Shown here: piece after piece, positions 1 through 32,000 of the stretch
How the letters are laid out: each line of letters starts with the position of its first letter
Position numbering within the stretch: position 1 is the first letter of the stretch
Source of the DNA: Coprobacillaceae bacterium
GTDB lineage: Bacteria; Bacillota_I; Bacilli_A; Erysipelotrichales; Coprobacillaceae
DNA length: 32,000 nt
Assembly: GCA_963675915.1 (NCBI GenBank)
Contig: OY780959.1
Span: forward strand, 120,001-152,000
Direction of reading: 5' to 3'
Notes under the pieces: generated by a model
What the model was told of the DNA's origin: nothing
Seen by the model: only the letters and a program-made list of their open reading frames with translations
Database searches by the model: none
Position numbers and translations under genes: made by a program

Positions 1-670
1 TGACGCTTATCTGGAATCGGTGGTGGATTTCTTGAACATGGTAACTGGCGAAGACCTGGTTCAAGCGGACGATCTTTTCGATGCAACACAAAATATCGAT
101 AGTTTCGCATCAGTTTCGGGAAGCCTTAAAAATCTGGCAATCAACCTCAACAAGATGTCAAATGACTTACGTCTTCTTTCAAGCGGTCCTAAAACCGGCA
201 TCAGTGAGATCAATCTTCCGGCCAAACAAAACGGTTCTTCAATTATGCCAGGTAAAGTCAATCCGGTCATCCCTGAAGTAATGAACCAAGTGGCATTTTG
301 CGTTATGGGTAACGACCTGACCATCTCCCTGGCAGCGCAAAACGGTCAATTGGAACTCAATGCCTTTGAACCGGTGCTTTTTACCAATCTTTTCGAGTCA
401 ATCACTACCCTGTCCAACGGAATCAAGACCCTGAGAGTAAACTGTATCCAAGGAATCACTGCCAACAAGGAACGTTGCCAGGATTTACTTGAGGAAAGTG
501 TTGGGATTGTAACAGCCCTTTGTCCGTACATCGGATACAATGAAGCGGCATCGATTGCCAAAGAATCATTGAAAACCAATGTAAAAATCAAAGATTTGCT
601 GCTGGAAAAAAATATCGTCACTTTGACGCAGTATAATGAAATAATGGATTACAGTCGTTTGACTAGATAA
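1..670 (+). CDS. aspA: aspartate ammonia-lyase, C-terminal ~220 aa (5' end lies left of the window)
   Basis: Frame is open from base 2. Contains the fumarate-lyase signature GSSIMPGKVNPVIPEV; the NPVIPE variant is typical of aspartase rather than fumarase. TAA stop at 668-670 is followed by a hairpin and T-run. Confidence 0.85.
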   Translation, partial: DAYLESVVDFLNMVTGEDLVQADDLFDATQNIDSFASVSGSLKNLAINLNKMSNDLRLLSSGPKTGISEINLPAKQNGSSIMPGKVNPVIPEVMNQVAFCVMGNDLTISLAAQNGQLELNAFEPVLFTNLFESITTLSNGIKTLRVNCIQGITANKERCQDLLEESVGIVTALCPYIGYNEAASIAKESLKTNVKIKDLLLEKNIVTLTQYNEIMDYSRLTR

Positions 671-677
671 TCCTGAT

Positions 678-716
678 CCCTCATCCCGTTTAAACCGGGT
701 GAGGGATTTTTTGATT
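678..716 (+). terminator. intrinsic terminator after aspA
   Basis: CCCTCATCCC (678-687) pairs with GGGTGAGGG (697-705) with one bulge, followed by TTTTTTGATTTT. Confidence 0.8.
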
Positions 717-780
717 TTGAGATTAGTCTGATGTGACCCAATTATTTATATAATGGGATGTTGTTTGGCTTTTACAAATT

Positions 781-809
781 ACCACTTGTTGCCAAATATC
801 GACCACTTG
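781..809 (+). promoter_or_regulatory. direct repeats ACCACTTG x2 (781-788, 802-809), 21-bp period; candidate LytTR binding site upstream of an extended -10 (TGgTAAAAT, 840-848)
   Basis: Two exact 8-mers spaced two helical turns apart, about 35-60 bp upstream of the putative -10. TTTACAAAT also occurs twice (771-779, 821-829). LytTR proteins are known to bind ~9-bp direct repeats with ~12-bp spacers. Confidence 0.35.
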
Positions 810-868
810 CCTTTGATTGATTTACAAATCCGCCAAACTTGGTAAAATGTAGTTGTGGAGAGATGATT

Positions 869-1321
869 ATGAAGATAAAAGTTGAAATTGACGAAGATAT
901 TGAAAAAGAGGAAATAGTGATTCGCTGCAAGAATCTCAACGACGAGATTGCCCAGTTGCAAAAATTGATCAATAATGCCATCAATCTGAAAAACCGGATT
1001 GTCTTTTTCAAAGGGGATATCCAATACTATCTGGATTTGAATGATGTGCTTTTTTTCGAAACGGAAGGTGACAAGGTGTACGCCCATACCAGTGAAGAGA
1101 TCTACATTATCAAATACCGCCTGTACGAGTTGGAAGAAATCCTGCCTGGTTATTTTCTCAGGATATCCAAGTCGGCGATATTGAATGTGAATCGGATTTT
1201 TTCAATCGACCGTAATTTGGCTTCTTCAAGTCTGGTATCTTTTCAAAACACTCACAAGAAAGTATATATATCACGAAGATATTTAAAACCACTGACCGAC
1301 AGGTTGGAGAAAAGAGGATAA
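869..1321 (+). CDS. LytTR-family DNA-binding transcriptional regulator (stand-alone, no receiver domain)
   Basis: The C-terminal ~100 aa look like a LytTR domain (LDLNDVLFFETEGDKVYAHT...YFLRISKSAILNVNRI). I prefer ATG 869, with GGAGAG at 857-862, over the TTG at 839 used by the ORF track; ATG 863 is also possible. Confidence 0.8.
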   Translation: MKIKVEIDEDIEKEEIVIRCKNLNDEIAQLQKLINNAINLKNRIVFFKGDIQYYLDLNDVLFFETEGDKVYAHTSEEIYIIKYRLYELEEILPGYFLRISKSAILNVNRIFSIDRNLASSSLVSFQNTHKKVYISRRYLKPLTDRLEKRG

Positions 1322-1325
1322 ATAA

Positions 1326-2030
1326 ATGAATCGAAATACAAGCAAGGTTTTTTGGGGATTGTTCTTTGTCGCTGGGGCGATATTCGTTCTGGTCAGTTCA
1401 ATGAACTTTTTTCCAGGCATCAATGCATTCACTTTCATACTGGCAGTATTACTGGCGGCAGGGTTTATCAGGAGTTTGGTAAACCTTGAATTTGCGGGAA
1501 TGCTGTTCTCACTGGCATTTCTGGCGATCTTGTTCGATGATCAGCTGGGAATAACCAATATTACACCATGGCCGGTTATTTTTGCAGCAGGTTTGGCTAG
1601 CGTTGGCTTGGGAATGCTCTTCAACAACCATAAAAGCATCAAAATCCATCACCGGCACGACGGGGAAGGTTTTAGCGAAACTGTCAACGAAGCTGACGGA
1701 AGTACCATCAACTACGGGACAAGTTTTGGTTCATCAATCAAATATGTAAATTCCAATGATTTTAGATCAGCTAATCTGGACTGCACTTTTTCAGCGATGA
1801 AAGTATACTTTGACAATGCCTCAATCGTCGGCGATGGAGCCACTATCAATCTTAATGTGACCTTCAGCGGCGTGGAACTTTATATTCCCAAAGAGTGGAA
1901 CGTAGTCAATCATGCCACAGCGACATTTGGATCGATTGACGAGAAGAATCGCCCCGGTAACTATATCACTCCGACCGTGATTCTGACTGGAACGGTAAGC
2001 TTCGCGGGAGTCGAGATCATTTATATCTAA
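1326..2030 (+). CDS. membrane protein with LiaF/DUF2154-like C-terminal domain; likely membrane partner of the LytTR regulator
   Basis: Three to four N-terminal transmembrane helices, then a beta-rich soluble domain (NLDCTFSAMKVYFDNASI...VTFSGVELYIPKEW). Starts 5 nt after the LytTR stop with its own RBS (GAGGA). Confidence 0.55.
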   Translation: MNRNTSKVFWGLFFVAGAIFVLVSSMNFFPGINAFTFILAVLLAAGFIRSLVNLEFAGMLFSLAFLAILFDDQLGITNITPWPVIFAAGLASVGLGMLFNNHKSIKIHHRHDGEGFSETVNEADGSTINYGTSFGSSIKYVNSNDFRSANLDCTFSAMKVYFDNASIVGDGATINLNVTFSGVELYIPKEWNVVNHATATFGSIDEKNRPGNYITPTVILTGTVSFAGVEIIYI

Positions 2031-2044
2031 AGGACGGAAATATT

Positions 2045-2512
2045 ATGGCTAAAAAATCATATAATGAAAAACTCAATGACAGCAAAGACATGCCCAAAAT
2101 ATCGATTTTGGAAGATCCCAAGGCGATTCAGCGGTACAAGGGCCAAAAATTGCTGATTGCTGCGCCTATTGAGTACGATGAACTGATGAAAAGGATTCCT
2201 CAGGGCCAGTTGACTACATCAGTTGAACTTCGCAAGTACTTGGCCAAGCGCCATCAAGCGGACAATACTTGTCCCTTGACAGCGGGGATTTTCATCAATA
2301 TCGTCGCTCATGCATCAGTGGAACGGAATGGGGAAAACATCACTCCCTATTGGCGGACTCTGAAAAAAGATGGTGAACTCAATCCCAAATATCCAGGTGG
2401 AATCGAAGATTCGATAATCGAACTTGAAAGTGAAGGACATACGATAATCAAAAAGGGCAAGAGATATTTTGTTGAAAATTATCAGGACAAGCTGTTTGAT
2501 CTTGATAAATAA
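2045..2512 (+). CDS. MGMT/ATL-like DNA-binding-domain family protein (tentative)
   Basis: The pattern IPQGQLTTSVELRKYLA...TCPLTAG...PYWRTLKKDGEL resembles the methyltransferase DNA-binding fold without the PCHR active-site Cys. Recognised by memory only. Confidence 0.45.
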   Translation: MAKKSYNEKLNDSKDMPKISILEDPKAIQRYKGQKLLIAAPIEYDELMKRIPQGQLTTSVELRKYLAKRHQADNTCPLTAGIFINIVAHASVERNGENITPYWRTLKKDGELNPKYPGGIEDSIIELESEGHTIIKKGKRYFVENYQDKLFDLDK

Positions 2513-2595
2513 GTGCATAATATTTGAATTCTAGGCTATTTGGAGTTAAACTATATAAGTAATTACTTATATAGTTATTGGAAAGGAATATCATA

Positions 2596-2787
2596 ATGAG
2601 TTCAAAAAAATTAATCGTAGTCAAAGAGCGTTGTCCGCAAAACCATCCGTGTCCATCGGTTCCGATTTGTCCTGTCGGTGCTTTGAAGCAAAATGGGTTT
2701 GAAGCCCCTACTGTGGATTTGGATCTATGTATCAATTGCGGGAAATGCACCAGATTCTGTCCAATGGGTGCGCTGCAAATCGTTTAG
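2596..2787 (+). CDS. small 4Fe-4S ferredoxin-type protein
   Basis: Cys-rich: CPQNHPCPSVPICPVGA and CINCGKCTRFCPMGA. ATG 2596 is preceded by GGAAAGGAA; the track's TTG at 2578 is less likely. Confidence 0.7.
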   Translation: MSSKKLIVVKERCPQNHPCPSVPICPVGALKQNGFEAPTVDLDLCINCGKCTRFCPMGALQIV

Positions 2788-2801
2788 TCAACCCAAAAAA
2801 T

Positions 2802-2834
2802 AACGGGAAATCAACTGATTAACCCGTTTTTTTT
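2802..2834 (+). terminator. intrinsic terminator
   Basis: AACGGG-A-AATCA pairs with TGATT-AA-CCCGTT, followed by a T8 run. Confidence 0.7.
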
Positions 2835-2995
2835 ATTGGATTTTAGCCAAAATATTGGTGCAGGCCACAAAAATTTCAAGTAATAAGCCATATTGTTTGA
2901 GATATCGGGTTAATGTATTATAATTTTATTATACAGAGTATAGAAATGACGACACATATGTAACGTGGTAAAGGTAAGGCAAGTAGGGGGAAAAA

Positions 2996-3271
2996 ATGGA
3001 TAGAAACTGTATTAAATCTAAAATTGATTCTTATTTAAATGAAAATGAAATTACTACCAACCAATACAAATCAATTGTCAATCTGATGGAGTTGGTGAGT
3101 TACAAGATTGATTGTGGCGAAAAAATTGGTAGAAGTTACTATGAAAATCGCATTTTTGAAATTATGCCTGATATCGAAGGCGAGGAACATGTTTGCGAGT
3201 ATATCGCTAAATTATTTTTGAACGTAGAAAATAACGGAAACGTCTATAAATCTTTTTATAAAGAAATTTAG
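2996..3271 (+). CDS. hypothetical protein (91 aa, acidic, no motif recognised)
   Basis: Strong RBS (GGGGGA) 6 nt upstream of the ATG; coding-like composition. Confidence 0.5.
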   Translation: MDRNCIKSKIDSYLNENEITTNQYKSIVNLMELVSYKIDCGEKIGRSYYENRIFEIMPDIEGEEHVCEYIAKLFLNVENNGNVYKSFYKEI

Positions 3272-3400
3272 GAGCGTTGCCAACTATAACAGTCTGGTTT
3301 TGAATCATGCTGATTGGCTTTGCCGCTGATTGATTGTGATTCATTTCTCTCTGTATATTTTAATAATAATAATAACTAATTTGCCTTAATACCATACCAT

Positions 3401-3424
3401 GACGACGTCAAAGTCGTCTTTTCA
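3401..3424 (+). terminator. intrinsic terminator
   Basis: GACGAC-gtcaaa-GTCGTC followed by TTTTC. Confidence 0.5.
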
Positions 3425-3561
3425 TTTGCCTGGGGATCAGGTTATAATCTTAAGATTCCCTTAATAATTCCAAGAATATTTGCGCGTGTTTTTCAATGAG
3501 TTTACAATAAACATGTAAAGTAGATTTAATTATAATGGAAATCATAAGAGGGGGAAATTGG

Positions 3562-3732
3562 ATGAACCGACATTTGATTATCAGATTCTTGGCGGCCCTG
3601 GTCTGGTTGGCGATGGCTGTTTTCGAATATTTCAATGATCAGCTTGCGCTGGGAATTATTTATCTTGTTTTTGGAATCACATTCCTGATTCAGACCATCC
3701 GGTTGTTTCGAAAAAAAGATAATGGCTGCTAA
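3562..3732 (+). CDS. small membrane protein (56 aa, two TM helices)
   Basis: ATG 3562 is preceded by AGAGGGGGA. Hydrophobic sequence LIIRFLAALVWLAMAVF...LGIIYLVFGITFLI. Confidence 0.55.
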   Translation: MNRHLIIRFLAALVWLAMAVFEYFNDQLALGIIYLVFGITFLIQTIRLFRKKDNGC

Positions 3733-3745
3733 AACGATAACGACT

Positions 3746-3770
3746 AAAAGTCACGTGAGTGACTTTTTTG
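3746..3770 (+). terminator. intrinsic terminator
   Basis: AAAAGTCAC-gtga-GTGACTTTT followed by a T run. Confidence 0.8.
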
Positions 3771-3845
3771 TATTATATAAGTAGGGGATATGTTGTTGTT
3801 CCTGGTTTTATAATACGTTTATATAGAATATGATATAATGGGTTT

Positions 3846-4071
3846 GTAGAGATGTTCAAACCATGAGATTCCTTTTAGGAAAGCTCGCAAAAACTGCTGT
3901 AGCTTTGACTACTGTTGGCAGTCACCTCTACACTATATGAACATATGAAGCCGGGGCAATTAATTACTCTCGGCTTTGTTTTTTTGTAGGCATACAAATA
4001 ATAGAGTGAAGGAAAGCAAGGATATGTGGCTTTTGGAACTTCGAGTTCGTAAATAAAAATATCCTGCTTCC
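3846..4071 (+). ncRNA. candidate structured ncRNA in the IS110 left arm (possible bridge RNA)
   Basis: Extended -10 TGaTATAAT at 3831-3839. Hairpins follow: GGTTTG/CAAACC (3841-3863), GAGATTCC/GGAAAGCTC, ACTGC...GCAGT, and AAGCCG/CGGCTT plus a T7 run (3948-3985). A 13-bp stem (4011-4025 with 4059-4071) encloses a symmetric 10/10-nt internal loop and a distal hairpin GAACT-tcg-AGTTC (4036-4048). Function is inferred, not shown. Confidence 0.3.
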
Positions 4072-4203
4072 TTTTGTGACTAAGAATCCGTTTAAATCTA
4101 AGTAGGACGACATATAGTGTTGAACCTGTATCCATAACAAAAATTGGTCAGTCATGAAAAAGGGAGTTTGCTTTCACTAAAATACAGAAAGAAGGAATGA
4201 AGA

Positions 4204-5412
4204 ATGCAAGGCCCAGTAATTGCCATTGACGTTTCGAAAGGTTCCAGTCACATGCAGGGATACTCTGAATTCAATGTCAAATTGCACAAAGTCAAAGTAA
4301 TCACCCATAACAAGTCCGGTTTTCAGGAGATTATCGCACTCAAAAATGAGTTGGCACAGAAAACCGGAAAAGAAGTATCAGTAGTATTCGAAGCTACCGG
4401 AGTATATCATCGGCCTCTGGAAAAGTTTCTTACAGACAATGGAATCAGGCATTATGTTATCAATCCATTGATTGCTGCAAAAGTCAGAAAAAGTTCGAGT
4501 CTTAGAAGTCCTAAAACCGACAAGTTAGACCCCAAAATAATTGCCAAAGTATATTACACCAAACAGCTACGAATTAACCACAAACGAAGCGACAAATACC
4601 ATCAAATGCGAGAATTGTCGAGATATTATGAAGATTTGATGAATCATATCCGAAAAGACAAGGTGACTTTTAGAGCGTATCTCGATATGGTTTTTCCTGG
4701 TTATGGCGAATTATTTGATGATCTGTACGCTGACGGTTCTTTGACAATTTTAGAGAAATATCCCCATCCGGAGTTGCTTGCAAAAAAGCATACTAAGACA
4801 GTCTCCAAATATGTCCAAAATCATACTTGTCATCGAGAAAAGGTCAGTAATTATTTGGCTATAAAAGTGATTGAATTTGCCAAAACTGTTTATTCGTGTT
4901 GCGAAAAAGATGATGTGGAGGTTGAGCTGCTTAGAAGACAACTTATGATCTTGAAGAACCATAAAAAAGAGGCTGACGACATATTGGATAGGCTAATCTA
5001 TTTGGCCCAAGATATCCCGAACTTTGCAATCATCAAAAGCATCCCGGGGATTGGGGATAACTTAGCCAGTAGAATTATAGCCGAACTTGGAGATATTGAT
5101 AAATATGACAGATATCAACAAATTGTAGCTGCCGCCGGAATTGATCCTAGAGTCTATCAATCAGGGAAGAAAGATGGTCACCACATGAAAATATCCAAAA
5201 AAGGTAATAAAAGATTGCGGACTCTTCTATACTTGGCGGTGAGAGGGTCTATCAGATGGAAGGACAATAAAATCAAAGATTATTACAAAAAGAAAAGGCA
5301 GCAATCGAATCCGATGAATTCGAAAGCCGCCAAGATTGCATGTGCTACTAAATTGATTAGAATAATCTATAGCATGTGCAACACCGGTACATTGTACCAA
5401 TATGATTTATAA
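4204..5412 (+). CDS. IS110-family transposase/recombinase (DEDD N-terminal domain plus Transposase_20 C-terminal domain)
   Basis: N-terminus VIAIDVSKGS...VVFEATGVYH; C-terminus IKSIPGIGDNLASRIIAELGDIDKY...AAGIDPRVYQSGKK...ISKKGNKRLRTLLYLA. RBS GAAGGAA. Confidence 0.9.
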   Translation: MQGPVIAIDVSKGSSHMQGYSEFNVKLHKVKVITHNKSGFQEIIALKNELAQKTGKEVSVVFEATGVYHRPLEKFLTDNGIRHYVINPLIAAKVRKSSSLRSPKTDKLDPKIIAKVYYTKQLRINHKRSDKYHQMRELSRYYEDLMNHIRKDKVTFRAYLDMVFPGYGELFDDLYADGSLTILEKYPHPELLAKKHTKTVSKYVQNHTCHREKVSNYLAIKVIEFAKTVYSCCEKDDVEVELLRRQLMILKNHKKEADDILDRLIYLAQDIPNFAIIKSIPGIGDNLASRIIAELGDIDKYDRYQQIVAAAGIDPRVYQSGKKDGHHMKISKKGNKRLRTLLYLAVRGSIRWKDNKIKDYYKKKRQQSNPMNSKAAKIACATKLIRIIYSMCNTGTLYQYDL

Positions 5413-5735
5413 ACTTATTATACAACGACTCGCTGTGAAAAAAAAGCCATTTTCATGGCCTTTTCGTCGTTGTTTCAAATGATATGGAAATCTTATTAGT
5501 AAAAGACTTGATTTCTATTACCTAATTTTATTTGCTTCATTATTGGCATTTTTTCAAGGCTGAGAGTTGCCAAGATAAATCAGAAATTTTAATTGTGAAG
5601 CGGTGTTTTAAAGAAAATGATTGACTCTATGACTGATATAGAGATTATGATTGGATAAACTGGAAATGGTTTAAATTCAGATGATCTTTAATCAGAAGGG
5701 TTACTGTGATTTAAGATCTTACAAAAAGGAGAAAA

Positions 5736-6938
5736 ATGATGTTTAAAGAAACAGACAAGGAATTCAGCTATGAAACTTCAATCCTGCGTCAAGGGGCTTA
5801 CGTAAATGCCCCGGTCGACAATCCGGAAGCACTGCCGCTGTATCTGACGACGGCTTTCAATGTCGAAGATCTGGATGATTTGTATCAACGTTATGAAAAC
5901 AAAGGGTATTGTTATAATCGCAACCGCAATCCCAACCGCACAGCCTTGATTGAGCTGATGTCATACTGTGAAAACGGGGAGGCTTCAGTCATCTGCAGCT
6001 CGGGGATGGCCGCAATATCGACTTCAATCATGACAATGGTGAAATCGGGCGACCATGTGCTGTCGGATATGACTTTGTATGGTGAGACAATTGAAATATT
6101 TACGAATATCTTAAGCAATTACGGGGTTACTGTCGATTTTGTGGATTTCACCAATTTGACTGATGTCAAGGCCGGAATCAAAGAAAATACCACGCTGCTG
6201 TTTACTGAGACAGTGTCCAACCCGATGATAACGGTACCCGATATCGAGCATATTGCCAAACTGGCTCATCAGGCCGGGGCTATCTTGATCGTTGATAACA
6301 CCTTCATGACATCGGTTGCCTTTAAACCTTTGGACCATGGGGCGGATATCGTAGTTAATAGTCTTACCAAATTTGCCAACGGACACAGTGATGCGGTTTG
6401 CGGGGCAGCGACGGGATCGAAGGAACTGATTGATCGGATCCTGGCCAATCAGGTCTTGTTGGGAAGTCAGGCGGATCCGTTTACTTCATGGCTGGTTGCC
6501 AGAGGAATGCGGACAATGCAACTGCGGGTTGAAAAGCAAATGGTGAATGCCGCGAAACTTGCGGCGGCGCTGGAGCGGTCACCTTATGTAAAAAAAGTCT
6601 TCCACCCAGCCCTGGATTCCCATCCTCAGCATGATTTGGCTCTTAAAGAATTCAAAACGGTCGAAAAGTGTGGCGGGATGATAACCGTTTTACTAGAGGA
6701 TGATCTTGGGAAAATGAATGATTTCATGCGAAAACTAAACCTGGCCCATTATGCCATGACTTTGGGGGGCTATCGTACTACACTTTCCCATCCGGTATCT
6801 TCGTCACACTATGACACTACCGAAGAGGAGCGAGCCAAAATGGGGATATCATTCGGTTTGCTCAGGATATCGGTGGGAATTGAAAATCCCGATGAACTGG
6901 TTGCGGACTTCATTAATGCGCTGGAAGTCTACGCTTAG
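5736..6938 (+). CDS. Cys/Met-metabolism PLP-dependent enzyme (cystathionine gamma-synthase/beta-lyase/methionine gamma-lyase family), paralog 1
   Basis: About 400 aa. SSGMAAIS, DNTFMTS and the PLP-lysine motif NSLTKFANGHSD are present. It carries YNRNRNPNR where the family usually has NPT. RBS AAGGAG. Confidence 0.8.
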   Translation: MMFKETDKEFSYETSILRQGAYVNAPVDNPEALPLYLTTAFNVEDLDDLYQRYENKGYCYNRNRNPNRTALIELMSYCENGEASVICSSGMAAISTSIMTMVKSGDHVLSDMTLYGETIEIFTNILSNYGVTVDFVDFTNLTDVKAGIKENTTLLFTETVSNPMITVPDIEHIAKLAHQAGAILIVDNTFMTSVAFKPLDHGADIVVNSLTKFANGHSDAVCGAATGSKELIDRILANQVLLGSQADPFTSWLVARGMRTMQLRVEKQMVNAAKLAAALERSPYVKKVFHPALDSHPQHDLALKEFKTVEKCGGMITVLLEDDLGKMNDFMRKLNLAHYAMTLGGYRTTLSHPVSSSHYDTTEEERAKMGISFGLLRISVGIENPDELVADFINALEVYA

Positions 6939-7033
6939 TCTCCCGCTAATTTCGCGGATAGATAATTAAATATTGGAAGAAATGGGCATAGTGCCTGTCT
7001 AACTAAAATAATAAAGGGAAATGGAGCAGCGAA

Positions 7034-8242
7034 ATGGAAAAATTTGAATTTGAAGATATGGAATTTTCAGAAGGAACAAGACTTTTATATGAAGGACATC
7101 ACGTCAAGGGAATGGAGCTTGCTCCTGAAGCATTTCCATTGTTTATGACAAGCGCTTTTACGATGGGAAATCTCGAAGACGTCGAAAAGGCTTATGAACA
7201 AAAACGCTACACCTATATCCGGACTCGCAATCCCAACCGCAAAGCATTGGCGGATGTTTTGACGTATCTGGAAAAAGGAAGGGATACCCTGATTTTCAGT
7301 TCCGGAATGGGGGCAATCACAACAACATTCTTTGCCTTGTTGAAACCGGGTGACCACTTCTTATGCAACGAGAATATTTATGGGGAAACCTATGACGCGA
7401 TTACGACATTACTGGTTAACTATGGAGTTGAAAGTGACTTTGTTCCTTTTGATGATCTGGGTGCGGTTGAGCAGGCAATCAGGCCCAATACCAAGATGGT
7501 CTACACCGAAGTCGCCAGCAATCCGACTGACAAACTCTGCGATATCGAAGCAATTGCCAAACTGGCACATGAAGCCAAAGCCTTGTTCATGGTTGACAAT
7601 ACCTTCACAACGCCTTTTTGTATCAAGCCTCTTGAACTGGGAGCGGATATCGTCATCAACAGTCTGACCAAGTTTTTGAACGGCCATTCCGATGCCTTGG
7701 CCGGTTCGATCACCCTTAATGATATGAGCATCTACGAACAGGTCCATAATGTCAGAATGCTGACAGGAACAAGTGGGTGTCCGATGGCTTCTTGGATGAT
7801 TTACCGCGGTATTCATACGGCAGATCTTAGAATCAAGCGCCAATGTGAAAATGCTGCAAAACTGGCCCTGGCTTTAGCTAAGAACCCCAATGTCATCAAG
7901 GTCAATCACCCAGCCGTCGCGACCCATCCTCAACACGAGTTAGGCAAGAAAATGTTCAAAAGGCCCGAATTGATTACCGGGATGCTCAGTTTTGAAATGC
8001 CGGGCGACAAAAATAAGATCTCTCAGTTCATGGATCTCCTTCATCTGCCTCATTATGCCCCGACCCTTGGAGGAATCAGGACCACGCTTTCTTATCCACT
8101 GCTTTCTTCACATATGCATGTCCCTGAGGAAGACTTGAAGAAAATGGATATTTCAGCCGGTCTGATGCGGGTATCGGTGGGAATTGAAGATATCGACGAT
8201 TTGATTAAGGATTTTGAAAATGCGTTGAAAGTATTTGATTGA
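7034..8242 (+). CDS. Cys/Met-metabolism PLP-dependent enzyme, paralog 2
   Basis: Same architecture: SSGMGAIT, DNTFTTP, NSLTKFLNGHSD and YIRTRNPNR. GGAG lies 7 nt upstream of the ATG. Confidence 0.8.
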   Translation: MEKFEFEDMEFSEGTRLLYEGHHVKGMELAPEAFPLFMTSAFTMGNLEDVEKAYEQKRYTYIRTRNPNRKALADVLTYLEKGRDTLIFSSGMGAITTTFFALLKPGDHFLCNENIYGETYDAITTLLVNYGVESDFVPFDDLGAVEQAIRPNTKMVYTEVASNPTDKLCDIEAIAKLAHEAKALFMVDNTFTTPFCIKPLELGADIVINSLTKFLNGHSDALAGSITLNDMSIYEQVHNVRMLTGTSGCPMASWMIYRGIHTADLRIKRQCENAAKLALALAKNPNVIKVNHPAVATHPQHELGKKMFKRPELITGMLSFEMPGDKNKISQFMDLLHLPHYAPTLGGIRTTLSYPLLSSHMHVPEEDLKKMDISAGLMRVSVGIEDIDDLIKDFENALKVFD

Positions 8243-8304
8243 TTTTTTCGCTCACCAAGCCTATCAGATGGCTGGAGCAAAAAAACCATTATTTTGAGAA
8301 ACTC

Positions 8305-8347
8305 AAACAAACCCAAAGCTGATTTTGCCAGAGCTTTGGGTTTGTTT
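8305..8347. terminator. bidirectional terminator between convergent genes
   Basis: 16-bp perfect stem AAACAAACCCAAAGCT/AGCTTTGGGTTTGTTT with an 11-nt loop. A T-rich tract follows on the plus strand. Confidence 0.8.
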
Positions 8348-8381
8348 TGTTTATTTTTTCAATTGATGATGGAATCGTCAG

Positions 8382-10271
8382 CTATTTGGGCACTGATTTT
8401 TCGACTTCATCGAATTTTGCTAATAAGGTATTGAAATCCTTTTTATTGATGATTTCACGGACTTTGTCGTGGTCAAGCACCAATTTTGAAATCACATCGA
8501 AAAAACGGAGTAGGTAACGGTTCAATATTTGATCGTTCAAAATGGTTATAATCAATGAAACCCTATGGTCCCCCCATTTGATCGGGCGGTTAAGGATGCA
8601 AACCGAGACTATTGTTTCCTTATAACTGGTATGGACCGGATTCAAAATTGCCGTCGAATTGGCGAAAAAAGAATCAGCAGCTTTTTCTCTGTTTTTGATT
8701 TCCGGCGCGAGGCGGGGCTGGATTTTCTTTTGGTCCACAAATTGGTCAATTATAAAGTCGATTACATCATCCTTGCTTTTTAAATTGAGATTCGGATAGA
8801 AGAATTGAAGACTAAAGGCCGGTTTATAAAATTTTCTAAAAGGGGTCCGGAGAATTTTTTTGATCTCATCAATTTGGTAGTCGGTTAAATCCAGTGAAAT
8901 TTCCATGGCCGGCTTTTTAGCAATTTCGAGGGGCGACGTTGTGAAGATATAGTCGATATTGGAAAGTTTGGCTGGAAGATTATGGGAATCAGTAACTTCG
9001 ATGTTCTTAATATGGCGGGTAAAGGTCTGTTCAAATTGGAATTTTAGAAGTTGTTGGGACCCAATTCCGTAATCACAGACAAGCATGATGTTTTTTTCGT
9101 TGGAAAATGTCGTCCTTTTTTTGATTGCTGTATCCAGGAAGATGGCAATATAGCCAATTTCGTCCTGGGTGATTTCCTTTTTATAGAATGAGCTGAGATA
9201 CTGACAGGCAATTTTTGCGAGCATGAACGCAAACGTATGATTCTGTTTGATTTCCAGTAGTATCGGATTATGTAACTGGATGTCGTTTTCAATCCTGATT
9301 CGCATTGGACCGAGATGTCCTGCCAAATGGTTGCGAAGTTCGATGTCATAATCGTGATTGTCGAAAAGATTGACTTGGTAATAGCGACTTATTTCCTTAA
9401 GCAGTCTGACGATGATATTTTGGCTTTCAAAGTCGATATCTTTGAAAAGGTGAGGCGATTCAAGCGGAAAACTTAGCCGACTTTTAATGAAAATCAAAGC
9501 AAAATTCAACTCGTTGCTGCAAAGTTCCTTAGTTTCTGGCAAAAGCAGACTGAATATTTCGCGGATAAAGCCCATTTCCTGGCTGGCCGGCGAATATGTC
9601 GTTTCTGTTATCATGTTACCGTGATTGATTCTTGTGGATGCGACGATAAAAAATGAGGTGATTTCATCAAGAGCGTAGCCCAGGCACCGATAATTGTGTC
9701 GGTTCAGTAACTCATTGATTTGGCTGAGCAGAACCAAAAACTGTTCTAAGTTGTCATGGTGGATCAGTTCTCTTTCTAAAAGACATTTTCTGATATTGAT
9801 TTCGCTTCCCCTTAATCTAAGCCCGTAATTCGGGGTTTGGGAAATATCGAGATTAAACCGGGAAAAATAGCGCCGGACTTTTTTCAAATCTCCCGTGAGC
9901 GAATTTCGGCTTACGAAAAGTTGCTCGGCCAGGTCATCAAGAAGAATATAATCGTTGCTTGAGATTAACAATCCAATCAGATATTCAACCCTTTCACCAG
10001 GTTCGACCGGTTTCATTGAATCCAACATCTTCTTTTTTTCCCGGTTGTAGAAATCATGATAGCGCTGATAATCATGAATGTCGATTTTGATGCCGTAGTG
10101 GGGGCGGATAATCAGGGTGGCGCCATTTTCACTTAGGATCGGTTTAAGCTGTTTGAGGACCGTTCTTACGGTCCGGTCGGATATTCCAAGCGCCAAAGCC
10201 AGAGCCGCCGAGGTAATATATTCGGTTGTCGAAAGGTTTTTTAGTATTTCAATATGTTTGTTCTTTTTCAT
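8382..10271 (-). CDS. PRD-domain transcriptional regulator of the LicR/MtlR type (HTH, PRD, EIIB-like and EIIA-like domains)
   Basis: N-terminal HTH (ALALGISDRTVRTVLKQL), a PRD-like segment (LRNHLAGHLGPMRIRIE...EIGYIAIFLD), an EIIB-like Cys (MLVCDYGIGSQ) and a C-terminal EIIA-like region. Start placed at ATG 10271, with GGAG 6 nt upstream, rather than 10334. Confidence 0.8.
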   Translation of the reverse strand: MKKNKHIEILKNLSTTEYITSAALALALGISDRTVRTVLKQLKPILSENGATLIIRPHYGIKIDIHDYQRYHDFYNREKKKMLDSMKPVEPGERVEYLIGLLISSNDYILLDDLAEQLFVSRNSLTGDLKKVRRYFSRFNLDISQTPNYGLRLRGSEINIRKCLLERELIHHDNLEQFLVLLSQINELLNRHNYRCLGYALDEITSFFIVASTRINHGNMITETTYSPASQEMGFIREIFSLLLPETKELCSNELNFALIFIKSRLSFPLESPHLFKDIDFESQNIIVRLLKEISRYYQVNLFDNHDYDIELRNHLAGHLGPMRIRIENDIQLHNPILLEIKQNHTFAFMLAKIACQYLSSFYKKEITQDEIGYIAIFLDTAIKKRTTFSNEKNIMLVCDYGIGSQQLLKFQFEQTFTRHIKNIEVTDSHNLPAKLSNIDYIFTTSPLEIAKKPAMEISLDLTDYQIDEIKKILRTPFRKFYKPAFSLQFFYPNLNLKSKDDVIDFIIDQFVDQKKIQPRLAPEIKNREKAADSFFANSTAILNPVHTSYKETIVSVCILNRPIKWGDHRVSLIITILNDQILNRYLLRFFDVISKLVLDHDKVREIINKKDFNTLLAKFDEVEKSVPK

Positions 10272-10440
10272 ATTCATCTCCGCTTTGATTATATCATTTA
10301 TCACTTCCAGAATGAATAACAACTTTTTCCACAATGTATCCGGAAAAAAATATGGTGGTAGAATTTTGCAATAATGATATATTTAACTCAGGCAAAGCCT
10401 AACTTCGTTGGCCATGAAGCAAATTAGAAGGAGAGAACAA

Positions 10441-13166
<2,726 letters not shown>

Positions 13167-13273
13167 TTAAACTATTCATATTATGATCCAACAGTAACTA
13201 ATAGTGAGGCGTCAACAATAGCCAATTTGTCTTAAGCGCACACCAACTCGATTGACGTACCTATTTTAATATT

Positions 13274-13300
13274 AAGAGCCTGATTTCAGGCTCTTTTTTC
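13274..13300 (+). terminator. intrinsic terminator
   Basis: AAGAGCCTG-attt-CAGGCTCTT followed by a T run. Confidence 0.85.
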
Positions 13301-13435
13301 TTGCATGAAAAATTATCTTCTTGGTTAACTTGGAACATTCTGGCAAGCGCTATCATTTTTTTGCCGCTGACATTTAATTGCTCTGGAAAATGTGATATAC
13401 TTTTGCTTAACAGGGTTAAAAAAGGGGGAAAGAAG

Positions 13436-14248
13436 ATGAAAATTGATCAGAACATGCTTGGCAAATTCTTGAACTTCGTCCAAAAAAGCAATATTGAAAC
13501 CACCGGTGGCAGTGACTATAGCATTGTCAACAATACCATCAGATCTTTTGGACAGGAACGTTTTCCCACCATTGACGAGTTGGCTGAACAATCAACCATC
13601 GCCAAATCCAGTGTTACCAGGTTTGTCAAAAAGCATGGTTTCAATGATTACCGGGAGTTTCGGACGGTGATGGAATCAGGAAGGAAAATCCTCTATCAGA
13701 ATCTGGAATTTTTGTTCTTGAATAATTCCGATTCTAAAGATGTTCATGAAATCAATGATGTTATTTATAATTCGGTTCTCGACAATCTTAATGCCACCAG
13801 AAATAATCTGAATATGGGCATGATCATGAAAATTGTCCAGCTGTTGAAAAACGCCAAAGATGTCACTTTTGTCGGGGCTAATCACGATGTCGAAGAATTC
13901 CTGATGTTGCAGATTTCCCTGATGACAGCTGGCATTCCTGCATATTCTTTTCGGTCAGATCAAGCAAGTTCGCTCCACTGTAACTTTATCGGCGAGGACT
14001 CGGTGGTTCTTTTTATCAATATTGCCGATCACTTTTTCAATTCCCACGAAATTTTGCAGCAATGTCAAAATAAAAATGCCAAAACCGTCTTTTTGACTCA
14101 AGACGATAATCCAAAAAGGGAAGATATATTCGATATTTATTATCGCTACGGGGTACCCGATTCACTTCATAATGGGTATGCCTCGCTGACTTATCTTTCT
14201 AGGCTGCTGATGGATTATTTCCTTCTAGCCAATATTACTAATAAATAG
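13436..14248 (+). CDS. MurR/RpiR-family transcriptional regulator (HTH_6 plus SIS domain)
   Basis: IDELAEQSTIAKSSVTRFVKKHGFNDYREFR is an RpiR-type HTH; the C-terminal region is SIS-like. ATG 13436 follows AAGGGGGAAAG. The track's start at 13301 would overlap the terminator. Confidence 0.8.
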   Translation: MKIDQNMLGKFLNFVQKSNIETTGGSDYSIVNNTIRSFGQERFPTIDELAEQSTIAKSSVTRFVKKHGFNDYREFRTVMESGRKILYQNLEFLFLNNSDSKDVHEINDVIYNSVLDNLNATRNNLNMGMIMKIVQLLKNAKDVTFVGANHDVEEFLMLQISLMTAGIPAYSFRSDQASSLHCNFIGEDSVVLFINIADHFFNSHEILQQCQNKNAKTVFLTQDDNPKREDIFDIYYRYGVPDSLHNGYASLTYLSRLLMDYFLLANITNK

Positions 14249-14256
14249 AAGCACGG

Positions 14257-14287
14257 CCGCCAGTCTGTTAAGACTTGCGGTTTTTTA
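14257..14287 (+). terminator. intrinsic terminator
   Basis: CCGCCAGTCT-gtta-AGACTTGCGG (one mismatch) followed by T6. Confidence 0.75.
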
Positions 14288-14478
14288 TTATCAAAGTACC
14301 AAAAAATGGTACTTAGTATTTTATGTTTGAATCAAGTTTCTTTTGAAAGGGTTTTCAGTCGGTCCGGTAATCTCTAAAATATAGCTAGGGAAGGGAGGAA
14401 TGAATTTCTTTTGATAATAAATATTGGTTTTAAATGTATTGGATATACGAATGCACATGATTTTTAAGGGAGGATAAA

Positions 14479-15765
14479 ATGAAAAACATGAAAATTAAAA
14501 GTATTTTAGCAGGAGCGGTTATCGTAGTCGGAGCAATTGCTTTGGTTGGATGTAGCAGTGGTTCCCAGGATTCGGTCGAACCGGGAGTTCAAGTGAAAGC
14601 CGATAGTGATTCACCTACCGGTTACACTGCTGTTTTCACTTATGAAAACGCCGACGCGGATTCGGTTGGACTGACTGGAAACTTCAGCTTCTATCCATCA
14701 GATCAGCCGGTCGGATTCACCACTTTCCCATTGGCGGATGGGTACGTAGTTGAAGATGTCGTTCTGGCGACTGATTTAACAAGGGAACTGGCTCAAAGTG
14801 ATATCACCAAGACTACATATCAAATCGGAACTTTCCAAAGTGCCTCTCTACCAATGAGTGAAATTGAGGATACCGATTACTGGACTATCGAAGTGCCATT
14901 GCTGCCAGGAGCTTATTTCTACAAATATGATTATATGATCGGGGAAGATATGACCAGTGTCATGGATCCAACCAATTTGCCGCTGGAAAATGACGGTTCA
15001 GATTGTCAAAACAGTATTGTCTATGTGGGCGACAAAGATAATGCCACTAAGGATCTTGAATACCTTTATGCCCGGGATGATGATCAGACCGGAACGGTTG
15101 AATTTGTCGAATATTCTGCTGTTGATGGAACTACCCAACCACTAGGTATTTATTTGCCATATCAGTATGACAGTTCGAAGGAATACAAAACAATTTACGC
15201 ATCACATGGTACCGGAGGGAACGAAACCGAGTGGTTTACAATCGGTAGTGCTGCCAATATCATGGATAACCTGATTGGAGAGGGATTGACTGATGAAGCG
15301 ATTGTAGTTGCGATGGATAATACATATTTCAATATTCCCGGGGCAGAATGGGATCGCGAAGCTATTTCGGATAATATCGTAAACTATGTTCTTCCTTATG
15401 TTGAAGCAAATTACAGTGTTTCTGCCAATCCGGATGACCGCTCAATTTGCGGGTTGTCTCAAGGTGGGGCTGAAATGGTTAATATCATGGAAAAATATTC
15501 AGCAGAATTCGCCAATTTCGGGATTTTCTCTTCTGGGGATTTTGACTACAGTTATCTTGATACTGCCGATTTGGCTGAACCAAACCTTTATATTGGAGCG
15601 GGAAGCTATGATTTCTGTCAGCTTACCAGCCAGGAATTAACCAAGAAACTTGACGAACTGGGAATGGATTACACTTGGGTACTGAAAGACGGGGCTCATG
15701 ACTGGGGTACTTGGAGTGCACTTTACTCGGAATTCATCAAAGATTTTGTCGGAGTTGCAGATTAG
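14479..15765 (+). CDS. lipoprotein esterase (alpha/beta hydrolase, putative-esterase family) with an N-terminal E-set/CBM48-like domain
   Basis: Signal peptide with lipobox LVGC. The serine motif GLSQGG sits in an esterase-like context (YASHGTGGNETEW...ICGLSQGG). RBS AAGGGAGG. Confidence 0.7.
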   Translation: MKNMKIKSILAGAVIVVGAIALVGCSSGSQDSVEPGVQVKADSDSPTGYTAVFTYENADADSVGLTGNFSFYPSDQPVGFTTFPLADGYVVEDVVLATDLTRELAQSDITKTTYQIGTFQSASLPMSEIEDTDYWTIEVPLLPGAYFYKYDYMIGEDMTSVMDPTNLPLENDGSDCQNSIVYVGDKDNATKDLEYLYARDDDQTGTVEFVEYSAVDGTTQPLGIYLPYQYDSSKEYKTIYASHGTGGNETEWFTIGSAANIMDNLIGEGLTDEAIVVAMDNTYFNIPGAEWDREAISDNIVNYVLPYVEANYSVSANPDDRSICGLSQGGAEMVNIMEKYSAEFANFGIFSSGDFDYSYLDTADLAEPNLYIGAGSYDFCQLTSQELTKKLDELGMDYTWVLKDGAHDWGTWSALYSEFIKDFVGVAD

Positions 15766-15788
15766 ATGTCTACAGCGTAATATTCACT

Positions 15789-15817
15789 AAAAGAGCCTTG
15801 CTGTGCAAGGTTCTTTT
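15789..15817 (+). terminator. intrinsic terminator of the esterase gene; it immediately abuts the intron 5' end
   Basis: AAAAGAGCCTTGC-tgt-GCAAGGTTCTTTT: a 10-13 bp stem with one G.T pair. The T run ends at 15817. Confidence 0.85.
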
Positions 15818-16461
15818 GTGCGACAGGCAGTCGCTTAGATGTCGTGTATACAGGTACATGGCATTTTCCTTTTATAAATGAGTTCCTGTAATAGTTAGCT
15901 ATCAATACAGTAAATATCATGGAATAGGGAAACCCCGTAGGTACAAATCCTACCCCGTGCGCACTGGTGCTATTCGGGAAATCTAGTCTAGGGCATAATC
16001 GTGAGATTGTGTTTGAAGGAGACGCAGTAGTCGAGAGACCTGTAGATGAGTTGGCAGGCCGAAACGAAAAGTGAATCACATGTTGCGGCAGTGGAGAATG
16101 TGACGACGTTGCGAAAGGTGCGGAAGTCTATTCACGACATATTCTAAGAACCAGTCGAATATGCCGGCACTCCATTGTGAAGGTGATTGGCATGTCAACA
16201 AGGGCGTAGTTGATGACCCTGTGAGACCTCTTCATCCACCGAAAGGATAGCCATCTATAAGAGTCATTCGAAGTGATGGTTATATGAAGAGGAGTCAGAC
16301 AATCTCATAGTAGTGAAGTAGTCATGCGACCAAACGTTTGGCGAAGCAAAGGGGATTGACCTTTTACAATTCTTACTTTGTTTAATCGTAATGGTAAGAA
16401 TGACGGTACTTAGGTACAAACGAATTCAAAGAACGATAAATAGAAAGAGAGGTTTGAAATT

Positions 16462-17886
16462 ATGAATGAACCGTTGAAATTGAAGTGGCATTCTCTGTAT
16501 GGACAAATACTCCAGGACAGGAAAATACTAGAAGCATGGAAGCAGGTAAAAGCAAATCATGGAAGTGGAGGGATTGATGGGGTAACCATTGAACGCTTCA
16601 TGGAAAATGAACAAGACAATTTGGACAAGCTACTGGAAGAACTGAGATTAAAGGAATATAGACCAATCCCTGTAAGGCGAGTATATATCCCTAAGAAAAA
16701 CGGAAAGAGAAGACCATTGGGAATACCAATAGTCAAAGATCGGATAGTTCAGCAGGTGCTAACCAATATCCTAACCCCAAAATATGAGGCCGGTATATTC
16801 CATCACTGGTCAGTTGGCTACCGCCCGAATCGTGGTGTCGACAGTGCCATGCAGATTATCATCAAGAACATCGAGGAAGGAAGAAACTGGATATACGATT
16901 GTGATATCAAAGGGTTCTTCGATAACATTCCCCATAAAAAGTTGATGAAGGTATTGAATAAATGCATCGCTGATGGGACTGTTCTTGATTTGATTTGGTC
17001 ATGGCTCAAAGCGGGATACATGGAAGACGGTAAACATATGCAAAGCAAAAGTGGAACACCGCAAGGTGGCGTTATTTCACCTCTACTTGCAAACATCTAC
17101 CTGAACGAACTGGATTGGAAGTTGCACGAGGCAAAGATTCACTTCGTGCGTTATGCCGATGATTTTCTCTTGTTTGCGAAAACAGAAGAAGAAATTGAGC
17201 GGGCAGGAAAGATAGCCAGAGAAGTGATTCAATCATTAGGATTGGAAATGGCTATGGACAAAACCAAAGTGGTGGACTTTAAAAATGATGATTTTACATT
17301 TCTTGGATTTGACTTCAAACACTGGAGGAAAAACAAGAAAGGTGAAGACTACTATTTCATAGTTCCCACCGCCAAGTCGCTCAAAGACTTCAAAAAGAAA
17401 ATCAAGGATAAGACGCAAAGAAAGTGGACATTTTCTCAGGATAAATGGGTAAGCATGCTTAACCCGATTATAGTCGGAAAAGTCAATTATTACCTGAATG
17501 TCTACAAAGCACTGGAAATATTCAAGAAGCACAATTACAAAACCCATTGCGACATAAATCTAATGGGAAGGGAACTAAATACAATTGACAAGTATATTCG
17601 CCAAAGGCTGAGAATGTGCATGATGCATAAACATCCGACAATCAGGAAAGCGTTTGGAATGACGGTTAAATGGAATATAGCATTCTTTGCGATGATTGGT
17701 TTGAAACCGGCATACTGGCACTATTTCAATACCATGTATGGATATCCAATTGAAATATATGTTCAAAGACAACAGGGTATCAACAAAGAAGTAACGAAAA
17801 ACAGAGTGGAACAGTGCAGGAAAGCCGGAATCAAGTATTACACGAAAGAAAGAAACAAGAAAATAGCCTACTCTTTTAGCAAGTAG
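16462..17886 (+). CDS. group II intron reverse transcriptase/maturase (no recognisable HNH endonuclease domain)
   Basis: RT blocks are present: RRVYIPKKNGKRRPLGIP, DIKGFFDNIPH, GTPQGGVISPLLANIYL and VRYADDFLLF. A maturase (X) region follows. The C-terminus lacks Cys/His clusters. Confidence 0.92.
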   Translation: MNEPLKLKWHSLYGQILQDRKILEAWKQVKANHGSGGIDGVTIERFMENEQDNLDKLLEELRLKEYRPIPVRRVYIPKKNGKRRPLGIPIVKDRIVQQVLTNILTPKYEAGIFHHWSVGYRPNRGVDSAMQIIIKNIEEGRNWIYDCDIKGFFDNIPHKKLMKVLNKCIADGTVLDLIWSWLKAGYMEDGKHMQSKSGTPQGGVISPLLANIYLNELDWKLHEAKIHFVRYADDFLLFAKTEEEIERAGKIAREVIQSLGLEMAMDKTKVVDFKNDDFTFLGFDFKHWRKNKKGEDYYFIVPTAKSLKDFKKKIKDKTQRKWTFSQDKWVSMLNPIIVGKVNYYLNVYKALEIFKKHNYKTHCDINLMGRELNTIDKYIRQRLRMCMMHKHPTIRKAFGMTVKWNIAFFAMIGLKPAYWHYFNTMYGYPIEIYVQRQQGINKEVTKNRVEQCRKAGIKYYTKERNKKIAYSFSK

Positions 17887-17924
17887 ACTATAATCATTCA
17901 TAAAATCAGATTTAGTAAATTGGT

Positions 17925-17957
17925 AAGCCGTATGCGTTAATAGCGCATGTGCGGTTT
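17925..17957 (+). ncRNA. group II intron domain V
   Basis: AAGCCGTATGCG-ttaatag-CGCATGTGCGGTTT: the AGC triad and the two-part helix with a 3'-strand bulge match the conserved DV pattern. Confidence 0.8.
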
Positions 17958-17970
17958 GATAAGGGGCTAG

Positions 17971-17975
17971 CTTAG
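17971..17975. repeat. target-site duplication CTTAG (left copy)
   Basis: Identical pentamer directly abutting both transposon termini. Confidence 0.75.
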
Positions 17976-17999
17976 TGTAGCTAGTCAATTTATTTGATG
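17976..17999 (+). repeat. terminal inverted repeat, end distal to the transposase promoter side
   Basis: TGTAGCTAGTCAATTTATTTGATG compared with the reverse complement of 21265-21288, TGTAGCTAGCCATTTTATTTGATG: 22 of 24 nt identical. Confidence 0.8.
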
Positions 18000-18004
18000 G
18001 ATGA

Positions 18005-18058
18005 TTCTTCAAATTATATGGGCCTTCTTTTGGTCCTTTTTTGATGTTCTTCAAATTA
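18005..18058 (+). repeat. subterminal direct repeats TTCTTCAAATTA (18005-16 and 18047-58), each preceded by TTTGATG
   Basis: Exact 12-mers 42 bp apart. The same composite motif, TTTGATG-5nt-TTCTTCAAATT, occurs in inverted orientation at 21193-21215 near the other end. Confidence 0.7.
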
Positions 18059-18121
18059 ATTGAATGGGATATTCAGTTTATTTGAAATGATGTTTTAGAG
18101 GAGAAAGAAAATAATCGCCTG

Positions 18122-18430
18122 TTAGACGATTATCCCTGACTCGTTTAATTTGTAGATGGCTTGTGATATGGCTTCGCTGCTGATTGGATCTATCTCGCGC
18201 AATAGAGCTGACTTGTTCCAAAATTTGTCTTTGAAATATGATAGTTCCAGTCCCAGCTTCATCAACGGGATGCAAATCCAGTTTCCTTTGGCTGATTTAC
18301 CTACTATCACTTCGATTTCATTGCCGTCATATCTTAGCTGGAATTCACACTTATCTGGGTTTTGCGAGACTATTACTATCTCGTTGGCCCATGTTTTTTC
18401 ATCATAGTTGCAGAAGTATTCGATTATCAA
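18122..18430 (-). CDS. hypothetical 102-aa protein, last gene of the transposon
   Basis: The TTG start overlaps the ATPase TGA stop (ATTTGA), with AGAGG 7 nt upstream. No motif recognised. Confidence 0.55.
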   Translation of the reverse strand: MIIEYFCNYDEKTWANEIVIVSQNPDKCEFQLRYDGNEIEVIVGKSAKGNWICIPLMKLGLELSYFKDKFWNKSALLREIDPISSEAISQAIYKLNESGIIV

Positions 18431-19230
18431 ATTACTACCTCTTCGATTGTTTCTAGGATTAAATCGGAATCAATTACTTCGATTTTTCTGATTGCTCCGA
18501 TAAACATTGCCCGGTCGCATATCCGATCAATAACCCGACAGGTGCCGTTGGATGCATTGATGATTGCTTCAATGGCATTGTCGTTGAACACTTCTTGAAT
18601 TGTTTTTCCGCCTTGGAGCTTGTCTTTGATATAAGCAAGACTTTCAGTTTTGTTTAACGGCTCCAGTTTGTAATTGATAATCATTCGCTGACGCAGTGGT
18701 TCATGAGCGGTCAATTTAAGGTTCCTGGTTATTGTCGGCAATCCGACCATCAAGACTACCGCATGATCCTTGGAATCCATATCAAAATTGAAGATCATCT
18801 TCAAATCATTAAGAATGGCGTTATTCATGTAATTACATTCATCAAAGATAAACACCGGGGTAATCCTTTTTTCGTAAATCAACTGGTTTATGGCTGATTG
18901 GATCTCCCTGAACAGATCATTCTTTCGATACCGAGGAGTCAAATCCAGCGACTCAGCCAGTTGCATATAGAATTCCTTGACTGTAAGGGTCGACATTGAC
19001 AAATAAATTATCTTGTAAGCTGATTTGGGGAGTGTTTTGATATAGTTCCTGATCATGGTTGTTTTGCCATGTCCAGGTTCACCGACTATTAGTCCGAAAC
19101 CTTTGATTTCAAAAAGGCTGTTAAGGCGTACTTTCAATTCCTGGTATTCACTTGTTTCAATAAATAAATTCTTTGAGTTCTTGATAAACGGATTGAATTC
19201 CAATCCGTATCTGGTCCAATATTTTTCCAT
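18427..19230 (-). CDS. AAA+ ATPase, ExeA/TniB-like transposition helper
   Basis: Walker A GEPGHGKTT and Walker B VFIFDECNY. Overall ExeA-like layout (YGLEFNPF... at the N-terminus; GTCRVIDRICDRA near the C-terminus). ATG 19230 is preferred because GGAGGAG lies 7 nt upstream. It overlaps the transposase stop as TAATG. Confidence 0.85.
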   Translation of the reverse strand: MEKYWTRYGLEFNPFIKNSKNLFIETSEYQELKVRLNSLFEIKGFGLIVGEPGHGKTTMIRNYIKTLPKSAYKIIYLSMSTLTVKEFYMQLAESLDLTPRYRKNDLFREIQSAINQLIYEKRITPVFIFDECNYMNNAILNDLKMIFNFDMDSKDHAVVLMVGLPTITRNLKLTAHEPLRQRMIINYKLEPLNKTESLAYIKDKLQGGKTIQEVFNDNAIEAIINASNGTCRVIDRICDRAMFIGAIRKIEVIDSDLILETIEEVVI

Positions 19231-20477
19231 TAATCTTCTCCTCCGCATAATTTTGGCTGCACTCGTTTTACTTTTGAATTAGCGTTTTTATCAAGTAGGT
19301 GAATCCGTTCCAGTTCGCCGGTATTCTTGTTAACTATATAGACGTTTTCCAAGTCCGGAGTATATCGGAACATATGCCTTTCACCAGAATAGATATAATC
19401 AATCTCGTATTCCCGATTATCTATTTTGATTACCGAATCAGTACTGACAGACCGCTCTACTTCGAACAGGAAAGTATTGTCGATAAAGTCATCATCAAGC
19501 CTTTTGATCAGATTGCTTTCCTGAAAAAAACGTTGATGAGGTGTCAATCCATTCAAAGACGAATGCACCTTGTTGTTGTAATCATTGATGAACTGGCTTA
19601 AATCCTGCTTCAAACCTTCTAGATTGTTTGTGTAATCTTTTATGTTTATTTGGGCGAAGAACTGATCTTTAATCGTCCGAAACACCCGCTCAATTTTTGA
19701 TTTTCCTTCCGGCGAGTACGGTTTGCAGTAGCTGATGGTTGAATTAATCCTTGCTGCAATCATCTTGATCTGGTGATTTCGATAATTGGAGCCGTTGTCA
19801 AACCTGAACATCTCAGGAATTCCGTATTTGGTGACCGCACTTTTCATAGTATCCATCAAATTGACTGTGTTGTCATTCAAATACAAATCAAGATGGACGA
19901 TCATCCTTGAAGCATCATCAATCAGGGCAATCATATAAGTTCGGTTTTTCTTGCCATTAATGGTTATGTAAGGACCGACCGAACTGTCACCAGCCCAGTT
20001 CATATTGATATGGGGCACTTCGTAGCGGCGCATGTCTTTCTTGTTTGATAGACGCAATTCCGACTTTATCTGATTGACACATCGATTAACGGTTGATAGC
20101 GAAACATCAGTTTTCTTGATGATTCCCTTTTCAATCAACTTGCCGTAAATTACAGTTGCCGGCAATCTAGGATAGGTTGTCTTATAATATTTGATTGTTT
20201 CAACGATGTCATCATCCAGTCTTCTTGACTTGCCACAATCACTTCGCTTTTGAGGAATCAATCCATCGAAGCCTTTCTCTTCGTAAGCAGCAATCCACCT
20301 GGAGATGGTACTGCTTGAGACAGTGAAATCACGGTTGTCGAAACTCTTATAGACTTTCTTGGTAGCTTCCGTAATCGCCTGATTCTTAGACCATGCAGCA
20401 TCGTAATTTCCGGTAATGATGTCATGAATGATCCGATGGCGCATCAACGCTACGTATTCTTGTTCTTTTTTATCCAT
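19230..20477 (-). CDS. DDE (rve-type) transposase with N-terminal HTH and Mu-transposase-like C-terminal domain
   Basis: D..D..E candidates are WAGDSS, RFDNGSNYRN and SPEGKSKIERVFRT. The C-terminus VIKIDNREYEIDY...FRYTPDLENVYIV resembles the Mu/TnsB/TniA C-terminal beta-barrel. GGAGG lies 7 nt upstream. Confidence 0.88.
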   Translation of the reverse strand: MDKKEQEYVALMRHRIIHDIITGNYDAAWSKNQAITEATKKVYKSFDNRDFTVSSSTISRWIAAYEEKGFDGLIPQKRSDCGKSRRLDDDIVETIKYYKTTYPRLPATVIYGKLIEKGIIKKTDVSLSTVNRCVNQIKSELRLSNKKDMRRYEVPHINMNWAGDSSVGPYITINGKKNRTYMIALIDDASRMIVHLDLYLNDNTVNLMDTMKSAVTKYGIPEMFRFDNGSNYRNHQIKMIAARINSTISYCKPYSPEGKSKIERVFRTIKDQFFAQINIKDYTNNLEGLKQDLSQFINDYNNKVHSSLNGLTPHQRFFQESNLIKRLDDDFIDNTFLFEVERSVSTDSVIKIDNREYEIDYIYSGERHMFRYTPDLENVYIVNKNTGELERIHLLDKNANSKVKRVQPKLCGGED

Positions 20478-20525
20478 ATAATACCTCCGTCACCCACTAT
20501 ATACTAATAGAATCGATTATTTAAC

Positions 20526-21194
20526 TCATCCTATGTGGTTGATGGTATACAGGATATTTATGGTATTTCTACATTGCATGAACTGCATCAAATAATTTGA
20601 AAAACAACTTTCAACAAGTTGGTTAATATCATTTGATTCAATTCTCAACGACATCAAACGTTGCTGCCAAACATTGATATACCTGCTCACAACATTATAA
20701 ATTTCACACTCAGACATATAGGGATTTCGATCAAGAATGGCTTTTAATAGTTTCTGATTATTTTTATGTATGGAAATCTCAACTTGAACAGCCAACGGGA
20801 TACTTGAATATGGAACCAAACATGAAAGAAGAATTGCGTGGGTTCTGCCACAATCCTTACATCTTAGCCGCATTATTCTCAAATTAAAAAAGCCAAAAGG
20901 CAGTTTCACCCTTCGGTTATAATAACCATGAATTATGAAATTGCCCTGGCAGTCACCAGCGCAACTCAAGGAAAAACGATTGATATTGGAAACCAATTCA
21001 TTATAATAGGCCTGGAGTTTGGCCCGCGAATCAATCTTCATCAATTTATTATTGATTTTTACTCCGTGATACGTTATCATATTCTTGTCTATATGGCAAA
21101 TGAGAGAAACTGCTTGGTGGTGGCGTCTCTCATTTTTTCTTTCTCTAGATTTATTACCAATAAAATAACAAAGCAAAAGGTCAATCTCAAGCAA
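20526..21194 (-). CDS. zinc-ribbon protein (CX3C...CX2C), possibly DUF6431-like; first gene of the transposon
   Basis: CAGDCQGNFIIHGYYNRRV...LRCKDCGRTHAILLSCLVPYSSIP. The start is uncertain: the TTG at 21194 lies inside an end repeat and has no RBS, and ATG 21080 is an alternative. The family name is from memory only. Confidence 0.5.
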   Translation of the reverse strand: MLEIDLLLCYFIGNKSRERKNERRHHQAVSLICHIDKNMITYHGVKINNKLMKIDSRAKLQAYYNELVSNINRFSLSCAGDCQGNFIIHGYYNRRVKLPFGFFNLRIMRLRCKDCGRTHAILLSCLVPYSSIPLAVQVEISIHKNNQKLLKAILDRNPYMSECEIYNVVSRYINVWQQRLMSLRIESNDINQLVESCFSNYLMQFMQCRNTINILYTINHIG

Positions 21195-21264
21195 TTTGAA
21201 GAAAAATTCATCAAATTATTTGGAATTGACCTTTATTTATTATGACTAGATTATGGTTAGATGG

Positions 21265-21288
21265 CATCAAATAAAATGGCTAGCTACA
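21265..21288 (-). repeat. terminal inverted repeat, end proximal to the transposon genes
   Basis: See 17976-17999. Confidence 0.8.
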
Positions 21289-21293
21289 CTTAG
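21289..21293. repeat. target-site duplication CTTAG (right copy)
   Basis: Identical pentamer directly abutting the ACA terminus. Confidence 0.75.
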
Positions 21294-21331
21294 AAATAAG
21301 TTAGCCTACTTTATTCCTTTGAGTCGTAATA

Positions 21332-21361
21332 TTGGTGCTGGAGTGCCAATGGTGGTATAGT
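21332..21361 (+). promoter_or_regulatory. putative sigma-A promoter for the OYE gene
   Basis: TTGGTG, 18 nt, then TGgTATAGT (extended -10). Confidence 0.4.
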
Positions 21362-21427
21362 ATATAGAGATATGATTCATATTTACCAATTAATGATTAT
21401 TAAATATTAAGGAAAGGATTATTAATC

Positions 21428-22453
21428 ATGAGACAACTAAAAGCATTCAAAAGTTATAAAATTAAGAATTTGGAATTGAAAAACCGGATCGTCATGCCTC
21501 CGATGTGCATGTACTCGGCCAAGGAAGATGGTTTGGTTACTGATTTTCATTTGAGCCATTATACCACCAGGGCGATGGGGGGAGTCGGACTGATAATTGT
21601 TGAAGCAACCGGAGTTATGCCTAACGGTCGGATTTCCGATCATGATCTGGGCATTTGGGATCAAAACCAAGTTGCGGGTCTAAAGGAACTGGTGCGCCAG
21701 ATCAAAAGCTACGATGCTATGGCGGGAATCCAGTTGAATCACGGGGGAAGAAAATATGAAGGTAAAGAAAAGCTGGTCGGACCCAGTGCGATTGCCTACA
21801 GCGATTCGTACCCGATGCCTTCGGCGCTTTCAACCGATCAGATCAAAGATATTGTCGCTGCTTTTGGCAATGCAGCCAGGTTGGCTGATGAGGCCGGCTT
21901 TGACATGATTGAAATCCATGGCGCTCATGGCTATCTGATCAATCAATTCCTTTCACCCCACAGCAATCACCGCACGGATGATTATGGCGGGGGTCTTGAA
22001 AACCGGGTGCGTTTTTTAAAAGAGGTCATTGCAGCAATCAAAGCCAATTGGCCTGAAAGCAAAACTTTGGGAATCCGAATTTCCGCTACCGAACATCTTG
22101 AAGATGGCTATGATGAAAATGAAATGGTCAAGATGATGAACATGGTCAAAGATGATCTTGACATCATTCACGTAAGCACCGGGGGCAATGGACCGTGGGC
22201 GGGAAATATTTATCCGGGCTATCAAGTCAAACAGGCCGAGATTATCAAGCGGGAAGTCGGATTGCCGACCATTGCGGTTGGCTTGTTAGACGATATCAAA
22301 TTGGTAGAAGAAGTGTTGGGCAACGACCGGGCTGATTTGGTGGCGATTGGCCGCGGGTTATTGATGAATCCTTATTTTGTCAATCAGGAAGGTTTCAAAC
22401 AAGATCAGGAAATTGAAATTCCCTTCCAATATGAACGGGGTTTTAGAAAATAG
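21428..22453 (+). CDS. namA: NADPH dehydrogenase, Old Yellow Enzyme family (YqjM/NamA type)
   Basis: N-terminus LKNRIVMPPMCMYSA together with HGAHGYLINQFLSP and GRGLLMNPYF. Confidence 0.85.
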   Translation: MRQLKAFKSYKIKNLELKNRIVMPPMCMYSAKEDGLVTDFHLSHYTTRAMGGVGLIIVEATGVMPNGRISDHDLGIWDQNQVAGLKELVRQIKSYDAMAGIQLNHGGRKYEGKEKLVGPSAIAYSDSYPMPSALSTDQIKDIVAAFGNAARLADEAGFDMIEIHGAHGYLINQFLSPHSNHRTDDYGGGLENRVRFLKEVIAAIKANWPESKTLGIRISATEHLEDGYDENEMVKMMNMVKDDLDIIHVSTGGNGPWAGNIYPGYQVKQAEIIKREVGLPTIAVGLLDDIKLVEEVLGNDRADLVAIGRGLLMNPYFVNQEGFKQDQEIEIPFQYERGFRK

Positions 22454-22477
22454 TTCAAAGATAATATTAAAACTTAG

Positions 22478-22512
22478 CCAGCTGTGAAATATCATTTTCA
22501 CGACTGGTTTTA
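22478..22512 (+). terminator. probable intrinsic terminator
   Basis: CCAGCTGTGAAA pairs with TTTCACGACTGG (two central mismatches), followed by TTTTAC. Confidence 0.45.
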
Positions 22513-22589
22513 CTTCTGTGATTATGCTGCTGTCATTTGATTTGATAGTCTTGATATTGCTGGGTTTATCTATTTGCAAGGGAAATATG

Positions 22590-22618
22590 TTGACATGATA
22601 AAATATTTTCATTATGAT
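22590..22618 (+). promoter_or_regulatory. sigma-A promoter
   Basis: TTGACA, 17 nt, then TATGAT, about 30 nt upstream of the next start codon. Confidence 0.55.
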
Positions 22619-22646
22619 AAAAACATATCAAATGAAGGGTGATTAA

Positions 22647-23573
22647 ATGAAAAAAGTAGCATTAATCGGTTTGGGCGCAATGGGAAGCTTCTTTGCGGGC
22701 AAACTCAGAGAAAATCTCGGTGATGATTTTGTGGTCATTGCCGAAGGTGAACGAAAAGAAAGAATTGAAAAAAACGGATTGACCATCAATGGCAAACATT
22801 ATTCATTCAAGGTGGTGGAGCCGTCATCGACCGATTTTGAGGCTGATTTGGTTATTGTGGCGGTCAAGAATCCGGTTCTTGATCTGGCGCTGGAATCGAT
22901 CAGGAATTTTGTCGGTGAAAAGACTCAGATTATGGCGGTCTTAAATGGAGTCGAAGCTGATGAAAGAGCGATGGAAGTGTATGGCGAAGACCATGTGGTT
23001 TATACTTATATGCGAGTTGGAAGTCAAGTTAAAAACGGACATGCCGTATTTGACGAAGCATTCGGTAAGGTGGTATTTGGTGAAAAGGACAACACGGACT
23101 TGAGTCCAAGAGTTGAGAAAATCAACCAGCTATTTGATCAATGCCATATCCAATATTTCAATGATACCGATATGATCCGGTCTTTATGGCATAAATTCAT
23201 GAGTAATGTCGGAGGAAACCTGACCTGTGCTTTGCTGGGAATTCCATTTGGGGGATTCACCTGCAGCGACCATATGAATGAGGTTAGAAAGATGTTGATG
23301 AAAGAGGTAGTCGATATCGCCAAAGCCAAAGGGATTGGCTTGGAATACGAAGATATTGAAATGAAAAGGGAAATCTACAAACGGATTCCATTCAACAATC
23401 AGCCATCGACATTGCAGGATCTTAATGCCAAAGTCAAAACGGAAATCGATATGTTTGCCGGTACCGTCATCAGACTGGGCAAGGAGGAAAATGTTCCAAC
23501 TCCAGCTAATGAGATGGTTTATCATGCAATCAGGGCATTGGAAGAGAAGAATGAGGGTCTTTTCAAACGATAG
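22647..23573 (+). CDS. ketopantoate reductase (ApbA/PanE) family oxidoreductase
   Basis: N-terminal Rossmann motif VALIGLGAMGSFF. Length and C-terminal helical domain are typical of the family. True substrate unknown. Confidence 0.7.
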   Translation: MKKVALIGLGAMGSFFAGKLRENLGDDFVVIAEGERKERIEKNGLTINGKHYSFKVVEPSSTDFEADLVIVAVKNPVLDLALESIRNFVGEKTQIMAVLNGVEADERAMEVYGEDHVVYTYMRVGSQVKNGHAVFDEAFGKVVFGEKDNTDLSPRVEKINQLFDQCHIQYFNDTDMIRSLWHKFMSNVGGNLTCALLGIPFGGFTCSDHMNEVRKMLMKEVVDIAKAKGIGLEYEDIEMKREIYKRIPFNNQPSTLQDLNAKVKTEIDMFAGTVIRLGKEENVPTPANEMVYHAIRALEEKNEGLFKR

Positions 23574-23673
23574 GATCACTGCTGCCGGTTATTGTTAAAA
23601 AACAATGACAATGGGGAGAGGGATGATACTCAGGGACTATGCGGCTCTGTTGAATTGAAGACTGTGATGCACC

Positions 23674-23698
23674 AAAAGGCTGTCATTCAGCCTTTTTT
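23674..23698 (+). terminator. intrinsic terminator
   Basis: AAAAGGCTG-tcatt-CAGCCTTTT followed by a T run. Confidence 0.8.
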
Positions 23699-23805
23699 AA
23701 ATGGGATGGGGAATGGAAAAAACTGGACTATGACCCGTTGATTTCGCCCCAAACCATCCGATACAATTATAAATAAATTGACATGATATTATAAAGGGGA
23801 TAATT

Positions 23806-25023
23806 ATGAATCGAATCAAGGAACATGTTTTGGCAGTGGGAAGGATTGGCGAAGAGGACAATCATGATAAACCAAAACCGATAACCAGATTATTGAATAC
23901 TAAAGAATATTACGAAGCTGTAAGACTTACCGAATCGTATATGCAAGAAGCCAAGATGACAACTACCGTGGATAAGATTGGAAATCTCAAAGGGGTTTTA
24001 AAAGGAATTGACCCTAATTTAAAAAGCGTTGCGATCGGATCGCATCTGGATACTGTCCGTCAAGGGGGAATATTCGATGGCAATCTTGGGGTTCAGGCTG
24101 CGGTTGAGTGTATTTATCGGTTTAAAGAGCAGGGGATAAAGCTCCGTCATGATGTTGAAATATGGGGATTCAACGCTGAAGAGAGCAGCGGGCTTGGTGG
24201 TACATTTGGAAGCTGGGCCAGCTTTGGTCTGGTTGACATGGACCAACCCGGTTTGGAAGATGTTTTGGGGGAGTATGGATTTTCCAAACAGGATATCCTG
24301 GATTCGTTGGTGGATCCTGACAAGTATCAGTCATTTACCGAATTGCATATTGAACAAGGTGGCTTGCTGGAAGAAACAAACAGTCAAATTGGGATTGTAA
24401 CCGGAATTGTGGGGATCTATGAGTTTAAAGTGACTTCTTACGGTCAGAGCAATCATGCCGGAACAACGATGATGTCGCAAAGAAAAGATGCTTTGGTTGC
24501 AATGGCGAAGTTGATTCAAAAAGTAGACGATTTGGCCAGAGCATATGGCGATGGTTTTGTAGCTACGGTTGGAATGATAAATGTGGCTCCTGGAGCGGGT
24601 AATATCATCCCCCGTGAATGCGAAATCACTCTTGAAATGCGCCATATGCAAAACGAAAGATATGAGCGGTTCATTGAAGAAATCAAAGCGTATGCCCAAG
24701 AGCTGGCTCCAATTGAATTCAAATTCGAAGAACTTTCAAAAAAGGACTCAGTTCCCTGCAATTCCCAAATGATGGATGTCATTGAAACAGCATGCAAAAA
24801 ATCGGAAATTTCATCGTTCAGGCGCATGCCAAGTGGAGCCGGTCATGATGCGAACACGATTGGCAATTTATTGCCAATCGGGATGATCTTTGTACCAAGC
24901 AAAAAGGGAATCAGCCACAGCCGGTTTGAAGATACTGATTGGGAGGATATTGAAGCAGGGGTCGATGTGCTTTATCATACAATTTTGGAGTTGGATAAAC
25001 TGGATGATATCAGCCAAAAATAA
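23806..25023 (+). CDS. M20-family Zn-dependent amidohydrolase (allantoate amidohydrolase / N-carbamoyl-amino-acid hydrolase type)
   Basis: IGSHLDTVRQGGIFDGNLGV, the Glu pair in FNAEESS and the HAGTT motif. Confidence 0.75.
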   Translation: MNRIKEHVLAVGRIGEEDNHDKPKPITRLLNTKEYYEAVRLTESYMQEAKMTTTVDKIGNLKGVLKGIDPNLKSVAIGSHLDTVRQGGIFDGNLGVQAAVECIYRFKEQGIKLRHDVEIWGFNAEESSGLGGTFGSWASFGLVDMDQPGLEDVLGEYGFSKQDILDSLVDPDKYQSFTELHIEQGGLLEETNSQIGIVTGIVGIYEFKVTSYGQSNHAGTTMMSQRKDALVAMAKLIQKVDDLARAYGDGFVATVGMINVAPGAGNIIPRECEITLEMRHMQNERYERFIEEIKAYAQELAPIEFKFEELSKKDSVPCNSQMMDVIETACKKSEISSFRRMPSGAGHDANTIGNLLPIGMIFVPSKKGISHSRFEDTDWEDIEAGVDVLYHTILELDKLDDISQK

Positions 25024-25126
25024 TTGATAAAATAGATCCTTATTTGCGGCTCGGGATAATTGATTGTTTTCATGATCATAAGTCGATCATTAGATAATGC
25101 TGTGGTTTACATAATAGATGATAATA

Positions 25127-25168
25127 AAAAGACCAATCCAGGTAATTTTTAGCCTGGATTGGTCTTTT
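25127..25168. terminator. bidirectional terminator between convergent genes
   Basis: 16-bp perfect stem AAAAGACCAATCCAGG/CCTGGATTGGTCTTTT. Confidence 0.85.
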
Positions 25169-25178
25169 CGTCGTTTAG

Positions 25179-26618
<1,440 letters not shown>

Positions 26619-26720
26619 TCACATAGTATAGCATTATCGGATCTTTCAAATTAAAAATTTTCAAAATTTGGCACCTGGTAATTTGAATGATTGAAACGGA
26701 GATAAGGTGATCTAGAAACC

Positions 26721-26760
26721 AAAAAAGAAATCTCACTTGTTTTTTGGTGAGATTCCTTTT
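26721..26760 (-). terminator. intrinsic terminator ending the sulfur operon (hairpin is symmetric, with T runs on both strands)
   Basis: GGAATCTCAC-caaaaaacaa-GTGAGATTTC followed by T6, read on the minus strand. Confidence 0.75.
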
Positions 26761-26822
26761 GAATTTAATCTTGATGATAGCCATTCCAAAAATCAGTAAT
26801 AATTATTGAAACTTAACCATTG

Positions 26823-26906
26823 CTACATTAGATTCCAGACAATGACGTAGAAAATGAAAAACGCAACGATTAATCCAGCTACTATCAACAGTATTTTTTT
26901 GATCAT
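26823..26906 (-). CDS. 27-aa hydrophobic peptide (MIKKILLIVAGLIVAFFIFYVIVWNLM)
   Basis: Not in the ORF track because it is too short. GGAGGTGG lies 8 nt upstream of the ATG. Single TM helix. Located between the YeeE/YedE genes and the operon terminator. Confidence 0.4.
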   Translation of the reverse strand: MIKKILLIVAGLIVAFFIFYVIVWNLM

Positions 26907-27046
26907 TCGAGCCACCTCCAAGTTGGGTCGGTTTTATTAAATCAAGGGCTGGGGCAAAAGTGATTATTACTATTATTGTCGGGCAGTTTAAGTTTTGGTA
27001 AACCGCTATTGAAAGAAATTACCTTGTCATCATGATCGGGGTGGGA

Positions 27047-27457
27047 TTAGGAAGATTTACCTCCGATTAGGGCGTATAGATAGGTACCGAACATGATACC
27101 TAAAAAAGTAAACAATCCCAAGATCTTCCCTTCACCGATCTGGGCTAGAACGGTTCCCGGACATGCTCCGGAAATCGCCCATCCGATTCCAAACAATATT
27201 CCACCGATGATGGTATTTCGATGATAAGGTTTTTTGTTTATGGCAATCTCGTTGCCATTGACGTCCTTGTTGCCAAGAACTTTAAGGATAAACATTCCGA
27301 TGGCGCCGATGATGATAGCTGTTCCCATTAACAAGGCTAAGTGCAAGTCTTCGCCGGTAAACATACGATAAATATAATTGTAATGAGAAGCACCAGAACG
27401 ACTCAGTGCAAAGCCAAAGAATAATCCGGCTATTAAGTATCCGATTTTTTTAGTCAT
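27047..27457 (-). CDS. YeeE/YedE-family sulfur-compound transporter, C-terminal half-type subunit
   Basis: Four TM helices with the GACPG motif (WAISGACPGTVLAQ). ATG 27457 follows GGAGG by 8 nt and lies 2 nt after the upstream stop. Confidence 0.75.
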   Translation of the reverse strand: MTKKIGYLIAGLFFGFALSRSGASHYNYIYRMFTGEDLHLALLMGTAIIIGAIGMFILKVLGNKDVNGNEIAINKKPYHRNTIIGGILFGIGWAISGACPGTVLAQIGEGKILGLFTFLGIMFGTYLYALIGGKSS

Positions 27458-27458
27458 T

Positions 27459-27974
27459 CTAATTACCTCCAAACAAGATCATTCTGATTAAAAAAGTTGT
27501 TATGACGCCAAAGAGGACAAAAAAGATGGTCGCTACAATGCTTGATTTCTGGCCGGTTGCAATGCCATGGATACTGTGTCCGGAAGTGCAACCATTCGCC
27601 AGACGGGCACCAAAACCGAGGAATGTCCCACCGATAAAAAACCAGAAGATATAAATCCCGTATGACCAGTCAAGTTTCTCGGTGAAGATGCCCATTCCGG
27701 ATTGCCATAGCGGCATTCCGGAAAGCCGAGCTGATACAAAAGCACCGATGACCATCCCGACGGTGAAAATAAAGCGCCAGTTGAATCTGTCGGTAAATGA
27801 CTTGGAATTAAGCCACTTGAGTCTGGTTAAGGGATTGATGATTTTTAGGAAATTGCCATACCCGGTCGAAACACCCAGGGCGGTATTCAAAAAATAGTAC
27901 ATCAGCGGGATCAAAATACCAATAGCTATCCCGCCCAGCCACCAAGGCCAGAGATCAACGAACAGGGATTTCAC
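27459..27974 (-). CDS. YeeE/YedE-family sulfur-compound transporter, N-terminal half-type subunit
   Basis: LANGCTSGHSIHG motif. GTG 27974 is preferred because GGAGGTGA lies 5 nt upstream; ATG 27989 is possible. Confidence 0.75.
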   Translation of the reverse strand: MKSLFVDLWPWWLGGIAIGILIPLMYYFLNTALGVSTGYGNFLKIINPLTRLKWLNSKSFTDRFNWRFIFTVGMVIGAFVSARLSGMPLWQSGMGIFTEKLDWSYGIYIFWFFIGGTFLGFGARLANGCTSGHSIHGIATGQKSSIVATIFFVLFGVITTFLIRMILFGGN

Positions 27975-29358
27975 AGCCTTCACCTCCATCGATTACTGTC
28001 GGATAACCCAGTGACAACCAGGCTTTCATTCCGCCGATAACATTAATGACATTATTAGAACCGCTTAAATTTAACATCAGACTGGCGGCAAGAAGGGAAC
28101 GATTTCCGGAATTGCAGATAAAGGCAATCGGTTTAGACCCATCCAGTTCCCGAAAAGTCTTTCGGACATCGGGGGCGGGAATGTGAGTTGTTCCTTCGAT
28201 ATGGCCGCTATCCCACTCACTCTTAAGTCTGGTGTCGATCAGAACTATCTCACCTTTATCATGCCGCCTTTTGGCTTCGGCGACCGAAATGCTCTCGATT
28301 CGAGCTGTTTCCAGTCCGCTTTGGGCATAGGCAGTCATGCCACCGCTGAGGTAACCGACTACGTTATCAAGGCCAACACTGTAGAGCCATTTAAGAACAG
28401 CCGGCATCTCGCTCATATTCTCCAATACCAATAGAATTGGTTTGTCCGGTGGGAGAACCCAACCGGAAAAAGTCGCAAAATTACCTTTTAAACTCAGTCC
28501 GTAGGCACCGGGAATATGGGCCGCTCCAAAAGCAAGCTGATCCCGGGTATCCACAATTAAATGGCCTGTTTGACTCAATTTGAAGAACTCATCCGGTGAG
28601 TATCCGACTGGTTTTGTCAACGTGGTGACTGCCGGGGCCCCGTTTCTGTTGATATTGGAACAACGGGAAAAATGATCAGGTGCTTCCGGCATTCCGGCCA
28701 GAAAGCTCTTGATGAAATCATCCTTGGAGCGTTCAAGCATAGCCGCATTTTGCAGTTTCTCGGTGCCGATTGTCGAAGAAAGTTTGGAAGAGAGGGATTT
28801 CCCGCAAAGCGATCCGGCCCCGTGAGCTGGATACACTTCGATGTTGTCCCCGAGTTTTTCGAGCCTTCTTAGACTCTCGAACAGTTTGCCTGCCAGTTCT
28901 TCCTTTCGGTCGGGAAATAAATCCGGGCGTCCCACGTCCCCGACAAAAAGAGTGTCGCCGGTAAAAGCCATGACCGGTTCTTTTCCGCGTTCCAGATCGG
29001 ATACGACAAAAACAGAGGATTCCGGAGTGTGACCGGGAGTATCCATCATTTTGAATAACAGGGTATCAATTTGAAATTCTTCTTCATTGTTTAAGGCCTG
29101 ATGGTCAAATTTCGCTTCGGCCTGTTTGGTTATGTAGATTGTTGCCCCTGTCAGTTCCTTTAATTCAAGATGGCCTGAGACAAAGTCGGCGTGAAGATGA
29201 GTTTCAATTATTCCTGTGATTGGAAGACCGAATGAGTCGGCAATGGCAATGTACTGAGTAACTTCCCGGGCGGGATCAATCACGACGCAGGCATTTTTGC
29301 CGCCGATTACATAAGAACAGTGCGCGAGTCCCGGGGTATAAATTTGTTTAAATTCCAT
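27955..29358 (-). CDS. metallo-beta-lactamase-fold persulfide dioxygenase fused to two rhodanese domains (CstB-like)
   Basis: THLHADFVSGH metal motif. The middle rhodanese-like domain has no Cys. The C-terminal rhodanese carries the active-site loop FICNSGNRS. Confidence 0.8.
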   Translation of the reverse strand: MEFKQIYTPGLAHCSYVIGGKNACVVIDPAREVTQYIAIADSFGLPITGIIETHLHADFVSGHLELKELTGATIYITKQAEAKFDHQALNNEEEFQIDTLLFKMMDTPGHTPESSVFVVSDLERGKEPVMAFTGDTLFVGDVGRPDLFPDRKEELAGKLFESLRRLEKLGDNIEVYPAHGAGSLCGKSLSSKLSSTIGTEKLQNAAMLERSKDDFIKSFLAGMPEAPDHFSRCSNINRNGAPAVTTLTKPVGYSPDEFFKLSQTGHLIVDTRDQLAFGAAHIPGAYGLSLKGNFATFSGWVLPPDKPILLVLENMSEMPAVLKWLYSVGLDNVVGYLSGGMTAYAQSGLETARIESISVAEAKRRHDKGEIVLIDTRLKSEWDSGHIEGTTHIPAPDVRKTFRELDGSKPIAFICNSGNRSLLAASLMLNLSGSNNVINVIGGMKAWLSLGYPTVIDGGEGCEIPVR

Positions 29359-29389
29359 TTAGCTAACCTCCAAAATTATTGTTTATCCA

Positions 29390-30685
29390 TTAGCACCAGA
29401 TGGTGTAAATTACAAATGCTGAAAAAATTCCGGCGACAACCGCAATGGCTGCCCCAATTTTAATGAAACTGATTCTATGAAAATCAATGCTTTCCATGAC
29501 AACTATTGTGGCCTGATGAGTCGGAATGACAATTCCCATACTTGCACCTGCAGCCACCGCCATCAAAAGGGCATCGGGACTAAATGGGACGGCACCGGCG
29601 CGCCACAAGGCTATGGCAATCGGAGCCATCAATACCGCAGCAACCGAATTGTCGAGGATATTGGCAAACAAGGCTGAGATGAAAAGAAAAGTCAATATCA
29701 TCATAAATGGCGGAAGAGTTGTGAAAAGCGGGCTTATCAGGTTTACTACAGCTTCCAGGGCCCCGGTTTCCTCGAGGGTTGCCGAGATGCCAAACATGCT
29801 GCCTAAAAAAATGATAATGGGGGTGTTGATATGATCAAGAGCGTTTTTGTAGGACAGTACCCCTGAAAAAATCCAGACCAGGGTTATGACACCAAATGCT
29901 ATCGCGGGGTGGATGAGCCTGATACTGGTCAAAAAAACAATCGGAACAAGCGTTAATATAACAATCATACTTTTCTTTTTGTTTCGAGGAACTGCCTGTT
30001 CGATCTCGTGTTGCGATTCTTGGTCAATCGTTTCGTTAACCAAGGCGGCTTTTTCCAGCGGCCTTAGCCCACAAACCCGGCAAATAAAAAGTACGGCGAT
30101 ACCCGAGATTACCAAGGCCAATCCATGGATTGAAAAATCAAACATCCGGAACTGTTCACCAAACGCATTCATTCGATAGGTTGATACAATCAGGTTGGAC
30201 GCCGTTCCAATAAGTGTAAGCGATCCTCCGAGTATCGATGCATATGCAATCGGAATTCCAAACGCGGATTGGGAGGCTTTTGCCCTTTTCGCCATTCTTT
30301 TGGCAGTCGGAAGCACAATCCCGATTGCGCCTACATTATTCATGAACGATGAGATGAATACGGTTGAAACAAAGAGGGCAAAGATCTGATTCTTGTATTT
30401 ATGGATCCGGCTCGCTATTTTTTTTCCAAACCCGGTGAATAATCCCGATTCAACAATTCCGGAACTCATCACCAGAACCGTTGCGATGGTAAAAAGGGCT
30501 GGTGAAGCAAAACCTGAGAAAAGTTGTCCCGGTGTTCTTAGTCCCAAAATACCCAGGACCAAAAGACCACCAAATGCAGTCAGATCATATCTGATTTTTC
30601 CGGATATAATGGAGAATAAAACCACTAAAAGAACAAGCCACGTTACAGCTTGCTGCCAATTTTCAACTATGCCGATGAGACTCAC
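29390..30685 (-). CDS. anion permease of the CitMHS/SLC13 (ArsB/NhaD superfamily) type
   Basis: About 11-12 TM helices with duplicated halves joined by a short hydrophilic linker; no TrkA-C domains. The GTG start directly abuts GGAG, so the exact start is uncertain. Confidence 0.65.
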   Translation of the reverse strand: MSLIGIVENWQQAVTWLVLLVVLFSIISGKIRYDLTAFGGLLVLGILGLRTPGQLFSGFASPALFTIATVLVMSSGIVESGLFTGFGKKIASRIHKYKNQIFALFVSTVFISSFMNNVGAIGIVLPTAKRMAKRAKASQSAFGIPIAYASILGGSLTLIGTASNLIVSTYRMNAFGEQFRMFDFSIHGLALVISGIAVLFICRVCGLRPLEKAALVNETIDQESQHEIEQAVPRNKKKSMIVILTLVPIVFLTSIRLIHPAIAFGVITLVWIFSGVLSYKNALDHINTPIIIFLGSMFGISATLEETGALEAVVNLISPLFTTLPPFMMILTFLFISALFANILDNSVAAVLMAPIAIALWRAGAVPFSPDALLMAVAAGASMGIVIPTHQATIVVMESIDFHRISFIKIGAAIAVVAGIFSAFVIYTIWC

Positions 30686-30936
30686 CTCCAGTTTATAATG
30701 TTTTCTGTTTATCTTTTAAGCTATTATGGGTGCTTCGAATGCAATGTAAATCAGCTCGCTTGATGGGCCGTGATATCTTGGTGATGGGGATCCCGGTTTT
30801 CATGATTATGGATGCGGGATTTTGGTTTGGGTCAATTAACTGACGCTGATATCCTTAAATCCGGACAGGTTGGCCAAAAGTGGCGATAGCCCCGGTCAAT
30901 AGGATACTCAAGGATTTAACTTTCGATTGGGATTTA

Positions 30937-30956
30937 CATCTTGAATATTCAAGATG
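30937..30956. promoter_or_regulatory. perfect 20-bp palindrome CATCTTGAATATTCAAGATG at about +11 to +30 of the operon promoter; candidate operator or 5' stem-loop
   Basis: Read directly from the sequence. It lies just downstream of the -10 element. Confidence 0.5.
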
Positions 30957-30974
30957 AGTTATCCTTATGCCTTC

Positions 30975-31003
30975 ATTATATCGCCTTAAAGGAGCAAGTA
31001 CAA
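30975..31003 (-). promoter_or_regulatory. sigma-A promoter of the sulfur operon
   Basis: On the minus strand: TTGTAC, 17 nt, then TATAAT. Confidence 0.65.
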
Positions 31004-31133
31004 CATCAAATATAACTTAAGGCTCATTATGTGCAGATATGTTTCTTTTTGGTGATGTTCTTTGCTTAATCAGGGGCGGTTAGGAGCAATGAGATCATCC
31101 TGCAATGAAAAAACAATAAAAAAGGAAAAGCGA

Positions 31134-32000
31134 TCAGTAAATTCGCTTTCCCATATCGGTGACGTCGTATGCCTGAAGGGCGGATACTTGTTCTTTAAAT
31201 TCATTGGATTGGATGATTTTTATCATTTGATCGATTTCCGGCCGGTCCAAATCACTTTTTCGCACCGCCAGATCATATTTTTCATTTTTAATGAAGATAA
31301 AATCGATGTTAGGAATCTGGGCGGCAATCCCCTTGGTTCCCCAGGCACAATCGGCTCCACCTTTTGAAATCAAAGCTGCAGCTGCCAAATGGGAATTAAC
31401 GGTTCTTGAATAACCGTTGACGGATTCGGGTTTTATCCTAGCTGACTTGATCAGGGAATCGGTAAGGACCCGAATTCCGCTGCCGCGTTCGCGATTAACC
31501 ATTGATACATCATCGCGGGCCAGGTCTTCAATCCCGGTTATTTTTTTAGGATTCCCTTTTTGAACGTAAATTCCGACCGGACGGTCGACAATATGATACA
31601 GACATACTTCTTCACCGGGAAGCAGGCTTTTAATGAAGGGAATGTTATATGTATCGGTTTCCATATCCCATAGATGAGTAGTGGCCACGGTAACATTACG
31701 CTTATACATGGAATAAAGGCCGTTATAGCTTCCTTGGTATGATCTGATAAATTGGGTTCCCTGAATCCTCTGGTTGACAGCTGATGAAAGCATATCAATT
31801 ATCAAATCCTGACCGCAGACGATGATGTTATTGGAAGAGTTGGCGGCATCGGTGGTTTTCACATCCTGATCAATGGTGGTGATAGTATCTTCCAAAGCCG
31901 GGGTTGAACTTGGTGGGGCCGGATCCAATAAAGCGTAAACATCGGATTCCCATATCCTAAACTGTTTTCCGACTTTGGTTGCCGGTAACCGGTTTTTTTT
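31134..32000 (-). CDS. transcriptional regulator with excisionase-type HTH plus PBP-like (PF12727-like) substrate-binding domain; 5' end lies beyond the window
   Basis: The frame stays open upstream of the track's TTG to base 32000 and reads ...NRLPATKVGKQFRIWESDVYALL, an excisionase-family HTH. The remainder resembles a periplasmic-binding-protein-like domain. Confidence 0.6.
   Translation of the reverse strand, partial: KKNRLPATKVGKQFRIWESDVYALLDPAPPSSTPALEDTITTIDQDVKTTDAANSSNNIIVCGQDLIIDMLSSAVNQRIQGTQFIRSYQGSYNGLYSMYKRNVTVATTHLWDMETDTYNIPFIKSLLPGEEVCLYHIVDRPVGIYVQKGNPKKITGIEDLARDDVSMVNRERGSGIRVLTDSLIKSARIKPESVNGYSRTVNSHLAAAALISKGGADCAWGTKGIAAQIPNIDFIFIKNEKYDLAVRKSDLDRPEIDQMIKIIQSNEFKEQVSALQAYDVTDMGKRIY

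Follow-up and report, generated by a model that had tools for sequence, protein, structure and literature searches.

A stretch of 436 nt separates the terminator of a small gene from an IS110-family recombinase gene in the DNA analysed here (32,000 nt of a Coprobacillaceae genome, hereafter the window), and the question raised by this locus is what that seemingly "empty" stretch encodes. The original prediction described it as non-coding but structured and proposed positions 3831-4071 as a candidate bridge RNA. We concluded that the segment 3768-5527 is very probably an intact IS110-group insertion sequence (IS) lying in the T-tract of a host terminator, and that its left end encodes a two-loop bridge RNA used by the recombinase. 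The bridge RNA would account for the 436-nt region, and the terminator of the upstream gene was the insertion site.

The type of recombinase that a bridge RNA requires is encoded adjacent to the structured region. The 402-aa protein encoded at 4204-5412 (forward strand, as are all features below unless noted) matched Pfam DEDD_Tnp_IS110 (PF01548, E 1.3e-27) and Transposase_20 (PF02371, E 4.5e-25), and it is homologous to the solved IS621 and ISCro4 recombinases. The domain matches and the alignment point to a DEDD domain of the RuvC-like type together with a Tnp domain that has the catalytic serine. Three stretches that we take to hold the catalytic residues, FEATG, KTDxxD and Y-x-S-G, align with those of the IS621 transposase (8wt6). 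A compound hairpin found after the transposase stop (5422-5473) lies within the right end of the IS and is not target DNA; it is probably the transposase terminator, since the sister copies keep a hairpin and T run at the same place (CCCTGAAAAAAAGC.CTTTTTCTTCAGGG).

The boundaries of the element were fixed from sister copies, independently of the loop sequences. Relatives were gathered by DNA and protein searches of related genomes, and a sister clade (L005, L006, L007, L018, L022, L024) was found with ~60% protein and ~65% DNA identity to the window element. A decayed same-genus copy (L004, treated below) and numerous more distant relatives were recovered as well. L005, L006, L018 and L024 are alike from TCGTATTAT on and are preceded by unrelated DNA; on the other side the sister copies are alike up to ..ATTATCCAA or ..CTTGATTTCTATTATCCAA and then diverge. 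The common sequence runs from T(C/T)GTATTAT to ..TA(T/C)C(C/T)AA, with unrelated flanks on both sides. Carried over to the window, these limits place the left end from 3768 (TTGTATTAT..) and the right end to 5525 (..ATTACCTAA), so that the IS110-family element spans ~1760 bp at 3768-5527. It is composed of a left end of 436 nt that lies wholly within the IS (3768-4203), the transposase gene (4204-5412), a right end of 113 nt (5413-5525) and the right copy of the core, TT (5526-5527). At both element ends a TT follows the boundary-side T run. The use of other copies to define the IS ends, as proposed in the original prediction, thus puts the left end at 3768 and not downstream of 4071.

A left boundary at ~3877 had been suggested by the recurrence of the segment 3763-3876 on its own at three places (L016, L002 and L019). 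It was ruled out by the sister copies, which start at 3768, and for the same reason the recurring pieces are taken as left-end stubs and not as target DNA. One of these solo stubs is found in the element's own genome (L002, G000:C1:1182299-1182362) and two in the genome G047 (L016 and L019); they are 64, 114 and 30 nt in length, respectively, and 78-97% identical to 3763-3876. All three stand directly after terminator-like hairpins, with no transposase or right end following, and they may have been left behind by lost copies or have arisen through partial recombination.

The host sequence on the left of the element is the intrinsic terminator (3746-3767, by terminator scan) of a small gene at 3535-3732, and the element is inserted in the T-tract of this terminator. 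Its 3' arm and T-tract form the left target half, as judged by identity to the 5' strand of the first loop described below: the left target and core read GTGACTT+TT at 3759-3767, with the core copy at 3766-3767. On the right side, the core copy TT (5526-5527) is followed by the right target half TTATTTGC (5528-5535). We searched two same-genus genomes for the empty site and neither flank was matched at the DNA level; where exactly the crossover falls within the T run is therefore taken from homology, with TT as the putative crossover core. The element's own genome contains no further exact copy of the reconstructed target, GTGACTT-TT-TTATTTGC (GTGACTTTTTTATTTGC), and near matches there are no commoner than those of a reversed-pattern control. 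The absence of a second exact target fits the presence of only one copy of the IS in that genome.

The flanks of two relatives are unusual. In L035 (G106:C38) the same 10 nt, TGTATAGTCA, are present on both sides of the IS and are parted from it only by the TT core, which looks like either a direct repeat longer than those usually produced by IS110 elements or a target repeated in tandem. In L031 (G208:C44) the sequence after the right end and core, TCGTATAAGG, is similar to the start of a left end and suggests an insertion beside a left-end stub or a collapsed tandem.

Two modules lie at the 3' side of the left end. The first module (4008-4074) has the architecture that had been predicted: a 13-bp interrupted stem (4011-4025 with 4059-4071, extending to 4008/4074), two loop strands of 10 nt each, GUGGCUUUUG (4026-4035) and GUAAAUAAAA (4049-4058), and a 5-bp distal hairpin (4036-4048). 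The centroid structure gives this stem, loop and hairpin layout with a z-score of -3.34, and none of 200 shuffled sequences (0/200) folds as well. When 4005-4166 is folded in full as a single sequence, the result does not surpass its shuffles (z -1.18), and a search of 3000-6500 against Rfam 15 with E values up to 10 returned chance-level matches only. Durrant et al. (PMC11208160) give a strand rule for bridge-RNA loops, which was applied here: each 5' strand has the same sense as the left half with the core, and each 3' strand is the reverse complement of the core with the right half. The left target guide GUGGCUUUU (4026-4034) is same-sense to the left flank GTGACTTTT (3759-3767) with eight identities and one G-T wobble (9/9). 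The right target guide GUAAAUAAAA (4049-4058, reverse complement TTTTATTTAC) pairs with TTTTATTTGC (5526-5535) at 10/10 positions, nine pairs and one U-G wobble. The proposed likeness of the layout to an IS110/IS621 binding loop is thus borne out by strands that match the flanks in the published geometry, and the near-complementarity noticed earlier between the second strand and 5526-5535 proved to be the right target half. The other earlier match, complementarity of 4027-4034 to 5442-5449, was rejected because the latter site is located within the IS, in the hairpin after the transposase gene, and because a 5' loop strand should be same-sense to the left flank, as it is here, and not complementary to its site. 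Fold, covariation, guide-flank matches, a permutation test and the hypervariability of the left guide (the last three taken up below) all support a target-binding loop at 4008-4074.

The second module (4070-4163) adjoins the target-binding loop on its 3' side. It is recognized by consensus fold and covariation and by guides that co-vary with the IS ends in relatives, and we read it as the donor-binding loop. Its closing stem pairs 4070-4080 with 4151-4163, the distal hairpin is at 4104-4127, and the internal strands are ~21 nt each. Within the left donor guide AUCUAAGU (4096-4103), AUCUAA (4096-4101) gives six contiguous matches, one U-G wobble included, to ACCTAA at the right-end terminus, with a mismatch at the first core position, where the guide has G instead of T in the window and most relatives have A. 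The right donor guide ACAAAA (4137-4142) is the reverse complement of TTTTGT, i.e., the core and the first four left-end bases (6/6). Across lineages, left ends that begin with TCGT go with a right donor guide of ACGAAA, and those that begin with TTGT with one of ACAAAA. Likewise, left donor guides of ATCCAA, ATCTAA, AACTAA or ATCAAG each equal the same hexamer of that element's right end. The right-end terminus itself (5508-5525) carries a -35 box TTGATT (5508-5513) and the left donor half ..ACCTAA (5520-5525); it belongs to a 27-nt block kept in the sister copies, and the motif TTGAYW-N5-TAYCYAA is found family-wide. All four guides match when the loop strands are compared with the donor junction and the flanking target, a comparison that the original prediction had proposed. 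Its interval of 3831-4071 holds only in part: the target-binding loop falls at its 3' edge, 3831-4007 is a conserved 5' extension, and the donor-binding loop is outside it.

A covariance model of both loops (R1) gave a full-length match just upstream of the transposase in 23/23 loci and in 10/10 further places, i.e., 33 places among the relatives whose upstream stretch was present in the sequence searched (the 10 places are from multi-copy genomes, and two of them re-sample the 23 loci). The matched relatives reach down to ~37% protein identity. Across the alignment of 23 sequences, 89.9% of the cells are paired, compared with ~42% when the partners are slid, and both sides have changed in 31/35 pairs; since the alignment was fitted to R1 and the sequences are related, these pairing figures lean high, and the contrast to the slid controls is still large. 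The covariation of the stems that was called for earlier is therefore present. The minus-strand open reading frames at 3875-4135 and 3964-4155 have no counterpart of at least 40 aa in the left end of the sister element, and together with stems kept by compensatory changes this agrees with the earlier description of the left end as non-coding but structured.

The sequence 5' of the loops (3777-4007) is not guide. In the circular form, in which 5525 is joined to 3768 via TT (..ACCTAA-TT-TTGTATTAT), the -35 box TTGATT (5508-5513) stands 17 nt from a -10 box TATTAT (3771-3776), read from the sequence. These hexamers and the 17-nt spacing are conserved across the family, and they would reconstitute a sigma-70 promoter across the RE-LE junction, as expected of a circular form. 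Directly after the junction -10 box are hairpin 1 and a short U run (3777-3811; -7.9 kcal/mol, z -2.13), with an equivalent in the left ends of all relatives. Next in order is an internal extended -10-like box, TGATATAAT (3831-3839), which is the extended -10 that the original prediction had pointed out after the terminator. A -10-like box just upstream of the P1 helix is present in the relatives as well, and in the window it is presumably a promoter for the 5' extension and possibly for the bridge RNA too. It is followed by a three-way-junction domain (3845-3932), in which P1 pairs UGUAGAGAUG (3845-3854) with CACCUCUACA (3923-3932) and encloses two hairpins. The terminator-like hairpin 2 and U7 come after this domain (3948-3985), where a hairpin-plus-T7 had been predicted; the arms AAGCCGGG/CUCGGCUU at 3948-3976 are followed by U, G and U7, the fold is -13.2 kcal/mol (z -2.76), and the stem is fully compensated in relatives. 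RNAalifold of 7 sequences (effectively three lineages) detected compensatory changes in 22/37 pairs of the junction and hairpin region. The extension is ~240 nt long, and a conserved motif, GUAGGCAUAC (3986-3995), lies directly 3' of hairpin 2 and U7. The order of hairpin, U-rich run and YAGGCAUR is found in essentially all relatives, and the motif, G(U/C)AGGCAU(A/G) in 3986-3995 and its equivalents, is kept down to ~37% protein identity. By inspection we found no pairing partner for it, and it could be a processing or protein-binding site.

Hairpin 2 and U7 stand between both candidate promoters and the loops. A promoter between the hairpin and the first loop was considered, on account of -10-like AATAAT/TATAAT sequences in the window and the sister clade, and was dropped because these are not conserved in distant relatives. 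As no conserved promoter 3' of hairpin 2 and U7 was found among the relatives, the loops must be reached by read-through. The bridge RNA of IS621 reportedly has a 5' stem-loop, to which hairpin 2 may correspond; alternatively, hairpin 2 may be an attenuator or terminate a small RNA of its own. The last possibility can be stated as an alternative: 3831-3985 would specify an independent small RNA of ~140 nt, running from after TGATATAAT to the hairpin and U7, which is separate from the bridge RNA or regulates it, e.g., as an attenuator/antiterminator switch. We consider this alternative tentative. A promoter-like box immediately upstream of the helix that closes the three-way junction, and then a hairpin and U run, all conserved with compensatory changes, are what it would lead one to expect, and the family-wide order of hairpin, U-rich run and YAGGCAUR agrees with it. 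However, some relatives (L039, L040) lack the three-way junction and keep the hairpin and the loops; in L040 the hairpin, with a poor U run, comes right after the promoter-like box and resembles the 5' stem-loop of the IS621 bridge RNA; and a conserved promoter downstream of the hairpin that could drive the loops separately is lacking. Such a small RNA is in any case compatible with the bridge RNA reading of 4008-4163.

We also considered whether the element is a dead relic whose RNA is no longer functional, which we regard as unlikely. The single copy in its own genome is in line with this, as is the state of the lineage in the same-genus genome G047, which contains a decayed copy besides the left-end stubs. 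The decayed copy (L004, G047:C1, ~1254744-1255946) belongs to the same IS lineage; its transposase gene is in fragments, and its left end is intact (83% identical at the DNA level over 3764-4161), with loop strands that differ from those of the window element (UCGGUUUUUU / UUCGCAAAAAA). In the window element, by contrast, the transposase open reading frame is intact with its catalytic motifs aligned, all RNA helices are intact, and the guides still match the flanks almost perfectly; in addition, the transposase protein cluster has four more members in one sister genome (2.57 Mb). A transposase search of the genome contigs detected one locus, 37% identical. The named database relatives, at ~60% identity, are from Catenibacterium and Holdemanella; no close relative of the lineage was found among the named records searched, and exact-pattern scans of metagenomes gave no further copies.

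Comparison of the guides with their own flanks across relatives bears on whether the left end is a bridge RNA or a leader. The left guide scored a mean of 7.79/10 against its own flank compared with 6.93 for swapped pairs (permutation p ~5e-5, n=24), and the right guide 7.67/10 compared with 7.30 (p ~0.01, n=21); the high background is due to the T runs common to all guides and flanks. In four near-identical sister left ends, 6/7 columns of the left target guide are variable compared with 19/452 elsewhere, a hypervariability that reads as the signature of a re-programmed guide. A left end that serves only as a cis-regulatory leader of the transposase (promoters, attenuators, translational control), with the loop-flank matches a T-rich coincidence, would fit the two terminator-like hairpins after the two promoter-like boxes, the long-held belief that IS110 non-coding ends regulate transposase expression (background in PMC11208160) and the inflation of match scores by T runs to a swapped-pair mean of ~7/10, but it is highly improbable in view of guide matches that are found outside the T runs too (GTGRC for the left guide, ATTTRC for the right one), the co-variation of guides with IS ends across lineages, the advantage of own over swapped guide-flank pairs, and the concentration of variation between near-identical copies in the 7-nt left guide, which a leader does not predict.

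In relatives, guides often match their flanks incompletely, at 6-9/10 positions. By inspection of the printed flanks, ~14/17 left flanks consist of a hairpin and then a T run, and the left guide reads the 3' arm and T run. In the multi-copy genomes G179, G327 and G271, copies with one common guide are located at different terminators, which they match in part; guide-target mismatches are evidently tolerated. Three of the four copies in G179:C1 (L050-L053) have one left guide in common (ACCUUCUUUU) but are inserted at different, partially matching terminators, and one or two positions distinguish their right guides, which suggests that mismatches are tolerated on the left side.

The boundaries, the two modules with their covariation, the guide-flank and guide-end matches and the conserved junction hexamers are established at the sequence level, and the following mechanism can be proposed for the bridge RNA. 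Transcription of the RNA would start either at the junction promoter of the circular form or at the internal TGATATAAT box and continue past the hairpin and U7, and the RNA would bind the recombinase. Its first module (4008-4074) would be the target-binding loop, and its second (4070-4163) the donor-binding loop, which would read the excised circle's RE-LE junction just as the first reads the target. The recombinase (4204-5412) loaded with the bridge RNA would unite circle and target and recombine both at the TT core. A broader and more doubtful proposal, in which we place little confidence, is that this Erysipelotrichales clade departs from the IS621 paradigm in two linked ways, lineage-specific terminator targeting and expression of bridge RNA and recombinase gated by the 5' extension. 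Each lineage would then address one intrinsic terminator (3' stem arm and T-tract), and within a genome only a copy whose 7-nt left guide has changed could spread, which would explain the extreme guide variability between near-identical copies. The 5' extension, with its two promoter-plus-terminator-like units and optional three-way junction, would be the attenuator or switch.

Bridge RNAs guide DNA recombination in a programmable manner, and their natural diversity informs tool design. The element described here is a cleanly delimited Firmicutes example with a TT core and long target guides (9 and 10 nt). Its natural safe-harbour target would be a terminator T-tract, the left guide of the family appears to have been visibly re-programmed many times, and the 5' extension could add a layer of control over expression of the bridge RNA.

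Among known systems, the IS1111 group (seekRNA or bridge RNA) shares the recombinase superfamily and the two-loop logic; in that group a long right end carries the RNA (PMC11208160), whereas here the left end is the longer one (436 vs 113 nt) and carries the RNA. Membership in the IS1111 group was ruled out by the longer left end and by the R1 matches upstream of the transposase gene. CazIS110-1 of Caloranaerobacter azorensis, published in a study of copy-out and direct-transfer pathways (bioRxiv 10.1101/2025.10.25.684509), is likewise a Firmicutes IS110 bridge-RNA element with the RNA in its left end, a likeness drawn from its description. The closest published parallel for the targets is ISPpu10 of Pseudomonas putida, where a target stem-loop adds specificity beyond base pairing (bioRxiv 10.64898/2026.03.19.712850). 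In ISPpu10 the stem-loop lies directly 5' of, or overlaps, the left target half, comparable to the hairpin and T run of most left flanks here. The ISPpu10 target is one conserved multi-copy intergenic repeat, whereas a different terminator is used in each lineage here.

The closest comparison for the element as a whole is IS621 of E. coli (PMC11208160, PMC11208158). Both have a DEDD and Tnp recombinase, an RNA in the left end, a promoter split across the RE-LE junction, and a target-binding loop followed by a donor-binding loop, each with a stem, internal loop and hairpin and the same strand senses; the guide lengths here, 9-10 and 6-8 nt, are in or near the published ranges. The protein similarity to IS621 is distant (phmmer E 1e-14, mostly in the Tnp domain), the core is CT in IS621 compared with the proposed TT here, and the IS621 target is a REP element, in contrast to a terminator arm and T-tract. 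Also unlike IS621, the left end here is 436 nt with an extension of ~240 nt 5' of the loops, and the internal strands of the donor loop are ~21 nt. Large catalogues of bridge RNAs have already been published (PMC11208160), and we conclude that this locus is an ordinary but well-supported addition to the IS110 bridge RNAs, a system described in 2024.

Follow-up and report, generated by a model that had tools for sequence, protein, structure and literature searches.

The locus analysed here raises the question of how a group II intron of a Coprobacillaceae bacterium came to have the two strands of its branch-point hairpin 3.3 kb apart. In the window (the whole stretch of DNA analysed, 32,000 nucleotides), a 3.3-kb DNA transposon lies in the tip of domain VI (DVI), the branch-point hairpin, of a group II intron, and sequence comparison supports the view that this host intron was itself inserted directly 3' of the terminator of an esterase gene. 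The features of the intron and its target are the following.

15793..15817, + strand: terminator hairpin of the esterase gene (15793-15813) and TTTT, the intron's 5' exon and target motif
15818-21314, + strand: group II intron of class-C type (terminator-targeting), split by the transposon
15818..17975, + strand: intron 5' segment, 2,158 nt, with the GTGCGAC start, domains I-IV with the ORF, domain V (DV) and the 5' half of DVI
16462..17886, + strand: intron-encoded reverse transcriptase (RT)/maturase, 474 aa, intact, with a YADD motif and without endonuclease domain
17924..17958, + strand: DV, 15 pairs and a 2-nt bulge, from RF00029 alignment, fold and pair counts
17961..17975, + strand: DVI 5' strand and first loop base G17975
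21294..21314, + strand: DVI 3' part, with the other loop bases, the 3' strand, the bulged branch-point A 21308 and a tail ending AT

The RF00029 match supports the group II identity of the intron, on which the Rfam D1-D4 models gave weak matches only. The RT/maturase, equal in length to those of the homologous introns L001 and L002, matched RVT_1 (4e-42) and GIIM (1e-10) in Pfam and scored 393.6 bits with TIGR04416 (cutoff 300); its top solved structure was the group II intron RT/maturase 7uim (4e-68), followed by 5hhj, 5hhl and the GsI-IIC RT 6ar1, and we take 7uim and 5hhj/5hhl to be IIC intron proteins. The intron resembles the IIC introns B.h.I1, GsI-IIC and that of Eubacterium rectale (PDB 7uim) in its GTGCG 5' end, in having DV and, in DVI, a bulged A, in a protein that combines RT and maturase without an endonuclease domain, and in a site directly behind the hairpin and T-run of an intrinsic terminator, the comparison covering these features; IIC introns are further marked by domain I features (EBS1/EBS3, no EBS2). 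Unlike them, the window copy is broken in DVI.

A sister genome that is free of the intron fixed both intron ends to the base. There, this terminator hairpin continues directly into TTTTT-CCTTTGAG, the empty site reading ...GGTTCTTTTT-CCTTTGAGTCG, with neither intron nor transposon, between flanks of 95.9% and 98.3% identity to those of the window. The BLAST identity breaks at 15817/15818 and picks up again at the intron 3' end; the 3' segment begins at 21309, 6 nt inside the intron, by a chance match to the T-run of the 5' exon, and the 3' exon proper begins with the T at 21315. A terminator hairpin and T-run also lie directly 5' of three homologous introns (four of the four full copies examined, including that of the window), and insertion behind terminators is documented for class C introns (PMC4424553, PMC7306698).

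The element that splits the intron has well-defined ends, with terminal inverted repeats (TIRs) and flanking duplications.

17976..21288, genes on the - strand: transposon, 3,313 bp, 37.7% G+C
17976..17999, + strand: TIR at the DUF6618-side end, TGTAGCTAGTCAATTTATTTGATG
21265..21288, - strand: TIR at the DUF6431-side end, TGTAGCTAGCCATTTTATTTGATG read on the minus strand
17971..17975: target-site duplication CTTAG, left copy
21289..21293: target-site duplication CTTAG, right copy
18020..18042, + strand (that of the intron): terminator-like hairpin and TTTTTT, 45 nt inside the transposon, from a consensus scan only

The earlier note had placed the transposon start at 17976, its end at 21288 and a CTTAG pentamer against each end, and all of this was reproduced: the element begins TGTAGCTAG... 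at 17976, its reverse complement closes at 21288, and 22 of the 24 terminal nt are identical. A degenerate 24-mer derived from the two TIRs found just those two sites in the window (0 expected from 100 shuffles), a self-match by construction. Subterminal repeats TTCTTCAAATTA are present at 18005 and 18047, and the homologous introns have a single CYTRG where the window has the left CTTAG.

Deleting the transposon together with one CTTAG gave a gap-free alignment to four uninterrupted homologous introns (L001, L006, L003 and L005), which read ...GATAAGGGGCTAGCYTRG-NNNN-RRGTTAGCCTACTTTMT and are collinear with window positions 17918-17975 joined to 21294 onward. Folding of the joined sequence gave DV and a DVI hairpin at -32.1 kcal/mol (z = -5.2), which no shuffled sequence equalled; the rejoined DVI is a 14-bp helix with all 14 pairs formed, a bulged A and two compensatory pairs, and pair counts gave two compensatory pairs in DV as well. 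Fold, uninterrupted homologs and sister genome thus agree with the earlier proposal that the sequence joined at 17975/21294 is a domain VI, and the 3' end of the four homologs corresponds to 21294-21314 and not to a position near 17993. Some details of that proposal had to be redrawn. The helix was kept with its bulged A at 21308, base seven counted back from the intron's 3' end (21314), but the 6-nt loop was not, A17974 pairing with U21297 to give an upper helix of 10 bp under a GNRA tetraloop (GAAA in the window, GUGA in two homologs); similarly, DV is present where it had been placed (17925-17957), but its pairs run from 17924 to 17958.

Two other readings of the boundary were considered. 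In one of them, the intron would be intact and end near 17998, with the hairpin 17965-17986 as DVI, a tail ...AATTTATTTGAT and the 3.3-kb element lying downstream. In agreement with it, RF00029 aligned 17923-17998 as a full DV-DVI (E 1.9e-4), and the hairpin GGCTAGC/GCTAGTC folds with -11.9 kcal/mol. However, the score of 35.9 bits is below the RF00029 gathering score of 40 bits, whereas the uninterrupted L006 and L005 reach it (41.8 and 41.7 bits) with another 3' end, at CCUACUUUAU; the four homologs run on as ...AAATAAGTTAGCCTACTTTAT-like sequence rather than TGTAGCTAG, the 3' exon of the sister genome picks up after 21314 and not at 17999, and 17976-17999 recurs inverted at 21265-21288. Homologs, sister genome and RF00029 scores refute an end near 17998, which has virtually no chance of being right, and the left TIR mimics a DVI hairpin there. 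The segment could, in the other reading, be a native part of the intron, either an odd DVI insertion or a twintron-like inner intron. It does occupy a terminal loop, and group II introns tolerate additional sequence in such loops, but it is bounded by TIRs and by a directly duplicated 5-bp sequence, its genes run antisense to the intron and code for a DDE transposase and an ATPase, and the same gene cassette is found outside introns, in many genomes and many unrelated contexts, all of which refute a native origin; an RNA family search of the segment returned no match to group II or other RNA families, and we give this reading practically no credit either.

The transposon carries four genes, all on the - strand.

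18122..18430, - strand: DUF6618 protein, 102 aa (Pfam PF20323, 3e-07)
18427..19230, - strand: AAA+ ATPase, 267 aa, Walker A GEPGHGKTT
19230..20477, - strand: DDE (rve) transposase, 415 aa, with N-terminal HTH domains (Pfam rve, HTH_32)
20526..21080, - strand: DUF6431 protein, 184 aa from the conserved MIT start (Pfam PF20020, 1e-07)

The biochemical roles of these four proteins are predicted ones. The start of the ATPase gene overlaps the transposase stop codon, an arrangement that recalls Tn552 of Staphylococcus aureus, in which an rve-fold DDE transposase is directly followed by an overlapping gene for a ~270-aa AAA+ ATPase; more broadly, it recalls the modules Mu A/B, Tn7 TnsB/TnsC and Tn5053 TniA/TniB. 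Both proteins are pairwise homologous to those of Tn552: the transposase to p480 (27% identity, E 9e-22), an alignment that assigned the catalytic residues D163, D227 and E263 (D-35-E spacing), and the ATPase to the ATP-binding p271 (26% identity over nearly full length, E 6e-12). They also matched transposable-phage families, the transposase phrog_310 (transposase, 1e-51) and the ATPase phrog_296 ('DNA transposition protein', 1.7e-25), and in Pfam the ATPase matched AAA_22 (4e-20) and, weakly, TniB. Further likenesses to these modules are the TG...CA termini, the subterminal repeats and a short target duplication, of 5 bp in the window and also in Mu, Tn7 and Tn5053. In contrast to Tn552, to which identity is 26-27% only, the window element has no resolvase among its four genes, nor a res site or cargo, adds DUF6431 upstream and DUF6618 downstream, and at just 3.3 kb is more like an insertion sequence; the C-terminal domain of Mu transposase was not detected in its transposase. 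The two-gene layout is shared with IS21 (IstA/IstB) as well, and the PDB sequence matches of the transposase comprise TnsB (7e-06) and the IS5376 transposase (8e-05), an IstA of the IS21 family. Its best NCBIfam match is IS481, but the NCBIfam scores are under the cutoffs (IS481 171 vs 224, IS21 64 vs 160), the ATPase matches AAA_22/TniB-type models and not IstB_IS21, and IS481 elements have a single ORF. In the DUF6431 protein, Cys/His residues that are conserved in an alignment (CxC...H, CxxC...TH) point to a zinc ribbon with a helical domain behind it; a PDB fold search of its AF2 model (pLDDT 81) gave no significant match.

Judged by sequence, the transposon is a member of an abundant, uncharacterised cassette family of Bacillota, some relatives carrying the NCBI label 'IS481 family transposase'. 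A repeat cassette of DUF6431, DDE integrase and AAA ATPase genes has been described in 15 copies in Clostridium sp. JS66 as a substrate for homologous recombination, handled as a repeat with its ends, duplications and family left undefined (bioRxiv 10.64898/2026.08.16.744336). The window element shares this three-gene organisation and differs in having DUF6618 in addition, a gene that, in the gene tables, its closest relatives have and the C. butyricum type lacks; the C. butyricum-type transposases examined are only ~52% identical to that of the window. A 78%-identical relative has the same ends as the transposon, and related copies inspected for termini end on the same terminal bases, the right end of L010 aligning to 17976 and contig L013 beginning exactly at TGT. 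The 5-bp duplication claimed earlier stands at the window site but is not constant in the family, the C. butyricum relatives making 6 bp; one C. butyricum genome has at least six copies with clean duplications, and two C. butyricum copies have swapped flanks, in line with the recombination described for JS66. L010, the only close relative with both flanks, has no duplication (ACAGG vs GATCT), perhaps because its metagenome contig is chimeric or because copies have recombined. The genomes searched, a set that does not include the window's own, contained no further copy of this exact element beside another 5-bp sequence.

Three events at one intergenic site very probably account for the arrangement: a terminator, then a IIC-type intron, then the 3,313-bp transposon in the DVI apex. 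The ancestral state would be an intrinsic terminator (hairpin, then TTTTT) closing the esterase gene; the class-C-type intron, encoding an endonuclease-less RT/maturase, would have entered after the fourth T of the run, with an intact length of 2,179 nt, and the transposon would then have entered the DVI apex, splitting the GAAA tetraloop directly after its G. The DDE transposase of the element, presumably partnered by its AAA+ ATPase by analogy with Tn552, Mu and Tn7, would have made 5-bp staggered cuts whose repair duplicated CTTAG. As to the order of events proposed in the earlier note, the terminator came first, since the sister genome has it without an intron, and intron first, transposon second is the parsimonious reading.

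Whether the transposon chose this site was also considered, the transposase being drawn by an end-like sequence or by the hairpin/palindrome DNA of DV-DVI. The 8-mer GGCTAGCT is common to the DVI 5' strand (17965-17972) and the right TIR (21278-21285), a comparable match occurring in 2% of flanks after shuffling and in 4.5% of 30-mers from the window, and L002, a second copy of a homologous intron, has an unrelated 5.1-kb tyrosine-recombinase element in DV, at a position corresponding to 20 nt upstream of the transposon insertion in the window. Nevertheless, these probabilities are weak and were calculated post hoc, about 15 related insertions have neither a motif nor a consistent palindrome in common in their flanks, and the GCTAGC core is absent from the ends of the closest relative (TGTTACTAGG / TGTAGTTCTTC). 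We consider a chosen site unlikely.

It is plausible that the intron is now dead, that is, unable to splice by branching or to retrohome in cis, because the strands of its branch-point helix are 3.3 kb apart with an antisense transposon containing terminator-like hairpins between them. Besides branching, group II introns have a hydrolytic route of splicing. The composite might still be functional if TIR pairing extended DVI, so that the branch-point helix re-formed and the 5.5-kb intron spliced; the intron might even have carried the transposon along when it retrohomed to this site. In a mini-construct, the TIRs and the near-palindromic CTTAG pair indeed folded into a 29-bp extension of DVI, with DV, the basal helix and the bulged A kept (-65.1 kcal/mol, z = -8.2), and the RT/maturase ORF is intact, as are all five ORFs of the nest. 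However, the helix strands are separated by 3.3 kb of antisense coding sequence, the intron strand has terminator-like hairpins with T-runs at 17965-17986 and 18020-18036, and no second composite copy was seen in the genomes searched, again without the window's own. Class C introns are, moreover, already poorly transcribed because they are sited behind terminators (PMC7306698), and we regard a functional composite as very improbable.

The nest of intron and transposon costs the host nothing, because all of it is placed between a terminator and the promoter region of the next gene downstream. It is an ordinary case, cleanly documented, of a mobile element within a mobile element. As with RmInt1 in ISRm2011-2 and with twintrons, a selfish element has settled harmlessly inside another; unlike RmInt1 in ISRm2011-2, the DNA transposon is here the guest and the intron the host, and the break falls in the branch-point domain.

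The sister genome (L026), located via the protein clusters of the neighbouring genes, harbors the same esterase and old-yellow-enzyme (OYE) genes as the window, with flanks of 96-98% nucleotide identity, and contains neither the group II intron nor the transposon. The gap between its esterase and OYE genes was only 166 bp and read ...AAAAGAGCCTTGCTGTGTGCAAGGTTCTTTTT CCTTTGAGTCGTAATATTGG..., and the window at the same site reads GGTTCTTTT, followed by GTGCGAC...CTACTTTAT and then by TCCTTTGAGTCG, which places the intron exactly at positions 15818-21314. It measures 5,497 bp in all, of which 2,179 bp remain after subtraction of the transposon and one copy of the pentamer CTTAG. The genes carried by the intron and by the transposon are the following.

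Genes of the intron (first line) and of the transposon
16462-17886: reverse transcriptase (RT)/maturase ORF, 474 aa, with RVT_1 and GIIM domains (TIGR04416, 393.6 bits; cutoff 300)
18122-18430, minus strand: DUF6618 protein, 102 aa
18427-19230, minus strand: AAA+ ATPase, 267 aa, whose start overlaps the transposase stop
19230-20477, minus strand: rve-fold DDE transposase, 415 aa
20526-21080, minus strand: DUF6431 protein, 184 aa from the conserved start

When one genome per species was scanned with the intron RT as query, six relatives were found, and the 3' region was uninterrupted in four of them, i.e., L001 (from a Coprobacillaceae MAG; 87% RT identity to the window copy), L006 (86%), and L003 and L005 (68-69%). 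This region reads ...GATAAGGGGCTAGCYTRG NNNN RRGTTAGCCTACTTTMT in the four homologs, and the window sequence joined across the transposon aligned with all of them from domain V (DV) through the exon with zero gaps, so that the junction reconstructed in the earlier note is collinear with naturally uninterrupted copies of the intron. The same junction, of position 17975 to 21294, refolded as proposed there, into DV and a long hairpin at -32.1 kcal/mol (z-score of -5.2, 200 shuffles).

After removal of the transposon and one CTTAG, domain VI (DVI) consists of 14 pairs and a bulged A (A21308) located 7 nt from the intron end. The alignment of five sequences revealed that the apex of DVI is a GNRA tetraloop (GAAA or GUGA), that 70/70 of the alignment cells are paired, and that compensatory substitutions occurred in two of the pairs (U-A replaced by C-G, and A-U by G-C); moving the 3' partner strand by at most 3 columns reduced the pairing to 23-64%. 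The helix and the bulged A of the earlier note were therefore maintained but its 6-nt loop was not, since the helix closes on the tetraloop and that version was one pair too short. The transposon is inserted within the tetraloop, between the G and the first A. In DV, the RF00029 alignment had posterior probabilities near 1, and two of the 15 pairs show compensatory changes in the five sequences. Taken together, the uninterrupted homologs, the DVI structure, and the sister genome are three independent lines that fix the 3' end of the intron, and they supported the earlier interpretation in all structural respects.

A 3' end at position 17998 was considered because the Rfam DV-DVI model treats 17923-17998 as a complete unit, using a hairpin GGCTAGC/GCTAGTC in which the left inverted repeat of the transposon supplies the 3' strand. 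This unit scored 35.9 bits with RF00029 (gathering threshold of 40) versus 41.8 bits for L006 and 41.7 bits for L005, whose matches place the intron 3' end at CCUACUUUAU, and these scores, together with the uninterrupted homologs and the sister genome, refute the end at 17998. DV is recognised by the covariance model, and it is solely the split of DVI that keeps the whole-model score of the window under the gathering threshold. The left inverted repeat thus resembles DVI enough to mislead a covariance model, producing a near-threshold Rfam match with a wrong 3' end.

The intron starts with the 5' consensus GUGYG (GTGCGAC at 15818) and ends with a DVI that contains the bulged branch-point A. 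Its encoded protein harbors RT and maturase (X) domains, and a Pfam search revealed no HNH or other DNA endonuclease domain. The closest solved structures were 7uim (a group II intron RT/maturase), 5hhj/5hhl, and 6ar1 (the GsI-IIC RT), of which we take 7uim and 5hhj/5hhl to be proteins of IIC introns. A hairpin followed by TTTT lies directly 5' of the intron in four copies (window, L001, L002, and L006), the same terminator is present and unoccupied in the sister genome, and the intron is therefore inserted directly 3' of an intrinsic transcription terminator. Introns of class C (IIC) target the site just downstream of such terminators (PMC4424553, PMC7306698). The domains of the encoded protein, its solved relatives, and the terminator targeting suggest that the intron belongs to class C/IIC. 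Introns of this class have a short domain I (EBS1/EBS3, no EBS2), and the Rfam D1-D4 models matched the present intron only weakly.

Regarding the transposon, the left end TGTAGCTAGTCAATTTATTTGATG starts at 17976, and 22 of its 24 nt are identical to the reverse complement of 21265-21288, TGTAGCTAGCCATTTTATTTGATG. A degenerate 24-mer built from both ends detected no further site in the window (0 expected from 100 shuffles). Both ends abut CTTAG (17971-17975 and 21289-21293), a 5-bp duplication, and the coordinates previously assigned to ends and flanks proved exact on re-inspection. The termini are TGT...ACA, and the motifs TTCTTCAAATTA and ATTTATTTGA are repeated. A 28-nt imperfect hairpin (82% complementary) at 21176-21234, at the DUF6431-side end, overlaps copies of the TTCATCAAATTA motif and accounts for several spurious microRNA-family matches when Rfam was searched permissively; this hairpin may act as a transposase-binding or regulatory site. 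The four transposon genes, all on the minus strand, are intact, and no cargo gene was observed among them. The DUF6431 protein contains the conserved motifs CxC...H and CxxC...TH, and its structure model was confident (pLDDT 81) and gave no significant match when compared with the PDB; our guess is that it is a DNA-binding accessory protein.

The transposase matched Pfam rve and phrog_310 ("transposase" in PHROGs; 1e-51), and the ATPase matched phrog_296 ("DNA transposition protein"; 1.7e-25) and the Pfam families AAA_22 (4e-20) and TniB (8e-4). When compared with Tn552 of the S. aureus plasmid pSJH901, the transposase showed 27% identity to p480 (E 9e-22), whose motifs served to place by alignment a predicted catalytic triad D163, D227, E263, and the ATPase aligned with p271 along almost all of its sequence (residues 23-255 of 267; 263 aligned positions) with 26% identity and an E-value of 6e-12. 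The element shares with Tn552/Mu-type modules an rve-fold DDE transposase with an intact predicted triad, an adjoining AAA+ ATPase homologous to p271/MuB/TniB, TG...CA termini, inverted and subterminal repeats, and a short target duplication. In contrast to Tn552 and Tn5053, which have a site-specific resolvase and a res site, and to Mu, which has phage functions, none of its four ORFs matched resolvase, recombinase, or phage structural families in Pfam, NCBIfam, or PHROGs, which indicates that it shares only the core of Tn552 and is not a Tn552-family transposon proper. Two other assignments were rejected. The match to the IS21 model NF033546 (63.7 bits) was below the cutoff of 160, and the ATPase has no IstB_IS21 Pfam match, unlike the IstB-type helper of IS21; the match to the IS481 model NF033577 (171.1 bits) was below the cutoff of 224, and IS481 elements have a single ORF versus the four found here.

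A total of 2,214 relatives of the transposase were found at E<=1e-10, and many of them occupy contigs about 3.0-3.4 kb long, the pattern expected of a repeat that breaks assemblies. The gene order of the cassette is kept in the relatives, and DUF6618 is also retained in the nearest of them, at 86-96% protein identity. The right end of a 78%-identical relative matches the sequence at 17976 base for base, and one contig starts exactly at TGT. The element belongs to an abundant and uncharacterised Bacillota cassette family made of DUF6431, a Tn552-like DDE transposase, an AAA+ ATPase, and in some cases DUF6618. It is annotated in Geobacillus plasmids as "IS481 family transposase," "AAA family ATPase," and "DUF6431," and 15 copies of a DUF6431/DDE integrase/AAA ATPase cassette, mediating a deletion, have been described in Clostridium sp. 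JS66 (bioRxiv 10.64898/2026.08.16.744336). In one C. butyricum genome (GCA_013149575), the cassette occurs at least 6 times in a version that has three genes and is 3,042 bp long, with ends TATAGAATAGCA.../...TGCTATTCAATA and duplications of 6 bp. Two inverted copies in this genome (JABFUH010000001.1, at 0.42 Mb, L016, and 1.07 Mb, L017) have swapped 6-bp flanks, ATTGAC/CGTTAT, which points to a chromosomal inversion of about 650 kb by homologous recombination between cassette copies. The cassette is multicopy in some genomes, where its copies drive rearrangements.

As far as could be found, the present analysis is the first to define, for this cassette family, the ends, the duplication length, and the lack of a resolvase. 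Exact-protein look-ups of the RT, transposase, ATPase, DUF6431, and neighbouring OYE sequences returned no record, transposase scans of metagenome and viral collections gave remote matches or none, and nucleotide searches of plasmids and phages found 0 copies of the element and 0 close copies of the intron. The P0056-group contigs are metagenomic and their flanks are not reliably paired; a single cross-contig match, CTTTAT (n=1), hints at a duplication of 6 bp. The only close transposon relative with both flanks, L010, shows ACAGG at 740-744 versus GATCT at 4064-4068, i.e., no target duplication, with different genes on either flank; this mismatch may come from chimeric assembly of the Logan contig or from copies that have recombined with each other.

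With respect to the order of events, for which the earlier note had proposed terminator, intron, and transposon, the terminator is indeed ancestral. Comparison with the sister genome shows that the intron was inserted, and comparison with the other intron copies shows the same for the transposon. The intact ORFs, repeats, and duplication indicate that both insertions are recent. The DVI hairpin DNA would have been cut at its apex, with a stagger of 5 bp, by the transposase together with the ATPase. Nevertheless, the succession of intron and transposon at this very site has a rival, in which an intron already carrying the transposon retrohomed as one composite unit. The strands of the DVI helix are separated by 3.3 kb of antisense sequence, and terminator-like hairpins with T-runs lie on the intron strand (17965-17986 and 18020-18036), from which we infer that branching and retrohoming in cis have probably been lost. 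Caution on a dead intron is suggested by the fold of a mini-construct, in which a 29-bp extension forms by pairing of the inverted repeats together with the CTNAG duplication, and the basal DVI helix and the bulged A are kept. Moreover, hydrolytic splicing does not require DVI.

The insertion could be a functional chimera that still splices, either because the inverted repeats and the near-palindromic CTTAG re-zip DVI in the RNA, or because cryptic sites for branching and for 3' splicing are offered by the DVI mimic formed with the left repeat (17965-17998); retrohoming could in that case bring the DNA transposon, or an end piece of it, to new terminators. According to a related reading, the transposon family recognises GCTAGC-like or hairpin-apex targets, and the DV-DVI region of IIC introns would be a preferred landing pad for it. 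The 8-mer GGCTAGCT is found both in the right repeat and in the 5' strand of DVI, and it can pair with AGTTAGCC adjoining the branch site (-10.2 kcal/mol); since a match of this kind was seen at a rate of 2% among shuffled flanks and 4.5% among window 30-mers, it is only a weak hint of end-like target choice. Some 15 flanks of related insertions, too few sites for a test, were inspected for palindromes or end-like motifs and revealed no consistent pattern. Taken jointly, the chimera and the target recognition appear very improbable.

The nest is a new instance of element kinds, and of a kind of arrangement, that are already known, and it leaves the knowledge of intron or transposon mechanisms unchanged; its only under-explored component is the transposon family. 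Because each stage of its history (terminator without intron, intron without transposon, and intron split by the transposon) can be recovered from sequence, the locus is useful as an annotation benchmark.

Further insertions and variable blocks were observed in the genomes compared. The second copy of the homologous intron, L002 (OY776328.1, Coprobacillaceae MAG; 7495-12626), contains in the 3' strand of DV an element of about 5.1 kb, different from that of the window. Its insertion point is equivalent to 17955/17956 of the window and thereby precedes the site of the window transposon by 20 nt. This element has perfect inverted repeats of about 58 bp and three tandem tyrosine-recombinase genes, the middle one split by an IS3-type element, which makes three levels of nesting. 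The sister genome harbors at 15371-17257 a different group II intron (464-aa RT; start GTGTGCC) directly after another terminator hairpin, and its empty site is found in the window at about 26758-26763 (...GAGATTCCTTTTGAATTTAATC), so that the two near-identical genomes differ by reciprocal intron presence and absence. A 1.76-kb insertion of the window (3770-5525), not found in the sister genome, encodes a 402-aa IS110-family transposase (DEDD_Tnp_IS110 and Transposase_20) and is another recent mobile-element difference between them. Finally, window 8469-13304, where the sister genome has about 340 bp, encodes a PRD/Mga-type regulator, a PTS EIIC, and a family-1 glycosidase, a putative variable sugar-utilisation island.

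Follow-up and report, generated by a model that had tools for sequence, protein, structure and literature searches.

Gene content and boundaries of the element

The window, meaning the whole 32-kb stretch of DNA that was analysed, contains a complete element of 3313 bp at positions 17976–21288 (Table 1). Its four intact ORFs form a single minus-strand operon in the order DUF6431, transposase, ATPase and DUF6618, and all of them carry the predicted domains (DUF6431, rve and HTH, AAA_22, and DUF6618, respectively). The transposase and ATPase genes share a TAATG stop/start overlap at 19228–19232, while the ATPase and DUF6618 genes overlap in TTGA at 18427–18430. The start of the DUF6431 gene was chosen by alignment with 37 homologues.

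Table 1. Coordinates of the element, its genes and the flanking host features in the window
Feature	Position	Strand	Evidence or remark
Group II intron of the host, domain V plus domain VI (5' half)	17923..17975	+	RF00029, 35.9 bits, E 8e-5
Target-site duplication, left copy, CTTAG	17971..17975	.	same 5-mer abuts both ends
Terminal inverted repeat, DUF6618-side end, TGTAGCTAGTCAATTTATTTGATG, 24 bp	17976..17999	+	motif scan
Sub-terminal array, four copies of the ~12-bp motif TCAAATWAWWTG, orientation mixed	17976..18086	.	motif scan
Terminator-like hairpin just past the DUF6618 stop codon	18108..18136	-	consensus scan only
DUF6618 protein, 102 aa; its TTG start codon overlaps the stop codon of the ATPase gene	18122..18430	-	PF20323, E 3e-7
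AAA+ ATPase, 267 aa, MuB/p271 type	18427..19230	-	AAA_22 4e-20; TIGR03015 1e-32
DDE transposase, 415 aa	19230..20477	-	rve 1e-12, HTH_32 4e-10
DUF6431 protein, 184 aa, start MITYHG	20526..21080	-	PF20020, 5e-8
Internal perfect palindrome of the end-repeat motif, TCAAATAATTTGA	20588..20600	.	motif scan
Pair of promoter-like sites ahead of the DUF6431 gene	21162..21267	-	consensus scan; not above shuffle number
DUF6431-side end, terminal inverted repeat and inner motif copies at 21211 and ~21190	21187..21288	.	motif scan
Target-site duplication, right copy, CTTAG	21289..21293	.	same 5-mer abuts both ends
Group II intron of the host, domain VI (3' half) as far as the inferred 3' splice site	21294..21314	+	

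The TGT/ACA termini noted in the original prediction proved to be part of 24-bp TGT...ACA inverted repeats, of which the one at the DUF6431-side end reads TGTAGCTAGCCATTTTATTTGATG (21265–21288, minus strand). These repeats are the sole two matches in the window, compared with none in 100 shuffles. The sites of the sub-terminal array lie at 17986, 18009, 18051 and 18074, and all seven perfect matches to the ~12-bp motif in the 32-kb window fall within the element (16 matches against 5.7 expected when one mismatch was counted). The sites at the ends are presumed to be bound by the transposase. The transposase start lies approximately 110 bp downstream of the palindrome TCAAATAATTTGA, which might, at a guess, serve as an operator.

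Neither TnsA, TniQ nor a resolvase was detectable in the element proteins by Pfam, NCBIfam and family-profile comparisons. A serine resolvase domain was absent from all four proteins, and the element contains no further ORF of resolvase size and no CRISPR module. This matches the earlier description of an IS-sized, cargo-free unit devoid of TnsA, target selector and resolvase, in which two small uncharacterised proteins flank the core pair. The label "heteromeric" given to it does not hold for an element without TnsA, since in transposon usage the word normally denotes TnsA plus TnsB. The element is probably an intact, autonomous, cargo-free and IS-like transposon of a widespread family.

Lineage of the transposase and the ATPase

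The transposase, which is of the rve-type DDE class as predicted, consists of an N-terminal HTH region, an RNase-H core (D164, D227 and E263, with a D-to-E spacing of 36 residues), a putative C-terminal beta-barrel and a conserved tail. Against the MuA-family PHROG phrog_310 it scored 178 bits over residues 5–386, with MuA (664 bits) and TniA (165 bits) as reference scores. The p480 protein of Tn552 (pMW2 copy) matched the family transposase profile with an E of 4.6e-27 over residues 43–405, while MuA itself and TniA were not significant against this profile. ShCAST TnsB was the best solved-structure relative (1.5e-10 over residues 152–384, beta-barrel included), followed by IstA of IS5376 (1e-8). 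For the Mu-like C-terminal domain claimed for the protein the results were mixed: Pfam Mu-transpos_C (PF09299) gave no match in the window transposase, even at E 10, but the domain was recognised in a 52% identical homologue (P0021; 26.6 bits, cutoff 21.7) and reached 20.6 bits against the same cutoff in a C. butyricum member, and the TnsB alignment spans the barrel, extending through residues 321–384.

The ATPase has a Walker A motif (GEPGHGKTT) and a Walker B motif (DE130–131), scored 90 bits against the MuB PHROG phrog_296 and, as a family profile, matched the MuB structure 8xvb over the whole AAA+ module (2e-10) and VchTnsC at 6e-3. Similarly, Tn552 p271 (pMW2 copy) matched the ATPase family profile with an E of 6.4e-15. 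A TniB domain match of 19 bits fell below its cutoff, and against the family profile neither TniB nor IstB sequences (E 0.02–0.2) were significant; no IstB_IS21 domain (PF01695) was matched in the protein. The AAA_22 match and the TAATG overlap bear out the expected TniB-like ATPase, translationally coupled to the transposase. Likewise, the MuA and MuB PHROGs, p480 and p271, and the MuB and TnsB structures all point to the proposed Mu/Tn552/Tn5053 lineage. Judged by sequence similarity, the transposase and ATPase are members of this lineage, with Tn552 nearer and phage Mu more distant.

The accompanying claim that the element belongs here rather than with IS3-like elements was, however, too strong, because the transposase is about equally near the IS481 model and the MuA-family profile. 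IS481 was its best IS-family model, covered over all 284 positions, though its score of 171 bits fell short of the cutoff (224); every NCBIfam IS model stayed below cutoff for the window transposase, while a distant Geobacillus family member passed that of IS481 (255 bits). IS481 elements are single ORFs of about 1–1.3 kb, IS481/IS3-type elements are not known to use an ATPase, and IS3 is generally described as moving through a circular copy. An element of this type, moving by copy-out-paste-in via a double-stranded circle and carrying the ATPase and small proteins as regulators or passengers, is an unlikely reading, even though the TGT/ACA ends, the 6-bp duplication of the family and the D-to-E spacing, as in DD35E enzymes, fit the IS481 pattern of TGT ends and 6-bp NCTAGN repeats. 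A copy-paste mode of movement is assumed for IS481/IS3-type elements and is stated for IS481 in PMC6794481. Against this reading, a MuB/p271-type ATPase is translationally coupled to the transposase in every one of the approximately 83 loci with downstream sequence, and the element holds four ORFs in 3.3 kb. Moreover, about 100 extra C-terminal residues of the transposase align to the TnsB/MuA beta-barrel, the tail is likewise extra, and the typical NCTAGN target is absent. The IS481 match itself fails to separate the lineages, because Tn552 p480 also has IS481 as its best IS-family model.

The two small proteins

The DUF6431 protein combines a zinc-ribbon-like Cys/His motif with a helical C-terminal half. 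Residues C40, C74 and C77 are invariant, as is H51 in a 66-sequence alignment. Its predicted model (pLDDT 75) found no PDB relative in Foldseek, nor did its profile, and no likeness to TniQ was seen by sequence or profile, with TniQ of Tn402 not significant against the DUF6431 profile. A relationship was seen between the zinc-ribbon motif and the N-terminus of ISH6 transposases (E 9e-6). The gene is regarded as universal in the family, preceding the transposase at nearly all of the approximately 90 loci examined. By comparison, about a quarter of the family loci (19 of about 80) have DUF6618, always directly after the ATPase gene; its AlphaFold2 model (pLDDT 97) gave no structural relative. 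For neither protein was a relative of known function detectable in sequence, profile or structure comparisons.

We guess that DUF6431 is most likely a DNA-binding assembly cofactor or regulator and that DUF6618 is an optional accessory. A bolder and rather doubtful interpretation is that DUF6431, a free-standing zinc-ribbon protein that would bind DNA and is retained with the module in Bacillota, Proteobacteria and Actinobacteria, is an obligatory third subunit of the transposition machinery. The family would in that case be a distinct, minimal lineage linking single-protein IS481-type elements to the ATPase-controlled transposons Mu/Tn552/Tn7, and DUF6618, whose fold is predicted with confidence, would be a new modulator of the ATPase.

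Target duplication and insertion site

The window copy is flanked by the 5-bp duplication that had been predicted (CTTAG), the sixth base differing between the two ends (G versus the element's own A). In the family, however, the duplication was at least 6 bp at all 22 other insertions with matching flanks. The family thus makes 6-bp duplications, and the window copy is an outlier. Flanks did not match in 21 of the 37 metagenome copies having both ends, which we would put down, as a conjecture, to chimeric assemblies or to copies recombining with one another.

The predicted insertion into a structured intron domain VI was confirmed, as the element interrupts this domain of a group II intron with an RT/maturase ORF at 16462–17886. 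The RF00029 alignment covers domain V, and domain VI runs into the element. Removal of the element in silico restored a helix of 10 bp that contains a bulged A and is capped by a GAAA loop (MFE -20.9 kcal/mol, z approximately -3); the putative 3' end of the intron was placed from the RF00029 consensus.

The original prediction had raised hairpins, GCTAG-type palindromes or intron domain VI as possible preferred targets. In a reading that we consider improbable, DUF6431, alone or with DUF6618, would act as a selector in the role of TniQ/TnsD and direct the element to particular DNA structures or sequences, such as hairpins, GCTAG palindromes or end-like sequences. This reading is consistent with the position of the window insertion in the apical stem of the domain VI hairpin, with the ISH6-related zinc ribbon, and with the left flank GGCTAGCTTAG, which agrees with the element's other terminus GGCTAGCTACA over an uninterrupted, in-register stretch of 8 bases. 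The 22 other family sites argue against it, however, as no position in them exceeded 0.4 bit and they displayed no site consensus, no NCTAGN or CTAG consensus and no hairpin bias (mean folding z -0.16). Furthermore, flanks at 24 other sites resembled the element's ends no more than background (2.9 of 11), and DUF6431 lacks both TniQ similarity and a PDB fold match. Because the other sites show neither consensus nor hairpin bias, the insertion in domain VI is regarded as incidental.

Comparison with characterised systems and proposed mechanism

Tn552, the S. aureus beta-lactamase transposon, has the closest characterised transposition module, given the p480 and p271 matches. Both have the transposase gene followed by the ATPase gene, and their duplications are similar in size (6 bp in the family, 6–7 bp reported for Tn552). 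Tn552 encodes the resolvase BinL, whereas the element has no serine resolvase, res site or cargo, and the position upstream of the transposase is taken by DUF6431 instead of the recombinase found in pMW2. The element is also smaller (3.0–3.5 kb in the family versus 6.5 kb), as is its transposase (415 versus 480 aa), and some family members have the extra DUF6618 gene. Phage Mu resembles the family in its multi-site ends and in choosing targets without sequence specificity, but makes a 5-bp duplication and has a larger transposase (MuA, 663 aa); unlike Mu, the element is not a phage and has no enhancer or repressor homologues. Tn5053/Tn402 and Tn7/CAST belong to the same superfamily, the TniA score on the MuA PHROG being comparable to that of the window protein. 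V-K CASTs and Tn5053 are not known to carry TnsA, which was not detected in the element either; unlike the Tn5053/Tn7 systems, the element also lacks TniQ, resolvase and a CRISPR module. The 5-bp duplication of Tn7 and Tn5053 and the elaborate target selection of Tn5053/Tn402 and Tn7/V-K CAST systems are not seen in the family, the window copy alone having 5 bp.

IS21 is likewise IS-sized; its DDE transposase gene precedes that of an AAA+ helper, and its ends bear several repeats. It is nevertheless very improbable that the element is an IS21 member, as the gene order with overlapping stop and start codons, the multi-site ends and the IstA match might suggest, or a Tn7-, Tn5053- or Tn552-type remnant that has lost cargo, selector and resolvase. 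In agreement with the original prediction, IS21 membership was rejected on the IS21 model score (64 bits, cutoff 160) and the lack of an IstB_IS21 domain; the ATPase is of the MuB/p271 rather than the IstB/DnaC class, and DUF6431 is absent from IS21. The element is considered whole, and not a fragment of a larger transposon, because 3.3 kb are enclosed by its ends and duplication, contigs with the exact length of one element turn up repeatedly, and the same limits are shared by many copies.

For such an autonomous element of the Mu/Tn552 lineage, a mechanism can be proposed by analogy with Mu, Tn552 and Tn7. The N-terminal HTH domains of the transposase would bind the repeated ~12-bp sites of both ends and pair them, and the enzyme would cleave at the terminal TGT/ACA. 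The ATP-bound ATPase would coat target DNA without sequence preference and pass it to the transposase, probably via the conserved C-terminal tail of the latter, and strand transfer would occur with a 6-bp stagger (5 bp in the window copy). Events between replicons would yield cointegrates, which are expected because the element has neither a TnsA-type nuclease nor a resolvase, and either host recombination or the repair of a nick-join intermediate would resolve them.

Occurrence and mobility of the family

Mu, Tn7/CAST and IS21, transposons that rely on a dedicated AAA+ ATPase, serve as the chief models of how the choice of targets and target immunity are controlled, and programmable insertion tools are built on them. 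The present family fits a MuA/MuB-like pair into 3.0–3.5 kb without selector, nuclease or resolvase and could be a minimal system in which to study ATPase-assisted transposition, which would also bring the functions of two Pfam DUFs (DUF6431 and DUF6618) within experimental reach. The family is widespread yet apparently unnamed: no published name was found in the full-text literature on DUF6431 and DUF6618, and the NCBIfam IS models, taken as a stand-in for curated IS entries, all stayed below cutoff. If ISfinder already lists the family, the element is a well-annotated example of it.

The family comprises more than 2200 protein clusters, mostly from Clostridia, with distant members in other phyla, and its gene order is conserved over about 90 loci. 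Distant members are found on plasmids of Geobacillus, Sporosarcina, Burkholderia and Rhodococcus. The family is multi-copy and mobile, as one C. butyricum assembly holds at least 7 copies with distinct flanks, identical copies occupy different sites in other genomes, and many contigs have precisely the length of one element. In gut Clostridia the family is extremely abundant and a source of genome rearrangement: for Clostridium sp. JS66, a preprint describes 15 copies and there is a deletion, and a further example is an inversion of approximately 650 kb in C. butyricum.

Structure of the element

The element, whose genes are listed with the neighbouring intron features in the table below, is bounded by two 24-nt termini that are inverted repeats of one another and that have no other match in the window (0 in 100 shuffles). 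At the left joint, GGGGCTAGCTTAG is followed by TGTAGCTAGTCAATTTATTTGATG from window position 17976, and at the right joint CATCAAATAAAATGGCTAGCTACA, which ends at 21288, is followed by CTTAGAAATAAG. CTTAG adjoins the element on each side, so that the 5-bp duplication described for this copy in the original prediction was recovered, as was the translational coupling of the ATPase to the transposase, seen as a TAATG stop/start overlap. The ATPase and DUF6618 genes overlap in turn by TTGA. In Pfam, the proteins of the element matched DUF6431, rve and rve_3 together with several HTH models, AAA_22 (4e-20) and DUF6618. The TniB model, part of the earlier ExeA/TniB-like description of the ATPase, scored below its cutoff.

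Features of the element and of the adjoining group II intron (window coordinates)
Feature	Position	Strand	Length	Remarks
DUF6431 gene	20526-21080	minus	184 aa	start set by alignment with homologues
Transposase gene	19230-20477	minus	415 aa	
ATPase gene	18427-19230	minus	267 aa	
DUF6618 gene	18122-18430	minus	102 aa	
RT/maturase ORF, intact	16462-17886			upstream of the element; RVT_1 4e-42, GIIM
Canonical domain V	17925-17958			

At the DUF6618-side end, four copies of a 12-bp motif, TCAAATWAWWTG, are found within the terminal 110 bp, and two to three copies within the terminal 100 bp at the DUF6431-side end. The motif has seven perfect matches in the 32-kb window, every one of them within the element. 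Ends with multiple binding sites are usual for Mu, Tn7, Tn552 and IS21. DUF6431 is preceded by a promoter-like site and DUF6618 is followed by a terminator-like hairpin; both are consensus matches only and would fit a single operon. A perfect 13-bp palindrome at 20588-20600, TCAAATAATTTGA, has the same sequence as the end-repeat motif. Situated within the DUF6431 gene towards its 3' end, approximately 110 bp ahead of the start codon of the transposase, it could be an operator or a chance occurrence.

Relation of the transposase and ATPase to known systems

The transposase, with catalytic residues D164, D227 and E263, matched the MuA-family profile phrog_310 with 178 bits over residues 5-386. 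The identity of this profile was confirmed with MuA (664 bits) and TniA of Tn402 (165 bits). Similarly, the ATPase matched the MuB-family profile phrog_296 with 90 bits, for which the reference scores were 395 for MuB, 153 for the Tn552 ATPase p271 and 40 for TniB. Among solved structures, the family transposase profile matched TnsB of ShCAST (1.5e-10, residues 152-384, spanning the beta-barrel) and IstA of IS5376 (1e-8), and the ATPase profile matched the entire AAA+ module of the MuB structure 8xvb (2e-10). When the family profiles were tested on reference sequences from Mu, pMW2 and R751, the strongest likeness was to Tn552, with its transposase p480 matched at 4.6e-27 and p271 at 6.4e-15, followed by MuB at 1e-12, whereas MuA, TniA, TniB and IstB were not significant. 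In pMW2 (locus L103, 5772-7214), a frameshift divides the p480 gene into two ORFs, which were fused by hand for the comparison.

The results demonstrate that the element encodes a Mu/Tn552-type transposase and a target-DNA ATPase, in agreement with the original prediction. Its exclusion of IS21 also stands, given the 64 bits of the IS21 model, below cutoff, and the lack of a significant match to IstB. The proposed Mu-like C-terminal domain fared less evenly: the window protein did not match Pfam Mu-transpos_C, but a 52%-identical homologue scored above the cutoff, and the TnsB match covers the beta-barrel. The last 25 or so residues of the transposase are strongly conserved. The C-terminal tails of TnsB and MuA contact the ATPase, and by analogy this conserved tail may be an ATPase-contacting peptide.

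By homology with these named systems, the transposase would assemble on the repeated end sites, and the ATPase would polymerise on target DNA with ATP and activate strand transfer. The absence of TnsA and a resolvase implies nick-and-join chemistry, and resolution of the resulting cointegrates would fall to the host, as it does for type V-K CASTs. The main rival to this scheme is copy-out transposition of the IS481 type, in which the ATPase would be no more than a regulator. Among the NCBIfam models the transposase scored 171 bits with IS481 (cutoff 224), 91 with IS3 and 82 with an ISNCY model, all below cutoff; Tn552 p480 also has IS481 as its best match, which argues that the IS481 likeness is common to the whole Tn552 branch.

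Distribution and gene content of the family

A word-indexed search yielded more than 2200 relatives of the transposase at E < 1e-5, nearly all of approximately 414 aa, and 337 family loci were found in bacterial collections with one genome per species, mostly in Lachnospiraceae and other Clostridia. The contigs concerned often measure 3.0-3.5 kb, which is what collapsed repeats would give, and some start with TGT, end with ACA and have exactly the length of one element. The closest copy (91% DNA identity) is located at an unrelated site in a Coprobacillaceae MAG, which also carries a 76% relative, while one C. butyricum assembly contains at least seven identical three-gene copies of 3042 bp with TAT...ATA ends and flanks that all differ. 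Together, these data show that the element is complete and that it has moved recently in related genomes. No near-identical element DNA was found in the plasmid and phage collections, and an exact-protein look-up returned no record for the window transposase, the ATPase, the DUF6431 variant (P0121) or the intron RT.

Among approximately 90 loci, DUF6431 (87 matches) and the 267-aa ATPase (83) were essentially universal, and DUF6618 was present in 19. Each DUF6618 homologue that was looked up was encoded directly 3' of the ATPase gene in a member of the family. The gene order is kept in distant relatives (25-37% identity) on plasmids of Geobacillus, Sporosarcina, Burkholderia and Rhodococcus, with DUF6431 detectable in the Geobacillus, Burkholderia and Rhodococcus copies; the small ORFs 3' of the ATPase in the Sporosarcina and Burkholderia relatives did not align with DUF6618. 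One sub-branch (L106, 1-3506; L073, 3577-3774; L107) is 3506 bp long, with DUF6618 followed immediately by a fifth ORF (65 aa). A 95%-identical copy on a 12.7-kb metagenome contig (L101, 2005-5256) is truncated at its DUF6431-side end and flanked by two inverted IS66-family elements.

The PGAP-style names of family members are generic ("DDE-type integrase/transposase/recombinase", "AAA family ATPase", "DUF6431 domain-containing protein"). In the literature found, DUF6431 is mentioned only as a gene-table entry, without a name for the element, and as part of a repeated DUF6431-DDE-AAA cassette, likewise unnamed, with 15 copies in Clostridium sp. JS66. Literature searches found no mention of DUF6618 and nothing relevant that joins IS481 with ExeA, AAA or TniB. 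That the family is already catalogued in ISfinder or TnCentral is conceivable, but we consider it less likely than not.

The insertion site in the group II intron

The intron model RF00029 matched window positions 17923-17998 (35.9 bits, E 8e-5) at an E-value threshold, the Rfam gathering threshold giving no match; domain V aligned cleanly, and domain VI ran into the element. Removal of the element and one CTTAG restored GGGGCTAGCTTAGAAATAAGTTAGCCTACTTTAT, which folds into a helix of 10 bp that is capped by a GAAA loop and has a bulged A 7 bases from the inferred 3' end. The element therefore lies in domain VI, as originally proposed, and splits the apical part of that domain; this 3.3-kb insertion probably disables splicing. 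The host intron lies in the regions 15800-17975 and 21294-21314, its 5' part giving only a weak D1-D4 match at 15995-16074. Plasmid relatives of the intron were too distant to provide an empty site.

Target duplication and target choice

The ends of family members were set where copies cease to be alike (copy-to-copy homology), and further insertion sites were collected by a metagenome scan with a Lachnospiraceae-type end; a scan with the end of the window element's own subfamily gave no match. All 22 insertions with matching flanks displayed a 6-bp repeat, three of them matching over 7-8 bases, consistent with six plus chance. The 5 bp of the window copy are thus atypical. They reflect either a 5-bp stagger in that event or the later loss of one base, and the restored target is identical in both cases. 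In 21 of 37 metagenome copies the flanks did not match, which we attribute to presumed chimeric assembly or recombination. Two inverted copies in C. butyricum GCA_013149575.1 (L087 and L088, at approximately 0.42 and 1.07 Mb) carry reciprocally swapped 6-mers, ATTGAC and CGTTAT, indicating a chromosomal inversion of approximately 650 kb by recombination between them.

No position of the 22 sites carries more than 0.4 bit, their start showing a weak C-T-W-W tendency, and their mean folding z-score was -0.16, compared to about -3 at the window site. The preference for hairpins, GCTAG palindromes or intron domain VI considered earlier is therefore not borne out, hairpin targeting is rejected as a family property, and the domain VI insertion is incidental. 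Likeness between the flanks and the element's own ends did not exceed background, which likewise rejects pseudo-end targeting for the family. The window is the exception: its left flank GGCTAGCTTAG (17965-17975) shares 8 contiguous bases with the opposite terminus GGCTAGCTACA (21278-21288), in the same register from the joint, a match with a background chance of approximately 0.0014 per comparison that was not seen in 24 other insertions. This may be a one-off insertion beside end-like sequence. The data show that insertion in this family has a 6-bp stagger and that its sites are unselected. The 22 sites (from loci L007-L218) have C at position 1 of the duplication in 11 cases and T at position 2 in 13, followed by A/T; the window CTTAG agrees with this weak bias, 22 sites being too few to call a preference.

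The two small proteins

In DUF6431, C40, C74 and C77 are invariant, as is H51 in the larger alignment, and C42 is nearly so; the conserved motifs VPYSQ and FMQIK come after this region. The zinc-ribbon region is similar to the N-terminal part of ISH6 transposases (E 9e-6), and the Burkholderia and Rhodococcus relatives have a weak HTH after the ribbon. An AlphaFold2 model (pLDDT 75) has a three-stranded ribbon ahead of four helices, with no significant PDB match by fold or profile and none to TniQ. Its universality across phyla favours an essential role, and by analogy DUF6431 is likely a DNA-binding cofactor or regulator.

The DUF6618 model (pLDDT 97), a six-stranded antiparallel sheet against two helices, has no significant structural counterpart in PDB or BFVD, and the protein gave no match in PDB, PHROG or PADLOC searches. 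A role of the small proteins in a defence system, for which PADLOC gave no match, was discarded. DUF6618 would be an optional modulator coupled to the ATPase. At 50% identity, 112 representatives of DUF6618 were obtained. Three long proteins, P0257 (1176 aa), P0268 (862 aa) and P0365 (2007 aa), contain 6-12 repeats matching its N-terminal beta-strand region (residues 7-54 or so).
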